From an uncultured Fluviicola sp. (GTDB lineage Bacteria > Bacteroidota > Bacteroidia > Flavobacteriales_D > Crocinitomicaceae), in the NCBI GenBank assembly GCA_966212075.1, contig CBIHOM010000010.1:50573-114572 (forward strand): a stretch of 64,000 nucleotides of DNA. Direction: 5' to 3'. Shown piece after piece: positions 1 through 64,000 of the stretch. How positions within the stretch are numbered: position 1 is the stretch's first letter; the number at the start of each line of letters is the position of its first letter. Both the position numbers and the translations under genes were made by a program. The notes beneath the pieces are model-generated. The model ran no database searches, was not told where the DNA came from, and was given only the letters and a program-made list of their open reading frames with translations.

Positions 1-40
1 CAACTACCGCTAAACTGATTGAAAATATAAAACGTGCCAT
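1..40 (-). CDS. 5' end of a probable secreted protein running off the window (MARFIFSISLAVV...)
   Basis: ATG at 40 after A-rich context (aaaaattaagagtATG); hydrophobic signal-peptide-like N-terminus; frame open to the window edge. Confidence 0.5.
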   Translation of the reverse strand, partial: MARFIFSISLAVV

Positions 41-246
41 ACTCTTAATTTTTAATGAACCGTTTCAGCCTGGTAATGAGATATAGACAACAACTATACC
101 AAGCAAAAAAAGTTACATTGCAAGTATGGCCGGCAAGAACTAAATCGTTTTCATAACACTGGAAAAATCACATTGAAAACACGCAAACCACCAGTGTTTA
201 CTGGCCATTCGCATTTTAACACTTTTATACTTTTCCAAAAGAGTGA

Positions 247-313
247 TAAATATACCCTTCGAAAAGGATCAGGAAAGTCATTCAAAATGAAAGTCGGTTT
301 TTTCAATTTGAAA
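247..313 (-). promoter_or_regulatory. Tandem TTCA-N3-TGAA palindromes plus a -7-like box upstream of the partial gene
   Basis: TTCAAAATGAAA 281-292 and TTCAATTTGAAA 302-313 (21-bp period); TATATTTA on the minus strand at 254-247. Confidence 0.5.
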
Positions 314-318
314 ACAAA

Positions 319-939
319 TCACTCCAAACCATTCTTCATCGCCCATTTCAGCAAAACGTTCTTTTCTTTTGGAAGACCCAATTTTTCAATAATATTGGAA
401 CGGTGTCCTTCAATGGTTTTTTCTGACAGGAAAAGCATTTCTGCAATCTGCTTGCTTGTTTTTTGCTGCGCGATCAGCTCGATGATCTTCCGCTCCGAAA
501 AGGTTAGTTTATCCAATTCACCGGTCCCTGTTTCCCGGACACTTACCAGGTCACTCATCAACGAATCACTCACGTACTGGTTTCCTTTCGCCACTTCAGC
601 CAGACAATTTTTCAATTCAACCTGTGCATGCTCCTTCAGAATGTAGCCATAAACTCCGTATTCTTTCGATTTATTGTAAATCGTCATCTCATTGTGCATG
701 GTCAACAGGATGATTTTGGTCCTGAGTTTCAGCTCCTGTACTTTCTTGGCAACATCCAGGCCATCCATTGCCGGCATGTTGATATCCAAAATAGCAATGT
801 CCGGAGTCCGGAGCTGGATCATGTTTAAGGCTGAAACGCCATTTGCACAGGTTGCAATAACCTGGTATCCGTAAGATTCCACAAAACTCTGGGTTCCCTG
901 TAGTGTAAAGGGATGATCGTCAGCAATTACGACTGTCAT
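319..939 (-). CDS. NarL/FixJ-family response regulator (REC + LuxR HTH)
   Basis: VVIADDH, ILDINMP phospho-Asp, LLTMH, YILK; LTFSER...IAEMLFLSEKTIEGHRSNI LuxR-type HTH. Confidence 0.95.
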   Translation of the reverse strand: MTVVIADDHPFTLQGTQSFVESYGYQVIATCANGVSALNMIQLRTPDIAILDINMPAMDGLDVAKKVQELKLRTKIILLTMHNEMTIYNKSKEYGVYGYILKEHAQVELKNCLAEVAKGNQYVSDSLMSDLVSVRETGTGELDKLTFSERKIIELIAQQKTSKQIAEMLFLSEKTIEGHRSNIIEKLGLPKEKNVLLKWAMKNGLE

Positions 940-2927
940 GTTGTTTTCTTTAAGTCAATAGTGATTATGGTACCGTTTTTATCGGAGTGAATTTTTGCAT
1001 GTCCCCCGATAGCTTTACTCCTTTGAATGATATTATGTAAACCGAACGCATCTTTTTTTGAAAGAGTTTCAGGCACATTAAATCCTTTTCCGTTGTCTTT
1101 TATTTGGATCATCAAGTCTTCTTGGCTTTCACGGATAATAATTTTTGCAGCCACGGCATCCGCATACTTGATAATATTGGAAAGTGCCTCCTGGATAATC
1201 CTGTAAACCTGCAACTCCTCTGAAACAGATAAGGAACTGCAATAAACGATATCCGAAGTAACCATCAATTGGTTCACAGACTGTGCACGATCCAGCAACT
1301 GATTGATACTTGCAGACAATCCTACTTTCTCAAACATCACAGGATGCAGGTTCCGGCTGATACTGCGTATGTCTTTAATGATCATGTCGATCTTCTCTCC
1401 GGAAACAGTTTTGTCTTCCAATGAATGTTTCAGGTTCAGCAACTCATGGCTCACACTGTCGTGCAGGTCACTTGCAATACGTCTTCGCTCCTCTTCTGTT
1501 TTATCCAGCAAACGCTTGGTGTATTGTTTGGCACGTTTATTCTCCTGTTTAATCTTTTTCTGTTTCTGACGGGAAAAAACAATAAACACCATTAGGATCA
1601 AACCCATCAGAAGAGAAAACAATAATGCAATGGTCATCTTCCCTTGATAGATCGTTTCTTTTTGCAATGCAATTTGCCGTTCCTTTCGCTCGGTTTTATG
1701 AAATTTATCCAACTCCATGGTCTTCGCGATGATTCGCTGATCACTGATCTTATTCTCAGCCTCTTTCAGTTTTTCGGAATAAAAATAAGCAAGCCGGTAA
1801 TTTTTTGTCAGGACTGCATTGTCTTTGAGAACCTCTGCAAAGGCAATTTGATTTTGATGATCTTCCTGTTCTTCAGCAATTTGCAAAACCCGCTTTATCA
1901 ATTGAATATCCTGAATCCCTTCTCCCGAACCGATCTGGTATTCAGCGAGTGAAATCAGGTATTCAATATCAGATGTCGGAGCATTTAATTCATCTGCGAG
2001 CACTTTCATGCGATCCAGGATTTCTTTTGCTTCCCAAATCCGTTTTTTTTGAAGTAAACTCTGTACGTAAAAACTCGACAAAGAAAGTTCCAGTGATTCA
2101 TCAATCAGTTTACTCCTTTTAAATAGAGAATAAGTTGAATCAATGAGCTTATATTGATCCCGGTGTTCCATTTCCTGGTAAAGAATAATCTTGTTATACA
2201 GCGATGTGAACATATTGACAGTATCATTTACTTTTTTAAAGGCTTTCATTGCCTTATTAAAGTAAGCATCCGCATCTTTGTAGTTTTTGGTGTAAAGGCT
2301 TACAAGCGCAAGGTTATCATAGACTCCTCCTTTTCCGGTAATATCATCTGTTTTATTAAACCATTGAAGTGCCTTTAAATCATTTTGAAGCGCTTTTTCG
2401 TGCTCACCCATAGCAAAATAGCAGAATGCCATATCGCCATAGCCGTGTGCAACGTCGACACACGTATAATAATCAGTTGGTTTATTTCTGACCAGGCTCC
2501 GGAAGTACGGCAATGCTTTCCGGTATTCATTCTGATTGATGTTGTAATTTCCCTGGTACGAATCGATGAAAAGTGTCTGGTCCCATGGAAGCTTGGCTTT
2601 AAAGTATTTTTTGAACTTCCGAATTTTATTCAGGGTACTTTCCCGGAAAAGGGAGAAATACATTTCCTGTTCCGCCAATTCCCCTAATGCGATCGCTGCT
2701 TTGTCATAATGTCCGAGTTTCAGATGCTTTTTATAATAGGCATTGAATACAGGATAAAAGGTAGAATCGTGAAAATGGGCTCTTTTTGAAAGCCAGATGC
2801 AGGTGTCATCCAGGTGTGTCCTTGTTTCCTCGTGATAAATAACTTCACTGTCAGGTTCGCTGCATGCACCTGAAAAAAGCAGTAACAGTAATGCGACACC
2901 CAAAAGTTTTGTTAATCGTTTATTCAT
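936..2927 (-). CDS. TPR-containing sensor histidine kinase (HisKA_3 type)
   Basis: Likely start at 2927 (ORF open to 2972) with signal LLLFSGAC; TPR-like helices; TM helix; ERRRIASDLHDSV H-box; IIQEALSNIIKYA, DNGKGF, GLHNI; 4-bp overlap with the regulator. Confidence 0.92.
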   Translation of the reverse strand: MNKRLTKLLGVALLLLLFSGACSEPDSEVIYHEETRTHLDDTCIWLSKRAHFHDSTFYPVFNAYYKKHLKLGHYDKAAIALGELAEQEMYFSLFRESTLNKIRKFKKYFKAKLPWDQTLFIDSYQGNYNINQNEYRKALPYFRSLVRNKPTDYYTCVDVAHGYGDMAFCYFAMGEHEKALQNDLKALQWFNKTDDITGKGGVYDNLALVSLYTKNYKDADAYFNKAMKAFKKVNDTVNMFTSLYNKIILYQEMEHRDQYKLIDSTYSLFKRSKLIDESLELSLSSFYVQSLLQKKRIWEAKEILDRMKVLADELNAPTSDIEYLISLAEYQIGSGEGIQDIQLIKRVLQIAEEQEDHQNQIAFAEVLKDNAVLTKNYRLAYFYSEKLKEAENKISDQRIIAKTMELDKFHKTERKERQIALQKETIYQGKMTIALLFSLLMGLILMVFIVFSRQKQKKIKQENKRAKQYTKRLLDKTEEERRRIASDLHDSVSHELLNLKHSLEDKTVSGEKIDMIIKDIRSISRNLHPVMFEKVGLSASINQLLDRAQSVNQLMVTSDIVYCSSLSVSEELQVYRIIQEALSNIIKYADAVAAKIIIRESQEDLMIQIKDNGKGFNVPETLSKKDAFGLHNIIQRSKAIGGHAKIHSDKNGTIITIDLKKTT

Positions 2928-3121
2928 CAACAGCGAATTTCGCTTTAAAAATACCTGTTTGAAACGGATCAAACGCTTTCTGATCTAAAATTGAGGGTTT
3001 CCCCTTAGTTGACAAAACAGGTAAATAACGGACATTTGCGCATATTAAATCGGGTACATATTTACCCGTTTAACCAAAGCAAACTAATAAACAACCCTAT
3101 AACAACTACTTGTAGCGTAAG

Positions 3122-3160
3122 AAAAAATCCTCCATCAGTAAAAACCGACGGAGGATTTTT
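3122..3160 (-). terminator. Intrinsic terminator
   Basis: aaaaatcctcc/ggaggattttt stem; the inner stem pairs through G.U wobbles only on the minus strand; U-tract follows. Confidence 0.75.
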
Positions 3161-3255
3161 GTCTAATACACCCTCATTATAACATGTTTTTTCCGACGAT
3201 GTAACTTTACGCAAGTGTAAGTGGTTGCATATTTTATTTCAATGAATAGTCAGTT

Positions 3256-3289
3256 AAAAGAGCAGAGGTCGCTACTACCTCTGCTCTTT
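3256..3289 (-). terminator. Intrinsic terminator after the 139-aa gene
   Basis: 13-bp perfect stem aaagagcagaggt/acctctgctcttt, 7-nt loop. Confidence 0.75.
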
Positions 3290-3359
3290 CCTGTGAAAGC
3301 TAACATTAGGTTTTGTTGTTGTAGTTCTTGTTTCAGTGTATAGCGGTGGTAATATCTTT

Positions 3360-3779
3360 TTACATTGCGGCTTTTTCGCTATTAATTTCTTGTTGTAGTG
3401 TGTTAATTGCACTTTTCAACTGGTGGATAAAACTTCTGCTTGGGAACTGATCGGTAATCGATTCCGGAAAGTCTGAAGGGATATCCATCCCATTGGCGTA
3501 GTGCAGGTACAATACATAATAGTTCTTCAAATACTCATTTTGAATAGCCAAATACGTATTCACCGTGTTCATTTTATTCGCTATCGCTGTCATCAGCAAC
3601 TGTTTATAAGACCTGTCAGGAAACTTATCCAGATGCTTCTGAGGAAAATCAAAGGACAACATTTCTCCGTTGGAAAAATGCCAATACAATTCAAAATAAG
3701 ACTCCAACTCGTTGATCTCACTCAAAACCATTTCAGCATCCGGAAGTGGTGAAAGCCCTATTTCTGCACATATTTCCAT
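3360..3779 (-). CDS. Hypothetical protein of two tandem 59-aa repeats
   Basis: ATG after gaagaaaa; upstream -7 box and downstream terminator; residues 28-66 align to 87-125. Confidence 0.8.
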   Translation of the reverse strand: MEICAEIGLSPLPDAEMVLSEINELESYFELYWHFSNGEMLSFDFPQKHLDKFPDRSYKQLLMTAIANKMNTVNTYLAIQNEYLKNYYVLYLHYANGMDIPSDFPESITDQFPSRSFIHQLKSAINTLQQEINSEKAAM

Positions 3780-3830
3780 TTTTCTTCACTTAGCCCGCAA
3801 CCCTTGTCAGAATTGCACTGTTGACAGGAA

Positions 3831-3898
3831 CAAGTATAGGGCGATTGCAGATACGAAAGCAGCAGAATGTCATGAAATACGAAATCGATGTCATGAAA
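3831..3898 (-). promoter_or_regulatory. Putative LytTR-binding direct repeat and -7 promoter box
   Basis: ATGTCATGAAA exactly at 3867-3877 and 3888-3898; TATACTTG on the minus strand at 3838-3831. Confidence 0.65.
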
Positions 3899-4167
3899 AG
3901 AAGAAAAGAAAGCATGGAATTTTTTTCAATCGTCAATGATGAATGAAAAAGAGCCATCTTTTCTTTATTTCAGGGTGTTTTGAATCCGTTACAAATAACA
4001 GGAGAGGGACTTTTGAAATAAGATCTGATCTTTTTTAGCGGATTGATACTAGTTGACAAAATGCACAATTACAGTTTTGCCTGCTTTTCCTGCCTTGGCG
4101 AAAAGTAGGGAGAAAAGAGGATTATTGGGAGGTGTTGGAAATTCAACCGGGCAACACTGATTGATAA

Positions 4168-4914
4168 TTACTTAATAATCTTGAATTGGTTCAGAACCTC
4201 TTTGTAGTGGTCACTGATGGGAATATGTGATTTATTGCTCATCACCAATAAACCATCGGACGGTTGGATCTCTTCGATTTCATGTGCATTCACAATGTGA
4301 TTGCGGTGCACACGGTAAAATTTAGCCGGATCCAGCAGGTTGATCACTTTCGTAAGCGAGATCTGGATCACAAACTTTTCGGCTCCTGTAAAAATGGAGC
4401 AATAACGCTCCTCTACTTCAATATTGATGATATCGGAAACCGCTACTTTTTTAAGCGCATCCTTTTTCTTAATGAATAAAAAATCGGAACTGATAACCGT
4501 ATCTTCCTCATCACTTTGAAAGATGTCAGGCTGACCATAGAATTTCTCTATCGCCATTTCCAATGCGTAAAGTACTTCCAATGGATTAAATGGTTTCAAC
4601 AAAAAACTGTATGGTTTTGTCAATTTTGCACGCTCAAAAATACTTCGATCCGTAGAGCTGGTAAGAAAAACAAAAGGCCTGGATGACTCCGGAACATTAT
4701 TAAGCGTCTCAGCAAAAGTGATCCCTTCAGGAATTCCATTGAGGAAAATATCGATCACCACAATGTCTACTTTGTTTGCGTAAAAAAGCTGCAACGCTTC
4801 CTGGTGCGATCGTGCCACACCTACAATGTCGAATTGACTTTCCGTCAATGTATCAATCAATTTATCACTCTCAGCTACCGTATCTTCAACAATCAGGACC
4901 TTAATTTTTTCCAT
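4168..4914 (-). CDS. LytTR-family response regulator
   Basis: VLIVED, VVIDIFL, FLTS, FLLKPF receiver motifs; C-terminal FYRVHRNHIVN LytTR signature. Confidence 0.95.
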   Translation of the reverse strand: MEKIKVLIVEDTVAESDKLIDTLTESQFDIVGVARSHQEALQLFYANKVDIVVIDIFLNGIPEGITFAETLNNVPESSRPFVFLTSSTDRSIFERAKLTKPYSFLLKPFNPLEVLYALEMAIEKFYGQPDIFQSDEEDTVISSDFLFIKKKDALKKVAVSDIINIEVEERYCSIFTGAEKFVIQISLTKVINLLDPAKFYRVHRNHIVNAHEIEEIQPSDGLLVMSNKSHIPISDHYKEVLNQFKIIK

Positions 4915-6655
4915 CAGCACATTTCTTTAGGGTAACGATCAGCTTCGTTCCCTCATTTTGTCGACTCCAAATATCTAATTTCCCGTCGTTTTTTGCTAGC
5001 ATTGCGCGACATAAATTCATCCCCAGGCCGGAACCAATTGTTTTTTCGTGGTCTTTTTTCGTTAATTGCGGTGAATCACTCAGCAATTTCAGGCGGGTTT
5101 CTTCCGACATTCCCCTTCCGGTATCTTCCCAGACAAACACGACACTGTCTTCACGTTCACTTTCCAGGCTAACCGAGATATGTGAACCCGGATCTGAAAA
5201 CTTGATGCTGTTATCCATGAAATTACGCAATACGATCTTGATCGATTCAGCGTCCACAAACACTTTTATTGCTTTTGGCACCGTGTTCTCAAACATAATC
5301 CCTTTCTGATGCAACACTCCTTTGAAATTAAATGCCACTTGGTCAATCAACATGCTTAAGCGATGTTCCTCCTGCTTAAAATAACCGCCTTCGGTTTGCA
5401 GGAGCGCCCAATTCAATAAATTATCGAGCATGTTGTAGGTATTGGTTGCAATCACACTGTTTTCTTCCAATTGATTTTCCAAACTGCTGTATTCCTGTTT
5501 TTGAACCTTGTCCTTCAATTTGGTATTGCTGACACTTAACGCGTGCACTGATGATCTCAGGTCATGGCTGACAATGGAGAACAACTGGTCTTTGGTTGCA
5601 TTCAGGAGGTCCAACTCCTGCTTTTGGCGCAAAATTACCCGTGAGCGCAATACATTCTGGCGGTAAAAGTAAGTCCCGAAAATCACAATTGCCATCAGGA
5701 GCAAGGCAGCAAAAAGATAAGTATTTAACCGGGCTTGTTTCAGTTTATTTTCGGTTTCCAATAACTCTACACGCTTCTGTTTATCTGCTATTGCTAGTTT
5801 TTTTTCTATTTGGGCAACTTCGTATATTTTGTTTTGATCGCTGAGTGAATCGTTCCAGCTTTCATATTCCTTCCGGTAATTTAGAGCCAGGTCATAACGT
5901 TTCCGGTTCTCCTCCACTACCGCCATATTATTAGCCGATTTTAATTTTAGCTCTATAGAACCATATTTTTTAGACAGCCAATATGCCTTCTCAAAATAGG
6001 CAATGGCTTTTTCGTCGAGGTATTGCTCATAATAAACGCTGCCCAGGTTCGTATAAACATCAATTAGTGAAGTGTAATCTTTTCGTTCCTCTATCTTTTG
6101 AGCAGCCTGAAGCAAATACTTTTCAGATTCCATGTAATTTCCCAAATGCAGGTAACAAACCCCCATATTCTGCAACAAGGCATCGATTCGAATCGTTTGA
6201 ATGTCCTTTCTATGGGTTGTATCGATCGTTTTAAATAAACCCAAAGCCTGATGGTATTTTTCCTGTGAAAAGAAAATCCCTCCTTTATTGAAACGAATCA
6301 TGGTGTGGAATTCAAAATCTTTTCGAACCAGGTCAAATTCCTTCAAGGCATACTTGAAAATTCCTTTTTTATGAAATGCTTCTGCCCGGTAATAGTGGAT
6401 AAAATCGAGTATTTTTTTGTTTCGGATCTGTTGCAAACATTTTTGAGTATTCACCAATACCGAATCCCAGTTTTCGTCCTTCGCAAAAGCAATTGTCATG
6501 GATAAAGCCCTTAAATTCGGTTGCCTGGCAGCCAGCTCACTTGCTTTTTGATCAATAAAACGATTACTTTCATCACGTTTGGCAAAGGAATGAAAGGAAA
6601 TCAAAAAAAGTGCCCCGAGCAGAGACACTTTTAATTTATGTAGGAATGTATTCAA
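4901..6655 (-). CDS. TPR-containing sensor histidine kinase (HisKA + HATPase)
   Basis: Signal peptide; TPR motifs (LLQNMGVCYLHLGNY, YTNLGSVYYEQ); TM helix; FSIVSHDLRS H-box; LRNFMDNSIKFS, DTGRGM, GSGLGM. Confidence 0.95.
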   Translation of the reverse strand: MNTFLHKLKVSLLGALFLISFHSFAKRDESNRFIDQKASELAARQPNLRALSMTIAFAKDENWDSVLVNTQKCLQQIRNKKILDFIHYYRAEAFHKKGIFKYALKEFDLVRKDFEFHTMIRFNKGGIFFSQEKYHQALGLFKTIDTTHRKDIQTIRIDALLQNMGVCYLHLGNYMESEKYLLQAAQKIEERKDYTSLIDVYTNLGSVYYEQYLDEKAIAYFEKAYWLSKKYGSIELKLKSANNMAVVEENRKRYDLALNYRKEYESWNDSLSDQNKIYEVAQIEKKLAIADKQKRVELLETENKLKQARLNTYLFAALLLMAIVIFGTYFYRQNVLRSRVILRQKQELDLLNATKDQLFSIVSHDLRSSVHALSVSNTKLKDKVQKQEYSSLENQLEENSVIATNTYNMLDNLLNWALLQTEGGYFKQEEHRLSMLIDQVAFNFKGVLHQKGIMFENTVPKAIKVFVDAESIKIVLRNFMDNSIKFSDPGSHISVSLESEREDSVVFVWEDTGRGMSEETRLKLLSDSPQLTKKDHEKTIGSGLGMNLCRAMLAKNDGKLDIWSRQNEGTKLIVTLKKCADGKN

Positions 6656-6668
6656 ACAGAATATCGGT

Positions 6669-7088
6669 TTAATTCTCAGTGGTTCTTACAGAAGTCATAA
6701 TGCCCCGTGAAGTTTTCGGACCAACTGTATTAACCAGTAAATTGTATACTGACAGGATCGCACCTAAATCAATACCTCGTCCGCCCGCATCAGTTGCAGA
6801 CGCTTGAAAGGAACAAGTTATCGATTGAGGGGTTGCAGATGAACTTGAACCGTAAACAGCATAAAACTGGAGGTTGGATGCATTATCAGGAGTATAATAT
6901 TGTTTGATAGATACTTGATTCGGATTCAAATCTCCTGGAATCGTAAATGTCATTATGACAATTAGTTTCCCGGTTCCAGTGTTGTATTCCGCATCAATAG
7001 CAGTTGGATCTGCTAAGTTCGGTGCACTCGTTGGAATGATTGGTACTGCAACCGGTTGAACAGTGTAAGTTTGAATGGTAGTCTCCAT
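6669..7088 (-). CDS. Hypothetical T/S/P-rich protein, first gene of the kinase operon
   Basis: ATG after aaaaaaagcgtt; 13-nt gap to the kinase start; no signal peptide; C-terminus GPKTSRGIMTSVRTTEN. Confidence 0.8.
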   Translation of the reverse strand: METTIQTYTVQPVAVPIIPTSAPNLADPTAIDAEYNTGTGKLIVIMTFTIPGDLNPNQVSIKQYYTPDNASNLQFYAVYGSSSSATPQSITCSFQASATDAGGRGIDLGAILSVYNLLVNTVGPKTSRGIMTSVRTTEN

Positions 7089-7482
7089 AACGCTTTTTTT
7101 TAGTTAGACAAAAGTTTGTAAATATGCTTTTTTTACACAAAAAAATAAAGAGTTCCCCAGTGAAAAAAACGGAATTTTTGGTTTCCCTGTTACGCAAGAA
7201 CACTCAATTTATCGGCTTTTAAAAATAGCCTAAATTTTGTTTAAAAGCTTACAAAAATCAATTAATATCAAATTTTACTAAACAGATTTGTTTAAATAAC
7301 AAATCCGAAATTTCATTGACAGGCAATTTCAACCTGTTCACTCAATTTTCGGGTTAATTCAACATCTTTTGTATTCAAACTGACCCCATCCTCCGTAGCT
7401 TTATAGCATAGAAAGAACTTATAGCGTAAAAACAAGATCTTTCAGGAATACAACTTATACTAGCAACTCTTGTTCGGTTAGG

Positions 7483-7518
7483 AAAAAAACCGCAATCTCC
7501 CATCGATTGCGGTTTTTT
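7483..7518. terminator. Bidirectional intrinsic terminator
   Basis: aaaaaaccgcaatc/gattgcggtttttt. Confidence 0.8.
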
Positions 7519-7534
7519 ATTTTCATATTTAAAC

Positions 7535-7596
7535 TCCGCCGGCGAGAATATCCCTGCTTATCCTCCGCTGGCGCGAGTGTCTTGCTCGTACCCTAC
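7535..7596 (-). repeat. REP-like imperfect palindrome plus a degenerate tandem copy
   Basis: GTAGGGTACGAGCAAGACACTCGCGCCAGCGG on the minus strand (7596-7565); second CTCGC-CGGCGGAG near 7535-7547. Confidence 0.55.
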
Positions 7597-8351
7597 CCCA
7601 CAATCCCTACACTCACCCCATCCGCCAAGACATAAAGCGCGCCGTTCTTCTCCTGCAAAAATGCGATCGCCACAACCCCAATCCGTGAATGAATCCCCAT
7701 CGGGTCAATAACACATGTAAAATCAGCTGGCGGCATGGAATTTTCAAGGGAAATAATGGATTCCGGTGCCGGGTAAACGATATATCGATTAGTTTCAAAA
7801 TCGAGCGAAACAATAGCCGCTTTTATTTGAACATGAGTAGCACCTTTCGGAGCATTGAAAAAGTCACGGGCTGGCGCGAGCATCATACTCGTGTCACTGG
7901 CAAAACAAATAACACCCGTCATCATATCACAACTGATTCGCCCGGTATAGACAGCAGAAATAGGCCTTGCAGCATAAAATGCAAACGATCGCAGAAGCTC
8001 CCGCGAACTTGACTCGTCAAATACCGTCGCTGGATTTCGCATACCGCGAATCGCAGAAAGATCATGCTTCCCCATTCGGATTAAAATCCCCGTTAATCGT
8101 TGGGAAACAATTGAATCTCCCGTAAATGCCGTCGACGCTCTTACTGCCCGCCGGATAAGTTTCCCTGCAACAGCTGCAAGCGCAAATTCAGCAGCATTTT
8201 CACGGGTTCGTGCAAACTGCTCATTGCGTAGTACCTGCTCCCTGTCCGGTCCGCCCTTCTGTCTGACGAGATAACCATACTGCTTATTGTGATAAAATGA
8301 AAGGTCGCCTAGCTTGCCTTTAAATCGAAGTGGTCCTGCCTGATGTGCCAT
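7593..8351 (-). CDS. Hypothetical protein (Bacteroidota family starting MAxQxG..xxxGxxGxxxFY)
   Basis: 252-aa ORF with ATG; basic N-terminus with RTRENAAEF; family recalled from memory, no function known to me. Confidence 0.8.
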   Translation of the reverse strand: MAHQAGPLRFKGKLGDLSFYHNKQYGYLVRQKGGPDREQVLRNEQFARTRENAAEFALAAVAGKLIRRAVRASTAFTGDSIVSQRLTGILIRMGKHDLSAIRGMRNPATVFDESSSRELLRSFAFYAARPISAVYTGRISCDMMTGVICFASDTSMMLAPARDFFNAPKGATHVQIKAAIVSLDFETNRYIVYPAPESIISLENSMPPADFTCVIDPMGIHSRIGVVAIAFLQEKNGALYVLADGVSVGIVG

Positions 8352-8460
8352 AGTGAATAATGTTGGTTACAGGATACAACGTTCACCATAACGGATTAGT
8401 ACACAATAACATCATATTTAAACAACTTTTAACCTTATTACAAACTTGATTGATACAATA

Positions 8461-8495
8461 ATATCCCAGGGATATGGCATAGATAAAGCATAGAT
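8461..8495. promoter_or_regulatory. Operator-like palindrome and 11-bp-period repeat upstream of the 252-aa gene
   Basis: ATATCCC-A-GGGATAT 8461-8475; GCATAGAT at 8477-8484 and 8488-8495. Confidence 0.35.
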
Positions 8496-8530
8496 ATAGT
8501 TATGAATGTTAAAATTTGAAGTATAAATAT

Positions 8531-8701
8531 CAGACTCACGCTCACACTAAATAAAATAGTTTAAACCAATTTCTTCCTCATTCTCGTTCTCATTCTCGCT
8601 TTGAAAGAAAAAAGCATCTGGAGAAAATTGGTCAGAATGAGAAACTGAATGAGAATGATGTAAAAGAAAATGCTATCGAAATGAAAGTGAGTTTGAGTCT
8701 G
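8531..8701. repeat. Nested inverted repeats built from CTCA/CTCATT units
   Basis: Outer CAGACTCACGCTCAC (8531) vs GTGAGTTTGAGTCTG (ends 8701); inner CTCATTCTCGTTCTCATTCTC (8577-8597) vs GAATGAGAAACTGAATGAGAATGA (8635-8658). Confidence 0.6.
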
Positions 8702-8796
8702 TTAAACAACACTAAAATATTAGGTTAATGATTATGAATATTGTTTCTTGTTTAGAAGATATAGATAAAAATTATTCACTAAAAAATCAGATAGTC

Positions 8797-8967
8797 ATGT
8801 TAAAATGGACAGCAGTATTTCTTGTTATCGCACTTATAGCTGCGATATTCGGATTTGGAGGGGTCGCAGAAGCAGCGGCTTCCATAGCAAAAGTTATATT
8901 CTTTATTTTCATTGCTCTCGTAGTAATCACTGGGATCATTGGGTTTACCGCGATCAAAAGGAAATAA
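8797..8967 (+). CDS. DUF1328 (UPF0391) small membrane protein
   Basis: MLKWTAVFLVIALIAAIFGFGGVAEAAASIAKVIFFIF matches the family pattern. Confidence 0.9.
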   Translation: MLKWTAVFLVIALIAAIFGFGGVAEAAASIAKVIFFIFIALVVITGIIGFTAIKRK

Positions 8968-9044
8968 GAAGAATCGGATATAACTTTCAGATTCAATTTT
9001 ATGGTTGAAGAAATTCTCGTATTTAAGAGGGAAGAGAAGGAAAT

Positions 9045-9083
9045 AAAAAAAGGGAAGCTATCAATTGATGCTTCCCTTTTTTT
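9045..9083. terminator. Bidirectional intrinsic terminator
   Basis: aaaaaaagggaagc/gcttcccttttttt. Confidence 0.8.
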
Positions 9084-9161
9084 GTGATCCTATTGAGAGA
9101 TATTTCGAACTATTTGGTGGAGGATTTGGAACAGATTGTCAGAGTCCTTACTACAATTTAA
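9079..9161 (+). mobile_element. Putative att-site remnant related to the tRNA-Lys 3' end
   Basis: TTTTTGTGATCC at 9079-9090 and 15931-15942; GTGATCCTATTGAGA vs GTGATCCCGCTGGGA (11/15, all mismatches transitions), then TCGAAC. Confidence 0.45.
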
Positions 9162-9336
9162 ACCCTCATCCATATCTGAAAAGAAAGGGAAACAAGACTA
9201 TTACAATGAAGTTTTTACTATACCCGATTTAGACATTTGGTTTGATGCAAAAATTAAACATAAACTAGTTACTATCAGTCTCTTCATTTTCAAATAATTG
9301 ATTTCGGCAAATAGTGTAACTTTGAAAAAAAAGCGA

Positions 9337-10902
9337 ATGATTAAATGTTCTTTATTCCTTCTTCTTACGATACTAAGCTACAACTGTTTTTCACAAGATT
9401 TGGACAAAAAAGCAAAGAAAGCAATAGCGCTAGCGGAAAAAGGAGAACTCGATGAGTCCTTTCGAATATTCATTGAAATCAAAAAAGAATATAAAAGAAG
9501 GGGAGATATAGAAGGAACCGCAGACGTATTAAACAATATCGGTCGGATTTATTATATGATGAACAATTTTCCGGAGGCCAGAAGGAATTTTCAACAAAGT
9601 TACCTCATCTACCAATCTCTCGGCGATAAAACCTCTCAGGCACAGTTGATTATGAATATTGGTGCCACGTATGAGACCGACAACTCAAAGGAACTGGACA
9701 AAGCCTTGAAATATTACCGGAAAGGATACCAAATGTACAGTAAATTAAATGATAGTGTTGGGATCAATCGATCTTTGCTGAATATGGGAACAATCTTCGG
9801 GCGGCAAAATGAAAGCAGGAAAGCATTGAATGTCTATCTGAAAGCCCTACCCTTTTTGGAACGTAGTGGAACTGAAAATGACCGGATTGCCATTTACGCC
9901 AACATAGGTACCAGTTTTTATGAACTCAATGAAGCTGATTCGTCGCTTCCTTATTTATACAAAGCTAAGTCAAAGAGAGGAAACCTTGAATACGATATTT
10001 ATATCAACAGAACTCTAGCCAAAGTCTATGCGAAACTCAATAGACCCGATAGTGTAAACCATTATATAGATCTCTTCTCACAGGTAAAAGATAAATTACA
10101 GGACGAACAAACAATGAGAAGTATTACTGAAATATCTCAGAAATATAAATCTCAGGTCAAGGAAGAAGAAATCGAGAAACTGAAACTCGGAAAAAAAAGA
10201 GACCGCCTCTGGCTCACTTTAATTGTTTTGGCTCTTGTTGGTATGGTTGTGATACTAGGACTCCTTTTCAGAAACCGCATGATCCGATCCGATCAGCAGA
10301 AAACAGAGCTGGAGCACCGCATTCTAAGGGCTCAAATGAATCCGCATTTTTTGTTCAATTGTCTTTCCAGTATTCAGCGCATGTATATTGAAGGAGATAT
10401 CCAGAGAGCCAATGACCTGACGGCTGATTTTGGCACTTTACTTCGTCAAATACTTGATCACACAAGCCAGTCACGAATTCGGCTGAAAGAAGAACTAGAT
10501 ACACTGCAATCTTATATGCAGATTGAACAAATTCGACTGGGAGAAAAATTCCAGTTCGATATAATCGTTGATGAAAACCTCAATATAAATAATCTATTGG
10601 TTCCACCGCTCATTAGCCAGCCAATTGTGGAAAATGCTATCTGGCATGGGATTGTTCCACTTGAAGGTAATGGAAAAATAATCGTTCGATGCAATTTAAG
10701 CAGTGATGAAAAACTGCTTATTTTAGATATTACCGATAATGGAGTTGGTTTTTTTTTAGAGGAATCCCCCCGGAAACGCTCCTCAAAGGGAATAGAACTT
10801 GTTGAAAAACGATTAACATCAAAAGGGTTTCTTCAAATCAACAAGCGGAAAGAGGGAGGAACGAGAGTAACGATTAATTTACCGGTTGAGTATGAAGATT
10901 AG
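9337..10902 (+). CDS. TPR-containing LytS/YehU-type sensor histidine kinase
   Basis: TAACTTTG -7 box at 9317 supports the 9337 start; TPRs; TM helix; LRAQMNPHFLFNCL; QPIVENAIWHG; DNGVG. Confidence 0.95.
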   Translation: MIKCSLFLLLTILSYNCFSQDLDKKAKKAIALAEKGELDESFRIFIEIKKEYKRRGDIEGTADVLNNIGRIYYMMNNFPEARRNFQQSYLIYQSLGDKTSQAQLIMNIGATYETDNSKELDKALKYYRKGYQMYSKLNDSVGINRSLLNMGTIFGRQNESRKALNVYLKALPFLERSGTENDRIAIYANIGTSFYELNEADSSLPYLYKAKSKRGNLEYDIYINRTLAKVYAKLNRPDSVNHYIDLFSQVKDKLQDEQTMRSITEISQKYKSQVKEEEIEKLKLGKKRDRLWLTLIVLALVGMVVILGLLFRNRMIRSDQQKTELEHRILRAQMNPHFLFNCLSSIQRMYIEGDIQRANDLTADFGTLLRQILDHTSQSRIRLKEELDTLQSYMQIEQIRLGEKFQFDIIVDENLNINNLLVPPLISQPIVENAIWHGIVPLEGNGKIIVRCNLSSDEKLLILDITDNGVGFFLEESPRKRSSKGIELVEKRLTSKGFLQINKRKEGGTRVTINLPVEYED

Positions 10903-11641
10903 GGCAATTATTGTTGACGATGAGAAAGATATTCGTTTTCTTCTGCGCAAAATGCTGGAGGAACACTTCAATCATATTATAGACATTGCAGGAGAAGCGG
11001 AAGATATCGCAGCAGCTTCAATATTGATAGATCAGGAAGTTCCCCAATTGATCTTTCTTGATATCAAAATCAAAAATAAAACCGGATTCGATTTACTTGA
11101 AAAGTATAAAGACAAGGATTTTGAAGTCATCTTTATTACTGCTTACGATCAATATGCCATCAAAGCATTTGAGTTTAGTGCAATTGGCTATTTAATGAAG
11201 CCTGTTAAGCTGGAAAAGCTTCGGAAAATTATCGAAAGATTGACGAACAACCTGAATCGCATGAAAGAAGATCCCAATAAGCGAATAAAAATCCTTATTG
11301 ACAATTATGACGGTAATGGTATTAAGAGAATTTGTATAGCAAGTGTGGAAGGTTTTGATGTGCTCGAACTTGACCAAATCATTCGTCTTGAAAGTGATAA
11401 TAATTATACGGATTTTATTACTTCGGGTGGTGGAAAATACACCACAAGCAAGACGATCAAGGAATACGAAGATATCCTTGATGAGTTTGGCTTTTACCGG
11501 ATTCATCAGAGACACATTGTCAACTTGCGGCAAGTGAAATCCTATCAGAAAGGTGACGGCGGGACTATCATACTGAATGACGGTACGGAACTGCCACTCG
11601 CAAGACTGAGAAAACCCGGATTTTTGAAACGTTTTTTATAA
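10892..11641 (+). CDS. LytTR-family response regulator
   Basis: AIIVDDE, IFLDIKI, FITAYDQYAIKAFEFSAIGYLMKP; FYRIHQRHIVN. Confidence 0.95.
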   Translation: MKIRAIIVDDEKDIRFLLRKMLEEHFNHIIDIAGEAEDIAAASILIDQEVPQLIFLDIKIKNKTGFDLLEKYKDKDFEVIFITAYDQYAIKAFEFSAIGYLMKPVKLEKLRKIIERLTNNLNRMKEDPNKRIKILIDNYDGNGIKRICIASVEGFDVLELDQIIRLESDNNYTDFITSGGGKYTTSKTIKEYEDILDEFGFYRIHQRHIVNLRQVKSYQKGDGGTIILNDGTELPLARLRKPGFLKRFL

Positions 11642-11771
11642 GATTCTCTTTTTCTGATGTCTGGTTCTAATTGAGAACTACCTAAATCTAAATCTTGCGG
11701 GTATTAATACTATCCAAAATAAAAGAATTGTATTTTTAACTGCGAATTTTGTTTAAATAACATCTTAAATT

Positions 11772-14700
11772 ATGATAAAGCAAACCTCCCTACTGATTCT
11801 GATCTTTTCCGGATTGTTTTTCTCAAAATTGCAGGCTCAGTCTGTCGTTTATGTTACCAACCTTGCTGATAGCGGACCGGGTTCATTACGCAATAAGATC
11901 TCTGCAGCTTTTCCGGGGGATACAATCCGCTTTCAAGTAACCGGGACCATCTTTCTTAGTTCAGGAGAATTGAACTTTAATAAAAATCTTGTTATTGATG
12001 GGCCGGGAGTTTCTTTACTTACAATTACATCGGTTTCGTCTGATCGTTTATTTATTATTAGTGGCCAAATCACAATTTCGAAGCTGAGGTTGCTGAACGG
12101 ATACTCAAGTACAGGAATGTATTCCGGAGGAATTACCTGTACGGGAGGAACACTGCGGTTAAACCATGTCAAGTTTGAAAATTGCACAGCAGCAGACCTT
12201 GGAGATATTCCAAGAGGAGGAGCATTGAGAGCCAGTTGTGATAGCCTTTTTGTTAATCATTGTGATTTTATCAATAATGGAGTTACCTCTACAAAATATG
12301 CTACTAGTGGAGGAGCAATTTATGCATATGCCATAAAACAGATTATTCGTAATAGCACCTTCGATTCGAATCAGGTTGATGCCGGTGCTGATACACAAAA
12401 TGGAGTGCATACAGCAACCGGGTACGGAGGTGCGGTACATCTGGTTGCGAAAACAAACAGTGTATTATTGGTTGATAGCTGTCAATTTACCAATAATGTC
12501 TGTAATGCCGTTTGTCTATATTCCGCAGGAGCATACCAAGGACAGGGACATGCTTATGGTGGAGCGATACACATAGATGGTCTTCACAATCAATTAAGTT
12601 CAGCTATAAACAACAGCACTTTTACAGGAAATCTTGCAAATGGTACAGGAGTGGGTGGTAATCGCAGTTTATCTTTCGGTACTATTTCACTGATGACTGT
12701 ACCTTCTTCAACTAAAATAACCGCACTTAATAACCTCATCCTTGATAACAATGAAGCCATAGGAACCAGCAGTTATGCGGGGGTAGGTGCCATTTATTCG
12801 TTTCACGGCGGAATTACAATGAATAACCTCAAGGTAACGAATAACACGTCTTATTATGAAGCGATAAAAGTAGACGAAAGTTCTTATGCCAGAATAGAAT
12901 GGTCCTCCATTTCCGGGAATTCTTCCGGTGGGTTGAGGTTGAGACAAGTCGATAGTTCAGATGTGAAAAATAATCTGTTTAGTAACAATGGTAAGGTTGC
13001 GCTGCAATTAGATCAGTTAACAGGTGCTAATACTACTGCCAACTCTACATTTACTGGCAATACTTCCGTTCAGGGAAGTGCGATGCGCATAGAATTCTGT
13101 ACAGGACCAGTCACTGTTTTGAATTGTACCATGATGGATGATACAGTAACTGTGGCAGGTATGGCTGTAGAAATGTATCTATACAACTCACCGCAAGTAT
13201 ACTTGAAAAATAATATTATATCAACCCCTACATTTACCTCTGATCCACTTGTTCAATCATCCAGTACCAGCATAATCAGCCAGGGTGGAAATATTGTTCG
13301 TGATGCTACTTTGTCGCTTTTCCTGGTGCAGGCTAACGATATGAATTCCACAGACCCAATGCTTGGAACTTTTGACGATCACGGCGGCCCGACAAAAACA
13401 TTTAATTTACTCGCTTCCAGTCCGGCAATTAACCTAGGAGGAACCGATACACTTACAATTGACCAACGTGGTTTTTTAAGAGATGTACAATCGGATGCCG
13501 GAGCATTTGAAAACAACGCTACCAATCCCAACAATCCTGTTGTAATGAATCTGTCAAACGACACAACCATTTGTGCATTGCAGACAATTACATTATCAGT
13601 TACTTCCAACAACATTCCACAAGACCCAATCGAATACCAATGGAAAAAGGATAATGTGAATGTTCCAGGCGCGAATACCCCATCATTAAGTATTACTCCT
13701 TCTGCTGCCGGGATATTTAATTACACATGTGAACTATCAAACAATTCAGCATCTGTCATCAGTGATACGATTACAGTTACAGTAAATTCGTTACCTGTAG
13801 TTGATGCAAGCAACTCAACCTCCATTTGTGCAGGGGGTAATACATCGATTTCAGCTATCGGAGCAACTACCTATTCCTGGAACAACGGCCTTGGAACAGG
13901 TAGTTCACATACCGTTTCTCCTGGTTCAACAACGATTTATACGGTTACAGGAACAGATGGAAACGGATGTCAGAATACGGACCAGGTTACGATTACTGTA
14001 AACCAATTGCCATTGGTTGATGCCGGCAATGCTGCATCGATCTGTATTGGAAACAACACTACTATTTCTGCTTCAGGAACTGTTTCTTATTCCTGGGATA
14101 ATGGTCTTGGAGCAGGTAGTTCACATAGCATTGCCCCTGCTTCAACAACGACATACACTGTTACCGGAACAGATGGAAATGGGTGTCAGAATACAGACCA
14201 GGTTACGATCACTGTGAATCAATTGCCAGTAGTTGATGCAAGCAACTCAACTGCCATTTGTGCAGGAAGTAATACAACGATTTCAGCTACCGGAACTGTT
14301 TCTTATTCCTGGGACAATGGCCTTGGGACTGGTAGTTCACATACTGTTTCTCCAACTTCAACAACAACATACAATGTTACCGGAACCGATGTGAACGGAT
14401 GTCAAAATACGGACCAGGTTACGATTACTGTGAATCAATTGCCAGTAGTTGATGCGGGCAATTCAAGTACTATTTGTGCCGGAAATAATGCTACAATTTC
14501 AGCTACCGGAGCAACTTCTTACTCTTGGAACAATGGCCTTGGAGCAGGCAGTTCACATAGTGTTTCTCCTACTTCAACAACCTTATACACGGTTACAGGA
14601 ACAGACGGAAACGGGTGTCAAAACACCGATCAGGTTACAATCACTGTGAATCAATTACCACTAATTGATGCGGGCAGTGCTACATCGATTTGTATTGGTG

Positions 14701-15767
14701 ATAATACTATGATCTCGGCTTCCGGAGCTATTTCTTATTTCTGGGATAATGGTCTTGGAGTCGGTACTTCACATACTGTTTCTCCTAATATTACTACAAC
14801 TTATATGGTTACGGGAACGGATGGAAATGGTTGTCAGAATACCGATCAGGTGATTGTTACGGTTAATTCTTATCCATCTGTTGTCTCAAATGGAGATACT
14901 GCCATTTGTCTTGGAGGAAGCGCGACGATTTCTGCCACCGGGGCCGATTCATATAGCTGGAATAATGGTTTAGGAGCAGGAGCTTCACATGTTGTTTCAC
15001 CAGGAACCACTATGACCTTCATTGTAACAGGAACAACTAACGGATGTTCTGCTACCGATGAGGTAATTATTACTGTGAATCCGATCCCTGTAATCGGTGC
15101 AAATGGCAGTACAACCATTTGTGCAGGCGAAAACGCTACTATTTCAGCAAACGGAGGAATTGTTTATACTTGGAACAATGGTTTGGGTACAGGTGCCACA
15201 CATGTCGTTTCGCCTTTAAATACCACTACATATACCGTCACCGGGAATGATGTAAATGGATGTCAGAATACAGCTCAGGTAACTATTACTGTGAATCAAT
15301 TGCCTAATACCTCAACAACTCTTGGAGCAGATCAGCTAACAATTACTTCAAATAATACTTCTGCTACCTACAATTGGGTCAATTGCAATAATGGGTTCCA
15401 GCCGGTAGGTTCAACAAATCAAAGTTACACCGTCACAATGAACGGAAGCTATGCTGTTATTCTAACTCAAAACGGTTGCAGTGATACTTCAAACTGTGTA
15501 TTTATCGATTACGTAGGTTTGAACGAAATGACGAATGCATTACACTTATCATTGGTTCCGAATCCTACTTTTGGTAAAACCCAAGTGATTACAAGTGAAA
15601 AAATACTAAACTTACGTGTTATCGACAATAGTGGTAAGCAACTGGAAGTAGACATGGATATTACCGAAGGATGGATTGACTTTAGTACCGCTCCCTCAGG
15701 AAGTTACTTCATCGAAATTCTTACTAAAACAGTATCCCACTTTGAAAAAATCAGTGTAATCCATTGA
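11772..15767 (+). CDS. T9SS type-A cargo: beta-helix (GGAI/FxxN repeats), choice-of-anchor-Q-like segment, 7 Ig-like repeats
   Basis: Signal peptide; VTNLADSGPGSLR start; GGAIY..FDSN, GGAVH..FTNN, GGAIH..FTGN; DPMLGTFDDHGGPTKT..DQRG..DAGAFE; C-terminal LVPNPT..GSYFIEI. Confidence 0.9.
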   Translation: MIKQTSLLILIFSGLFFSKLQAQSVVYVTNLADSGPGSLRNKISAAFPGDTIRFQVTGTIFLSSGELNFNKNLVIDGPGVSLLTITSVSSDRLFIISGQITISKLRLLNGYSSTGMYSGGITCTGGTLRLNHVKFENCTAADLGDIPRGGALRASCDSLFVNHCDFINNGVTSTKYATSGGAIYAYAIKQIIRNSTFDSNQVDAGADTQNGVHTATGYGGAVHLVAKTNSVLLVDSCQFTNNVCNAVCLYSAGAYQGQGHAYGGAIHIDGLHNQLSSAINNSTFTGNLANGTGVGGNRSLSFGTISLMTVPSSTKITALNNLILDNNEAIGTSSYAGVGAIYSFHGGITMNNLKVTNNTSYYEAIKVDESSYARIEWSSISGNSSGGLRLRQVDSSDVKNNLFSNNGKVALQLDQLTGANTTANSTFTGNTSVQGSAMRIEFCTGPVTVLNCTMMDDTVTVAGMAVEMYLYNSPQVYLKNNIISTPTFTSDPLVQSSSTSIISQGGNIVRDATLSLFLVQANDMNSTDPMLGTFDDHGGPTKTFNLLASSPAINLGGTDTLTIDQRGFLRDVQSDAGAFENNATNPNNPVVMNLSNDTTICALQTITLSVTSNNIPQDPIEYQWKKDNVNVPGANTPSLSITPSAAGIFNYTCELSNNSASVISDTITVTVNSLPVVDASNSTSICAGGNTSISAIGATTYSWNNGLGTGSSHTVSPGSTTIYTVTGTDGNGCQNTDQVTITVNQLPLVDAGNAASICIGNNTTISASGTVSYSWDNGLGAGSSHSIAPASTTTYTVTGTDGNGCQNTDQVTITVNQLPVVDASNSTAICAGSNTTISATGTVSYSWDNGLGTGSSHTVSPTSTTTYNVTGTDVNGCQNTDQVTITVNQLPVVDAGNSSTICAGNNATISATGATSYSWNNGLGAGSSHSVSPTSTTLYTVTGTDGNGCQNTDQVTITVNQLPLIDAGSATSICIGDNTMISASGAISYFWDNGLGVGTSHTVSPNITTTYMVTGTDGNGCQNTDQVIVTVNSYPSVVSNGDTAICLGGSATISATGADSYSWNNGLGAGASHVVSPGTTMTFIVTGTTNGCSATDEVIITVNPIPVIGANGSTTICAGENATISANGGIVYTWNNGLGTGATHVVSPLNTTTYTVTGNDVNGCQNTAQVTITVNQLPNTSTTLGADQLTITSNNTSATYNWVNCNNGFQPVGSTNQSYTVTMNGSYAVILTQNGCSDTSNCVFIDYVGLNEMTNALHLSLVPNPTFGKTQVITSEKILNLRVIDNSGKQLEVDMDITEGWIDFSTAPSGSYFIEILTKTVSHFEKISVIH
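13797..15305 (+). repeat. Seven tandem intragenic repeats of about 216 bp (72 aa)
   Basis: Unit like VVDAGNxxxICxGxNxTISAxGxxSYSWxNGLGxGxSHxVSPxxTTxYTVTGTDGNGCQNTDQVTITVNQLP. Confidence 0.95.
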
Positions 15768-15894
15768 TTGAATATTCGGAACAAGTCTATTAATCGGTTT
15801 CGAAAAATTGTATTTTGGAATTTGCTTTGAAGGAATCCAATTAGGTCAAAAACCGAATGCGCATCCCGCACTCAAAACTCACGCTCAATACAAA

Positions 15895-15935
15895 AAGAAA
15901 AAGCGAATTACGGCAGTAGTTCGCTTTTTCTTTTT
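15895..15935. terminator. Bidirectional terminator between the adhesin and the tRNA
   Basis: aagaaaaagcgaat/ttcgctttttcttttt. Confidence 0.8.
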
Positions 15936-15936
15936 G

Positions 15937-16009
15937 TGATCCCGCTGGGATTCGAACCCAGGACCCATACATTAAAAGTGTATTGCTCTACCAGCTGAGC
16001 TACGGAATC
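15937..16009 (-). tRNA. tRNA-Lys (anticodon TTT)
   Basis: GATTCCGTAGCTCAGCTGGTAGAGC-ATACA CT TTT AA TGTAT-GGTTCGAATCC cloverleaf; CCA not encoded; TATCTTTG -7 box at 16057-16050. Confidence 0.97.
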
Positions 16010-16207
16010 TTGTTATTTTTTCTTCATCACTCATTCGTGATTGCGGGTGCAAAGATAGATATCTTTTATGTTTATGCAAGCCATTTGAACAAAAAAACTC
16101 AAAAAAAATGCTCCCAGTCCGCTAACCCACTGAATCTAAGGGATAAATTAATTCCATTTTTTTTAACAGGCATTTAATCATTTATTCGTTTTCGTAAAAT
16201 CAGCCGC

Positions 16208-16240
16208 TTTCAAAATGAAAACACCCCTTTCAAATTGAAC
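16208..16240. promoter_or_regulatory. Second tandem TTCA-N3-TGAA site
   Basis: TTCAAAATGAAA 16209-16220 (identical to 281-292) and TTCAAATTGAAC 16229-16240. Confidence 0.45.
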
Positions 16241-16462
16241 ACCGATTTCTTTTTGTGGCATAAGTCCTCCCGCCCCATAAGCCCCACCGCATAAAGGCTT
16301 TAACATTTCTTTACGGATTCCGGTATGAATTTCGGAAAGGCTTGGGCGTTGACATGCTAAAACATTCAGCCGTGAGGAAATCATAATCAATATAGGTCAC
16401 TCAGCGCGGAAAAAAGTTTAAATAGCAGTTAACAAAAAAATACACACACAAAAACAAACGTC

Positions 16463-16915
16463 ATGGAAAAACACCCATTCTTCGGATTACGAATCCAGGT
16501 ACTGGACGATAATCCATTCTACACGACCTTGTATAAGCTTCAATTAGAGCGGGAATTGCTCACAGCATACGCCATGCATCAAAATCATTTCAAGATCAGT
16601 ACTTATACCGATTCCGGGGCATTCTTATCCGATTTGCCGGGAATCCATTCCATCATATTCCTGGATTACAATTTGGGAGCAAATCTCACCGGGTTGGACA
16701 TCATGGACAAGATCAAAAAGAAAACAACCTTGGCAAAGGTCTATATTGTCACCGATGAAAACAATTCGTATATCCTTCGCTCTTGCCTGGATGCCGGAGC
16801 AGACGGAATCATTTTCAAGAACAATGAATTGATGGAACTTTCTTTGATGGTTATCCGGCAAACATTGAACAGCAGTGACTTTCCGTATCAATTAAATGTT
16901 CCGGGAAACAATTAG
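16463..16915 (+). CDS. Single-domain response regulator (receiver only)
   Basis: VLDD, IFLDYNL, IVTD, IIFK receiver residues; no output domain. Confidence 0.85.
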   Translation: MEKHPFFGLRIQVLDDNPFYTTLYKLQLERELLTAYAMHQNHFKISTYTDSGAFLSDLPGIHSIIFLDYNLGANLTGLDIMDKIKKKTTLAKVYIVTDENNSYILRSCLDAGADGIIFKNNELMELSLMVIRQTLNSSDFPYQLNVPGNN

Positions 16916-17018
16916 TGGAAAATAACACCACTTAAGTAAACGGGTACAACCGTTCAGGTTTTTGTTAAAATAACAGCACTCAGAAGATTTAGATTAGTAT
17001 AAACTCTAATCTCAATTT

Positions 17019-17525
17019 ATGAAGACGCTTGTACCTTTCAGCTTAATGATCTGCGCATGGTTGCTTTCCTTCCGTTCATTTGGCGAAACAGATTCCCTTT
17101 TAATCCAAAACAACATTCCCGCTTGGGTAAAACCCATTTTGGAAAAATCGGAAATGGCGCAGAAACATCAGATCCTGACAGATTTCAACCCCTTTTATTT
17201 CGAGGCCGATTTCACCGGTGACGGACAAGTAGACATTGCTTTTTTTGTAGAAAACAAGATCGATAAAACCAAGGGAGTGATGATTATCAACAACGTAAAA
17301 AACCTCGTTTATGTAATCGGTTGCGGCACTGCTACCGATATGGGCACTTCCCTTTCCTGGACAAAACGCTGGTTTATCTACCGGAATAAGTACATCATGA
17401 ACGATGGGAATAAGAAAAAGATCAGTTTAAAACTTCCTGCTATTCAACTGATCCGAAGTGAAACCAATAGCTTGGTAATTTATTGGACCGGGAAGAAATA
17501 CAAAACGTTTTTGCAGCAATCATAA
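17019..17525 (+). CDS. Hypothetical exported protein
   Basis: Signal peptide; a single ADFTGDGQVD Ca-loop-like motif. Confidence 0.75.
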   Translation: MKTLVPFSLMICAWLLSFRSFGETDSLLIQNNIPAWVKPILEKSEMAQKHQILTDFNPFYFEADFTGDGQVDIAFFVENKIDKTKGVMIINNVKNLVYVIGCGTATDMGTSLSWTKRWFIYRNKYIMNDGNKKKISLKLPAIQLIRSETNSLVIYWTGKKYKTFLQQS

Positions 17526-17530
17526 TATCG

Positions 17531-17558
17531 GTATGGCCGCGATTAATCGCGGCCATAC
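17531..17558. repeat. Perfect 28-bp palindrome between convergent genes (REP-like or terminator)
   Basis: GTATGGCCGCGATTAATCGCGGCCATAC; no U-tract on either side. Confidence 0.7.
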
Positions 17559-17566
17559 TAATTTAA

Positions 17567-18043
17567 CTAGAATAAATCCTTCAAATGCGGCCCCATCTCC
17601 ACTTCGATATCTTTGCGCAATTCCATTAAGCGTTTCGCATATTGCTGCAATTGCATTTCACGCTCGGTATTCGGAATCCACTGATTGGTAGGTTTCGGAT
17701 TTCCCTTTTCATCAACAGAAACAAAGACAATGACACAATGAGTGGTCTTCTCGTATTTCGCTTCACTCATTTTCCGTGAGAAAACATCTACTGCAACATG
17801 AATACTTGATTTTCCCGTATAAATAACCCGTGCCTGAATTTTTACTAAACTCCCGATATGAATAGGTTTAAAGAATCGGATCCCGCCAACATAAACAGTC
17901 ACACAATAACCTTCAGACCAGGTCGAAGCACAGGCATAAGCTGCCTGATCAATCCATTTCATCACGGCCCCGCCATGCACTTTCCCTCCAAAATTGACAT
18001 CGGTAGGTTCACTTACGAATTGAAAAGTAATTTTGTCTTGCAT
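17567..18043 (-). CDS. Acyl-CoA thioesterase (hotdog fold, YciA-like)
   Basis: PTDVNFGGKVHGGAVMKWIDQAA, FFKPIHIG. Confidence 0.93.
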   Translation of the reverse strand: MQDKITFQFVSEPTDVNFGGKVHGGAVMKWIDQAAYACASTWSEGYCVTVYVGGIRFFKPIHIGSLVKIQARVIYTGKSSIHVAVDVFSRKMSEAKYEKTTHCVIVFVSVDEKGNPKPTNQWIPNTEREMQLQQYAKRLMELRKDIEVEMGPHLKDLF

Positions 18044-18300
18044 AGCAGCGAAAGTAATGATATAGTTTGTTTTAATTGAAATATCAATTAATTTTGTGTT
18101 TTTATTAACAAAAATACAACCATTTGATTTTTTTTCCGTTCAACCCTTACTGAAAACTAATATTTAGAGAGGGTAATCCGATTTAGCAAAATTGCTTTAA
18201 TCGCAAGCGAGCTAACAATTTTGTTTAAAAAAGAATTATCTTCGGCTGGTAGAACAAAAAAAGAACTAATTACACTTCCTGTTACCTTGACTAGATATAT

Positions 18301-21300
18301 ATGAAGAAACTACTTATTTTCCTATCATTCTCCATGATAGCTCTTGCGAATTGGTCCCAGGTATCCAACGCCTGTTTCAGTTCACGCAATGATATTTCTT
18401 TTAGTAAAATCGGGTCTCAATCCCGCGGAATAACCAAAGGCGATTTCGATAACGACGGTAAGCTGGATGTCGTCACCACTTTGTATTCAGGCGCCAAACG
18501 ATTTTCCTTTCAAAAGGGATTGGGAAATGGAAAGTTTGGAAGCCCCATTCAAAACGGAAATTCAGGAAACTCAACCCAGGATATTAAAAGCGCGGATTTT
18601 AATAATGATGGAAATCTGGACATTGCCTATATCAATTTGACGGGGGTCTATATCTATCATGGTCAGGGAAATGGAGTTTTTGACAGTATAACCACACTCA
18701 CGCTTACAAACGGAAAATACCTGGCTCTTGGAGACTTCAATGAAGATGGAGCAATGGACATCGTTGCAACAATAAGTAACGCTCAGTTTACCCTATTTAC
18801 AGGAACATTAGGAAACCCGACTTCTTTCGGATCAACGGTATTCAATGTTACAGGTACCATAGTAAACATGGAAGTTGCTGATATGGACGGCGATAATCAC
18901 AAAGATGTGGTTTCCCATACATCCAGTGGTGTCTATATTTCAAGAAACAACAACGGTAGTTTAGGGAATTTCTTCACCGGCGTCAATGTCGCTACTTCGG
19001 GTACCGGAGCGGCTGATTTGACACTATGTGACATCGATAACGACAGCGATATTGATGTTATTACAACAAATAAGACCAGTAACAATATTTCTGTTTTAAA
19101 AAATAACGGATCAGGTACACTGACATTCCATGCTTTGTATGCTACCGAAGCCGGACCGGATGGGATTGATAACATTGATATCAACCAGGACGGGTATAAG
19201 GACATTATCGTAGCAAACATGAGTGCATATACTGTTTCTATTTTCTTCGGAAGCAGTGGAGGTGTTCTGACTTTGTATCAAACCACACAGGCTGCCGGAG
19301 CTCCAAGAGCATTGGTCTCGGGACATTTTACTACAGATACTTATGTCGATTTTGTTACAACACAGCAGGCAGGAGCGTACATCAATTCATTTGTTGGAAA
19401 TGCTTCAAACAATTACCTGCAGACGAATTTATTTGATATTGCTGCAAGTCCGAGTTCTTCTTTTGCCGCCGACTTCAATGGTGATGGAAATCAGGATGTC
19501 GCAATTACACATTCTACCGGGAACAGTGTTCAGATCTATCTGGGAAATGGGGCCGGAGGCTTCTCTGCAGGTACAACGCTGACGACCGGAACAACTCCTG
19601 TTTATATTACCGGCGCCGATTTAAATAATAACGGTTCAATGGATTTGGTTGTTGTAAACAACGGAAGCAACAATATTTCTGTCTTTTATGGAACAGGAAG
19701 CGGAACGTTCTCTACTGCTACGAATTATACGGTGGGAACAACACCTGTTCAGGCTAAAATCGGTCATTTAAACGGAGATGCTTTTGCAGATATTGTTGTT
19801 ACCAACTCCGGAAGTTCCAATTTCACACCACTAACTGCCAGCGGTGCTACTTCATTTAATGTGCTTTCATCTGTTACAACGAATGCAACTCCTTATGCTA
19901 TTGTTATTACAGATTATGATAATGACGGTTTTAATGATGTTGTTGTTGGTCATAACGCTACTGGAGCAACTGCTCTTTTACTAAGATATAAAGGAGATGG
20001 GACCGGGGCTCTTGTTGCAAACGGAAATATCGGAGTTGCAACAGCAACCTATGTTTCAACCACTGCGCTCGAATCCGCAGATTTGGATGGAGACGGTGAC
20101 AAGGATATCATAGTCGGAAGAAGCGGAGATGTAGGTAAAATTTTCAACCCCGCTACTACAACAGGTTCCACTTCTACCAATACAACTACGATAGCAAATA
20201 CCCCGCTGGCAGGATCCGGTGCTGTGGTTGGTTTAAAAATCGTTGATGTCAATAATGATGGAAAATTAGACGTCGTTGGGGTATTTAACAATAGTGGTAC
20301 AGGTGTAGCCGGATCATTATTTGCAAGTGTGGCAACTTCATTCGGTATGAACACCGGTTATGTCATCACTCCTCCTACGCTTAATTTCACTTCTGAATTG
20401 GACGCTTCCGGACTAGCAATCGCAGATTTCAATAACGATGGAAGAGTCGACGCAATTATACCTAATAAAGGATCAAGTAGTTTTACACTTCATTTAAATA
20501 CTACACCGGTCATCACTCCAGGTGGACCAACATCTTTTTGTAGCGGAAACAGTGTAACATTGACTTCTACTCCAGCAACCTACTGGTATGACTGGGACCC
20601 GAATAATGAGACAACACAAAGTATTTCAGCTACGGCAACGGGACCATACTATGTTGTTGCCTCTTCCTCCTGGAGCGATTGGTGCCAGGCAAAATCAGAT
20701 ACGGTAAATGTAACAGTAACTCCGGGACCGACTGCACCAACAGTTACAGCAGGTGGACCAACCACATTTTGTAGTGGCGGAAGTGTTGTTTTAACTTCTT
20801 CCCAGGCAACCGGAAATCAGTGGTATAAAGACGGGGTACTTATTTCAGGAGCTACCAATCAAAACTATACCGCAACAACTGCAGGAATATATACAGTAAC
20901 TTATACCAACGCCGGATGTACATCATCACAATCAAGTGGAATTACAGTAACGGCTAGCCAAACTCCTGTTATTACAGCCGGTGGGCCAACTACATTCTGT
21001 ACGGGTGGTTCTGTGGTATTGACATCAAGTGTTGGAACAAACTTACTATGGTCGAACGGAGCAACGACTCCTTCTATTACCGTAACCACTTCAGGAAATT
21101 ACTCAGTACAAAATATCGTTGGAGGTTGTCCTACCTTAACATCCAATACGATTACAGTAACAGTTGCAGCTTCTTTGAGCACACCAACGATTTCACCGGC
21201 AGGCCCGGTGACATTATGCCCTAGTGGAACTGTAACGCTGACTTCGTCTTCAGCTACCAATAATATCTGGTCAAACGGTGCCACTACACAGTCAATTACA

Positions 21301-24300
21301 GTAAACACCGCCGGATCTTATTTTGTTCATTTGGACAACGGATCATGTACTTCTGCAAATTCAACAGCAGTGACTGTAACAAATGGGTCAGCACCTGCTG
21401 CACCAACAATTACGGCTGGTGGACCAACAACTTTTTGCGCAGGTGGGTCAGTAACATTGACTTCAAGTGCTGGAACGTCTTATTTATGGTCGACCGGTGC
21501 TACAACTGCTTCTATTAACGTAACAACAGCAGGAAATTATACGGTACAAGTTACCAACGCTGCCGGATGCCAAAGTCCGGTAAGTGCTGTAACAACGGTA
21601 ACGGTAAATACCCCTCCTGCTCAACCGACAATTACAGCAGGTGGCCCGACAACTTTCTGTCCGGGTGGGTCGGTAACGCTGACTTCAAGTGCAGGAACTT
21701 CGTATTTATGGTCGAATGGCGCAACAACTGCTTCTATTAACGTAACAACCGCAGGTTCGTATACTGTTCAGGTTACCAATGCCTCAGGTTGTCAAAGTAC
21801 GGCGAGTGCTGCAACTGTGGTAACGGTTAACGCTGCTCCTGCGGCACCGACAATTACAGCAGGTGGCCCAACAACTTTCTGTGCAGGTGGGTCGGTAACA
21901 TTGACTTCCAGTGCAGGTACTTCTTATTTATGGTCGACAGGTGCTACAACCGCTTCTATTAACGTAACAGCGGCAGGTTCGTATACCGTTCAGGTTACCA
22001 ATGCTGCAGGTTGTCAAAGTACTGCGAGTGCTGCAACTGTTGTAACAGTTAACGCTGCTCCTGCGGCACCGACAATTACCCCAAGCGGTTCAACTTCATT
22101 CTGTAACGGAAATTCCGTTACTTTAACTTCAAGCACCGGAACTTCCTATTTATGGTCGACAGGTGCCACTACAGCATCTATCAATGTAACTGCTTCCGGT
22201 TCATATACGGTTCAGGTTACCAATGCAGCAGGTTGTCAAAGCGCTGCTAGTACTGCAACGGTAGTAACGGTAAGCCCTGGACCTCCGGCGCCAACAATTA
22301 CGGCTGGTGGACCGACTACTTTCTGTGCAGGAGGGTCGGTAACATTAACTTCCAGCCCCGGAACGTCCTATCTATGGTCGACCGGTGCTACAACTGCATC
22401 TATTAATGTAACTACTTCCGGTTCATATACTGTTCAGATTAGCAATGCATCAGGTTGTCAAAGTGTTGCAAGTACTGCAACTGTAGTAACGGTTAACTCC
22501 GCTCCTGCCACACCAACCATTACGGCTGGTGGGCCGACAACTTTTTGTACTGGTGGGTCCGTAACATTGACTTCAAGCCCGGGAACTTCTTATTTATGGT
22601 CGACTGGTGCTACAACTGCTTCCATTAACGTAACAACGGCAGGTTCGTATACCGTTCAGGTTACCAATGCGGCAGGTTGTCAAAGTACCGCTAGTGCTGC
22701 AACTGTTGTTACTGTAAATACGCTACCTGCTGCTCCAACAATTACGGCTGGTGGATCGACTACTTTTTGTGCAGGTGGATCAGTAACATTGACTTCAAGT
22801 GCCGGAACTTCATACTTATGGTCGACTGGTGCTACAACTGCTTCTATTAACGTAACAACTGCTGGTTCATATACAGTACAGGTTACAAACGCTGCAGGAT
22901 GTCAAAGCCCGTCCAGTACTGCAACTGTTGTTACTGTTAACCCTGCTCCTGCTACACCAACCATTATGGCTGGTGGACCAACAAGCTTTTGTGCAGGTGG
23001 ATCTGTAACATTGACTTCAAGTACTGGAACTTCCTATTTGTGGTCTACAGGAGAAACAACTGCTTCTATTAACGTGACAGCTTCTGGTTCTTATACCGTT
23101 CAGGTGACAAACGCTGCAGGATGTCAAAGTGCTGCAAGTGTTGCAACCGTTGTCACGGTAAATGCTTTACCCGCCGCACCTACAATCACACCAGGTGGCG
23201 CAACTTCAATTTGTGCGGGAGGATCGGTAACCCTGACTTCCAGCCCGGGAACTTCTTATTTATGGTCGACAGGCGCAACAACTGCTTCTATTAACGTAAC
23301 AACTGCTGGTTCTTATACCGTTCAGGTGACGAACGCTGCAGGGTGTCAAAGTCCGGCGAGTGCCGCAACTGTTGTAACAGTGAATGCATTACCTGCTGCA
23401 CCAACTATTACCGCCGGTGGAGCGACCACTTTCTGCGCTGGAGGGTCTGTAACATTGACATCTTCAGCAGGAAACTCTTATTTATGGTCAAACGGAGCTA
23501 CCACAGCTTCCATTAACGTAACAACTTCTGGTTCTTATACTGTTCAGGTTACAAATGCTTCAGGATGTCAAAGTCCGGCAAGTACTGCGACAACAGTTAC
23601 AGTTAACCCTGCTCCTGCTACACCGACCATTACCGCTGGTAGCGCAACTACATTTTGTGCAGGTGGATCTGTAACATTGACTTCAAGTACAGGAACTTCT
23701 TATTTATGGTCTACAGGAGCTACAACTGCTTCCATTAACGTGACAACTTCCGGTTCGTATACGGTACAGGTTACAAACGCCGCAGGATGTCAAAGTGCCG
23801 CAAGCACGGCAACAGTAGTTACTGTAAATTCCTTACCTGCTGCACCTACAATTACAGCAAGTGGCCCAACCAGTTTCTGTTTGGGTAATTCGTTAACCTT
23901 AACTTCAAGTGCTGGAACATCATACTTGTGGTCAACAGGAGAAACAACTCAATCGATCAACGTGACCACAAGTGGTTCTTATACCGTACAGGTTACAAAT
24001 GCTGCAGGATGTCAAAGTCCGGCAAGCACTGCAACAACCGTTACTGTTAGTCCACTTCCTGCTACTCCAACAGCTACAGCAGGCGGACCAACAACTTTCT
24101 GTGCAGGTGGATCTGTTGTATTGACATCTTCAGCTACAAACAACAATGTTTGGTCAACCGGAGAAACAACGCAATCCATTACCGTGACTACTTCGGGATC
24201 TTATTCGGTTCAGAGAATAAATGGAGCCGGTTGTCTAAGCACCCCTAGTAACGTAATTAATGTAACTGTTAATCCGCTTCCAGGAGCTCCAACCATTACC

Positions 24301-27300
24301 CCTGGAGGTTCTACAGCAATTTGTGCCGGTAATTCAGTTACACTGACTTCAAGCCCGGGATCATCTTACTTGTGGTCAACCGGAGCTACAACAGCTTCTA
24401 TCAACGTATCAACTGCCGGATCTTATACCGTGCAGATAACTGACGGAAACGGATGTACAAGCCCGGTAAGCTCTGCAACAACGGTAACTGTAACTCCTCT
24501 TCCTCCGGTTCCGACAATAACTGCTGGAGGCCCAACAACGTTTTGTGCAGGTGGATCTGTAGTATTGACCTCTTCAGCTACAGGTGGAAACTTATGGTCT
24601 ACTGGCGAAACAACTGCTTCTATTACAGTTACAACTTCCGGATCATATACCGTTCAGCAAATCGTATCTGGATGTTCTTCGGGGAATTCAGCTGCTCAAA
24701 CAGTTACAGTAAACCCGAATCCTACTGTTCCTGTAATTACAGCTAGCGGACCAACTTCTTTCTGTTCCGGAGGATCCGTTATCTTGAGTTCATCTGCTAC
24801 AGGCGGAAACTTATGGTCAACCGGGGAAACAACTGCATCTATTACAGTTACTACTTCCGGATCTTATTCGGTAACTGTCAGCAATGGTTTCGGTTGTACA
24901 TCAACATCTGCATCAACGATCGTAACCGTTAACCCGATTCCTTCTGTCCCTACCATTACAGCTGGTGGTCCGACGACATTCTGTGCAGGCGGATCAGTAG
25001 TATTAACTTCTTCTGCTGCTAGTGGTAACTTATGGTCAACCGGGGAAACAACACAATCGATTACTGTTACAACAGCAGGTACTTATATCGTACAAGAGAT
25101 TCAGGCCGGGTGTGCCTCAGGTTCATCGGCTCCGGAAACAATTACGGTAAATCCGAATCCTCCTGTTCCGACGATTACTGCTAGCGGACCAACTACATTC
25201 TGTGCAGGTGGATCCGTGGTTTTAACCTCATCTGCTGCAACAGACAATCTTTGGTCAACCGGGGAAACCACAAAATCGATTACTGTTACAACTTCAGGAT
25301 CTTATTCTGTACAAGTTTCGAACGGATTCGGTTGTACATCAACATCTACACCAACGAATGTAACTGTTAACCCGATCCCTTCTACCCCGACAATTACGGC
25401 GGGTGGCCCGACAACATTCTGTACCGGTGGATCAGTGGTACTGACTTCGTCTGCAACAAGCGGAAATGTATGGTCGACGGGGGAAACAACACAATCGATT
25501 ACGGTTACAACGGCAGGTTCTTATACCGTGCAACAAATCTTACTGGGATGTTCATCAGGAAGTTCTGCAGCGACAAACGTGATTGTTAATCCAACTCCTG
25601 CTACCCCAACAATTTCGGCAGGCGGTGCAACTACGTTCTGTGCAGGTGGTTCTGTCGTATTGACTTCAACTCCCGGTACTTCATACTTATGGTCAAATGG
25701 AGCAACCACTCAATCGATCACTGTCACAAGTTCCGGATCTTATTCTGTAATGATTGTCGACGGAGCTTGTTCATCGACTGCTTCGAACGTAATCAATGTT
25801 ACGGTTAATCCGATTCCTGCTGCTCCAACGATTACTGCTGGCGGACCAACGACTTTCTGCTCCGGCGGATCCGTCGTATTGACTTCCTCCTCAAGTACAG
25901 GAAATACCTGGTCAACAGGAGCAACTACACAATCAATTACAGTTTCCACAAGTGGAACTTATACTGTAAACGTGACTTCATTAGGTTGTACAAGTCCGAA
26001 TGCATCTCAGACAATTACAGTGAATCCTATTCCGGCAGCACCTACGGTAACTGCAGGTGGACCAACTACATTCTGTGCCGGTGGATCTGTGGTATTGACT
26101 TCTTCGGTGAGTTCAGGAAATACCTGGTCAACAACCGAAACAACACAATCCATCACTGTAAGCACAAGTGGCTCTTATACAGTTACACAAACTGTATCCG
26201 GATGTACTTCAGCAGCATCTGCGCCAGTTAATGTCATTGTAAATACAATTCCTTCGGTTCCGACTATTACAGCAAGCGGACCAACTACATTCTGTGCGGG
26301 AGGTTCAGTAACATTGACTTCTTCTTCACCAACAAATAACTTCTGGTCGAACGGAGCAACTACGCAATCCATAACTGTGAGTACTTCCGGAACCTTCCTG
26401 GTTCAAGTCATCTCAAACGGATGCAGCTCCGGAACGTCCGCACCAAAAACAGTAACGGTAAATCCGTTACCTCCTGCACCAACAATCGTTACAGGAACAA
26501 CTGAATCAATTTGTGCAGGCTCATCAGTAACCCTGACATCGTCTTCAACCGGTGGAAACTTATGGTCAACTGGTCAAACCACTCAATCAATTTCTGTTTC
26601 TACTGCCGGGTCTTATTCGGTAACGGTAACAGATGGTAACGGGTGTGTTTCTCCATCATCAGCTCCAACTGTAGTAACTGTAAATCCAATCCCGGCTGCT
26701 CCGACTATCAGTGCTAACGGACCAATTTCGTTCTGTTTCGGAAGTTCGGTAACGCTGACTTCTTCCTACAGTTCAAATAATCTATGGTCGGGTGGTTCAA
26801 CTGCAAACTCTATTACAGTGAGCAACAGTGGAACATACACTGTTACTCATACAGATGGGAACGGATGTGTTTCCCCTGCTTCAGCGCCGGTAACAGTTAC
26901 CGTGTACTCCATTCCTGCAGCTCCGGTTATCACTGCCAGCGGACCAACTTCGTTCTGTGCAGGTGGATCGGTAATATTAACATCTTCTCAGCCAACAGGA
27001 AACTCATGGTCAACTGCTGCAATGACGCAAAACATTACTGTCACCACAGGCGGTGTCTACAGTGTGATCTATATAGACGGGAACGGATGTGCATCGTCTT
27101 CTTCTGCACCGGTTGTTGTCAACGTATTCTCTAATCCTCCTGCACCTTCTATTACAGCAGGTGGAGCAACAACTATTTGTCAGGGATCGTTCGTAACGTT
27201 AACCTCTTCTTATACAAGTGGAAATACCTGGTCAACTGGTGGAGTTACCCAGAGTATCAATGCAACAACAAGCGGGGCTTATACAGTTACTTACACAAAT

Positions 27301-28275
27301 GCAAACGGATGTTCTACCACAAGTGCTCCGATGAACGTAACCGTTATCCCGGTCTCTGCAATTCCAACTATTTCAGCATCCGGATCAACAACTATTTGTG
27401 ATGGTTCCAGTGTAACATTAACTTCATCTGATCCGAACAGTACCTGGTCAACAGGAGCTACAACTCAGTCAATCACGGTGACAACATCCGGTTCTTACTC
27501 GGTTGTTGGAAACCAGACAGGTTGCCCTTCACAATCATCTGCTCCAATAGTAGTAACTGTCAATCCTTCACCTGCAACTCCGGTTATTACCCCAAGCGGG
27601 CCAACTACAATTTGCGAAGGTGAAGAATTATTCCTCTTCACTTCAGGAACAGGAACAAACACCTGGTCAACAGGATATATCGGGCAGGTATTAGAGGTAA
27701 CGGCTTCCGGAAACTACTGGGTATCGGTTGAAAACGTTTACGGCTGTATCTCTTCATCAGCAGTAATCCCGGTTGTTGTAAATCCGGCTCCGGTTGTAAC
27801 GATTAATCCGATCGGGCCTCTGTGTTCTTACACAGCTCCATTCACAATGTCAAACGGTCTGCCGTCAGGTGGTACTTATACAGGTGACGGAATTACATCG
27901 AACATCTTCTATCCTGCATCTGCAGGTGTCGGATCATCGATTGTAGTATATACATATGTGGATGTAAACAATTGTTCTGCTTCTGCTCAAACAACGATTG
28001 AAGTGAACGACTGTGCCGGTATCGATGAAAAAGAACTTTCATATTTCTCCTTGTTCCCGAATCCAAACAACGGACAATTCCAGGTTGTTTCAAACGGAAC
28101 TCCTATGGAGCACATCATCATCTATGATGCACAAGGAAAAATGGTCTTCAATGAATCCTATCCGGGAATCTTTACTCTTGAATTTGATCTCAATGCATAT
28201 TCAAACGGAGTTTATTATATCGAAATCAACAGTGATCTGGTTCAGGAACGAATTCCTTTGATCATTAATCATTAA
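18301..28275 (+). CDS. Giant T9SS type-A adhesin: FG-GAP/VCBS repeats plus 33 Ig-like repeats
   Basis: Signal peptide; 14 DxxxDGxxD-type motifs; tandem TITAGGPTTFCAGGSVTLTSS..W..Y..GC repeats; C-terminal LFPNPNNGQF..GVYYIEI. Confidence 0.95.
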   Translation: MKKLLIFLSFSMIALANWSQVSNACFSSRNDISFSKIGSQSRGITKGDFDNDGKLDVVTTLYSGAKRFSFQKGLGNGKFGSPIQNGNSGNSTQDIKSADFNNDGNLDIAYINLTGVYIYHGQGNGVFDSITTLTLTNGKYLALGDFNEDGAMDIVATISNAQFTLFTGTLGNPTSFGSTVFNVTGTIVNMEVADMDGDNHKDVVSHTSSGVYISRNNNGSLGNFFTGVNVATSGTGAADLTLCDIDNDSDIDVITTNKTSNNISVLKNNGSGTLTFHALYATEAGPDGIDNIDINQDGYKDIIVANMSAYTVSIFFGSSGGVLTLYQTTQAAGAPRALVSGHFTTDTYVDFVTTQQAGAYINSFVGNASNNYLQTNLFDIAASPSSSFAADFNGDGNQDVAITHSTGNSVQIYLGNGAGGFSAGTTLTTGTTPVYITGADLNNNGSMDLVVVNNGSNNISVFYGTGSGTFSTATNYTVGTTPVQAKIGHLNGDAFADIVVTNSGSSNFTPLTASGATSFNVLSSVTTNATPYAIVITDYDNDGFNDVVVGHNATGATALLLRYKGDGTGALVANGNIGVATATYVSTTALESADLDGDGDKDIIVGRSGDVGKIFNPATTTGSTSTNTTTIANTPLAGSGAVVGLKIVDVNNDGKLDVVGVFNNSGTGVAGSLFASVATSFGMNTGYVITPPTLNFTSELDASGLAIADFNNDGRVDAIIPNKGSSSFTLHLNTTPVITPGGPTSFCSGNSVTLTSTPATYWYDWDPNNETTQSISATATGPYYVVASSSWSDWCQAKSDTVNVTVTPGPTAPTVTAGGPTTFCSGGSVVLTSSQATGNQWYKDGVLISGATNQNYTATTAGIYTVTYTNAGCTSSQSSGITVTASQTPVITAGGPTTFCTGGSVVLTSSVGTNLLWSNGATTPSITVTTSGNYSVQNIVGGCPTLTSNTITVTVAASLSTPTISPAGPVTLCPSGTVTLTSSSATNNIWSNGATTQSITVNTAGSYFVHLDNGSCTSANSTAVTVTNGSAPAAPTITAGGPTTFCAGGSVTLTSSAGTSYLWSTGATTASINVTTAGNYTVQVTNAAGCQSPVSAVTTVTVNTPPAQPTITAGGPTTFCPGGSVTLTSSAGTSYLWSNGATTASINVTTAGSYTVQVTNASGCQSTASAATVVTVNAAPAAPTITAGGPTTFCAGGSVTLTSSAGTSYLWSTGATTASINVTAAGSYTVQVTNAAGCQSTASAATVVTVNAAPAAPTITPSGSTSFCNGNSVTLTSSTGTSYLWSTGATTASINVTASGSYTVQVTNAAGCQSAASTATVVTVSPGPPAPTITAGGPTTFCAGGSVTLTSSPGTSYLWSTGATTASINVTTSGSYTVQISNASGCQSVASTATVVTVNSAPATPTITAGGPTTFCTGGSVTLTSSPGTSYLWSTGATTASINVTTAGSYTVQVTNAAGCQSTASAATVVTVNTLPAAPTITAGGSTTFCAGGSVTLTSSAGTSYLWSTGATTASINVTTAGSYTVQVTNAAGCQSPSSTATVVTVNPAPATPTIMAGGPTSFCAGGSVTLTSSTGTSYLWSTGETTASINVTASGSYTVQVTNAAGCQSAASVATVVTVNALPAAPTITPGGATSICAGGSVTLTSSPGTSYLWSTGATTASINVTTAGSYTVQVTNAAGCQSPASAATVVTVNALPAAPTITAGGATTFCAGGSVTLTSSAGNSYLWSNGATTASINVTTSGSYTVQVTNASGCQSPASTATTVTVNPAPATPTITAGSATTFCAGGSVTLTSSTGTSYLWSTGATTASINVTTSGSYTVQVTNAAGCQSAASTATVVTVNSLPAAPTITASGPTSFCLGNSLTLTSSAGTSYLWSTGETTQSINVTTSGSYTVQVTNAAGCQSPASTATTVTVSPLPATPTATAGGPTTFCAGGSVVLTSSATNNNVWSTGETTQSITVTTSGSYSVQRINGAGCLSTPSNVINVTVNPLPGAPTITPGGSTAICAGNSVTLTSSPGSSYLWSTGATTASINVSTAGSYTVQITDGNGCTSPVSSATTVTVTPLPPVPTITAGGPTTFCAGGSVVLTSSATGGNLWSTGETTASITVTTSGSYTVQQIVSGCSSGNSAAQTVTVNPNPTVPVITASGPTSFCSGGSVILSSSATGGNLWSTGETTASITVTTSGSYSVTVSNGFGCTSTSASTIVTVNPIPSVPTITAGGPTTFCAGGSVVLTSSAASGNLWSTGETTQSITVTTAGTYIVQEIQAGCASGSSAPETITVNPNPPVPTITASGPTTFCAGGSVVLTSSAATDNLWSTGETTKSITVTTSGSYSVQVSNGFGCTSTSTPTNVTVNPIPSTPTITAGGPTTFCTGGSVVLTSSATSGNVWSTGETTQSITVTTAGSYTVQQILLGCSSGSSAATNVIVNPTPATPTISAGGATTFCAGGSVVLTSTPGTSYLWSNGATTQSITVTSSGSYSVMIVDGACSSTASNVINVTVNPIPAAPTITAGGPTTFCSGGSVVLTSSSSTGNTWSTGATTQSITVSTSGTYTVNVTSLGCTSPNASQTITVNPIPAAPTVTAGGPTTFCAGGSVVLTSSVSSGNTWSTTETTQSITVSTSGSYTVTQTVSGCTSAASAPVNVIVNTIPSVPTITASGPTTFCAGGSVTLTSSSPTNNFWSNGATTQSITVSTSGTFLVQVISNGCSSGTSAPKTVTVNPLPPAPTIVTGTTESICAGSSVTLTSSSTGGNLWSTGQTTQSISVSTAGSYSVTVTDGNGCVSPSSAPTVVTVNPIPAAPTISANGPISFCFGSSVTLTSSYSSNNLWSGGSTANSITVSNSGTYTVTHTDGNGCVSPASAPVTVTVYSIPAAPVITASGPTSFCAGGSVILTSSQPTGNSWSTAAMTQNITVTTGGVYSVIYIDGNGCASSSSAPVVVNVFSNPPAPSITAGGATTICQGSFVTLTSSYTSGNTWSTGGVTQSINATTSGAYTVTYTNANGCSTTSAPMNVTVIPVSAIPTISASGSTTICDGSSVTLTSSDPNSTWSTGATTQSITVTTSGSYSVVGNQTGCPSQSSAPIVVTVNPSPATPVITPSGPTTICEGEELFLFTSGTGTNTWSTGYIGQVLEVTASGNYWVSVENVYGCISSSAVIPVVVNPAPVVTINPIGPLCSYTAPFTMSNGLPSGGTYTGDGITSNIFYPASAGVGSSIVVYTYVDVNNCSASAQTTIEVNDCAGIDEKELSYFSLFPNPNNGQFQVVSNGTPMEHIIIYDAQGKMVFNESYPGIFTLEFDLNAYSNGVYYIEINSDLVQERIPLIINH
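20503..27792 (+). repeat. 33 tandem intragenic repeats of about 219-222 bp
   Basis: Counted by eye from the translation; two Cys per unit; 21400-24063 is exactly 12 x 222 bp. Confidence 0.9.
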
Positions 28276-28278
28276 AAA

Positions 28279-28317
28279 AACAAATCCCGACATCATACGA
28301 ACGTCGGGATTTTTGTT
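28279..28317 (+). terminator. Intrinsic terminator
   Basis: aaatcccgac/gtcgggattt followed by T-run. Confidence 0.8.
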
Positions 28318-28387
28318 AACAACTATTTTTGTTACGTATTTCAGTGGAACCAATTATTAAAGATATTTGAATTCCATAATCAAACGA

Positions 28388-30688
28388 ATGAAATACGTTT
28401 ACACCCTTTTAATCTCATTTGTATGCTTTACGTCTTTTGGTCAGGGAACAAATGATCTGACAGCTGAAGACCGCGCATACCTTTTCCATATTGTTAAGAA
28501 AAGTCCCATTCTTGATAACAGCATTGGCCGTTATTTTGAATACTCCGGACCGCTTGTCCGTTTGATGAACAAAGAATTGAACTATGACTCGATCGAAAGT
28601 TATATCATCAATAACCCGAACTCCCTTTTTATCCGGAAAGGAGAAATCGAGAAATCACCAAAAGGAATCATTGCCGAAGCGGCAAATAAAATGGCACTTT
28701 GGGAATTGAATAAGATACTGCTTGCTTCCCGGCAATCGGAAAATGACCTTGAGCGTTATAAAACGCAGTACAACCAATTCGAAGCTTTGTTGAAATCGAA
28801 ACTTCCGCCTACCGCCCTGAAAACGGAAAACGGAACGATTGAAATTCAAAAGAAAATACTTGCAGTTCTGAATCCAAGCCTTAGTTTTGATGATAAAGCA
28901 GCCATGCTGGCAACCTTTCATTTTCTTTCTGTAGAGGATCAATTGGTTACGCTTGAAGCGATGAACTATGCCACAAACGCTTATGTGGAGAAAAGGGCAT
29001 ATGAAATCTTCTTACAGTTAGGCGGAACCGCAACAACGTTCAAAAATGTCCTCATTGCTGCCGGAGACGGTTCGGAAACCTCCGGACTTTTAAATGAACG
29101 TGAAAAGGACGAGAATGGAAGATGGAACAAAGGACTGCCAAAGGCAATCGGACTATTCCCCTATGAAGTAAAAATGATTGATCCTTCCAAAAGAAATAAA
29201 ACCGCATTGGAACCGGTCCGCATGCCTGTTATTGATTTTGAAACTGTCGGTGAAAACAAATTAACCCAACTTCATTTTGATGTTTGGGGTTACAATTCCA
29301 AAAAACAGACAACCGTGGTTATTGAACGGAACGGACTCTCCTATCACCTTTTTGGCTCAAATGATACCCGTTTCCTTTCTCCTGATTCCACATACAGTGA
29401 TGGAAAGACCTTCCAGGCGGTAATTAATGAACTGGAAAAGGATAAAATTGCCAAACTGTGGGATAAGATTTATGGTAAAAAGGGGTACGATTACGAAATT
29501 GAAACCGCAAAACGAAAAAAGGACGAAACCGAAAAGAAAATCAACGAAGACGAGCACAAATACTCCAATATGACCATGGGAACCATTACCACCAGTTCAA
29601 AGGTCCCTGGCTCTGTTAAGCGGAAAAAGAAAAAAGCATTAAAGAAAACTACAGGTGGAGAGTTCACTGCTCAACCGAAAACAGATTCAGGCAAAAAAGC
29701 CCGTAAAAAAGAACAGGGAGGACTGATCTACCTTTATGGAGAATACGAACGTTACAAAAAAATAATTGAAGAACTGGAAATTGAGAAAAAAGCAGCCATT
29801 GACCTGCTTGCAATTTATCAGAGAAGATTAGACAATTACAAATCTGCAATGGGTTATCATTGGGTCAACTTTACTGAAAAAGACGGATTATACACCTTCT
29901 CGGATTCTTCTACCTTTGATCTCTACACACAGGAATTCACGTTCAAAGCAGACACCTTAAAAACACCTTTTGAAGTACGTCTGATCGCCATTCCGGACGG
30001 ACCGCTCTCCGATAATGCGGATGAAGTGATGTTACACATTAACCTTGCGGACTCAAAACCCGGATTCGATGCACGTGTTCAATTGAATTTGGTAGACCAA
30101 TTCGAATCCAATAAATGGAATCTGAATAAACCATTGTTCCAGGCATCCGACAGCGTTTCGGTCCGGCAACTATTTGAAGCTCTTTTAGACAAAAAACTGC
30201 CCTTTGAAGTCATCAGTCGTGGACAGGGAGTTGGAAAATGGAATGGTACTAACGTTGTCAGAGCCACAGACAGAACCGAATGGAATGCCTATCAGGGCGG
30301 AACAGATGAGGAACGTTTAAAGTCCAAAATGGATTCCTCCAATGTGCGTTTACGCTCGACACAGGTAAACATCTTTTTGAACCGCGGAATTTTACTTGAA
30401 ATCAATACTTTTACTGATCCGGTTAAAACCAATTTAAAAGCTTCCAATGAGGCCATTCAAACCGAATTGAACAAATACCATCTGAGCGGCAATGATTACC
30501 TTTCTGCATTAAGAACTGCAACAGTGATCCAAAAACTAAAAATGGAACTCAATGTTCTTGCCGGCACATATTTAAGCAGAGAAGAAGCTAAAATTGTTAT
30601 TGACAGACTAAACAAACAATTGGACGGATTAAAAGTAAGTTGCGGTCCAACTTCATTCAAGTGGCAGGAATTATTAAACATCAAATAA
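28388..30688 (+). CDS. Hypothetical exported protein, about 766 aa
   Basis: MKYVYTLLISFVCFTSFGQ signal peptide; charged coiled-coil-like middle; no family recognised. Confidence 0.85.
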   Translation: MKYVYTLLISFVCFTSFGQGTNDLTAEDRAYLFHIVKKSPILDNSIGRYFEYSGPLVRLMNKELNYDSIESYIINNPNSLFIRKGEIEKSPKGIIAEAANKMALWELNKILLASRQSENDLERYKTQYNQFEALLKSKLPPTALKTENGTIEIQKKILAVLNPSLSFDDKAAMLATFHFLSVEDQLVTLEAMNYATNAYVEKRAYEIFLQLGGTATTFKNVLIAAGDGSETSGLLNEREKDENGRWNKGLPKAIGLFPYEVKMIDPSKRNKTALEPVRMPVIDFETVGENKLTQLHFDVWGYNSKKQTTVVIERNGLSYHLFGSNDTRFLSPDSTYSDGKTFQAVINELEKDKIAKLWDKIYGKKGYDYEIETAKRKKDETEKKINEDEHKYSNMTMGTITTSSKVPGSVKRKKKKALKKTTGGEFTAQPKTDSGKKARKKEQGGLIYLYGEYERYKKIIEELEIEKKAAIDLLAIYQRRLDNYKSAMGYHWVNFTEKDGLYTFSDSSTFDLYTQEFTFKADTLKTPFEVRLIAIPDGPLSDNADEVMLHINLADSKPGFDARVQLNLVDQFESNKWNLNKPLFQASDSVSVRQLFEALLDKKLPFEVISRGQGVGKWNGTNVVRATDRTEWNAYQGGTDEERLKSKMDSSNVRLRSTQVNIFLNRGILLEINTFTDPVKTNLKASNEAIQTELNKYHLSGNDYLSALRTATVIQKLKMELNVLAGTYLSREEAKIVIDRLNKQLDGLKVSCGPTSFKWQELLNIK

Positions 30689-30755
30689 GAGACAACATTG
30701 CTTTCGATGAATAATCCGCTGTAACGGATTTCAAAACAATTTAAATTAGAATAAC

Positions 30756-32087
30756 ATGCTTCTGATCCTGACCTATTCACTCATCTCTTTGTTCATTGCA
30801 TGGATTTGGGTGGATTATTTCCGTTTGATAGATGTGCACCACAAGAATAGCCTCTTCCATGTGATCGTTGCTTTTTTATTGGGAGGAAGTTCGGTATTCG
30901 TTGTTTTTGGTTTCCATATGTACGTGCTGAACGGACACGCATTGGAGATCAACGGAAATATTGTGAATGATCTGGCATACGCCATTTTCCAGGTTGGAAT
31001 GCTGGAAGAATTTTCCAAAATCTTTGCTTTCTTCTTCTTCTACCTGGTCTTCCGCTCACACTTAAAGGAACCCCTTGATTATCTGATGTATGTTTCCGTT
31101 TGTGCACTGGGGTTTTCCGCTGTCGAACATGTTACATATTTCAGTAGAAGCGGCCCGGAAATCATTAACGGAAGAGCTATTCTCTCAACCGTAGGACATA
31201 TGTTCGACACCTCGATCATTGCTTACGGACTTATTCTATTCCGGTTTAAACCGGAGAAAAACTCCTTCCTAACGGTTCTTGCTTGTTTTTTACTGGCCTC
31301 GCTTGCTCACGGAATCTACGATTTCTTCCTGATGTATCCGCCATTACACCAGGTCGGATGGCTATTCACGGTACTCTATTTCCTGGTAACCATCTCTATT
31401 TTCGCAGTTATCCTGAACAATTCGATCAATAATTCTCCCTACTTCTCTTACAAAGAGATTATTGATTCCTCTTTTGTTTTTAAACGGCTGTTTATTTACT
31501 ACTGCATCATTTTTGGAGCACAATTTTTATTGACTTTAATCGATCACAGCCTGGAATGGAGCATTGAATCAATTGCTTTTTCAATTGTTTTTTCAGGAAT
31601 AATTGTGATTTTGACCATTGGAAGATTAAGCCGTTTTAACCTTATCAAAGGCAGGTGGGAAAAAATCAGGCTGGAATTCCCTTTCAAGTACAACACTGAT
31701 TCATCCAGGGCAAGAAGCCGTATTTCAATCAAGGGAGAAAACTACAACGAAGCGCATATCAACCCATTCATGGAAACCTATTTTTACCTGAAACCTGTTT
31801 CACGGCAATCTAATTATCTGCAGGTAAAAAAGCTGGCATACATGGAACATAAAGTCGTTTCCAAAAAGAATGAGGTTTTTTATATCGTACGGATTTACGA
31901 GGGAGACAAAATGAGTGCTTTTTCGATTCATCTCCTGCGCGCAAAAGTTACTTATCCCAATATGGCAAATGACAAATACCCGATCGTTGGAGTTCTTCGC
32001 ATCGAAAACCCGCATGCTACATCGGAAGCCAAATCGATCAAAAAATATGCATTCAAGGAATATGCGGTCCTCCTTCCCTTGGACTGA
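30756..32087 (+). CDS. PrsW-family intramembrane glutamic metalloprotease
   Basis: Multi-TM; EEFSK, ALGFSAVEH, STVGH, AHGIYD motifs. Confidence 0.88.
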   Translation: MLLILTYSLISLFIAWIWVDYFRLIDVHHKNSLFHVIVAFLLGGSSVFVVFGFHMYVLNGHALEINGNIVNDLAYAIFQVGMLEEFSKIFAFFFFYLVFRSHLKEPLDYLMYVSVCALGFSAVEHVTYFSRSGPEIINGRAILSTVGHMFDTSIIAYGLILFRFKPEKNSFLTVLACFLLASLAHGIYDFFLMYPPLHQVGWLFTVLYFLVTISIFAVILNNSINNSPYFSYKEIIDSSFVFKRLFIYYCIIFGAQFLLTLIDHSLEWSIESIAFSIVFSGIIVILTIGRLSRFNLIKGRWEKIRLEFPFKYNTDSSRARSRISIKGENYNEAHINPFMETYFYLKPVSRQSNYLQVKKLAYMEHKVVSKKNEVFYIVRIYEGDKMSAFSIHLLRAKVTYPNMANDKYPIVGVLRIENPHATSEAKSIKKYAFKEYAVLLPLD

Positions 32088-32181
32088 ATTACGGGAATAA
32101 AACAATTAATTTCCAATTCGTATCCCGATAGTTTTAAAACCTTGATCGAAGCATCAATGGCTATCGGGACGGCATTTACAA

Positions 32182-33618
32182 TTAGGAATTATCAATCAAC
32201 TCCTCCATCAGGTTCACGGTATACAACTGCTCGCTTGCCCGCGTTACAGCGGTATAAAGCCAACGCAAAAAAGAAAAATCCACTTGTTCGAACTCCAGAT
32301 AACCATGATCCACAAATACTACAGACCATTGTCCTCCCTGTGATTTATGACACGTCACCGCATAAGCGAACTTGATTTGAAGTGCATTGAAATAGGGTGA
32401 TTTCATGATCTCCTGGTAACGTTTCTGCTTATTCCTTTCATGCATGAAATCCTTTTCTATTTCGAAAAACAATTCCTTCAGGAATCCACGGTCCAGGTTC
32501 GGTTGTTCGATAGTCAGGGTTTCCATGAAAGCAATAGTTTCAAAACGGTCTAAATCGGGATAATCGATCAAAGAAACCTCCAGGTGAGCAAAACGCACAC
32601 CATAAACTTCCTCAACACGGCGGATCCGGTGTACTTTCAACAATTCTCCGTTCGCTATAAATCCGGCTGAACTTAAAGGATCAAGCCAAAAATAATTGTT
32701 CTTCACCACCATCAGCAGATCGCCGCCACACAACTCCTCTTCCATCATTAAAATGCGGTTCCTGATATGTTGATTATAGAGGTTGGCGCGCTTATTCGAT
32801 CGTGTAACAATCATCACTTCATCTCCGCCATAATTACTGTAAGCGGATTCTATTTTTTCAATCAATTCATCTCCCGGAACAGCCTGTACATCCTGGAACG
32901 AATGCAAATCCAGTTGTGGCACCGTTTCCTGCATCTGCGCCTGCCGGATACGTGTAGCATTCTCCAAAATCCCCGAATCGGTTCGTTGTCTCACTACTGA
33001 AGTGAGGCCGTATACCGTAAAATCCACCAATGGAAAATGCTGATTGAGGTAGGCTGTACTTAATGCAGGACTTTCATCCGAACCTACCGGTGGAAGCTGG
33101 CCTTCATCCCCCAGTAAAATCAACTTACAGTTCTCCCCGCTAAAAGCATATTGAAAAACATCTTCCAGCAAATTGCGGGAAATATTTCCGTCAGCCTGCA
33201 AAGAATAATCCCCGATCATGGAAGCTTCATCAATAATAAAAATCGTATTCTTGGATTTGTTGGGAGCCAATTGCAATTTCACCGATCCGTCGGGTCCGGT
33301 TGCGGTAAAATAAATCCGTTTATGGATAGTTGTTGCAAGCATGTTAGACCGGAGTGAAAGCACCTTGGCAGCTCGCCCGGTCGGAGCCATCAGTACGGTT
33401 TTCCGTTTCAATGCATCCAATGCCTGAATATAGGCTCCAAGGATACTGGTCTTCCCTGTCCCTGCATAACCTTTCAAAATAAAACAAGCCGGATTCTCCT
33501 TTTCAAAAGTAAAATGAGAAAGATGTTGAATCAGCAATTCCTGCTCTTCATTGGGAATATGCCCAAAAAAAGAACGAATTAACTGATAACACTCCTGCTG
33601 CAAAGACGACGGATCCAT
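32182..33618 (-). CDS. RecD-like SF1 helicase / ATP-dependent DNase
   Basis: GYAGTGKT Walker A, APTGRAA, IIDEASM, GDEGQLPPV, VVRQ, YAVTCHKSQG, YTAVTRA. Confidence 0.93.
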   Translation of the reverse strand: MDPSSLQQECYQLIRSFFGHIPNEEQELLIQHLSHFTFEKENPACFILKGYAGTGKTSILGAYIQALDALKRKTVLMAPTGRAAKVLSLRSNMLATTIHKRIYFTATGPDGSVKLQLAPNKSKNTIFIIDEASMIGDYSLQADGNISRNLLEDVFQYAFSGENCKLILLGDEGQLPPVGSDESPALSTAYLNQHFPLVDFTVYGLTSVVRQRTDSGILENATRIRQAQMQETVPQLDLHSFQDVQAVPGDELIEKIESAYSNYGGDEVMIVTRSNKRANLYNQHIRNRILMMEEELCGGDLLMVVKNNYFWLDPLSSAGFIANGELLKVHRIRRVEEVYGVRFAHLEVSLIDYPDLDRFETIAFMETLTIEQPNLDRGFLKELFFEIEKDFMHERNKQKRYQEIMKSPYFNALQIKFAYAVTCHKSQGGQWSVVFVDHGYLEFEQVDFSFLRWLYTAVTRASEQLYTVNLMEELIDNS

Positions 33619-33681
33619 GAGATAAAATTACACATTCTAATTGCGAATTACGAGTTCTGGATACTTTATGATTTCAGGTAA

Positions 33682-33738
33682 GTCAGTTCGAGTATTCCTG
33701 ACCGTAACGCAGTGAAGCGTCAGGGATGTATCGAGAAC
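33682..33738. repeat. REP-like long hairpin
   Basis: GTCAGTTCGAGT..CCTGAC..GTCAGG..TGTATCGAGAAC; GTTC/GAAC, TCGA/TCGA and CCTGAC/GTCAGG pairs. Confidence 0.6.
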
Positions 33739-33792
33739 GACATAGAGGAAATCCCTCAGAAGAGTTTTATTATATTTGTACAAAACAAGTTT

Positions 33793-34542
33793 GTGCAGTT
33801 AATACTAGAAATTACTCAACAAAGCATAGCGGCTTTCCAACTTACGGGAGGTGAAATTCAGTTATTGGAAAAAGCAAACTGTACGAAAAGAACAGATGTC
33901 GGGTACAAGGAAGTCCTTACGCTGGTAATCGAAAAAATAGGGAATCTGGACCGTTTTGAAAATTTTTCCTGTTCCTATTTTGCACAGGAATTCTGCCTGG
34001 TCCCGAATTCATTATTCTCAGCATCAACACCTGAAACACTATTGCAGTATACCGCTCACAAGAGCATTTCAAAAAGCGATGTGGACTACAATCGCTTACC
34101 TGAATGGAGTTCGGTTATTATTTACCAGCTCCCGATGTGGGTGAAATCTGTTTTAATCCTCAAAGCACCCAGAATCGTTATTCAACATGAAATGGCTCAT
34201 ATTCTCAGGTATTTGACTACGGGTTCGCTTGTACCTTTGCGAAGTCACCTGGTCATTCACGAAGAACAGTTTTCACTTGTCGTGCGGAAAGACGGAAACA
34301 TTGTTCATACCAGCATCCAGGAATACCAAAGTGAAGAAGACATCGTTTATCATTTGGCAACCGTCTTTACCCAGCTCCAAATTGATTCAAAGAACGAATT
34401 ATTCATGCATGGTACAGGGGAACAAATCGAAAACACACAAAAACAACTGGAAGCTAAGTTAAAAAAGATCAACTTGTTCCAAGAGTCGAAAATAGAAATT
34501 CAACCGTCCAGTCACCTTCAATACCAGTCATTGTGCGTATAG
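33793..34542 (+). CDS. DUF3822-like protein
   Basis: GTG start after TATATTTG -7 box (33771); typical position upstream of rsmD-coaD; NSLFS, YQSEEDIVYHL. Confidence 0.65.
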   Translation: MQLILEITQQSIAAFQLTGGEIQLLEKANCTKRTDVGYKEVLTLVIEKIGNLDRFENFSCSYFAQEFCLVPNSLFSASTPETLLQYTAHKSISKSDVDYNRLPEWSSVIIYQLPMWVKSVLILKAPRIVIQHEMAHILRYLTTGSLVPLRSHLVIHEEQFSLVVRKDGNIVHTSIQEYQSEEDIVYHLATVFTQLQIDSKNELFMHGTGEQIENTQKQLEAKLKKINLFQESKIEIQPSSHLQYQSLCV

Positions 34543-35072
34543 TAAGAGGCATTTACAAAGCAAGAAGGTTCAATCCTCCCAAAAGCTTTCCTTCAAGGCC
34601 CACAACGGATTTTGCAAAAGAAGGAATTTTCAATGTATTGGAAAACAGGTACAGTTTGGTAAATCTCAACATATTGGACCTTTGTGCCGGAACAGGCAAT
34701 ATTTCACTGGAATTCCTGTCCCGTGAAGCCGGAAATGTTACTTCGGTAGATAAACACCCGGTTTGTATCAAGTTCATGTATAAACTTAAGAGTGATTTGG
34801 GTATCGAAGACGAATGGCTCATTTCAAAAAACGATGTACGCAATTACCTGGACAATTGCAACGACACCTTTGACCTGATCTTCGCTGATCCACCGTATGA
34901 TCTGACATTTCACAATAGCATTGTACGAATCATACGCGAACGAAAACTCCTCAACGCTGGAGGTATCTGCTTGATTGAGCATGGAAAACAAACAGATTTG
35001 AGCCAGGAAGAAGGATATATAGAAACCAGGAACTTCGGTAATGTTTACTTTAGTTTCTTTCAATTCGAATGA
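34533..35072 (+). CDS. rsmD: 16S rRNA m2G966 methyltransferase
   Basis: RPTTDFAKEGIFNVL, LDLCAGTGNIS, IFADPPY. Confidence 0.93.
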   Translation: MRIVRGIYKARRFNPPKSFPSRPTTDFAKEGIFNVLENRYSLVNLNILDLCAGTGNISLEFLSREAGNVTSVDKHPVCIKFMYKLKSDLGIEDEWLISKNDVRNYLDNCNDTFDLIFADPPYDLTFHNSIVRIIRERKLLNAGGICLIEHGKQTDLSQEEGYIETRNFGNVYFSFFQFE

Positions 35073-35073
35073 T

Positions 35074-35535
35074 ATGAAAAAAAGTGCTTGCTTCCCCGGA
35101 TCTTTCGATCCTTTTACAAAAGGTCATGAAGATATCATCAGAAAAGGACTTGGTTTGTTTGATGAAATCGTTATTGCTGTAGGAATCAATTCCACCAAGA
35201 ACTATTTATTTCCACTCGAGAAAAGGTTACAACACATCAAAAGCTGTTTTAATGATGAACCCAAAATCCGTGTGATCACATACGAAAAACTAACCGTTGA
35301 AATGTGTAAGGAAGAAGGTTGTTCTTACATTTTACGTGGATTAAGGGATGTAAAAGACTTTAACTACGAAGTTCCGATCGCATTGATGAACCGCGATATG
35401 ACTGAGATTGAAACTGTATTTCTGATTCCTGATACAGCCCTTTTTGCAATCAATGCAACGATCATTCGGGAAATCTATAAAAATGGCGGGAAAATTGATA
35501 AGTATGTAACAAATTTCGATCAGCTCGTTAATTAG
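35074..35535 (+). CDS. coaD: Pantetheine-phosphate adenylyltransferase
   Basis: FPGSFDPFTKGH, ILRGLR. Confidence 0.96.
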   Translation: MKKSACFPGSFDPFTKGHEDIIRKGLGLFDEIVIAVGINSTKNYLFPLEKRLQHIKSCFNDEPKIRVITYEKLTVEMCKEEGCSYILRGLRDVKDFNYEVPIALMNRDMTEIETVFLIPDTALFAINATIIREIYKNGGKIDKYVTNFDQLVN

Positions 35536-35537
35536 AC

Positions 35538-36965
35538 ATGAACAAATACTTTTTCCTTCTTTTCATTGCCGTTGCCTGCTCTCAAATCTATGGGCAATCT
35601 ATTACCGAGATCACTGGTTACGCTCCTGCTTATGTGGGAAAAGAAATAGAAGTTTACCAGATTTCGGATTTTATCACCCTGCGGGAAGAACGGATCGCCT
35701 CATCAACCGTTAAACCTGATAGTACTTTCAGTTTGGTTTTCAACCTGGATGAAACACGTAAATTGATTCTTAAAGCTGGAAATAACAAAGCGAATTTATT
35801 TGCAAACCCTTCAGGAAAATACGAAGTATTGCTTCCTGAAAAAAACAAATTCGATCCCTACAACCCTTCCGGGAATTTCGTGGAACTGGTTTTCTACAAC
35901 CTGGCAAAAGACGATATCAATTACAAGATCCTGGAGTTTAATCGCTGGAACGACGAGTTTGTTGCACGGTATTATACCAAACACAATGCAGATACAAAAT
36001 ATTTCGTATCCCGACTGGACACTTTTAAACTGGATGTAGAGAACTATTACAAAGCAGACACAACAGACAGGTATTTCAATTACCACAGAAGATACACCAT
36101 CGCCAAATTAGATGATCTTCGGTTTTTGGGAGCACGAAATCAGTATGAAAAATTTGACTTCTATATTCGTTCAACCCCGGTTTACTATCAAAACGAAGCA
36201 TACATGCAGTACATTCTGCATTTCTATGAAAAACTGCTGTCACGGATCAGTCCCGAATTAAATAATAAGGTCTATCTGGGAATATTAAAATCAAGTCCGA
36301 CAGTTATTGCCAAGGCACTTTCACAGGAATACACATTAACCAAACAATACAAACTTCGGGAATTAATCATGCTGAAAGCACTTTCGGAATGTTATTATGA
36401 TAAGGATTATCCGCAAACAAATATTCTGACGATCCTGGATAGTGTTTCAAAAGCGGCTTTATATCCTGAGAACAAATTAATTGCCCAAAACCTGCACTTC
36501 CGGTTAACGGAATTGAGCCAGGGATCCAAAGCTCCTGATTTCTTACTAAAAGATGATGGGAATGACCTCACACTTCAAAGTTTCCAAAAGAAATACCTGT
36601 ATTTGTTTTTTGTAGACCCGACAAGTCTGGACAATATGAAACAAATGAACCTGCTGAAACCGATCTATGAACGCTACAAAGACAATTTTAGCTTCGTAAT
36701 GGTTTACAAGGACAATCCCTCGATCGATTTTGCCAAGCTAAAGAATGAATTACCCTGGAAGGTCATTTCGAGTAAAGAAAGTAATTCCATTTTCAAGAAC
36801 TACAATGTAGTCAATTATCCGTACTATGTACTGATCGATCCATTCGGTTATGTGATTAATGCTCCTGCATTGGGACCGGTTCCTAATGGTTCGTACGATA
36901 CTATTGACCGCATCTTTTTCCTGATCCAAAAAGCACTTAAAGACGGAAATGGTTCAGATCGTTAA
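35538..36965 (+). CDS. Exported protein with a C-terminal TlpA/redoxin-like domain lacking CxxC
   Basis: GSKAPDFLLK..KKYLYLFF..YNVVNYPYYVLIDP pattern. Confidence 0.75.
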   Translation: MNKYFFLLFIAVACSQIYGQSITEITGYAPAYVGKEIEVYQISDFITLREERIASSTVKPDSTFSLVFNLDETRKLILKAGNNKANLFANPSGKYEVLLPEKNKFDPYNPSGNFVELVFYNLAKDDINYKILEFNRWNDEFVARYYTKHNADTKYFVSRLDTFKLDVENYYKADTTDRYFNYHRRYTIAKLDDLRFLGARNQYEKFDFYIRSTPVYYQNEAYMQYILHFYEKLLSRISPELNNKVYLGILKSSPTVIAKALSQEYTLTKQYKLRELIMLKALSECYYDKDYPQTNILTILDSVSKAALYPENKLIAQNLHFRLTELSQGSKAPDFLLKDDGNDLTLQSFQKKYLYLFFVDPTSLDNMKQMNLLKPIYERYKDNFSFVMVYKDNPSIDFAKLKNELPWKVISSKESNSIFKNYNVVNYPYYVLIDPFGYVINAPALGPVPNGSYDTIDRIFFLIQKALKDGNGSDR

Positions 36966-37010
36966 ATTGAAAGGCGCTAATTCACCAGCCGCAACTGATT
37001 GTAACAAGTC

Positions 37011-37170
37011 TCAAAAGCTGCGCTTCTCCTAAATTATTTCCGCACTAACGTTTACCTGCGGTGCATACTTCGTAAGTGTCATAATTTAGTCTTCAAAAGC
37101 TGCGCTTCTCCTAAATTATTTCCGCACTAACGTTTGTCATAATTTAGTCTTCAAAAGCTGCGCTTTTTCT
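37011..37170. repeat. Tandem 58-bp hairpin-forming repeat
   Basis: TCAAAAGCTGCGCTTCTCCTAAATTATTTCCGCACTAACGTTT at 37011 and 37093; partial third copy 37136-37165. Confidence 0.85.
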
Positions 37171-37193
37171 TATTTTTACAAAAAAATGAAAGA

Positions 37194-37778
37194 ATGCGTT
37201 ACAATCTAAGTGAAGTAACAGCGATTATTCGCGATCGAAGAACCATTTATCCGGAACAATACAGTACCCGAAAAATTCACAAGGAACAAATCGAATTATT
37301 ACTGAATAACGCGATTTGGGCTCCTACTCATGGAATGACCCAACCCTGGAGATTTATCGTTTTCCAGGATAACGCATTGAATGAACTTTCCGAAGCAATG
37401 GGAAATACCTACCTTTCAGAAATTCCAAAAGAAAAACAAATAGACAGCAAATTGGGAAAACTGATAAGCAGACCTAAGCTGGCAAGTGCTGTAATCGCAA
37501 TCATATTACACAGGGAGGAAGATACGCGCATTTCAGAAGATGATGATTTTGCAGCTATTTCCTGTGCTGTTCAAAATATGCACCTGACTGCTACCGCGCA
37601 AGGAATCGGAGCATTTTGGTCCACTCCGGCAATTATACGATTTGAACGTTTCAATGAATTTCTCGGTTTGAGTAAGGAACAACGCTGTGTCGGATTGTTC
37701 TATCTGGGATATCCATCGATCGAATGGCCGAAAGGACAGCGAAAACCAATTGAATACCTGACCGAGTGGAAACAATAA
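37194..37778 (+). CDS. Nitroreductase-family protein
   Basis: IRDRRT, AIWAPTHGMTQPWRFIV, AVQNMHLTATAQGIGAFWST. Confidence 0.93.
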   Translation: MRYNLSEVTAIIRDRRTIYPEQYSTRKIHKEQIELLLNNAIWAPTHGMTQPWRFIVFQDNALNELSEAMGNTYLSEIPKEKQIDSKLGKLISRPKLASAVIAIILHREEDTRISEDDDFAAISCAVQNMHLTATAQGIGAFWSTPAIIRFERFNEFLGLSKEQRCVGLFYLGYPSIEWPKGQRKPIEYLTEWKQ

Positions 37779-37860
37779 GTCCGATAAATCAACGTTAGTC
37801 TACCAACCAGTCAAAAGTAAAAATCGTTATAACATTATAAAGAAGAAAGAAAAAAGTACA

Positions 37861-38631
37861 ATGCAAAAATTCCTGTTTATCCTATTCATTTGTGCTTTTT
37901 CGATTGTTTCTTTTGGGCAAAAGCGAAAAAAGGAGCGATTCCCTTCTTATTTCGGTATTGTAGCAGCTCCCGTAATCCCAAACAATTTTATCGGTGCTGT
38001 GCATACCGAACTATTGGACAGTACCGGCTCCATGTCAACAGACTTTCATAATAAATGGGGATTCACATTTGGAGCAACTATCCGGATCGGCCTATCTAAA
38101 AATATCAGCCTGGAAACCGGTATTTCACAAGTCAGAAGAATTTATCAGGTTGGTGTTTCCATTCCTGATTCCAATATTTACGACAGTCAAAAACTTGCAT
38201 TCATCAATTATGATATTCCCTTAAATGCCCTTTTCTACGTTAAATTAACTGAAAAATGGTATACCGATGCTTCATTGGGAGTATCAATAACTCATTATCC
38301 GTCGGATGTACAGGATTCGATGCTCCCTGCACCAAAAAAAGCCATCTTTATCCAGGGAAGAAGGACCGCCAGTACGTATTTTGCATTTAATGCAGGTGTT
38401 GGTTTTGAATACCGGACCGAAAAAGCAGGAACATTCTTCCTGGGATTTGGTGCTAAAGTTCCTTTTAAACCACCATTTTTTGGTGTTTCGATTCTTCGGC
38501 AAAGTGGAACATCCAAGCAATTGACTGCTTATAAACCAATTTCAGCGGGTTATTTCACCATTGACTTCAGGTATTTCATTCCAACTCCCAAAAAGAAGAA
38601 AGAACCTGTCAACAAACCCATTATAGAATAA
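37861..38631 (+). CDS. Outer-membrane beta-barrel-like protein
   Basis: Signal peptide; alternating amphipathic strands; FTIDFRYF near the end. Confidence 0.7.
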   Translation: MQKFLFILFICAFSIVSFGQKRKKERFPSYFGIVAAPVIPNNFIGAVHTELLDSTGSMSTDFHNKWGFTFGATIRIGLSKNISLETGISQVRRIYQVGVSIPDSNIYDSQKLAFINYDIPLNALFYVKLTEKWYTDASLGVSITHYPSDVQDSMLPAPKKAIFIQGRRTASTYFAFNAGVGFEYRTEKAGTFFLGFGAKVPFKPPFFGVSILRQSGTSKQLTAYKPISAGYFTIDFRYFIPTPKKKKEPVNKPIIE

Positions 38632-38632
38632 A

Positions 38633-39115
38633 ATGGAACTTCCGCAAAGAGCCAAAGATCTTATTGAGAAATTCAACTTACAAAGCCATCCGGAAGGTGG
38701 CTTTTACGCCGAAACATACCGTTCCGTTGAAACTATACCGGGAAAAGACCGAAACTTATTGACAAGTATCTATTTTTTAATCACCGGAAACAGTGTTTCA
38801 AAATTTCACCGGATTCAATCAGACGAATGCTGGTATTTTCACGAAGGATCTCCCCTGCTTGTTCACAGTATTTTAGCGAATGGTGAACACCAGGTAACCG
38901 AGTTGGGCCTGGATTTAAGCCAAAATGAAGTTCCGTTCCACGTGGTTCCCGCACGTACTATTTTCGGGTCTCACTTAAAGAACGATACCGGCTACGCATT
39001 TGTTTCTTGTGCAGTAGCTCCGGGTTTTGATTTTAATGACTTCGAATTATTCTCTTCAGAAGAATTAACAACCCTTTATCCCGATCATCAATCCATTATC
39101 ACTAAATTGACTTAA
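38633..39115 (+). CDS. Cupin (DUF985/Cupin_5) protein
   Basis: HPEGGFYAETYRS, FHRIQSDECWYFHEG, SCAVAPGFDFNDFEL. Confidence 0.93.
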   Translation: MELPQRAKDLIEKFNLQSHPEGGFYAETYRSVETIPGKDRNLLTSIYFLITGNSVSKFHRIQSDECWYFHEGSPLLVHSILANGEHQVTELGLDLSQNEVPFHVVPARTIFGSHLKNDTGYAFVSCAVAPGFDFNDFELFSSEELTTLYPDHQSIITKLT

Positions 39116-39116
39116 G

Positions 39117-39653
39117 ATGTCAAAATGGAAAATCTACTTATTGGGAGTTGCTACTTTATTGATGGCACCTCTTGGCTGGCTCCTTTGCGGAATGCCTGAA
39201 ATAAGTAAATTCCTTCAGTTGGAACACATCACTACTGCCTGGACCGGGATCGGGATCGAATACGGTGTAGCATTCGGGGTTTTCATGCTCATAGTTACCA
39301 ACACAGAAACTGCCCGAAAGAGTTTTTCGGTACAACACCAGTTGATCCGGTCCATGCGCCTGAATATCTTCGATATCCTTTTTCTTTCGCTTTGTGCCGG
39401 TTTTGGAGAAGAAATCCTGTTTCGGGTTGCCGTACAACAATGGTTGCATCCTGTTTTAGCTTCCATTGCTTTTGTTGCGATCCATGGTTACATAAATCCA
39501 TGGGATTTGGAAACAACCAAGTATGGCCTGTTGGTGTGTTTATTTATTTTGGTACTAAGCTTTGCTATTTCAGGAGAACAGGGCTTGTGGTTTTGCATTG
39601 CTGCCCACGCAAGCTACGATTTTGTATTGTTCTATTTCTGGGGAAGGAATTAA
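39117..39653 (+). CDS. CPBP (Abi/CAAX) intramembrane glutamic endopeptidase
   Basis: GEEILFR, FVAIH, AAHASYD. Confidence 0.88.
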   Translation: MSKWKIYLLGVATLLMAPLGWLLCGMPEISKFLQLEHITTAWTGIGIEYGVAFGVFMLIVTNTETARKSFSVQHQLIRSMRLNIFDILFLSLCAGFGEEILFRVAVQQWLHPVLASIAFVAIHGYINPWDLETTKYGLLVCLFILVLSFAISGEQGLWFCIAAHASYDFVLFYFWGRN

Positions 39654-40375
39654 GGCTCAATATAGATCACCAGGCGATTCGTTTGCTGCGACAAAAAGCA
39701 AACAGGAAATACAATGGACGGATCTGCCTTTATTTTTTCAAGCATTCTCAAGCTACAAGCCGATTCCGGAACCTGGAGCATTGCACCGGAATATTGGAGG
39801 TTCAATTCTTTCAATCCTGTCATATATTGCATTGAATCGGGAAGTTTATCCAGGTTATTGAAACTCAGGTCCATGAATTGCATCGAGGACAGATAGCCCA
39901 AATCCTCCGGAAGCTTCTTAATTGAATTGCGATTGAGGTCTAATTGTTCCAGTTTTTTCAGGCCTCCCAAAGAATCAGAAACATACCTCAGTTTATTGTT
40001 TGATAAAAACAGGCGTTCCAGTTTTTTTAACCGGCAAATACAATCCGGGATCGAATCAATATCATTATAAGCCAAACTAAGCACTTTTAAGTTCTTCAAC
40101 CCACAAATTGCAGTGGGGAAACTTTTCATGCGGTTACGACCCAAATAAAGCACTTCCAGGTTCTGAAGATTAACAATCTCACTATCTATGTCTGTAATCT
40201 GGTTCCCGAAAAGGGAGATTTTTGTGATGGTAGAATCGTAATACAACTCAAAAGGAACGGCTGCCAAACGTTTGTGATTCATAAAAACTTCCCTTCCATC
40301 TGTTCTCGATGCCGTTACAATTGAACAGGCTGTTCCCGTAAGTCCAACAAATAGAATGAAAAAAAGTTTCTGCAT
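39650..40375 (-). CDS. Leucine-rich-repeat lipoprotein
   Basis: Likely start MQKLFFILFVGLTGTAC (lipobox); about 7 LRRs of 23 aa (LxxLxLxxNxL). Confidence 0.85.
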   Translation of the reverse strand: MQKLFFILFVGLTGTACSIVTASRTDGREVFMNHKRLAAVPFELYYDSTITKISLFGNQITDIDSEIVNLQNLEVLYLGRNRMKSFPTAICGLKNLKVLSLAYNDIDSIPDCICRLKKLERLFLSNNKLRYVSDSLGGLKKLEQLDLNRNSIKKLPEDLGYLSSMQFMDLSFNNLDKLPDSMQYMTGLKELNLQYSGAMLQVPESACSLRMLEKIKADPSIVFPVCFLSQQTNRLVIYIEP

Positions 40376-40524
40376 AATTCCCGAAAATACAACAATAAAA
40401 CCAGTATCCTGTAAGGACAGGATTAATCGCGTCCCCACATCATCCATATTTTTTAATTCAATTAAACCATTGGAAATTAATCGGGTCTTACCGGTAATAA
40501 CTTTAAATTTTAAAATGGTTTAGT

Positions 40525-40950
40525 ATGAAGACACTTATTTTAGCAATAGCCTTAGCAGTTGGTGGAACAGCAATGGCACAGCAACACGAAAAAAGAGAAC
40601 GTAAACCGGCTGAAGAAAGAGCCAGCAATTCTGCTCAAAAGATGAAAACCAAATTGGGACTGGATGATGCCCAAACAACAAAAATCCATGATATCAATTT
40701 GGGAATAGCACAAAAAAACGATGCCATTCGTGACAATACATCTTTGACAAAAGAACAGAAAATGGCGCAGTTGAAAGAAACCCACAATTCACGCAACGCA
40801 CAATACAAGGAAGTGCTTACACCCGATCAATATGCAAAATATGAAGCATGGGAGAAAGAAAAGCGCGAAAAAATGCAGGCGAAGCGTGCCGAAAAACAAG
40901 GTGGAAAGGTAAAGCCTGCAGGGCCACCGGCTGATGAAGATGAATTGTAA
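40525..40950 (+). CDS. Spy/CpxP-like periplasmic helical protein
   Basis: Signal peptide; LGLDDAQ and VLTPDQY LTxxQ-like motifs; highly charged. Confidence 0.7.
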   Translation: MKTLILAIALAVGGTAMAQQHEKRERKPAEERASNSAQKMKTKLGLDDAQTTKIHDINLGIAQKNDAIRDNTSLTKEQKMAQLKETHNSRNAQYKEVLTPDQYAKYEAWEKEKREKMQAKRAEKQGGKVKPAGPPADEDEL

Positions 40951-40987
40951 AAAATGCAGGGCTGAAAATTTTCAGCCCTGCATTTTT
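40950..40987. terminator. Bidirectional terminator (perfect 38-bp palindrome)
   Basis: aaaaatgcagggctgaaaattttcagccctgcattttt between convergent genes. Confidence 0.85.
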
Positions 40988-41514
40988 TATTTCAATCGGT
41001 CCGCAAAGATTTTTTTGAATTTCTCGTATTTCGGTCTTACCACCGCCTGGCAATACGCATTCCCCGGATTCAACTCCAGGTAATTTTGATGATAATCTTC
41101 CGCCGGGAAATAATTCGAGATCGGGGAAATTTCCGTAACAATCGGGTTTTCCCAAACGTGCTCTTCTGTCAACTTTGCTTTATATGCCAACGCCTTCTCT
41201 TTCTGCTCCGCATCATGATAGAAGATCACTGAACGATACTGCGTTCCGATGTCATTTCCCTGCCTGTTTAGTTGGGTTGGATCATGAACAAACCAAAATA
41301 CTTCCAGCAATTCATCAAAGGAAATCTGTGATTCATCGTACACCACCCGCGCTACTTCTGCGTGGCCCGTTGTTCCCGTACAAATTTGCTTATAAGTAGG
41401 ATTGTCTACGTGTCCGCCTGCATATCCGGAAGTAACCGAAATCACTCCTTTCAGATCTTTATAACATGCTTCGATGCACCAGAAACATCCTGCACCCAAT
41501 GTGGCTTCTTTCAT
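40987..41514 (-). CDS. msrA: Peptide-methionine (S)-S-oxide reductase
   Basis: GAGCFWC, SGYAGG, GHAEV, DIGTQYRS, AEDYHQ. Confidence 0.97.
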   Translation of the reverse strand: MKEATLGAGCFWCIEACYKDLKGVISVTSGYAGGHVDNPTYKQICTGTTGHAEVARVVYDESQISFDELLEVFWFVHDPTQLNRQGNDIGTQYRSVIFYHDAEQKEKALAYKAKLTEEHVWENPIVTEISPISNYFPAEDYHQNYLELNPGNAYCQAVVRPKYEKFKKIFADRLK

Positions 41515-41536
41515 TCGAATTTCTTTTTATCAAAAA

Positions 41537-41678
41537 TAAGAAAAAGCGAATAGCTTTTGATAATTGAACAAGCGTTAGCGCGGTTCAACAAAGAGGATTA
41601 AATTTAAGAAAAAGCGAATAGCTTTTGATAACTGAATCCGCCGCGGCTGATTAGTGCGGAAATAATTTAGGAGAAGCG
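41537..41678. repeat. Repeat cluster related to 37011-37170, opposite orientation
   Basis: 27-bp TAAGAAAAAGCGAATAGCTTTTGATAA at 41537 and 41605; 41651-41678 is the exact reverse complement of 37021-37048. Confidence 0.85.
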
Positions 41679-41739
41679 ACAGTTTTTTTTAAATCCGGAT
41701 TGTCCCTCCAACAAAAGAGTTTGCTAATTTTACATTATC

Positions 41740-42900
41740 TTGAAAACATATAGTTCCAACTTCTGGAAGTTAAGCTTCTCTATGCTTCTTTTCACAACGA
41801 GTTACAACATTGTAATTCCGGAAATGAATGCGTTTTTAACAGACCTTGGTTCTCCCGGTCTAAAAGGATTAATTATTGGTTTATTCACCATTTCAGCTGG
41901 TTTCTCCAGGCCGTTTTCAGGGAAACTTTCAGACATTATCGGACGTAAAAAGGTGATGCTGATCGGGTTGCTCGTCTCGGTGGTCGTTTGTGCCCTTTAT
42001 TCCTTTGCATTTGCTGCGTGGTTCTTATTGATGCTGCGTTTTCTGCATGGATTTAGTGTCGGTTTTTACCCAACCGGTGCAACTGCATTGATTACTGATA
42101 TCCTCCCGGAAGATAAGCGTGGTTTTGGAATGGGATTGTGGGGAACCTTTATTTCAATTGGGATGGGACTGGGACAAGGGCTTTCCAGTTTTATTGTTGA
42201 GATCGGAAACCGGGACGCTTTATTTTTCACTGCAGCATTGTTCACAGCTTTGTCTTACATACTATTTTTCAATGTAAAGGAAACACTTCCCAATACGCAC
42301 AAATTCCACCTGAGTCACTTGAAAATCAAATCCAATGAGATTATTGAACCAAGTGTGATTCCCGTCGCAATTGTCATGTTCCTTTCTTCTATGTGCTCCG
42401 GAATCATTCTTGTTCTTTCGCCGGACATTTCTGATTATTTGCACATAGAAAACAAAGGAGCATTCTTTATCTTTTATGTCATGGCAACAATCCTGATCCG
42501 CTTAGTGACCGGGAAAGTATCCGACACCTATGGTCGAAGAGAAACGCTTGCCGTGGGGATGGTTGTTTTATGTATTTCAATGATCCTGATCGGACTATCA
42601 AAAACAGAAAGCTGGTATTACATCTCTTCGATCATTTTCGGAATTGCTACGGGTATAATTTCACCGACTATTTTTGCATGGACCGCCGATCTCTCTCCAA
42701 AGAACAGACGGGGCCGCGGAACCGGGACCATGTTCATTGCACTGGAATTCGGTGTATTGAGCGGTGCGTTGTCCACTAATTTGTGGTATCAAAATAACCT
42801 GAAATCGATCTGGAATGTCTTTTTATTCGGTGCGGGAATGACATTTCTATGTGTCGTTTACCTTTTATGGCACCTAAAAACGGTAAAATCCAAACATTAA
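41740..42900 (+). CDS. MFS transporter
   Basis: About 12 TM helices; GKLSDIIGRKK and GKVSDTYGRRE MFS motif A. Confidence 0.93.
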   Translation: MKTYSSNFWKLSFSMLLFTTSYNIVIPEMNAFLTDLGSPGLKGLIIGLFTISAGFSRPFSGKLSDIIGRKKVMLIGLLVSVVVCALYSFAFAAWFLLMLRFLHGFSVGFYPTGATALITDILPEDKRGFGMGLWGTFISIGMGLGQGLSSFIVEIGNRDALFFTAALFTALSYILFFNVKETLPNTHKFHLSHLKIKSNEIIEPSVIPVAIVMFLSSMCSGIILVLSPDISDYLHIENKGAFFIFYVMATILIRLVTGKVSDTYGRRETLAVGMVVLCISMILIGLSKTESWYYISSIIFGIATGIISPTIFAWTADLSPKNRRGRGTGTMFIALEFGVLSGALSTNLWYQNNLKSIWNVFLFGAGMTFLCVVYLLWHLKTVKSKH

Positions 42901-43484
42901 TTCTTCGGAGCAATTCCTCCGTAATCCAAACGTTTTGATTTTAAATAACGGGGAACATAATATCCGCTATTGTTGAATGTATCAATAATCACACCTCTGG
43001 AAGTAGAACTGTGAATAAACTTGATCACACCATCTTTCACTTCTACCACCATGGCTACATGTCCCACGCCGGCAGAACGCGTGCTTCGTCCTTTAAAGAA
43101 CATCAGGTCGCCCGGTTGCAACTCGGATAATTTGACAGTTTTTCCAAACTCTGCCAATCCGGGGCTTGAACGGGAAAGACGCATTCCGAAGTTACCCATG
43201 ACGTAATAAATAAAACCGCTGCAATCAAAACCGGATGGTGTAGAACCCGCATAATGGTAAGGAGTCCCCAGGAATTTCTTTGCAAATTGAATGATCTCTT
43301 CTACCTGTTTGTTAATCTTTGGAGCTGAATCAACTGCCAATGCCGCTGACGTTGTTGCCTGCTTCGACAGGGTGTCAGATGACACCTGACTCTTTTGAGG
43401 TAAAGAACCTGTAGCTGTTTGCGCCTGAATCGCATGACTCGTAAGAATTACAGCTATCGAAAATATGTAAGTTTTTAAGGACAT
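42897..43484 (-). CDS. NlpC/P60 (C40) peptidase
   Basis: GTPYHYAG, GFDCSG, PGDLMFF, GHVAM. Confidence 0.95.
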   Translation of the reverse strand: MSLKTYIFSIAVILTSHAIQAQTATGSLPQKSQVSSDTLSKQATTSAALAVDSAPKINKQVEEIIQFAKKFLGTPYHYAGSTPSGFDCSGFIYYVMGNFGMRLSRSSPGLAEFGKTVKLSELQPGDLMFFKGRSTRSAGVGHVAMVVEVKDGVIKFIHSSTSRGVIIDTFNNSGYYVPRYLKSKRLDYGGIAPKN

Positions 43485-43534
43485 AATATTTCTGACGGTG
43501 CAAAATTATCATTATTTTCACAGAATCAAAATCA

Positions 43535-43891
43535 TTGGCGGTGAGTAAATTAGAAAATATCGTATTGACCAAGTTATATTACTCCATTGGAGAGGTTGCT
43601 GCTATATTTGATGTAAACACTTCACTGATAAGGTTTTGGGAAAAAGAATTCACGGTAATTCAACCCAAGAAAAATAAAAAGGGAAATCGGTTGTTTACCG
43701 TAAAAGACATCGAGCATTTTAACAAGATTTATCAACTTGTAAAAGAACAGGGATACACGCTTGATGGTGCTAAAAAGGCCCTGAAATCAAGCGATAAAGC
43801 CCATTCCGAAGCCAAACAAGCACCTCAGAATGAAATCCTGATCGATAAGCTGGAGAAGATTAAATCGAAGTTATTGGAGCTAAAGAAATAA
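43535..43891 (+). CDS. MerR-family transcriptional regulator
   Basis: YYSIGEVA..IRFWEKEF..GNRLF; start may be GTG at 43541. Confidence 0.92.
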   Translation: MAVSKLENIVLTKLYYSIGEVAAIFDVNTSLIRFWEKEFTVIQPKKNKKGNRLFTVKDIEHFNKIYQLVKEQGYTLDGAKKALKSSDKAHSEAKQAPQNEILIDKLEKIKSKLLELKK

Positions 43892-43904
43892 TTTTTCAGC
43901 GCTT

Positions 43905-44026
43905 CTCCCCTTGAGGGGAGATCGAGAGGGGTGGCCATCCCCCTTTACCTTGCAGTTTTCGCACTAACGCTTGTCACTGCTTCGTCTTCAAGCACAAAGT
44001 GCTCTCTCCCACCTTCAAAGGGGGAA
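43905..44026. repeat. Composite REP-like palindromes between convergent genes
   Basis: CTCCCCTTGAGGGGAG, GGGGTGGCCATCCCC, CGCACTAACGCTTGTCA, CTCTCCCC..GGGGA. Confidence 0.65.
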
Positions 44027-44030
44027 AAAA

Positions 44031-45116
44031 TCAATTCTTATAATAAGCCTGGTACAAATAATTCAAAGCCATCTTGATATCGTTCTCATCAATTAAATGA
44101 TCCCACGAACATTCGCCGATTTTATTTAAAAAACAGGTTCTCACACCTTGTTGGTCGTTTTTCTTATCGTTCTTCATCAATTCAAGCATCACACCGACAC
44201 CCGTCAGCAAATCCTCAGGGCAAGGATATAAAGCCATCATCACTTGAACAATCTCATTGAGTTCTTCCGTACCCAGAGTCCCCTTCTGATTCGACAAAAA
44301 AGCCTCTGCAATCATTCCGAGAGCAATGCAATTTCCATGAGACATCGGGTTCAGGTCCAAATAATAACCTTCAATTGCATGACCGATCGTGTGACCAAAA
44401 TTCAGTGATTTACGGATTCCTTTTTCTCTTGGATCTTCAGTAACAACTTTTGCTTTGACAGCAATCGATTTTTCGAGGATCTTTCTCACGTTTTCCTCTG
44501 AAAACAACTCATCCTGTTTGCTCGATATCAGCCGTATCCATTCCTTTTTATCCGATATCAATGCGTGTTTCAGCACTTCAGCAAAACCGCTTCTCCATTC
44601 TTCTTCAGGCAATGTCGCCAGGAAACGTTGATCCACATAAATCGCTACCGGATCATAGAATGTTCCAATCTGGTTCTTATAATTTCCCAGATCAATCCCT
44701 GTTTTCCCTCCGATAGCGGCATCAACCATTCCCATGAAAGAAGTTGGGATGTGAATACATGGCAAACCTCTTTTATAGATGGAAGCGATGAACCCTCCCA
44801 TGTCACTGACCACTCCACCTCCAAGTGTAATTACCAGGTCCGAACGCACAATTCCATAATCGGAAAGAGCTTCCAATACCTGGAAACAGACCTCCATTAC
44901 TTTATTCTCTTCACCGGTTGGCAATAAGATTACTTCAGCGTCTTCAAGAGTTGGAAAAGCGGTCAGCAAATACTCCAAACAAAAATCGTGTGTATTCTCA
45001 TCCACAACAATGACTTTCCGAACATCTTTGTACGATTCCTGAAGCAATGCAGGAAAAGAAGAAAGCTCCAGATTCCCTACTTCTACGGTATAAGAATTAC
45101 ATTTTATTTTTTTCAA
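44031..45116 (-). CDS. aroB: 3-dehydroquinate synthase
   Basis: LGGGVVSDMGGF, DAAIGGKTG, KNQIGTF, GFAEVLKHA, LNFGHTIGHAIE. Confidence 0.96.
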   Translation of the reverse strand: MKKIKCNSYTVEVGNLELSSFPALLQESYKDVRKVIVVDENTHDFCLEYLLTAFPTLEDAEVILLPTGEENKVMEVCFQVLEALSDYGIVRSDLVITLGGGVVSDMGGFIASIYKRGLPCIHIPTSFMGMVDAAIGGKTGIDLGNYKNQIGTFYDPVAIYVDQRFLATLPEEEWRSGFAEVLKHALISDKKEWIRLISSKQDELFSEENVRKILEKSIAVKAKVVTEDPREKGIRKSLNFGHTIGHAIEGYYLDLNPMSHGNCIALGMIAEAFLSNQKGTLGTEELNEIVQVMMALYPCPEDLLTGVGVMLELMKNDKKNDQQGVRTCFLNKIGECSWDHLIDENDIKMALNYLYQAYYKN

Positions 45117-45195
45117 AGCGCTAATTTCAATGATGTAACAAATAAATTCAGATTAAAGGTGAACAAAAATACTCGAAAGCGATTAATTTTGCCCC

Positions 45196-46371
45196 ATGAT
45201 ATCTTTTAATAACACAGAAATTGCGTTCAAACACAAGTCCGACAAAGACCTGAAACGAGCACATTTTCTATTTTCCGTTATGGCAAGCCCATTCCTCGTT
45301 AAATCCGGAAAAGGATTGACACGTTTTGGTTTAAACATAGGTCTTCCCATCAAAGGCATGATCAAATCAACCATCTTTGCTCAGTTTTGTGGCGGAGAAA
45401 CCATTGAAGAATGTACATCCACCATTGATTCCATGTGGAAACACCATGTCGGTACCATCCTGGATTATTCTGTAGAAGGGAAAACCAGTGCGGAAGATTT
45501 TGAACACACAACAAAAGAGATCATTGCAACTATTCGCAAAGCAAAAGGCAATCCGGGGATTCCATTTGCAGTTTTCAAAGTAACCGGTATTTCACGTTTC
45601 GGATTATTGGAATTGACAAACGCCGGAATTGAAAATATTTCTGAAAGTGAGCTGAAAGAATACCAGGAAACGGTAGAACGTGTTAACCGTATTTGCAAAG
45701 AAGCATTTGAAGCAGACGTTCCGGTTTTCATTGATGCGGAAGAAAGCTGGATCCAGGATGTTATTGACCGGATCACGCATGAAATGATGCTGAAATATAA
45801 TAAAGAACGTGCAATTGTCTTCAATACGGTCCAAATGTACCGGCACGACCGCTTCACATTCCTAAAAGAAAGCATTGCATGGGCGAAAGCTGAAGATGTA
45901 CACTACGGTGTAAAGCTTGTTCGTGGGGCCTATATGGAAAAAGAACGAAAAAGAGCTGCTGAAAACAACTATCCTTCCCCTATTCAACCGGATAAAAAAA
46001 CGTGTGATGCGGATTATAACAAAGCTTTGGAGTTTTTGACAGAACCGGAAAATTTTTCTCACATGGCTTTATGTGCGGGCTCTCACAATGAATATTCATC
46101 GGCATACCTGGCTGAACTGATCGAACAAAAAGGGATCGACAAAACGGATAAACGTATTTATTTTGCCCAGTTGCTGGGAATGAGTGATCATATTTCCTAT
46201 ACATTGGCTTCAAAGGGATTCAACGTAGCCAAATACGTTCCATACGGCCCTGTGAAGGAAGTTATTCCGTACCTTTTCAGAAGAGCGGATGAAAACACTT
46301 CCGTGAAAGGCCAAACCGGCAGGGAATTGAAATTAATCAAAGAAGAGATAAAAAGAAGAAAGGGAGCCTAA
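45196..46371 (+). CDS. Monofunctional proline dehydrogenase
   Basis: IDAEESW, GVKLVRGAYME, FAQLLGMSD, KYVPYGP, YLFRRADEN. Confidence 0.95.
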   Translation: MISFNNTEIAFKHKSDKDLKRAHFLFSVMASPFLVKSGKGLTRFGLNIGLPIKGMIKSTIFAQFCGGETIEECTSTIDSMWKHHVGTILDYSVEGKTSAEDFEHTTKEIIATIRKAKGNPGIPFAVFKVTGISRFGLLELTNAGIENISESELKEYQETVERVNRICKEAFEADVPVFIDAEESWIQDVIDRITHEMMLKYNKERAIVFNTVQMYRHDRFTFLKESIAWAKAEDVHYGVKLVRGAYMEKERKRAAENNYPSPIQPDKKTCDADYNKALEFLTEPENFSHMALCAGSHNEYSSAYLAELIEQKGIDKTDKRIYFAQLLGMSDHISYTLASKGFNVAKYVPYGPVKEVIPYLFRRADENTSVKGQTGRELKLIKEEIKRRKGA

Positions 46372-46389
46372 ATGGACTCCCTTTCTTTC
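46356..46389. terminator. Intrinsic terminator overlapping the stop codon
   Basis: aagaaagggag..ctccctttctt. Confidence 0.65.
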
Positions 46390-46445
46390 TGGGTTTGAAT
46401 TTTATTAATAACAAATAATCGAATTTGTTAAGCTTGAAGAACCGG

Positions 46446-49247
46446 TTAACGCAATAAATTCACGTGTCCCAATTGCTCCCTTTTTTCATCACTTGATGAA
46501 GTCTTGTATTTAATTTTCCAAGTATACATTCCTTCTTTACAAGCAATTCCTTTATATGTACCATCCCAACCTTGTTCTGTGTCAGTCGTTTTAAAAACAG
46601 ACTCACCCCAGCGGTTGAAGATCTCCAATTCGTATTGATTTTTATCTACTCCCGAAGTAACGATCGGAAGGAAAACAGGATTAAATTGATTCCCATCCGG
46701 AGTAAATGAATTCGGTGCATACAAAATTACACCTTTTTCCATTAATATCACCTTCGTAATTGAATCTACACAACCATGTTCTGAAATTGCGACCAATGTA
46801 ACCAGGAAATTTTGTTCAGGCTCTACCACAAAAGTATGTGTCGGACTAAAATCATTTGAAATTTCTGTTCCGTCACCAAAGTTCCAGATGTACTGGGTTG
46901 CTCCGGTCGATAAGTTTACCAGGTCAGATTCCGGAGAAATGACGGAAATCACTCCTGGATTTGCCGTAAATGCAGCATCCGGATTCGGATATACACAAAT
47001 AAAACTCGGATAAGTTTGTGACCAAACACACCCCAATGCGGTAGTTGAGGTGACAGTAACATCATAACACCCCTGGTTTTCATACAGGTTTGTCACCGTA
47101 TCATTCGTACTTGACAACGTGTTCCCATCCCCGAAGACCCATTGTGTATTCACGCTTGGTGTACCCGTTGAATTATTAAAGATCTTTGCCGTAAAAGGTT
47201 CACAAGCAGGTCCTGAAGCAGGTGCAATTGCAAATGTAACCGGTTCTTCAATGGTAACAACCACCTGGTCCGTATTATCACAGCCTGCAGCAGAAGTACC
47301 TGTGACTGTATATGTCAGGGTATTTGCCGGTATAAAGGACACATTATCGGTAATTCCGTTATCCCAGGCGTAAGTGCTTGCTCCTGATCCGGCCAGAACC
47401 GTGGAAGATCCTTCACAAATGATTTGATCCGGTCCTGCGTTTACATTTGGCAGCGGATTCACTGTTAAAATAACAGTATCCAACCCGAAACAATTCGAAG
47501 CATCATAGCCATGCAGAACAATTGTATACGTCCCCACATTTGGAACATAAGCTTGTCCGTCTGTAATTCCGTTATCCCAGGTGTAAGTAGTTGCAGCCCC
47601 TGTTCCTGTAAACGTAACGGAAGTATTCTCACAAACTGTCACATCAGGCCCTGCTGAAATAACCGGTGCAGGAAGGAACGTAACCATTAAGGAATCTTTA
47701 TTTACACAGCCATTTGCATCCGTTCCTGTTACAATGTATTTTCCGTCAACGGTTGGTATAAAAGGTGTCCCGTTTACTGCGCCATTATTCCAGGTATAGG
47801 AAACAGCACCTGAACCATTTAAAGTCATGGTAGTGTACGGACAAAGTTGCTGATCAACTCCGGCTTCCACCGCAGGAAGATCATATACTGTAATGTTTCT
47901 TACACGTGTATGCGTACAACTGTCTTCATTCATGGCGATCAGGGTAATCGTATACGTTCCGGCAGTCTGATACACATGCGTTGGATTGGCAGCAGTCTCC
48001 AATGGAGTTCCATCCCCAAAGTCCCAGGAATATGTCATATTTTGATTGATCAGATCCGTAGAAGTATTCGTCACTGTAACCGGTGCCAGAACACAGGTAT
48101 TCGGAACGGTAAAATCTGCTGTTGGGATGGATTTCACCGTTACCTGCTGGATAATGGTATCCCGGCAGCCCGCTGTTTCATACGAAATCAAACGCACATT
48201 ATAAACTCCCGGTGTGGCATAAGTATGATTCGGACTTGATTGAGTTGAAGTGGTATTGTCTCCAAAGTTCCACAGGTTGGCAATAATGAAATTGTTATTT
48301 ACCGTAGACGTATTGGTAAACTGCACATTTAATTGCCCGCAGTTTTGAGTGTAAGTATAATTCGGTGCCACAATTGTAGGCTCCACTTCCACATCTACGG
48401 AAACCGAACAGGATCCCATGTTTGTTTGTGTTGTCAATTGACAGGAGTATATCGTTCCTGTAGCAGGGTTTGGAATTGTAATAGAAGGAGTTGTCGCTCC
48501 ATTGCTCCATAAATAAGTACTGAATCCTGTCGGAGCAGTCAATACCGCATTATTTGTTCCCTGGCAATATTGAACGGTTAATTTCAAAGGTTGGCAACTC
48601 ATTGTCACATATGCGTAACCGAAATGTCCGGAAAGACTGCAATCCCTGGTAGCAAATTCAATCTGGATCGTTTGACCGATAAACGATGATAGATCCAAAG
48701 CAGCTGTGGACCAATTCAACCAGGTAACATCTCCGCAGACTTGAAAGTTTTGTCCTGGCTGCCCACCATACACATCATAAACCCCACAAGGACCTCCGAT
48801 TTCATTACCTGACTGATCCAATACTTTAATACTCAACCGGGGTTGTTCATTCGGTGCATGACCTGAAGGATTCTCCAAAACTGCAGCGTATTTGTAAATC
48901 AACAATGAATTATCTATAGTTACAGGCATGGTGTATCTTATAGCCTCTGCTTCTGCATTGGTAGCATTGTTTCCCACCCTCGCCACGACAAAGGATCCCG
49001 GGGGAAGAATCTGTAAACCACCACAGGTATATGGATCAACTCCAGGTGTACTGATAATTGTATGTCTTCCGCTAACAATCCCAGGTACCGAAAACGGATT
49101 CGTATAATCCCCTGTAAAACCATTCCAGTTATTAAATCCTCCCTGAGAAAAGTTCGCGTTCGGGCAAGCTGGTTGCGTTTGAGTATAAGCAGTCATTGAT
49201 ATTAAGCTGAAAAACATCAACTTAACAAAATTTTTCTTCACAATCAT
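46446..49247 (-). CDS. T9SS type-B cargo with PKD domains (gliding-motility-associated C-terminal domain)
   Basis: WNFGDN/WDFGDG PKD motifs; C-terminal APNSFTPDGNQFN..IFNRWGE..WDG..GHVNLLR. Confidence 0.93.
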   Translation of the reverse strand: MIVKKNFVKLMFFSLISMTAYTQTQPACPNANFSQGGFNNWNGFTGDYTNPFSVPGIVSGRHTIISTPGVDPYTCGGLQILPPGSFVVARVGNNATNAEAEAIRYTMPVTIDNSLLIYKYAAVLENPSGHAPNEQPRLSIKVLDQSGNEIGGPCGVYDVYGGQPGQNFQVCGDVTWLNWSTAALDLSSFIGQTIQIEFATRDCSLSGHFGYAYVTMSCQPLKLTVQYCQGTNNAVLTAPTGFSTYLWSNGATTPSITIPNPATGTIYSCQLTTQTNMGSCSVSVDVEVEPTIVAPNYTYTQNCGQLNVQFTNTSTVNNNFIIANLWNFGDNTTSTQSSPNHTYATPGVYNVRLISYETAGCRDTIIQQVTVKSIPTADFTVPNTCVLAPVTVTNTSTDLINQNMTYSWDFGDGTPLETAANPTHVYQTAGTYTITLIAMNEDSCTHTRVRNITVYDLPAVEAGVDQQLCPYTTMTLNGSGAVSYTWNNGAVNGTPFIPTVDGKYIVTGTDANGCVNKDSLMVTFLPAPVISAGPDVTVCENTSVTFTGTGAATTYTWDNGITDGQAYVPNVGTYTIVLHGYDASNCFGLDTVILTVNPLPNVNAGPDQIICEGSSTVLAGSGASTYAWDNGITDNVSFIPANTLTYTVTGTSAAGCDNTDQVVVTIEEPVTFAIAPASGPACEPFTAKIFNNSTGTPSVNTQWVFGDGNTLSSTNDTVTNLYENQGCYDVTVTSTTALGCVWSQTYPSFICVYPNPDAAFTANPGVISVISPESDLVNLSTGATQYIWNFGDGTEISNDFSPTHTFVVEPEQNFLVTLVAISEHGCVDSITKVILMEKGVILYAPNSFTPDGNQFNPVFLPIVTSGVDKNQYELEIFNRWGESVFKTTDTEQGWDGTYKGIACKEGMYTWKIKYKTSSSDEKREQLGHVNLLR

Positions 49248-49471
49248 TTAATAATCATTAATTGATACACCAAAGTTACGGAAGAATGAAGCGATAGTTG
49301 CCTTTAAATGAATTTGATTTTGTTAAAAATAACAGGTATTAAAGGAATGTTAAAGATATTTACATTTAACTAAAGCTGTCGTTAAAAATTGAAAAGCAAT
49401 CATCAATGATAAATAACCTAATTATCAAGGAGCAATCCTCTTCTTTATAATTAATAATGGATAATTTTTCC

Positions 49472-50362
49472 CTAAATATAACTGTGTTTTTCTTTCAGGT
49501 AGCTTAATGTTTGCCCTTCTAATGAATCAGCTGCAGGTTGATAATTGTATTCCCACTCCGCAACTGGTGGCATACTCATCAAAATAGATTCAGTTCTTCC
49601 GCCGGAATACAAACCGAATTTGGTACCCCGGTCAAATGCCAGGTTAAATTCAGCGTAACGACCTCTGCGGTAGTTCATCCATTGCTTTTCAGACTCGGTA
49701 AACGGTTTGTTTTTACCCCAATTTGCCTGTTCTTCGTAAAGAAATGGAAAACTTTCTCCCAAATCCACACAGAAACGGAACAATTGTTCTTTATTGAGTT
49801 GAAAGTGATTATTCAGATGATCAAAGAAAATCCCTCCCACACCTCGCGTTTCGGATCTGTGGGGCAAATAGAAATATTCGTCTGCCCATTCCTTGAACTT
49901 CGGATAGAATGACTCATCGTACTTATTGCAAACCGCTCTTAACTTTTGATGAAAAGAAACAGCTTGTTCGTGGATCACATAATGAGGAGTCAAATCAATT
50001 CCCCCGCCAAACCAGTGGATCCCGTTATCCAATTCAAAATAGCGTACGTTCATATGAATGATCGGAACATGCGGATTATTGGGATGCAAAACAATCGAAA
50101 CACCGGTTGCATAGAAGTGATTCCCATCCAATTTCAATTGTGTTTTCATTTCTTCCGTTACAGGCCCGTGAACTTCCGAGAAAGCCACTCCGCCCTTTTC
50201 AATCACCGATCCGTTCCGAATGGTTCGTGTCTTACCACCACCACCTTCTGCACGGTCCCAGGCATCTTCAGAGAACTTAGCACTTCCGTCAATGCGTTCC
50301 AGCTCATTGCAAATAAATAATTGCAAGGCGCGAAATTCCTGTCCGATTGTCTCCTTATTCAT
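49472..50362 (-). CDS. hemF: Oxygen-dependent coproporphyrinogen III oxidase
   Basis: EKGGVAFS, VLHPNNPHVPIIHMNVRY, WFGGGIDLTP, RRGRYAEFNL..DRGT, ESILMSMP. Confidence 0.97.
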   Translation of the reverse strand: MNKETIGQEFRALQLFICNELERIDGSAKFSEDAWDRAEGGGGKTRTIRNGSVIEKGGVAFSEVHGPVTEEMKTQLKLDGNHFYATGVSIVLHPNNPHVPIIHMNVRYFELDNGIHWFGGGIDLTPHYVIHEQAVSFHQKLRAVCNKYDESFYPKFKEWADEYFYLPHRSETRGVGGIFFDHLNNHFQLNKEQLFRFCVDLGESFPFLYEEQANWGKNKPFTESEKQWMNYRRGRYAEFNLAFDRGTKFGLYSGGRTESILMSMPPVAEWEYNYQPAADSLEGQTLSYLKEKHSYI

Positions 50363-52127
50363 AGAAAACTCCAACTCGAATTAATTCATAATCCTCGTGT
50401 TTCAAAATAAAGCACGATTGATTTTCATATCCTCCGCCCGGGGTAGCAGCTTTCAGATCAAATGCATTAATCACTTCACTTGACACCTCTTCTTTCATCA
50501 GCAGGGTCTTAGTAAAATAATACACAACATCAAAACCATGAGCTCCGGCTTTATTCATGTCTGCTCTGTATTTCTTGCGGTACAAACGAAGCAGGGTTTG
50601 CGTATCAGGTAAAGAATAATTCAAATCACTGGAAGAAGCCCAGGTAATTTTGTATTTTGTCTTGTAATACCCGGAAACATCGTCAAAACCTCCCCACTCT
50701 TTTACACCAAACACCGTGACATCTGCATTCGGTGCTTTTCCAACAGCTTTATGCAGGGAATTAATGAAACTGATTACTTTACCTTTGTCGCGTGATGGAA
50801 AAACTACCACTGATTCACCGCTTTTCCGGATAAAGGTCGTAAAATCGGAAGTTTTTGCCTCGATCAATTTGATATTTCCGTTCTTTTTGGAAAGTTCAAT
50901 AAAGCGTTTTCTATAAGCATCAAATAATTCCTGATCCTTTGAATTTCCAGGGTTCACGAGAATAATCTGTGCCGTCTTAAATTTGTCAATCGTATATTTT
51001 GCCAACACCTCTTGTTGCGTCATATCCGAAGTAACCGACGCATAGATGTATGGATTGTTCTTCAATAATGAAGAGTTGCACGCAGAAGGACAAACCATAC
51101 GGATCTTTTGCTGTCCGCACCATCTTCCTACAATGTCTGCACTTTGTGGGACCAGGGGTCCGAAAACCAAATCCATCCCTTTCATTTCTGCAGTATTCAG
51201 GACTTTCATAATTCCGACGGAGTCCAATGGCAGATCAATTACTTTAATCGTTGCATCAAACCCCAATTTTTCCAACGAATCGGCAGCGAGTTCAACTCCC
51301 ATATAAAACTCGGTCGCCAAATTTCTAAGGGCTGAATTTCCTGATTTATCATTCAATCCGAAACTCAATAATACTGCAATGTTGTATTTCGCCTTGGACT
51401 TGAAGATCAACTCCTCATCCACTTTACGAATTTCCTCTTTCGGCTGGACTTCACGGATTTGAACTTGTTTTACATTCTCCTTTTTCAATGGAATTCGTAA
51501 AATGTCTCCCGATTTGATATTCGTTGACTTCAGGTTGTTGAACTTCTGAAGTTCATTCACCGGAACCATGAATCGTTTGGAAATCGTATATAAGGTCTCG
51601 CTTGCTTTTACTTCATACACCAAAACCGTATCCGTAAAGGTAACCGATGGAACCGAAACAGCCGGTTTGTCAACTTGTTTCGGTGGAACCGTTTCAGTAG
51701 TTGGCGGAACAATTACTTTGAGGACTTGTCCTACTTTTAGTCCTTTGTCAATGCCAGGATTATACTTCAATAGATCATCTACGGAAGCATTGTATTTCTT
51801 CGCAATCGAAAATGCTGTTTCACCTTTTTCAACTGTGTGTTCTCTTACAATCGTCCCGCTTTGGACCTTCATATCAGCTCCTCCAAGCGGGATCAGGTAA
51901 CGGTACCCTTCCTTGACTCCTTTTTCAATTCCCGGATTCGCGGCAACTATATCGTCTACCGGAACATTATACGTCGTGTGAATTCCCCACAAGGTATTTC
52001 CGGCTTGAGCAATGTGAACCGCATATTTCTTTCCGTTGGAATATTCATACACCCAATCTTTTGTATCGACCTGCGCAAATACTCCTTTTGAAAAGAAAAG
52101 GACACAGAGAAAAATGAAGTACTTCAT
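50355..52127 (-). CDS. LysM-repeat protein with periplasmic-binding-protein-like C-terminus
   Basis: Three LysM motifs (GNTLWGI, GETAFSIA, SETLYTIS); YNIAVLL..GPL domain. Confidence 0.88.
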   Translation of the reverse strand: MKYFIFLCVLFFSKGVFAQVDTKDWVYEYSNGKKYAVHIAQAGNTLWGIHTTYNVPVDDIVAANPGIEKGVKEGYRYLIPLGGADMKVQSGTIVREHTVEKGETAFSIAKKYNASVDDLLKYNPGIDKGLKVGQVLKVIVPPTTETVPPKQVDKPAVSVPSVTFTDTVLVYEVKASETLYTISKRFMVPVNELQKFNNLKSTNIKSGDILRIPLKKENVKQVQIREVQPKEEIRKVDEELIFKSKAKYNIAVLLSFGLNDKSGNSALRNLATEFYMGVELAADSLEKLGFDATIKVIDLPLDSVGIMKVLNTAEMKGMDLVFGPLVPQSADIVGRWCGQQKIRMVCPSACNSSLLKNNPYIYASVTSDMTQQEVLAKYTIDKFKTAQIILVNPGNSKDQELFDAYRKRFIELSKKNGNIKLIEAKTSDFTTFIRKSGESVVVFPSRDKGKVISFINSLHKAVGKAPNADVTVFGVKEWGGFDDVSGYYKTKYKITWASSSDLNYSLPDTQTLLRLYRKKYRADMNKAGAHGFDVVYYFTKTLLMKEEVSSEVINAFDLKAATPGGGYENQSCFILKHEDYELIRVGVFYE

Positions 52128-52172
52128 AGTTTAAAAAATAATGGTTCTTTTAATCCAGGAATTGTGCCGCAA

Positions 52173-53705
52173 TTATTCCCATTCAATAGTTGCAGGTGGC
52201 TTGGAACTGATATCGTATGTGACACGATTAATTCCTTTCACCTGGTTAATAATTTTATTCGAGATCAATGCAAGAAACTCATATGGTAAATGGCACCAAT
52301 CTGCCGTCATACCATCCGTAGAACTAACTGCTCTAAGAGCTACTGCATTTTCATAGGTTCTTTCGTCTCCCATTACTCCTACGGATTGGATTGGCAAGAA
52401 AATAGCTCCGGCCTGCCATACATCGTTGTAAAGCCCGTGTTCTTTTAGTCCGTCAATAAAGATCGCGTCCACTTCCTGTAAAATACGCACTTTCTCAGCC
52501 GTCACTTCTCCCAGGATACGGATTCCTAGTCCGGGCCCCGGGAAAGGATGCCTGTTCAAAATATTCTCCGGTAAATTCAACGATTTCCCAACCCGTCTTA
52601 CCTCATCTTTGAATAACAGTCTCAACGGTTCAACGACCTGAAGTTTCATATAATCCGGTAAACCACCCACGTTGTGGTGCGATTTAATGGTTTGTGAAGG
52701 GCCGCCGTTTACGGAAACCGATTCGATGACATCCGGGTAAATAGTTCCTTGTCCCAGCCACTTGGCATCTGTTACCAGTTTGGATTCTGCATCAAACACA
52801 TCAATGAATACTTTCCCGATTGCTTTGCGTTTCAATTCAGGATCAGTCAAACCGGCAAGTGCCGAATAGAACTCTTCAGAAGCATCCACTCCTTTTACAT
52901 TCAATCCTAAACCTTTATAACTTTCCAACACAGAATTGAACTCATTTTTACGAAGTAATCCGTTATCTACGAAAATACAATGCAAACGATCCCCGATAGC
53001 TTTATGAAGCAACATCGCTGCCACAGAAGAGTCCACTCCTCCCGAAAGCCCCAGGATTACTTTATCGTTCCCTAATTTTGCTCTTAATTCTGTTACGGTA
53101 CTTTCAACAAACGAATCCGGTGTCCAGTTTTGAGAACAGCCACAAATCTCAACTATAAAGTTTCGTAACAGGATTGCACCTTCCAGTGAGTGATATACTT
53201 CCGGGTGGAACTGGATCCCATACGTTGTTTCTCCTTTAATCGTATAACCAGCAAACTCTACATCTTTTGTTGATGCAATAAGCTCGAAAGATTCCGGTAC
53301 TTTCTTAATAGTATCCCCGTGACTCATCCAAACCTGCGAACCAATAGACATTCCTTTCACCAATTCATTGGATTTGTCTAAGAAAGAAAGATTTGCACGA
53401 CCATACTCTCTGGTTGTTGAAGGAAGTACCTCTCCTCCGAAATGATGAGCCATATACTGTGCTCCGAAACACACTCCAAGCAAAGGATATTTCCCTCTAA
53501 TCGCACTTAAATCAGGTTTTGGAGATTCCGGGTCTCTTGTCGAGAAAGGACTTCCTGACAAAATCACACCTTTCACATGTGCATCCAATTCCGGAATTTT
53601 ATTCCACGGATGGATTTCACAATAAACATTCAATTCACGTACTCGGCGCGCAATCAACTGGGTGTATTGGGAGCCAAAATCAAGGATAAGGATCATTTCT
53701 TGCAT
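52173..53705 (-). CDS. guaA: GMP synthase (glutamine-hydrolysing)
   Basis: [48 protein letters not shown]; TATCTTTG -7 box supports the 53705 start. Confidence 0.98.
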
Positions 53706-53904
53706 GCGCAAAGATAAGGCATATTCGCGACATGCAATACCGACATTTTGAAATTGTTTCCAACAAAGTGACTGACAATAAAACTTCATTCAAGACAATC
53801 TGTCAGTTTAAAAACTTTTGGAATAATTTATGACAGAGAGCAGGCATTAATCAAAGAAGCATCGGGAATTTCACTATTTTTGACTTCTATTTATAAGAAA
53901 CACC

Positions 53905-56900
53905 ATGTTAGGAGGAATTTTAAAAAAGATCTTAGGCGATAAGTCAGCTACTGACCAAAAAAAATACCAACCTGTTATTCAACAAGTTGGAGCTATATTT
54001 AACACCTTACAAAACGAGTCTGACGACGCTTTACGTGGTAGAACTATCAAGTTTAAACAAAAAGTTCAGGATGCTATTGCAGGTTTGGAAGCAGAAATTG
54101 CTGACTTAACTCAAAAAGCAAATGATGTCAATATGCCTTTGCATCAGAAAGAAGCGATCTATGAAACTATCGATGCAAAGGAAAAGGAAGTCAATGTAAT
54201 CATTGAAAAGACCCTGGAAGAAATTCTTCCCGAAGCATTTGCAGTAGTAAAAGAAACGGCAAGACGCTGGGCAGTGAATGGCCAGTTGACCGTTACAGCA
54301 ACGGAACTGGATAAAGAACTTGCAACCAGAAAGGACGGAATTACGATCGAAGGAGATAAAGCGATCTGGAGCAACAAATGGACTGCTGCCGGAGCTGCTG
54401 TTGAATGGGTCATGGTCCATTACGACGTTCAGTTAATGGGTGGAGCTGTACTACACAGAGGAAATATTGCCGAGATGCAAACGGGTGAAGGTAAAACATT
54501 GGTAGCAACGCTTCCGGTTTACCTCAATGCCTTGTCCGGAAAAGGAGTTCACGTAGTAACTGTGAACGACTACCTGGCAAAACGTGACTCCGAATGGATG
54601 GGACCTTTGTACCAATTCCATGGTCTAACGGTAGATTGTATCGACAAACACCAGCCAAACTCCGAAGCTCGCAGACAAGCTTATATGGCCGATATCACAT
54701 TCGGGACCAACAATGAATTCGGTTTCGACTACCTGCGTGATAACATGGCAAGTGCCGTGGAAGATCTTGTTCAAAGAAAACACCATTTTGCTATTGTCGA
54801 TGAGGTCGATTCCGTATTGATCGATGATGCCCGTACACCGTTGATCATTTCCGGTCCTACCCCAAAAGGTGACCAACACGAATTCTACGAATTGAAACCA
54901 CGTGTTGAATTGATCGTTGAAGCTCAACGTAAATATGTGAACCAGGCTTTGGCCGATGCAAAAAGATTGTTGACCGTAATTAACGGTGGGACAGTTGAAG
55001 GAATGGACCAAAAAACCGCTTTGGAACAAGGTGGAATTGCACTCCTTCGTGCGCACAGAGGTTTACCTAAAAACAAAGCATTGCATAAATTCCTTTCGGA
55101 ACCGGGTATTAAATCTCACTTACAAAAAGTCGAGAACCAATACATGGCTGAGCAGGGAAGACAAATGAAGAAAATCGACGTGGAATTATTCTTCGTGATC
55201 GATGAAAAACAAAATACCGTTGAATTAACGGAAAAAGGAATTGACCTGATCTCCGGAAATGAAGACCGTAATTTCTTCGTGATGCCGGATATTTCATCTG
55301 AGATCGCTCAATTGCAAAAACAAAACCTTCCGAAAGAAGAGTTTGCAGATAAAAAAGAGGTATTGATCCGCGATTACACGGTAAAATCCGAGCGTATCCA
55401 CTCTGTTTCCCAGTTATTGAAAGCGTATGCCCTTTTCGAAAAAGAAGTGGAATACGTGATCATGGACGGGAAGATCAAGATCGTTGATGAATCTACGGGT
55501 CGTATCATGGAAGGCCGCCGTTATTCAGACGGATTACACCAGGCGATCGAAGCAAAAGAAAACGTTACAGTTGAAGCTGCAACACAAACCTATGCAACAG
55601 TTACACTTCAGAATTACTTCCGTATGTACCACAAATTGGCGGGTATGACAGGTACAGCTGAAACTGAAGCAAAAGAATTCTGGGACATTTACAAATTAGA
55701 CGTGGTAGTAATTCCTACCAACCGTCCGATTGCCCGTAAGGATGACAATGATTTGGTGTTCAAAACTGCCCGTGAAAAATACGCAGCAGTTATCGAAGAA
55801 GTAAACAAATTGGTTCAAGCCGGAAGACCGGTATTGGTTGGTACAACAACTGTCGAGATTTCCGAGTTATTGAGCCGTATGCTTAAAATGCGTAATATTC
55901 CACACCAGGTATTGAACGCAAAATACCACCAAAAAGAAGCTGAAATTGTTGCAGAAGCAGGTAAAGCAGGAGCCGTGACCATTGCAACGAACATGGCGGG
56001 TCGTGGTACCGATATCAAATTAGGTGAAGGTGTTAAAGAGGCCGGTGGTTTGGCGATCATTGGTACGGAAAGACACGATTCGCGTCGTGTTGACAGACAG
56101 TTACGCGGTCGTTCCGGACGTCAGGGAGACCCGGGTTCATCTACTTTCTTCGTTTCATTGGAAGACGATTTGATGCGTAAGTTCGGTTCCGAGCGGATTG
56201 CAAAAATCATGGACCGTCTAGGTTTGAAAGAGGGTGAAGTGATTCAGCACAGCATGGTTTCGAGATCGATCGAACGTGCGCAGAAAAAAGTTGAAGAGAA
56301 TAACTTCGGTATCCGTAAACGATTATTGGAATACGACGACGTAATGAACGCTCAGCGTAAAGCTATTTACAAGAAGCGTCGCAATGCTTTATTCGGTGAC
56401 CGTTTGAGTGTGGATGTATCCAATATGTTCTACGACGTGATTGAAGGATTGGTAACTGCTCACCAGGGTGGTTCTTTCGAAGCATTCAACGTGGACATGA
56501 TCCGTATCATCGGTATCGATTCCCCGGTTTCTGAAGAACAGTTCAAATCAGCAAAATACGATGATCTTGTAAACGATTTGTACGATGGTGTAATGGAACA
56601 CTACAACAGAAAAAACAATCGTTTGGCTGAGATTGCTATGCCTCAGATCAAACATGTATACGAAACGATGTCTCAATACCAGAACATCCAGTTCCTTATT
56701 ACGGATGGCGTAAAAACGATGCCTTTGATCGTGAGCCTGAAAGAAGCATACGAATCCAATGGGGCTTCTGTTCCGAATGCATTGGAGCGTAACATTGTAT
56801 TGGGAATGATCGATAATGAATGGAAAGAGCACTTACGTGAAATGGATGATTTGCGTTCTTCTGTTCAACAAGCGGTTTACGAGCAAAAAGATCCGTTACT

Positions 56901-57255
56901 GATCTACAAATTGGAATCATTTGAATTGTTTAAAGCAATGAATGCCCGTTTGAGTAACGAAACGGTAGAATTCCTTGTAAAAGCGGACGTTCCGAGAGAT
57001 CAACTGGATGATATCCAGACAACGAACAAAGAAGTTGCCCAAAACAACTATGAAAAAGCGCAGATCGAATCTACTTCGTCCAGCACAGAAATGCCTCGTT
57101 TCAGCGGCAGCGAAGGTTATGAAGAAGCCATGCGCAATTCTGCACCACAACGCGAAAAACAACAACCGATCGTTTCAACAGAACCTAAGATCGGCCGAAA
57201 TGACCCTTGCCCTTGCGGAAGTGGAAAGAAATACAAACAATGTCACGGAAAATAA
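53905..57255 (+). CDS. secA: Preprotein translocase ATPase
   Basis: [52 protein letters not shown]-terminal [18 protein letters not shown]. Confidence 0.99.
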
Positions 57256-57260
57256 GATAC

Positions 57261-57288
57261 AAGGCGGTTCGAAAGAATCGCCTTTTTT
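57261..57288 (+). terminator. secA terminator
   Basis: aaggcggttc-gaaa-gaatcgcctttttt. Confidence 0.85.
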
Positions 57289-57313
57289 GTTAACCACTTA
57301 AAAACAACGCTTA

Positions 57314-57613
57314 CGCTGAAGCTTTAGCGAAGGCGCATAGGACACATAGTTTACAATACATTGTCTGTGAACAATGCAACTCTTTTGTCTATCATTTAAA
57401 AATTACACATTCAGTAGTTTTGACCTGTGCCTGGTGGTAAAATAATGACACTGATATGCTATGTGAACTATGTACCTATGTGGTTTAAAAAACGAGAGCA
57501 GAGCGAAACAGCAAATTGTAGTTTGAAATCCTGTATTCGGTATTCGAATCAAATTAATAAAAGCTATGTACTCTATGTATCTATGTGGTTTATTTATCCT
57601 TCCATGTGGTAAA
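57314..57613. repeat. CTATGT/ACATAG repeat arms plus a palindrome
   Basis: CGCTGAAGCTTTAGCG 57314-57329; CATAGGACACATAG 57336-57349; CTATGTGAACTATGTACCTATGTGGTTTAA 57459-57488; CTATGTACTCTATGTATCTATGTGGTTTA 57564-57592. Confidence 0.75.
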
Positions 57614-57644
57614 TGAAATCATGAATAAATTTTAACTTTGAAGC

Positions 57645-58406
57645 ATGAGCCAAAAATTAAAAATCGGAATTGTTGGAATGGGAAATGTGGGAATTCATTT
57701 CCTTCAGCGACTGATCGGATTGGGATACACTCACTTGACTGTTTACTCACGTTCAGGAAACAATTTACCCGCTTCCATGAATGCAAAAGATGTTCAATTC
57801 ACGAATGACTTCAAGGAATTTATTGATTTTGATATCGTATTTTGTGCTGTAAACGACAACACGATGGTTGAAATGGTCCAACTCATTTCGAAATATGCCC
57901 CGGTGGTATCTGTTTCCGGTACTGTAAACCTGAATCACTTGAAAACAAAATACCCGGTCGGGACCTTCTACCCGCTCCAAAGTTTCAAATCCGACCAAAG
58001 TATCCATTGGGATGGCTTACCACTTTTTATAGAAGCAGCAGACCTGAAATTCAATGCGTTCCTGATGAAACTTGCAAAGGAATTCAGCGGAAATGCGATC
58101 GAATTGTCGGAAGACAAGCGCCAGTATTTACATGTAGCAGCCGTATTTGCGAATAATTTCACGAACCACATCATTGATCTTGCGGCACATTATTGCGAGG
58201 AACATCAGATTGAGTTTGATTGGTTAAAGCCGCTTATCAATCAAACAATGGAGAAGATCCAAACCAATCATCCGCACGATATTTTGACCGGTCCGGCAGT
58301 CCGCAAAGATCAGAGCACGATCCAGAAACACCTGGAATTGTTGAAACCGGATCAGAAAAACATTTATCAAACATTGACTAAGAGTATTATCAAACACTAC
58401 AAATAA
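57645..58406 (+). CDS. Rossmann-fold + DUF2520 protein
   Basis: GIVGMGNVG, FYPLQSF, LHVAAVFANNFTNH, LTGPAVRKD. Confidence 0.92.
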   Translation: MSQKLKIGIVGMGNVGIHFLQRLIGLGYTHLTVYSRSGNNLPASMNAKDVQFTNDFKEFIDFDIVFCAVNDNTMVEMVQLISKYAPVVSVSGTVNLNHLKTKYPVGTFYPLQSFKSDQSIHWDGLPLFIEAADLKFNAFLMKLAKEFSGNAIELSEDKRQYLHVAAVFANNFTNHIIDLAAHYCEEHQIEFDWLKPLINQTMEKIQTNHPHDILTGPAVRKDQSTIQKHLELLKPDQKNIYQTLTKSIIKHYK

Positions 58407-58407
58407 G

Positions 58408-58926
58408 ATGATCAGTTACAAAGAGCGTTTAAACCACATTTCTACTTTCATTTTTGACATTGATGGTGTTTTGACTGACGGAACAGTTTATCCATACCAT
58501 GGAGAATTATTGCGCGGCTTATCTTCCAAAGACGGGTATGCGATCCAATATGCCGTAAAAAAAGGATACAAAGTTTTTATCATTACTGGCGGGAATTCCG
58601 AAGACGTGAAAACGAGTTTGATACATTTGGGAGTTACAGAAGTTCATCTGCGCTCTTCTCATAAAGTACAGGTTTATGAACAGCTAAAAGAAAAACATGG
58701 ATTCCGAGACGAAGAAGTCCTGTATATGGGAGACGACCTTCCTGATTACCAGGTGATGCAACTGGTTGGAATGGCAGCTTGCCCGCAGGATGCTGCCATT
58801 GAGATCAAACACATTTCACATTATCAATCTCCTTATATGGGAGGAAAAGGATGTGTAAGGGACATGATCGAGCAGACACTTCGCGTTCAGAACGATTGGT
58901 TTCATGAAGAAGCGTTTGTTTGGTAA
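58408..58926 (+). CDS. kdsC: KdsC/YrbI-family HAD phosphatase
   Basis: FDIDGVLTDG, DGYAI, IITGG, YMGDDLPD, GGKGCVRD. Confidence 0.85.
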   Translation: MISYKERLNHISTFIFDIDGVLTDGTVYPYHGELLRGLSSKDGYAIQYAVKKGYKVFIITGGNSEDVKTSLIHLGVTEVHLRSSHKVQVYEQLKEKHGFRDEEVLYMGDDLPDYQVMQLVGMAACPQDAAIEIKHISHYQSPYMGGKGCVRDMIEQTLRVQNDWFHEEAFVW

Positions 58927-58971
58927 CGTGAAACACAACATAAAATTATAGGGACGCAAAGTATTACGTCC

Positions 58972-59949
58972 CTACTGTTTTTTATTTTCCCGCTTTTCCT
59001 GCCGGGCATCTTTACGTTCCTCCCTTTTATCCTTTCGCTGGTCTTTTTTTCGTTCTTTTTCACGCTTCTTTTCTGCTTTTTTCTTCTGCTCGTCCACCAA
59101 TTCCATCTTACCGGTAGCAAAAATGACAGTCGGGATCCGCTTCATTTTGCCGGCATCCATATAACCGCTCAGCATTAAATGAAACGTAACGCGGTCCTTG
59201 TCTCCCCAAATCTTGAAAATAGTTGCTAAAGGATGTTTCATTTTCAGGTTCAGGGGAAGTTTCAATACCTGTGATGACTGTGGACGGATAGAAACATCCC
59301 GTGGGAATTTTCCCTTAGATGCCAGATCATCGCCTATGGATATTTCGTATTGTAAGTCATGAAGATCCAATGACAAATTTTTTCCTTCATTGACGATTCC
59401 TAAAAAAAGCTGTGCCTGGATATCCTTTTTGAACAATTTGACTTTTCGATTCGTTTTAAGGACTTTGAACTTCGGAGGAACCGGAACTTCAATCTTTTTA
59501 CTTTTAATAAAAGGAATCTTGAGCCCTGAATAAACGATCGTTGCCTGGATACTGATCCCCGTTGAGTCCTGTCCCTGCAAACTTTGAATCTTATTCTTGG
59601 TATGGGTGATCGGGATCTTCACAGAAAACGTCACTGAATCAGCTTCTCCGCTTTCCTGTCGCAAACCGACATAATTACTTGTGGATACCAGGAGGGTTCC
59701 TCCCAGTGCCAGGTCGCAGACAACGCTGTCAATGTTCATTTCATACGGTGCCTTGTTGACAACAATCGTATTTACTTCAATAAAAGCAGTATCCTGGTGA
59801 ATATCAGCCTTTATCAAAGTTATTTCTGTTACTTCGGGAAGTAACAAATTGAGCATTTTTTGTTTCTGAATAAAGAGGTAGATGAAATATCCGCCAATTC
59901 CCAGGAACAAAATCAGTAATATAGGCCAGAGTCGAATTTTGAGAATCAT
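58972..59949 (-). CDS. Membrane-anchored LEA_2 (WHy)-like protein, two domains, charged tail
   Basis: N-terminal TM; VNKAPYEMNI and VNEGKNLSL..YEI segments resemble LEA_2 NPN-type strands. Confidence 0.6.
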   Translation of the reverse strand: MILKIRLWPILLILFLGIGGYFIYLFIQKQKMLNLLLPEVTEITLIKADIHQDTAFIEVNTIVVNKAPYEMNIDSVVCDLALGGTLLVSTSNYVGLRQESGEADSVTFSVKIPITHTKNKIQSLQGQDSTGISIQATIVYSGLKIPFIKSKKIEVPVPPKFKVLKTNRKVKLFKKDIQAQLFLGIVNEGKNLSLDLHDLQYEISIGDDLASKGKFPRDVSIRPQSSQVLKLPLNLKMKHPLATIFKIWGDKDRVTFHLMLSGYMDAGKMKRIPTVIFATGKMELVDEQKKKAEKKREKERKKDQRKDKREERKDARQEKRENKKQ

Positions 59950-61202
59950 GGTTTCTTTTTTCGTTCACTTTTACGTTTGGTGCGTTTTTCTTTTCGGGTC
60001 TCTTTCTTTTTGGAATCCCCTCCGAATATTTTTTCCAAAAAGGTTTTCTTCCCACCTGGCTCCAGCTTATTGATGTTGATAGAATTATCCATTGCCGGAC
60101 GAAGTGCATGGAGAAAAGCATTACGAAGTACATAGCTGATCGCACGCCAGGTATTCAGATCCGCGTTATCAAATGTTCCACCGAATTCTACCTTCGTAGC
60201 GAGTTGTTCTTTACGTTGGTTTTGAAGAACTTCTGCAGCACTCGCGACCAATGTTTCCCAAAGGATTTGTTTGAAATCACCTTCCTGCTTATTCCATTGC
60301 ACTACATCCAGGTCTTTTAAAAACGGTTTCACATACCCGCCGAATTTACCTTCTTTGGCTGCAAATTCACCATACATACTGAAGGTTCCTTTCTTGACGT
60401 CAAAATTTCCATATTCCCGAAGCATATCATTAAGCAGTACGAGGTTTAAACCTTTCATAGAAGTGTTCATATCAAAAGTGGGCTTTTTGGCCAACCCGTC
60501 GAATTTGGCATTTAAGGCAAATTTTCCTTCGTAAGCCTCTCCCGAAGCTTTAAGCGTTGCTGGGAGTAACTCCTTGCTATCTGTTACATTGGTTAGGTTT
60601 GTTGCCGTAATATTGAGATTTTTCATGGCAACATCCAACTTTGGTTTAGCTCCTAAATCCCGGTAATGGACTTCCCCATTGTGAATATCGAAACGGTTGA
60701 TCGTTACCGGCATCAAATCATCCACCAATTGTGCAAAATCCGCGGTATCAGCCTTTACATCCTCTCCTTTGTGCCTCTCTTTTACAAAGTTAACCACCGG
60801 TTCCTCCACACCAATCTCACCAACAATGGAACCATGAAAAATTGCACGCCATTCGATAGAGAGATCAATAGCAGGTGATTTAAAGAAAGGAATCGTATCT
60901 TTTTCTCCAGTCTTTCCTTTTTTCTCTACACGCTTCAGGAGTTTGATATCTTTAATCACATAAGCACCACGGTAAAGATGGATATCGATATCTTCCACAT
61001 GTCCGTAGTATTCCTCAAGATTCTCCAGCTTATTGTTTACATATTTCAGGACGATATAAGGCAAAATGAGCCGGAAAACAACCAATACGAGAATAATGGA
61101 TCCCCAGATGATCCAGCGTTTTCTTCTTCTTTTTTTGCGTTCTTCCGGAGTCATCGCTTTCTTGCGCTCTTTCCGGGTCATTGGTGTTTGCTTCTTTTCC
61201 AT
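59946..61202 (-). CDS. DUF748 (AsmA-like) protein
   Basis: Basic N-terminus + TM; GHVEDIDIHLYRG, NGEVHYRD, FGGYVKP, LRNAF. Confidence 0.8.
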   Translation of the reverse strand: MEKKQTPMTRKERKKAMTPEERKKRRRKRWIIWGSIILVLVVFRLILPYIVLKYVNNKLENLEEYYGHVEDIDIHLYRGAYVIKDIKLLKRVEKKGKTGEKDTIPFFKSPAIDLSIEWRAIFHGSIVGEIGVEEPVVNFVKERHKGEDVKADTADFAQLVDDLMPVTINRFDIHNGEVHYRDLGAKPKLDVAMKNLNITATNLTNVTDSKELLPATLKASGEAYEGKFALNAKFDGLAKKPTFDMNTSMKGLNLVLLNDMLREYGNFDVKKGTFSMYGEFAAKEGKFGGYVKPFLKDLDVVQWNKQEGDFKQILWETLVASAAEVLQNQRKEQLATKVEFGGTFDNADLNTWRAISYVLRNAFLHALRPAMDNSININKLEPGGKKTFLEKIFGGDSKKKETRKEKRTKRKSERKKKP

Positions 61203-61393
61203 GGCAATTGTTTTAGAATTGTGATGGTAATCGGTACAAACCCAGATTATAGTAAAGGAGTGGAAATTTACTTAGGAGAAAAGATAGGGAAAAGGGATGG
61301 ATTGTTTTTTACACAAAAAGTTAATTTTCCTAAACAATCAAATTTGTTTCTTCTTCCTTTTTCCAAAGCCCAAAAGGAGGACTATTGGTCTGT

Positions 61394-62278
61394 CTACTCT
61401 TTCGCACCGTAAGTTTTTGCAACCTCGATCCAATGTTCGGACAAGCCTTTGGCATCTGCCCCGATGGCGTGTGCTAAAAACAAAGCCAATGCCATCATCA
61501 ATTCAGACGTTTCGCGAATGGAGTCAAGCGTTATCAGACTGGCTGATTGTTCCTGGATTTGCTCATTCAGGAGTTTATTGTGAGCCTCGACGAAACCAAC
61601 AAGCTCGTCGGGTCGTTTTTCCAAGTCGGGAATCATAAGTAAATCCAACCATTTAACCGGAATCTGCCGGCTCAATGCAACAATATCCATCTCTCCCAAT
61701 CTCCGCCAGGAAGCGAGCGTTTGAGTATCACCTGATTCAGCCAAACCGGTATCAAGCAGCAGTTCAAAGGAAATATCTGCCAGGTTCTGCATGATCTCCA
61801 GGTAAGCATCCTGTGCCTCTTCGAAAACTGCTGTTTCTTGCCCGAGTAAATATTCTTCCACGGTCAATTTAGGCAGATCGAGCACTTCCGGACATTCTTT
61901 CAAACACGGGAAGTCAACACCTTCATGCATGTATTGCGCCGTTCCGTTTTGAATTTGCCGACCCAATGGAAACAAGCGGCAAGCCAATGGCCGTGCCGGG
62001 TGTACACTGCATCCTGTTCCTTCTTCGTACAATCCGCAGGAAAGTTTACCCGTCTGATTAGCTTTTCCGTTAAATAACAAAATGATTCCGGATGCCTGGG
62101 TATGATTTTTTCTGAATTCCTGCAAGGACATTCCCTTTGCTTGTGCCAGGCGCATCAACTCCCAGGGATTAAGCCGCACCCGGTTTCCATGACAGCAGGT
62201 ACCGGAACGCGAACAGGTTAAGGGAAGAGAATCTGAAAGATGAAGTATTGTATTTTGCACGAAAAAGGTAAAGATCAA
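61394..62278 (-). CDS. YkgJ-family cysteine-cluster protein
   Basis: CSRSGTCC, CGLY..CSVHPARPLACRLFP, CLKECP; start may be GTG at 62260. Confidence 0.85.
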   Translation of the reverse strand: MIFTFFVQNTILHLSDSLPLTCSRSGTCCHGNRVRLNPWELMRLAQAKGMSLQEFRKNHTQASGIILLFNGKANQTGKLSCGLYEEGTGCSVHPARPLACRLFPLGRQIQNGTAQYMHEGVDFPCLKECPEVLDLPKLTVEEYLLGQETAVFEEAQDAYLEIMQNLADISFELLLDTGLAESGDTQTLASWRRLGEMDIVALSRQIPVKWLDLLMIPDLEKRPDELVGFVEAHNKLLNEQIQEQSASLITLDSIRETSELMMALALFLAHAIGADAKGLSEHWIEVAKTYGAKE

Positions 62279-62321
62279 AGGTAGAAAAATCCGGAATCAC
62301 TTCGATGGTTCATTACTTATC

Positions 62322-62483
62322 CTACTCTTTCGGATAAGAAACCAGCTCCTCCGCAGTCTTGAAACGGAAGAAGCACTGCTCATCCGGGTTTTCATCAAAA
62401 ACAAAATGCCTTAGATCATTTATTTCATCTTCTTTCTCCACGAAAATATAGATTGGAATATACACTTCACCACTTCTTGCCAA
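62322..62483 (-). CDS. Possible small acidic protein or gene fragment (53 aa, TTG start)
   Basis: LARSGEVYIPIYIFVEKEDEINDLRHFVFDENPDEQCFFRFKTAEELVSYPKE, in a 264-nt gap below the ORF-track cutoff. Confidence 0.3.
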   Translation of the reverse strand: MARSGEVYIPIYIFVEKEDEINDLRHFVFDENPDEQCFFRFKTAEELVSYPKE

Positions 62484-62542
62484 TACAGCCTATTAAAATA
62501 AGCAACTTTATTATTAAAGCCGGGACTGATTGTTGAATCATT

Positions 62543-64000
62543 CTAAAGCTTCATTAGCTTACCGGAATACCAGTTCCCGTCTGACTTGTACCTCAAGATA
62601 TAGGTCCCTTTTTCCCAGGAAGTTGTTTCGATAGCTGAAATTGCTGTGGATGAAGAATATACCTTTTTCCCGGTCAAATCAAGTATTTCAACAGATTCCA
62701 GGGATCCGGAAGTTTCTATCTGAAGAGATTCTGTGAACGGATTCGGATAAATCGAAACATCCGGGTCGTTTTCCAGATCTTCCACTTTCAGAATACTGTA
62801 GACTGTAGGAGCCGCATTGGAGGGAAACGCATTGTCATTGCCCAATTTTACAATAAACAAAGAGCTTCCTCCCGTACTGAAACCAGGATCCGAATGGTAA
62901 CCTACCAAAACGGCATATCCATCATTGGTTTGAATGATCTGGTTCATTTGGTCTTGTCCAGTGGCATTGTAGCCTCCTCCATAACCTGCCCAGAAAAATG
63001 CAGGATAAAAACAGTTAATCACAAAATCTTCTCCACCTGCATAGGAATACTGCGGATCATTTCCCTGTGTCACGACAAAATACCGGTCACCCGGAGGTGC
63101 CGTATAATTCACGAATCCGGTATAACGACTAGGATATTGTGAATAACCATCATCGTTTGAAAGATAGCTTCCGGAAGTTGTAAAGAATATGTGATAGTTA
63201 TCTGTATCCGTTTTGCCGACTTTTGTTCCTTCGCCCACGCACTTTAGCTGATTGGAAACCAATTGAATGTCATTCAGAATATATTCCCCGTTACTTCCTG
63301 TTAAAGTATCCCAAAGCATGGAACCATCCATGTGGTAATACCCGATGTATGCTTTCGATTTGAGTGAATCGGCCAGATAACCTGTTCCCACAACTGCAAA
63401 TGTTGTATCGGTTACCATCACCCCTTTATTAAAATAATCCACTCCTGCTCCTCCTTCCTGATGGCTCCAAATCTCGTTTCCATCTTTGTCAATGCGAACG
63501 AAATACTGATCTTCCGTTTGTTCGGGATTCGCATCTGTTTCACCCAACATCACGATACTTGTATCCGGCAATAAAAATGCATCATGGAATCGCTCCCAGC
63601 CCCCGTTGTCGTACCATTTTTCCCATTGCTGGTTTCCTGCCAGATCAGTAAATACAACATACCCGTCAAAACCTCCGGTCCCATTGCTGGAAGAAGTCCC
63701 GACGATGTAATACCCATAATTCGCAACGAAAAGAACTCGCCTGCCTTCCTCGAATTCCGCTCCTCCGTATTGTTTAGACCAAACATGATAACCTTGTTTG
63801 TTCAGTTTCAATAAGAAAGCCTGAGACGGAGCATCTTCGAAACTGGAAGAAGATCCGGTAACAATATAACTGCTATCCGGTAATTGAGCTACTCCTTCAG
63901 CTTTATCGTATCCCTGCCCGCCAAAAACACGGTAAAACGCGATTTGTCCTTTGGATTCCAGCGAACACATCAATAACAATAAGAAAGCGATATATTTTAG
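62543..64000 (-). CDS. T9SS type-A cargo with beta-propeller-like repeats, 5'-truncated by the window
   Basis: Frame open to 64000 (LKYIAFLLLLMC...); repeated W.K.YGG...D motifs; C-terminal IYPNPF..GTYIL. Confidence 0.9.
   Translation of the reverse strand, partial: LKYIAFLLLLMCSLESKGQIAFYRVFGGQGYDKAEGVAQLPDSSYIVTGSSSSFEDAPSQAFLLKLNKQGYHVWSKQYGGAEFEEGRRVLFVANYGYYIVGTSSSNGTGGFDGYVVFTDLAGNQQWEKWYDNGGWERFHDAFLLPDTSIVMLGETDANPEQTEDQYFVRIDKDGNEIWSHQEGGAGVDYFNKGVMVTDTTFAVVGTGYLADSLKSKAYIGYYHMDGSMLWDTLTGSNGEYILNDIQLVSNQLKCVGEGTKVGKTDTDNYHIFFTTSGSYLSNDDGYSQYPSRYTGFVNYTAPPGDRYFVVTQGNDPQYSYAGGEDFVINCFYPAFFWAGYGGGYNATGQDQMNQIIQTNDGYAVLVGYHSDPGFSTGGSSLFIVKLGNDNAFPSNAAPTVYSILKVEDLENDPDVSIYPNPFTESLQIETSGSLESVEILDLTGKKVYSSSTAISAIETTSWEKGTYILRYKSDGNWYSGKLMKL

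Follow-up and report, generated by a model that had tools for sequence, protein, structure and literature searches.

Sensor kinases with a periplasmic TPR domain are numerous in Bacteroidota, and for FimS, the one that has been studied, the signal is not known after two decades. In the locus described here, a small gene of no recognized family lies directly in front of such a kinase. The locus was analyzed within a window of 64,000 nucleotides, the whole stretch of DNA under study, from a metagenome-assembled Fluviicola genome of 4.15 Mb. According to the list of open reading frames, four co-oriented genes occupy the minus strand, namely, gene A, a TPR sensor kinase, a REC-LytTR regulator, and gene D, with the following features:

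6669..7088, minus strand: gene A, 139 aa, with the C-terminal tail NTVGPKTSRGIMTSVRTTEN (ORF; no library match; AlphaFold2)
4901..6655, minus strand: sensor histidine kinase, 584 aa (Pfam TPR_12 and HATPase_c; hydropathy)
4168..4920, minus strand: response regulator with REC and LytTR domains, 250 aa (Pfam Response_reg and LytTR)
3909..3919, minus strand: third half-site TTCCATGCTTT, weaker than the other two and 21 bp upstream of repeat 1 (pairs with repeat 1 at 4 mismatches)
3888..3898, minus strand: direct repeat 1 TTTCATGACAT, predicted distal LytTR half-site (kept in eight related genomes)
3867..3877, minus strand: direct repeat 2 TTTCATGACAT, predicted proximal half-site, abutting the -33 region (21 bp from repeat 1)
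3831..3838, minus strand: -7-like promoter box TATACTTG (28 nt from repeat 2; start codon of D ~52 nt further on)
3360..3779, minus strand: gene D, 139 aa, predicted output (ORF; internal repeat; AlphaFold2)
3256..3286, minus strand: probable intrinsic terminator of the D transcript, GAGCAGAGGT-AGTAGCG-ACCTCTGCTC-TTTT (read from the sequence)

The stop codon of A and the start of the kinase are 13 nt apart, and the kinase and regulator genes overlap by 20 nt (GTG start) or 14 nt (ATG at 4914). A preliminary description of this DNA had reported the four co-oriented genes, the tight coupling of the first three, and a perfect 11-bp direct repeat with a 21-bp period beside a -7 box in front of D, all of which are present in the sequence. 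Its naming of the two middle genes agrees with their Pfam domains, and its view that both 139-aa proteins lack a known family holds for Pfam and NCBIfam, where neither has a match. The probable terminator of D is absent from the output of the terminator scan because its T-run comprises only four T. Known RNA families gave no credible match within positions 1 to 12000 of the window, and the sequencing runs containing the stretch were all DNA metagenomes, with no RNA runs among them.

The kinase (TPR_12, 4.7e-13; HATPase_c, 2.2e-18) consists of an N-terminal signal or anchor segment, a periplasmic TPR domain (residues ~26 to 306), a second membrane span (307 to 332), an H-box of sequence SHDLRSS, and the HATPase_c domain. 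The regulator has the makeup of a LytTR-family response regulator: a receiver domain (Response_reg, 1.9e-13, residues 8 to 119), in which the aspartate of a VVIDIF motif occupies the expected phospho-acceptor position, and a C-terminal LytTR domain (3.4e-19, residues 156 to 245, above the 22.6-bit cutoff). Of 25 Fluviicola genomes, 14 have an ortholog of this regulator, at 49 to 98% identity.

Gene A, which has no match in Pfam, NCBIfam, PHROGs, or PADLOC, belongs to a family of 169 representative clusters at 50% identity (HMMER) without Pfam annotation. The hallmark of the family is a C-terminal DPKTSRGTxTTV tail, in general form (D/G/N)P(K/R/E)TSRGTxTTV, which is the most conserved part of these proteins. 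Members are defined as proteins of 130 to 270 aa that lack a signal peptide, carry the tail motif 14 to 19 residues from the C terminus, and are encoded directly 5′ of a TPR kinase. The A protein of the window, which ends in GPKTSRGIMTSVRTTEN, has these properties, and the profile search recovers the family. An N-terminal hydrophobic segment is missing in 144 of the 146 representatives, which show no clear membrane span, and A itself is no different in this regard. AlphaFold2 predicts a nine-stranded beta-sandwich (pLDDT 90.6) in which the tail forms strands inside the sandwich rather than a free peptide. A Foldseek comparison with the PDB returned nothing significant (best E 0.065, NigD-like, TM 0.34); by these two programs, the predicted fold is new.

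Two candidate relationships were considered and set aside. A shared “W-D/N-x-DP” look had suggested that A might be a distant relative of PixA/AidA (PF12306), but A has no such Pfam match, and hhalign of the A family against the PixA-like outputs gave a probability of 0.1%. A 164-aa gene upstream of a kinase paralog in G237 (32% identity) lacks the tail motif and is therefore not counted as a family member. As to the reach of the searches, some A-like genes, those of genera g23 and g35, are so divergent that they escaped the first profile (A3) and were found only through the regions upstream of kinase orthologs, and the narrow alignment used to search for related loci (A5) was a restrictive pattern.

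The preliminary description had proposed examining whether homologs of A stay linked to such kinases. They do: in every locus with enough flanking DNA (more than 35 loci, from at least two orders of Bacteroidia), an A gene lies directly upstream of an orthologous TPR kinase. Within Fluviicola, this is the arrangement in the 14 regulator-bearing genomes wherever the contig allows it to be seen, and the cassette is present in the cultured species Fluviicola taffensis. Beyond this genus, the same synteny is preserved on metagenomic and NCBI contigs, in two more genera of the same family, in Asprobacillus argus and one MAG each of Flavobacteriaceae and Salibacteraceae, and in 10 of 10 loci from another order of Bacteroidia. 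The gap between A and the kinase ranges from -4 to 40 nt in many loci. Next comes the LytTR regulator gene in every locus whose sequence extends that far, except in G016, where this gene has no linkage to A, the kinase, or D. Literature searches found no described system of this layout, and the preliminary description knew of none in Bacteroidota. The layout is far from unique to this genome: the combination of A, a periplasmic-TPR kinase, and a LytTR regulator is a widely conserved, undescribed type of cassette.

What this cassette may control is indicated by the region in front of D. The perfect 11-mer TTTCATGACAT occurs twice with a 21-bp period, and a search of the window that allowed one mismatch found no third copy. 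As a pair of 22 positions, the site is matched exactly at a single place in the 4.15-Mb genome; the sites that come closest to it otherwise have four mismatches. The Bacteroidota -7 consensus is TAnnTTTG, from which TATACTTG (3831 to 3838) differs at one position; it starts 28 nt past the second repeat. Repeat box and -7 box precede D at a fixed spacing in eight genomes (L009 to L014, L023, and L025), among which the rest of the spacer (280 to 700 nt) is not alignable. Judged from these alignments, the repeat box is a phylogenetic footprint. Across relatives, the element CCTATACTTGT is near-invariant (eight of nine rows, L014 being the divergent one), and its distance to the repeats is kept, with a 1-nt shift in L012 only. 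The region of the third half-site contains a block, ATTCCATGCTTCATTTT, that is also kept, and L017 likewise has three half-sites in phase. Direct repeats of 9 to 11 bp, spaced ~21 to 22 bp and placed upstream of a promoter core, are typical of LytTR operators, and the box is a predicted operator of this kind.

D itself has no match in Pfam, NCBIfam, or PHROGs and only a marginal one in PADLOC (MkoA, E 0.0045). Its description as a repeat protein proved correct: residues 25 to 66 and 83 to 124 are alike (43% identity, E = 4e-12), and AlphaFold2 predicts a leaderless, all-helical protein made of two copies of a ~55-aa unit (pLDDT 91.9), for which Foldseek returned nothing significant in the PDB (best E 0.4). 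Homologs of D are confined to Fluviicola, where they were found in no genome that lacks the cassette and at no locus other than this one. D-less loci (L015 to L020) keep box-like repeats of 21-bp period just 3′ of the regulator gene, as do L027 and L042. The proposal that D is the regulated output gains support from this restricted distribution, from the conservation of box and -7 box within an otherwise unalignable spacer, and from the persistence of the box where D is missing; the conserved box very probably serves to switch on D. Outputs differ by lineage and comprise D, PixA-like proteins, DUF1842 proteins, or short non-coding transcripts; PixA/AidA-like and RhiA-like proteins are among them.

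The regulator may have a second target. A copy of the box with four mismatches, TTTCATGACAC-N10-CCTCATGACAA, precedes an unlinked 134-aa orphan gene on contig C14 of the same genome, and this box and gene are kept in six genomes, every one of them cassette-bearing. The module had been called self-contained, which is only partly right given a related box at an unlinked promoter. Upstream of A, no repeat box was found at up to five mismatches in the window or in L009 to L018; hence, an autoinduction loop is absent here. Only L021 has a box-like repeat, mismatched at 5 of 22 positions, upstream of A paralogs.

Taken as a whole, the locus probably encodes a two-component cassette in which A belongs to the input side and the kinase acts through the regulator on D and the C14 gene. 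The periplasmic TPR domain would sense a signal, as that of Porphyromonas FimS is thought to do, and the kinase would then phosphorylate the REC-LytTR regulator. Once phosphorylated, the regulator would bind the in-phase TTTCATGACAT half-sites, two perfect and one weaker, with a 21-bp period, which directly adjoin the weak -33 region in a promoter of the -33/-7 type, and would presumably activate rather than repress a monocistronic D transcript. At least one unlinked promoter, that of the 134-aa gene on C14, would be activated as well. A would be an obligate third component, co-transcribed and always present with the kinase.

Within the two-component pair, the sensor part of the kinase is faster evolving than either the core or the regulator. 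Rates of the A tail and the periplasmic TPR domain covary (Spearman, 0.75 to 0.83; partial Mantel, 0.73 to 0.81, P = 0.001), in statistics for which the lineages are not independent and the A-body distances are saturated; since the tail codons adjoin the 5′ end of the kinase gene, this could also reflect physical linkage. The tail bears no such relation to the core of the kinase or to the regulator (partial Mantel near 0, P from 0.15 to 0.95), and it stays canonical in L030 and L035, whose kinase core and regulator are the most divergent.

Most likely, A takes part in signal input to the kinase, as its partner or modulator and through a putative contact; it might act in the periplasm, after unconventional release, or in the cytoplasm. 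The preliminary description had suggested a ligand, precursor, or modulator of the TPR sensor; the tie to the kinase is upheld by synteny and by the covariation of tail and TPR domain, whereas the lack of a signal peptide throughout the A family makes a role as ligand or precursor conjectural. A could be the signal itself, a possibility that we hold only tentatively. It would be a leaderless protein released by lysis, vesicles, or some exporter, its tail bound by the periplasmic TPR domain either intact or after proteolysis, and the cassette would sense cell density or kin damage through a protein or peptide, with a logic like that of agr, com, and RNPP systems. Strict synteny and the tail-TPR covariation fit this role, as do the tandem A duplicates in L021 and L030. 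The box-like repeat ahead of the L021 paralogs would provide positive feedback, and the PixA/AidA-like and RhiA-like outputs belong to families that are quorum-regulated in other bacteria. A polypeptide ligand has also been proposed by the authors of work on FimS (PMC11053733). Yet a signal peptide is found nowhere in the A family, the cassette contains no exporter, processing, or protease gene, and the outer membrane is impassable for an unaided 15-kDa protein, so that direct contact between a leaderless A and a periplasmic domain would need some other export route. Moreover, no box precedes A in the window, and the tail is the most conserved part of A, whereas the specificity determinants of pheromones usually vary.

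The missing export signal is, in turn, what would be expected of a cytoplasmic accessory, a connector or anti-kinase like Sda/KipI, FixT, or PII-NtrB, that docks on the cytoplasmic core of the kinase or on the regulator and tunes phosphotransfer to an intracellular cue. Tight translational coupling with the kinase would suit this role, and the conserved tail would fit a conserved docking surface. We nonetheless rate it no higher than the signal role, since tail divergence tracks the periplasmic domain rather than the core or regulator, and the canonical tails of L030 and L035 stand beside the most divergent cores and regulators. It is quite improbable that A is co-transcribed cargo or output without a signaling role (structural or storage, for example) and that the repeat box is due to chance or unrelated. 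The other outputs are likewise small leaderless orphan proteins, and the L021 repeat precedes A paralogs; however, outputs change by lineage while A invariably stays with the kinase across orders, and the conservation and genome-wide rarity of the box speak against chance.

With A regarded as a partner on the input side, the family provides a genetically defined candidate partner, at least 169 clusters always beside one clade of TPR kinases, and this orphan partner may point to the signal of the periplasmic-TPR kinase type. The predicted readout is clean, a genome-unique regulator box driving one or two small genes, and the presence of the cassette in cultured F. taffensis makes what TPR kinases sense directly testable. 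Two orphan protein families (A and D) are defined, whose folds are predicted with confidence and have no match, and a link is drawn between LytTR-controlled output genes and the DUF805/DUF805b RNA motifs, for which there had been no explanation. A bolder and, in our estimation, unlikely idea is that DPKTSRG-tail proteins are cognate protein ligands for a whole class of Bacteroidia periplasmic-TPR kinases, and that, as leaderless proteins of the cytoplasm, they reach the periplasm of sister cells only through lysis, vesicles, or some export route. If true, the cassette would be a protein-based sensor of kin damage or cell density, and these proteins would be the first identified signal class for FimS-like kinases.

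Among known systems, LytS/LytR and BtsS/BtsR also pair a LytTR regulator with a membrane kinase, and a neighboring pair of this type in the window (9298 to 11641) has a TPR sensor too. Kinases of the LytS/BtsS type, however, have a His_kinase (PF06580) dimerization domain, whereas the cassette kinase has a HisKA-like H-box; the regulators of the two pairs in the window are only ~25% identical, and the neighboring pair has no A-like gene. AgrC/AgrA, ComD/ComE, and PlnB/PlnCD are peptide-sensing LytTR two-component systems of Firmicutes. The cassette shares with them a REC-LytTR regulator, an operator whose direct repeats are spaced by about two helical turns and immediately precede the promoter core, a small gene beside the kinase, and a sensor part that evolves faster than the core and regulator. 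It differs in that its kinase is a two-span HisKA protein with a large periplasmic TPR domain (an N-terminal hydrophobic segment and one span at 307 to 332) rather than a polytopic HPK10 receptor of five to seven spans. Also, A is a folded, leaderless 139-aa protein and not a short propeptide, no AgrB- or ComAB-like processing or export gene accompanies it, and no box precedes the operon in this genome. The likeness to the RNPP systems (PlcR/PapR, NprR/NprX, and Rap/Phr) is one of logic only: a small gene lies next to that of a TPR protein, and the C-terminal part of its product is the candidate for the interaction. The receptors of RNPP systems act in the cytoplasm as one-component proteins, whereas the cassette TPR domain is periplasmic and part of a kinase, and RNPP peptides carry Sec or dedicated export signals and are then reimported.

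FimS/FimR of Porphyromonas gingivalis differs from the cassette in that no A-like partner gene has been reported for FimS; in the cassette, the partner regulator is of the LytTR type, and no fimbrial genes lie nearby. The literature on FimS gives no signal for it and suspects a polypeptide as the ligand of its periplasmic TPR domain (PMC11053733 and PMC5706477). FimS is the best NCBIfam match of the cassette kinase (NF053520, 1.4e-42), albeit at 145.8 bits against a family cutoff of 600 bits. Both belong to the same phylum, and the cassette kinase shares the FimS architecture of TM1, periplasmic TPR repeats, TM2, and kinase (PMC11053733).

The four co-oriented minus-strand genes recognized in the preliminary description are all present as open reading frames in the window. 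The first three are tightly coupled, as proposed: 13 nt separate gene A from the kinase gene, whose reading frame overlaps that of the regulator.

6669-7088, minus strand, gene A, 139 aa
4901-6655, minus strand, sensor kinase, 584 aa (TPR_12 and HATPase_c in Pfam)
4168-4920, minus strand, regulator, 250 aa (Response_reg and LytTR in Pfam)
3360-3779, minus strand, D, the predicted output, 139 aa

Neither 139-aa protein (A or D) has a Pfam or NCBIfam match. The kinase has an N-terminal signal/anchor segment and a single strong membrane span at 307-332, followed by the H-box SHDLRSS; therefore, its TPR region (about 26-306) must lie in the periplasm, and the cytoplasmic DHp-CA fragment comprises 333-584. 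A terminator-like hairpin with a T-run (6606-6632, minus strand) begins 37 nt past the A stop and covers the first kinase codons; it could attenuate read-through, leaving A in excess over kinase and regulator. Upstream of the cassette lies a 252-aa ORF (7593-8351, minus strand) that has no match in Pfam, NCBIfam, PHROGs, or PADLOC and is not kept beside the cassette in relatives. Two more TPR-sensor two-component systems, of other classes, are found within 12 kb.

319-2972, minus strand, HisKA_3 kinase with TPR sensor and LuxR-type regulator
9298-11641, plus strand, His_kinase (PF06580) kinase with TPR sensor and LytTR regulator

The HisKA_3/LuxR-type system also adjoins D in the related loci L009-L013, L023, and L025.

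Upstream of D, the perfect 11-mer TTTCATGACAT occurs twice on the minus strand (3888-3898 and 3867-3877) with a period of 21 bp, as originally reported. The Bacteroidota -7 promoter consensus is TAnnTTTG; the -7 box noted beside the repeat, TATACTTG (3831-3838), departs from it by one mismatch and begins 28 nt past the second repeat. With at most one mismatch allowed, the window contains just these two copies of TTTCATGACAT. When the whole 4.15-Mb genome was scanned for the 22 specified positions of the box, one site had 0 mismatches and the next best had 4. Eight relatives have a D ortholog; there, the 280-700 nt that separate regulator and D are unalignable except for three blocks at near-constant spacing, namely, a third, weaker half-site (TTCCATGCTTC), the repeat pair, and CCTATACTTGT. 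The D ortholog of genome G016, 37% identical, is still preceded by two CCATTTCATGACATAG copies 21 bp apart. These blocks appear as a clear phylogenetic footprint of the predicted operator and promoter. The operator geometry is canonical for the LytTR family, and the regulator is a LytTR protein by its sequence.

One of the four-mismatch sites, TTTCATGACAC-N10-CCTCATGACAA, lies outside the window on contig C14 of the same genome (41643, minus strand), upstream of a leaderless 134-aa orphan gene.

C14:41049-41643 (locus L071), second box, long structured leader, and 134-aa orphan gene

Box and gene are separated by a leader of about 190 nt with a DUF805b-like RNA element, which scores 29.9 bits (E=1.2e-5) and so stays under the gathering score. 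Six genomes, each of them cassette-bearing, keep the gene together with its box, leader, and spacing; this points to a regulon of at least two promoters. The module, first regarded as self-contained, is thus not strictly so, since a second predicted promoter with a related box is found on the unlinked C14. The box behaves like a site recognized by a factor that acts in trans and is found together with the cassette.

Of 25 sampled Fluviicola genomes, 14 have a regulator ortholog (49-98% identity); none was found across 16 other families in the order. The cassette is also carried by Fluviicola taffensis, which is available as a cultured laboratory strain. As far as the contigs extend, every such locus has an adjacent kinase ortholog and an A-like gene directly 5' of it. 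BLAST missed the A-like genes that diverge most (L019-L021); they encode the same tail, DPKTSRGT(V/M)TT(V/I). D occurs in just eight cassette genomes, each time at the cassette locus, and never in sampled genomes without the cassette. In G016, A, kinase, and D are contiguous (L014, contig C11) and the orthologous regulator (67% identity) stands alone on contig C12 (L022); the perfect box before D is kept despite the unlinked regulator. At loci without D, the box is retained just 3' of the regulator gene with other content behind it, except in L021, which has no clear box at that place.

Content downstream of the regulator at Fluviicola loci without D. In L015-L018, a non-coding, ORF-free stretch of about 150 nt comes after box and -7 box and closes with an intrinsic terminator (candidate small RNA).
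L016:5200-5575, minus strand, candidate small RNA
L018:8570-8990, plus strand, candidate small RNA
L017:9630-10120, plus strand, candidate small RNA
L015:4400-5040, minus strand, candidate small RNA
L019, after the box, 213-aa orphan ORF
L020, after the box, 130-aa orphan ORF
L021, downstream of the regulator, DUF1842 protein

A box-like repeat in L021 (5/22 positions mismatched) lies upstream of two tandem A paralogs. The non-coding stretch opens with GTTTTAGCnAGCAAGTAGTT in both L016 and L018. In these D-less species, such stretches look like regulator-driven small RNAs, for which AgrA/RNAIII offers a parallel.

D was initially called a repeat protein, and its internal duplication is indeed significant (43% identity across 42 residues, E=4e-12). 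Its predicted fold is all-helical (pLDDT 91.9), with no PDB structural neighbour, and it has neither a signal peptide nor a DUF805/DUF805b leader. D homologs are confined to Fluviicola; the outputs of related cassettes are also small and leaderless, varying by lineage. PixA/AidA-type inclusion-body proteins are the outputs in L024, L032, L040, and L041, and RhiA-like, RebB, and DUF2589 genes lie close by in some other related cassettes. In proteobacteria, members of the PixA/AidA and RhiA families are regulated by density or stationary phase; the presence of PixA/AidA and RhiA-like outputs here is compatible with a population-state sensor but no proof of one. Many of the related outputs are preceded by the Rfam cis-regulatory motif DUF805 (RF03081) or DUF805b (RF02914).

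Loci with a DUF805/DUF805b motif.
L024:9693-9761
L027:3266-3337
L032:6453-6520
L040:9191-9258
L041:9141-9208
L042:8951-8989
L030 (three copies), L020, and L021
L071:1977-2008, on C14 of the Fluviicola genome under study

These motifs are now tied to small leaderless proteins under predicted LytTR control, PixA-like ones among them. L030 also has a 77-aa ORF (11279-11512, plus strand) that nearly duplicates the LytTR portion at the C-terminus of the adjacent regulator; this ORF may be a LytTR fragment on its own or the remains of a duplication.

The AlphaFold2 model of A is a nine-strand beta-sandwich (pLDDT 90.6), with no significant PDB neighbour. When an A profile was run against 1.84 billion representatives, it gathered 169 clusters at E<=1e-3, of which 48 also reach E<=1e-10. 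Nearly all matches are 130-270 aa long and aligned through to the C-terminus; ten diverse members of this A family had no credible match in Pfam. Tail and N-terminus were surveyed in the 146 representatives no longer than 450 aa: the motif (D/G/N)P(K/R/E)TSRG... lies 14-19 residues from the end in 126, and the N-terminus is hydrophobic in just 2. Neither of these was accepted as a signal peptide, one being a mis-called start and the other unlike a signal peptide. Family members with enough retrievable flank are all directly upstream of a TPR and HATPase_c kinase (35-49% identical to the window kinase), with a REC-LytTR regulator gene next after the kinase wherever the sequence reaches.

Occurrence of the A-kinase synteny.
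Five metagenomic or NCBI contigs
A Flavobacteriaceae MAG, Asprobacillus argus, and a Salibacteraceae MAG
Three further genera of the same family
Another order of Bacteroidia, 10/10 loci

In the reverse search from kinase orthologs (>=35% identity), a TSRGT-tail gene was found upstream of each one with a readable upstream region (L056, where it is unreadable, was left out). Since the synteny is the same from the A-family side and the kinase-ortholog side, the proposed tie of A to TPR-kinase/LytTR pairs withstands a check for unlinked homologs: all readable A-family loci are linked to such a kinase.

The components of the cassette have diverged to different extents.

Identity to the window protein.
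A body, 20-58%
Kinase periplasmic domain, 29-74%
Kinase core, 33-89%
Regulator, REC and LytTR domains, 32-98%

In pairwise comparisons, A's last 24 residues and the periplasmic TPR domain diverge in step (Spearman 0.75-0.83; partial Mantel 0.73-0.81, p=0.001; 16-21 non-independent loci). The same test shows no tracking of the tail with kinase core or regulator, which track each other at 0.83. Loci L016 and L018 combine degenerate tails (IPVSSRN and TPVTSRG) with TPR domains that have diverged far more than any others; L030 and L035 have canonical tails and well-conserved TPR domains, yet the most divergent kinase cores and regulators. This pattern argues for A tail and sensor domain as a single functional unit, although physical linkage of neighbouring DNA could also produce the covariation.

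A was originally cast as a ligand, precursor, or modulator of the TPR sensor. The covariation favors such a partnership, but three points speak against simple ligand binding: the A family lacks an export signal, the cassette has no exporter, and AlphaFold2 builds the tail into the beta-sandwich. A may act as a signal, in the form of a protein or peptide that is released, as a modulator in the cytoplasm, or as an input-side partner in an undefined manner. Given the points against simple ligand binding and the possible linkage artefact, we retain all three readings and commit only to A as a putative obligate input-side component of the cassette. Binding, activation, and the role of A are what we infer from sequence and comparative genomics, using only the DNA of a metagenome-assembled genome and its relatives.

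Our literature search found no description of this gene layout. Peptide quorum sensing of the agr/com type relies on a polytopic HPK10 kinase, unlike that of the cassette, and on a short exported propeptide, a processing/export gene, and an autoinduction box, none of which is found here. FimS has the same architecture as the cassette kinase, yet the latter scores far below the FimS family cut-off. By its sequence features, we classify the cassette as a phosphorelay with an ordinary core, a conserved third component that is new, and an output slot whose content varies between lineages.

Follow-up and report, generated by a model that had tools for sequence, protein, structure and literature searches.

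A leaderless small protein with a conserved C-terminal hairpin as candidate ligand of a neighbouring periplasmic TPR kinase in Flavobacteriales

Directly 5' of a sensor histidine kinase gene in an uncultured Fluviicola sp. lies a small gene whose product carries a distinctive C-terminal motif and no export signal, which raises the question of whether, and where, this protein acts on the kinase. We addressed it in a 64,000-nucleotide stretch of contig CBIHOM010000010.1 (hereafter, the window; features in Table 1). The product is rich in T, S and P (42 of 139 residues), and an in-frame stop 18 nt 5' of the ATG makes a longer N-terminus impossible. An N-terminal hydrophobic segment was found in 0/87 family members (length range 126–207 aa), and AlphaFold2 modelled the protein as all-beta with nine strands (pLDDT 90.6, pTM 0.85), bearing out the T/S/P-rich, leaderless protein with a beta-rich core that an earlier note on this DNA had described from its letters. 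Library searches assigned it to no Pfam, NCBIfam or PHROG family. Identity as a Type V pilin or Mfa-like fimbrillin was rejected, given a score under the cut-off for Pfam Mfa_like_1 (PF13149; E 0.01, 16.3 bits, cut-off 27), no lipoprotein signal and no structural match. Foldseek comparisons of the model returned nothing significant from the PDB (best E 0.065, TM 0.34–0.36) or BFVD (best E 0.44), a profile search of PDB sequences gave zero significant matches, and literature searches on LytTR with TPR in Flavobacterium and on the motif strings turned up no account of the family.

Within clades, the small protein is under purifying selection (56–91% identity), and between Fluviicola and Flavobacterium it is ~22% identical, compared with identities of ~40% in the sensor domain, ~50% in the kinase core and ~60% in the regulator. 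Its C-terminal hairpin is nearly invariant, although the rest of the protein diverges fastest in the module. Across 140 distinct sequences, residues 121–135 hold 2.95 bits per column versus 1.30 for residues 1–110, so that the motif is conserved and the core is not the main seat of conservation. The tail VGPKTSRGIMTSVRTTEN, with the motif GPKTSRG...VRTT, is present in the window protein, and the motif occurs once in the window and once in the whole genome. The pattern (D/G)P(K/E)TSRG(T)xT, given in the earlier note, was correct: the family consensus is [D/G]-P-x-[T/S/A/G]-S-R-G-T-x-T-x-V. The same note had pictured an extended terminal peptide, and this did not hold, since the motif is predicted at the tip of the C-terminal hairpin. 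The tail is modelled as a loop and the last strand, and S-R-G is followed by 6 to 17 residues, varying between members, so that the tail neither hangs free nor keeps a constant spacing to the C-terminus. Release by acid-labile D-P cleavage was set aside because the whole Fluviicola clade, the window included, has G-P at this position.

Related loci were gathered with the kinase alignment, rather than the small-protein alignment, as query, yielding at least 573 kinase relatives from genome contigs and 347 or more from metagenome contigs. In 10/10 Flavobacterium loci a family member sits immediately 5' of the kinase/LytTR regulator pair, and it stands directly 5' of the orthologous kinase and LytTR regulator genes in 78 of 80 loci from genomes and in 55 of the 62 metagenome loci that could be tested, which agrees with the position in other Flavobacteriales given in the earlier note; no family members were seen apart from the kinase. 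Together with the covariation described below, these results point to the small protein, TPR kinase and LytTR regulator as an undescribed three-part signalling module of Flavobacteriales. The predicted kinase layout consists of a signal peptide (residues 1–25), a periplasmic TPR domain (~30–305), one transmembrane helix (~309–334), and DHp and ATPase domains, and the TPR domain is predicted to be periplasmic in 87/87 kinases. Within the sensor, residues 234–250 form a single helix, followed by a stalk helix (254–304). The last 20 nt of the kinase gene are shared with the regulator gene. A screen of nine Flavobacterium loci turned up nothing equivalent to the second two-component pair, which follows the module.

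Table 1. Coordinates of the module and its surroundings in the window.
Feature	Position	Strand	Description
Small-protein gene	6669..7088	minus	139 aa, leaderless, all-beta; unannotated family, constant 5' partner of kinase gene
C-terminal beta-hairpin codons (residues 113–137)	6678..6752	minus	AlphaFold2 strands 113–120 and 130–137, loop 121–129
Motif G123-P-K-T-S-R-G-I-M-T-S-V134	6687–6722	minus	Best-conserved part of family
Terminator-like hairpin and U-run	6606..6632	minus	Just 3' of small gene, inside kinase codons 8–17
Sensor histidine kinase, 584 aa	4901..6655	minus	Pfam TPR_12 and HATPase_c
Proposed docking pocket (kinase residues 208–251)	5903..6034	minus	Covariation, and residue loss together with S-R-G
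Response regulator	4168..4920	minus	Pfam Response_reg (1.9e-13) and LytTR (3.4e-19)
Direct repeat TTTCATGACAT, two copies, 21 bp start to start	3867..3898	minus	5' of downstream gene 3360–3779
Predicted regulated gene	3360..3779	minus	139-aa helical protein, internal duplication, no known family
Second two-component pair	319..2972	minus	After module, Fluviicola clade only
Lipoprotein-type TPR kinase, HisKA_3 kind	936–2972	minus	Part of second two-component pair
GerE/LuxR-type regulator	319–939	minus	Part of second two-component pair

The small gene and the kinase gene are separated by only 13 nt, in keeping with the co-transcription that had been proposed for them, but this proposal is qualified by a conserved terminator-like hairpin in the first kinase codons. 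The hairpin is kept with compensatory stem changes in nine Fluviicola-clade loci. More broadly, a perfect-stem hairpin with a T-run occurs within 170 nt after the small gene in 51/174 loci, versus 3/174 control stretches taken inside the kinase gene. The window hairpin is probably an attenuator that makes the small-gene transcript the more abundant.

Small protein and kinase were compared in an all-against-all charge-compensation scan of ~39,000 column pairs. The top pair overall joined residue 131 of the small protein to kinase residue 238, with 39.6 of 40.8 charge changes being compensating (the next-best partner of column 131, kinase residue 242, scored 19.9), and motif residue 125 had as its best partner kinase residue 242, one helical turn from 238 on the same helix. 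Where residue 131 is E, the kinase carries R or K at 238 in 43 of 45 cases, and where it is K, the kinase carries E in 6/10 cases versus 1/125 otherwise. Both rules also hold in 55 further metagenome pairs, which add no independent evolutionary events because they share ancestry with the first set. Using path-disjoint pairs, 125/242 gave p ~0.008, and 131/238 gave 8.9 changes in the same way and 0 opposite (p ~0.004), although the latter pair was found by scanning and, with ~12 independent pairs, would alone fail multiple-testing correction. Of the methods applied, only two were informative, namely sign-aware charge compensation and tree-based independent pairs. Plain mutual information mostly reflected the Fluviicola/Flavobacteriaceae split, and a changed/unchanged Fisher scan on sister pairs, confounded by pair divergence, failed to pick out the helix. 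Modules that are paralogous within a single genome (L017) differ in these residue pairs (I/E with R238, K/V with Q238); the window protein has K125 and M131.

The covarying kinase positions 238, 242 and 246 (L238, N242 and V246 in the window) all lie on helix 234–250, and the pocket around them includes the invariant N243, V247, E248, N250 and R251 on and after this helix as well as Y208, Q211, D214 and I218. Residues of this region are lost together with the motif. In five kinases whose partner wholly lacks S-R-G, 27 of the 28 changes at columns that are otherwise invariant lie in 208–250, with loss of the invariant D214, N250, I218, V247 and Q211, and none occurs in the 57 invariant cytoplasmic columns. 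A sixth kinase, with a partner in which I replaces the S of S-R-G, shows only Q293E, K345R and R251L, and one partner with the motif R changed to E is paired with kinase D214K. Because covariation and co-loss map to residues 208–251 while the cytoplasmic half is almost unchanged, the hairpin most likely docks on the periplasmic sensor of the neighbouring kinase, a case that rests on three lines converging on this one sensor surface. The earlier suggestion of a tail docking on the TPR domain thus keeps its target, supported by 131/238, 125/242 and the S-R-G co-loss, and loses its extended-peptide form.

On the output side, the repeat at 3867–3898 is the sole exact pair within the window and is kept in F. 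taffensis and in one MAG, and in 41 of 127 modules the box consensus is found no more than 450 bp beyond the regulator gene. Judged by sequence, TTTCATGACA present twice with a 21-bp period (TTTCATGACA-N11-TTTCATGACA) is likely the regulator's operator, of LytTR type. Counterparts of gene 3360–3779 stand behind the repeat box in 9 Fluviicola-clade loci, and this gene is likely the module's regulated gene in that clade; a role as an induced target, suggested in the earlier note, would fit the LytTR-type direct repeat that stands before it. No repeat box was found upstream of the window's small gene (7089–7592), which therefore shows no sign of autoinduction, and upstream of most small genes there are only AT-rich chance repeats.

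We consider it moderately probable that the adjacent kinase has the small protein as its cognate ligand or co-sensor, the two making up a three-component signalling module with the LytTR regulator. Gene linkage, conservation, the predicted fold, kinase topology, the repeat boxes and the mapping of covariation to the periplasmic pocket are established features on which such a scheme can be built. A leaky terminator after the small gene would let its transcript exceed those of kinase and regulator, and the product, a compact leaderless beta-sandwich, would be kept in the cytoplasm of the intact cell. From here on we infer arrival in the periplasm, physical binding and the direction of the switch. 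On meeting the periplasmic TPR, the tip of the C-terminal hairpin would enter the pocket at 208–251, beside the stalk helix that runs to the membrane. The invariant S-R-G would be read by kinase D214, Q211 and N250, while kinase residues 242 and 238 would read the variable residues that flank it, in the window K125 and M131 respectively, a reading on which specificity between paralogous modules would depend. Docking would switch the kinase, and the phosphorylated LytTR regulator would bind the repeat and turn on the downstream gene, namely 3360–3779 in the window and PixA, MACPF, GH64-like, lectin or PI-PLC genes elsewhere. Since the last strand lies within the modelled fold, the motif may be less exposed than such docking needs.

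Topology counts against the docking reading, because the small protein has no signal peptide (0/87) yet the kinase TPR is periplasmic (87/87). A folded 15-kDa protein should not cross the outer membrane. Delivery by the T6SS was excluded for the nine module-bearing genomes tested, in which the sheath protein TssC (PF05943) is absent (the window genome and eight others, from a 401-genome sample), and T9SS cargo was rejected for want of a signal peptide and a Por_Secre_tail domain (no Pfam match). A leaderless protein with a conserved C-terminus, as here, is compatible with a T1SS (HasA-like) substrate carrying an uncleaved C-terminal secretion signal; no exporter linked to the module was found in the neighbourhoods examined, although an unlinked ABC/MFP/TolC exporter may exist. 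Cysteine counts and pI of the family did not discriminate between compartments. Our preferred route is leakage through a damaged cytoplasmic membrane or from lysed kin, as a damage cue, with an undescribed exporter as the alternative.

This route leads to a tentative and rather improbable reading, in which the abundant leaderless cytoplasmic protein would serve solely to raise the alarm when the envelope is breached or kin are lysed. Outside the cytoplasm it would be read by the co-evolving periplasmic TPR kinase, and the LytTR regulator would then activate leaderless weapons against eukaryotes (MACPF and leukocidin-like pore-formers, PixA inclusion proteins, GH64-like glucanases, mannan-binding lectins and PI-PLC). 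Damage or kin-lysis cues have reported counterparts: AcrA is said to act as a 'necrosignal' in E. coli swarms, and the lysate response of Pseudomonas aeruginosa runs through Gac/Rsm. As in those cases, released cell contents would signal to survivors under the preferred route. We know of no dedicated, co-encoded and co-evolving receptor kinase for either cue, and the alarm, if true, would represent a genetically encoded 'necrosignal' and receptor pair across Flavobacteriales.

The motif might instead belong to a processed peptide pheromone, in which the C-terminal ~12–25 residues from the D/G-P bond would be cut, exported or released, and bound in the TPR groove, as a Gram-negative counterpart of ComC/PlnA-type induction factors. 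In the Firmicutes modules ComC-ComD-ComE, PlnA-PlnB-PlnC/D and BlpC-BlpH-BlpR, a small signal gene is combined with a kinase and a LytTR regulator, the signal is a ~40–50 aa peptide with a double-glycine leader, the sensor is a polytopic HPK10 kinase, and the targets, often toxins, carry two ~10-bp direct repeats with a 21-bp period. The Flavobacteriales module resembles these Gram-positive three-component systems in having a small gene directly 5' of kinase and LytTR regulator genes, paired direct repeats (TTTCATGACAT, 21-bp period) before putative regulated genes, putative outputs that are often toxin-like, and paralogous modules that differ at few ligand or receptor residues. In favour of a pheromone, conservation is also concentrated in the last ~25 residues of the small protein, the sensor covariation fits a peptide equally well, and passage through the envelope would be easier for a peptide than for a folded protein. 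We nevertheless judge a pheromone unlikely. The putative signal is a leaderless folded protein of 126–207 aa, and its body is a confidently folded domain under the purifying selection noted above, needless for a mere leader; the sensor, unlike a polytopic HPK10, combines just one transmembrane helix with a periplasmic TPR domain. There is no double-glycine or AgrD-type leader and no conserved protease, ABC exporter or other linked exporter or processing enzyme in the neighbourhood, and the D-P bond is G-P throughout the Fluviicola clade. Motif residues six apart pair with kinase residues four apart on a helix, which suits a hairpin tip better, and the window lacks the repeat box before the signal gene that autoinduction would use.

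Missing signal peptides, tight coupling to the kinase gene (13-nt gap) and odd cysteine numbers, common in the family as in cytoplasmic proteins, would also suit a cytoplasmic accessory regulator that modulates the kinase's cytoplasmic domains or the response regulator, as a feedback inhibitor or connector like Sda, KipI or PmrD. This is quite unlikely, because covariation and co-loss lie in the periplasmic sensor and not in DHp, ATPase or regulator, 0/57 invariant cytoplasmic columns are changed in the five kinases with an S-R-G-less partner, and, going by the terminator-like hairpin, the small protein would far outnumber the kinase. The leaderless protein and its covariation with an exported domain would be reconciled, with no export route needed, if the two met before or during Sec export, the small protein binding the TPR in the cytoplasm as a holdase, assembly factor or gauge of export failure and never encountering it in the periplasm. 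Such a pre-export partnership seems very unlikely: Sec substrates cross unfolded, yet the covariation shows a formed helix (i, i+4) and a three-helix pocket, an excess of small protein over kinase would be needless, and, to our knowledge, a holdase with paralogue-specific charge pairing has no precedent. It is highly improbable that the small gene is merely co-located, with a structural, storage or toxin-like role of its own (cf. PixA-type genes) and covariation as a by-product of linkage and shared history, as the weak Mfa_like_1 match (E 0.01), the small leaderless beta proteins among the downstream neighbours and the modest independent-event statistics might suggest, because shared history accounts neither for the sign of the changes, which are all charge-compensating whichever way they run, nor for the clustering of the best partners of two motif positions, together with the co-lost invariant residues, inside 208–251 of 584 residues, the downstream genes vary per locus while the small gene is constant, and the Mfa_like_1 score (16.3) is below the cut-off of 27 with the lipoprotein signal absent.

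Returning to the ligand or co-sensor reading, several systems in which a separate protein binds a periplasmic sensor and sets kinase activity are known (CpxP-CpxA, ExoR-ExoS, TorT-TorS and LuxP-LuxQ), and a comparable action of the small protein is proposed here from covariation and co-loss at 208–251. CpxP, ExoR, TorT and LuxP are all periplasmic proteins with signal peptides, unlike the small-protein family, in which none of 87 members has one. In the RRNPP receptors (Rap, NprR, PlcR and PrgX), a cytoplasmic TPR domain reads a short peptide that has been secreted and re-imported. The module would similarly use a TPR domain to read a short conserved motif with few variable positions giving specificity, but its TPR lies outside the cytoplasm and its ligand is made inside.

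Bacteroidota very commonly carry sensor kinases with a periplasmic TPR domain, and we know of no ligand for any of them, FimS included. The Bacteroidota kinase FimS, from Porphyromonas gingivalis, has a signal-anchored TPR sensor in the periplasm with no reported signal, and for FimS/FimR, whose output is fimbriae, a small partner protein is not reported either (PMC11053733). The window kinase is similar to FimS in its signal peptide and periplasmic TPR sensor and has FimS as its best NCBIfam match (NF053520, E 1.4e-42), but at 145.8 bits it is far under the curated cut-off of 600 and was not accepted as a member, and the module's regulator, unlike the FimS/FimR system, is of LytTR type. For the periplasmic TPR kinases of Bacteroidota, the module therefore gives a candidate ligand encoded beside its receptor, together with a predicted contact surface and residue rules (motif E with kinase R or K, motif K with kinase E, and motif R with D214). 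If the binding is real, it poses a topological puzzle, that of a protein without an export signal acting beyond the membrane, and implies either an undescribed export route or the use of cytoplasm leakage as a signal.

In addition, the module looks like a portable switch placed before varied toxin-like or lectin-like genes, which would guide the search for anti-grazer or antifungal factors in Flavobacteriales. Genes downstream of the regulator vary by locus with the small gene constant, and many are leaderless and, by Pfam assignment, toxin-like or lectin-like, including PixA, MACPF, GH64-like, lectin and PI-PLC genes at loci other than the window.

The small gene, the TPR sensor kinase gene, and the LytTR regulator gene form a module, in that order, that recurs in other Flavobacteriales, as the earlier note had stated. 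In all 10 Flavobacterium loci reached via the small protein, an orthologous kinase gene lies directly 3' (E ~1e-130 to 1e-150), and a LytTR regulator was detected directly downstream in nine of them. A kinase-first search of species-representative genomes recovered at least 573 relatives, from genera including Fluviicola, Flavobacterium (with F. johnsoniae), Dokdonia, Kordia, Tenacibaculum, Algibacter, and Bizionia. Among the best 80 of these at least 573 loci, the kinase gene is immediately preceded in 68 by a small ORF with a P-x-[TSA]-S-R-G ending, and in 10 more by one with a variant motif such as DPxGSRG; on metagenome contigs, a motif-bearing small ORF is linked to the kinase in 55 of 62 testable loci. 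The top NCBIfam match of the window's kinase is FimS of Porphyromonas, far under the cut-off. Two Flavobacterium-like modules (L075 and L095; kinases 42–45% identical to that of the window) are on contigs assigned to a Porticoccaceae MAG and a Limnohabitans MAG, which are probably mis-binned rather than evidence of transfer to Proteobacteria.

Coordinates of the module and its putative regulatory elements in the window
Feature	Position	Strand	Description
Small-protein ORF	6669..7088	minus	139 aa
Terminator-like hairpin and U-run	6606-6632	minus	codons 8-17 of the kinase gene
Histidine kinase	4901..6655	minus	584 aa; TPR repeats and ATPase domain; starts 13 nt past the small gene
Response regulator	4168..4920	minus	receiver and LytTR domains; 20-nt overlap with the kinase gene
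Direct repeat TTTCATGACAT x2, 21-bp period	3867-3898		5' of 3360..3779; putative LytTR box

The small protein is T/S/P-rich (30% of residues; pI 4.5) and leaderless, as first described, because an in-frame TAA located 18 nt 5' of its ATG makes a longer N-terminus with a signal peptide impossible. It matched no family in Pfam, NCBIfam, or PHROG (the sole match, to a fimbrillin-like family, is sub-threshold), and a literature search found neither the motif nor the protein family described. A word-indexed search identified 17 homologues (56–91% identity), and 1.84 billion representatives, searched exhaustively, yielded 21 proteins, of which 19 are close to the query in length. Nine of 401 genomes of the phylum matched, all of the window's class; the small-protein loci from outside the window's family belong to Flavobacterium. 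Compared across the window and Flavobacterium, the small proteins share ~22% identity, the sensors ~40%, the kinase cores ~50%, and the regulators ~60%. The small protein therefore evolves fast in all parts but its C-terminus.

Invariant columns in a wide alignment of the small protein are M1, L25, P51, Q63, Y76, P124, S127, and R128. Using 140 distinct sequences, we found that conservation is concentrated in the motif (2.95 bits per column for residues 121–135 vs 1.30 for residues 1–110), with only P19 and Y79 conserved at ≥90% outside the motif. Because this set was chosen by P124, S127, R128, and G129, the conservation of those four follows from the choice; the motif positions that were not used for choosing (D/G123, T130, T132, and V134) are 91–94% conserved. 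The Flavobacterium version, DP(K/E/V/I)TSRGT(V/E)TTV, exactly matches the pattern of the earlier note, (D/G)P(K/E)TSRG(T)xT. AlphaFold2 returned a confident nine-strand, all-beta model (pLDDT 90.6, pTM 0.85), in agreement with the beta-rich core predicted initially, and searches of PDB and BFVD found no structural relative. The C-terminus of the model folds into a beta-hairpin (strand 113–120, loop 121–129 [TVGPKTSRG], strand 130–137), an arrangement with which the longer conserved Flavobacterium block (I-x-T-I-Q-T-F-L-W-D-x-D-P-x-T-S-R-G-T-x-T-T-V) agrees. Across the family, 6 to 17 residues follow S-R-G; the motif is therefore not a carboxylate-anchored terminal peptide.

Two positions vary within the motif: x1 of P-x1 (K125 in the window) and x of G-T-x-T (M131). 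In 80 small protein/kinase/regulator triples, all 28 cases of 131 E have a kinase with R or K at residue 238, 131 K has 238 E in two of four, 131 V usually has Q, and 131 M has L; likewise, where residue 125 is E, kinase residue 242 is K or R, and where it is V, I, or K, residue 242 is L. A charge-compensation scan of ~830 kinase and regulator columns ranked 238 top for position 131 (22.0 of 22.0; runner-up 11.4) and 242 top for position 125. The global maximum of an all-against-all scan (67 × 584 columns, 140 pairs) is 131/238 (39.6 of 40.8), the only top pair with a two-fold lead over its runner-up, which is kinase 242. The 131/238 pair came from scanning and comprises about a dozen independent events; in path-disjoint pairs, on a tree made without the helix columns, it shows 8.9 changes in the same direction and 0 opposite (p ~0.004), compared to p ~0.008 for 125/242. 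With rules fixed beforehand, 55 further metagenome pairs, which share ancestry with the first set, paired 131 E with 238 R/K in 15 of 17 cases and 131 K with 238 E in four of six (238 E otherwise 1/49); a motif P-E was found with 242 K, R, or Q in 19 of 24, and other residues with L or F in 25 of 29. In the kinase model, residues 238, 242, and 246 share one face of helix 234–250. Two complete modules are present in Flavobacterium polysaccharolyticum (L017, G095:C2; 8 kb apart), in the sampled genomes G191 and G319, and in a Bizionia MAG (L080, L101). Motif/helix residue pairs differ between the copies compared (L017; L080/L101), as would be expected if cross-talk is avoided.

At six loci (L054, L102/L145/L156, L158, and L173), the small ORF occupies its usual position but lacks S-R-G (S is replaced by I in L158). 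Their kinases were compared at 90 columns, 33 of them sensor columns and the other 57 running from the transmembrane helix to the end, that show ≥97% invariance across 139 motif-bearing kinases. Substitutions affect D214 and N250 (five of six each), I218 and V247 (four each), Q211 (three), and Y208 (two), with M244, E248, A217, Y220, F114, and Q293 as single-position substitutions; the L158 kinase additionally has R251L. The cytoplasmic half shows only one change (K345R), and thus the six kinases are intact with one remodelled sensor surface. In L102, motif R to E is accompanied by kinase D214K, another charge swap. The case for contact between the hairpin tip and a pocket formed by kinase residues 208–251 is good, if not conclusive, because three independent kinds of signal map within this segment of the 584-residue kinase; docking of the tail on the TPR kinase, as originally proposed, is supported by the 131/238 and 125/242 covariation. 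The small proteins of L102, L145, and L156 form a sub-family ending in PF(E/K)GTV...GDG in place of xxSRGTxT, and their partner kinases have remodelled pockets (D214K/S, Q211K/M, N250Y/L/A); these pairs may represent a second ligand-receptor 'dialect'.

The terminator-like hairpin is retained in nine Fluviicola-clade loci (L001, L004, L026–L030, L076, and L106) by compensatory base changes, even where amino acids differ. It lies in codons for the kinase signal peptide, so that a single stretch is both RNA structure and coding sequence. Perfect-stem hairpins with a T-run occur ≤170 nt past the small gene in 51 of 174 loci, compared to 3 of 174 control stretches within the kinase gene. These hairpins imply that expression of the small gene probably far exceeds that of the kinase and regulator genes. 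The proposed co-transcription with the kinase gene would then occur by read-through.

The exact TTTCATGACAT pair occurs once in the window (none 5' of the small gene) and is kept in F. taffensis and a MAG, where a conserved promoter-like TAtACTTG comes after it; 41 of 127 modules have the box consensus ≤450 bp past the regulator gene. In the Fluviicola clade (nine loci), the gene behind the box encodes a 139-aa helical repeat protein found in this clade alone and without a family match; the window's copy (3360-3779, minus strand) has two similar ~55-residue halves, ELYWHFSNGEMLSFDFPQKHLDKFPDRSYKQLL... and VLYLHYANGMDIPSDFPESITDQFPSRSFIHQL... Elsewhere, outputs vary: a ~247-aa family (10 loci; read as having a signal peptide), small membrane proteins, matches to PixA (2e-18), MACPF (4e-16), PI-PLC-X (5e-10), and MVL mannan-binding lectin (2e-17), GH64-like proteins (7e-11; 10 loci, strict box not detected), a weak leukocidin-like match, DUF1842, DUF2589, a trypsin-like protein, and a VWA protein. 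One further gene encodes a 96-aa protein with a QVVAG motif and a cystatin-like look (no Pfam match). Most downstream proteins are read as lacking signal peptides. That one kinase/regulator cassette precedes such different, leaderless-looking genes (at loci including L017, L020, L025, L088, L123, and L048) suggests a portable switch that controls anti-eukaryote factors.

Every one of the 87 kinases examined begins with a Bacteroidota-type signal peptide and contains only one hydrophobic helix, at ~305–335, with the H-box ≤~30 residues further on; an N-terminal hydrophobic segment is absent from all 87 small proteins. This places the TPR domain in the periplasm and the synthesis of the small protein in the cytoplasm. 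In the kinase model, helix 234–250 closes the TPR array, and a long stalk helix (254–304) leads to the transmembrane helix and the DHp domain. Among the remaining routes to the sensor, leakage through the same cell's damaged or gated cytoplasmic membrane does not require crossing of the outer membrane; the others are release by lysed kin, followed by uptake or proteolysis, and an unlinked exporter such as a T1SS. The neighbourhoods examined contain no conserved exporter, and the small protein has no T9SS C-terminal domain, Tat motif, or lipobox. T6SS delivery was rejected because TssC is missing from the window's genome and eight other module-bearing genomes in the sample. We favour the inference that the small protein may act as a damage cue, since it has no leader and is apparently over-expressed, and since most outputs look like toxins without leaders.

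The module resembles Firmicutes three-component pheromone systems in gene order, LytTR regulator, 21-bp repeats, and toxin outputs, but has no leader peptide, conserved neighbouring exporter, or polytopic sensor and, in the window, no box that would point to autoinduction. Its kinase shares the sensor architecture of FimS without being an orthologue, and resembles kinases under periplasmic accessory proteins, except that the partner here has no export signal, which poses a topological puzzle with a periplasmic sensor. Many TPR sensors are orphans, and for this large class the module offers a candidate ligand and receptor that can be tested.

An ORF of 252 aa 5' of the module (7593-8351, minus strand) has no Pfam, NCBIfam, or PHROGs match and has a strong bidirectional terminator at its end (7484-7518); F. 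taffensis and the MAG have other genes at this position, which therefore marks the upstream boundary of the module. The window also contains a second TPR kinase (534 aa) and LytTR regulator pair without a small partner gene (9298-11641, plus strand), followed by a 1331-aa protein (11772-15767) with a signal peptide and many ~75-aa tandem repeats.
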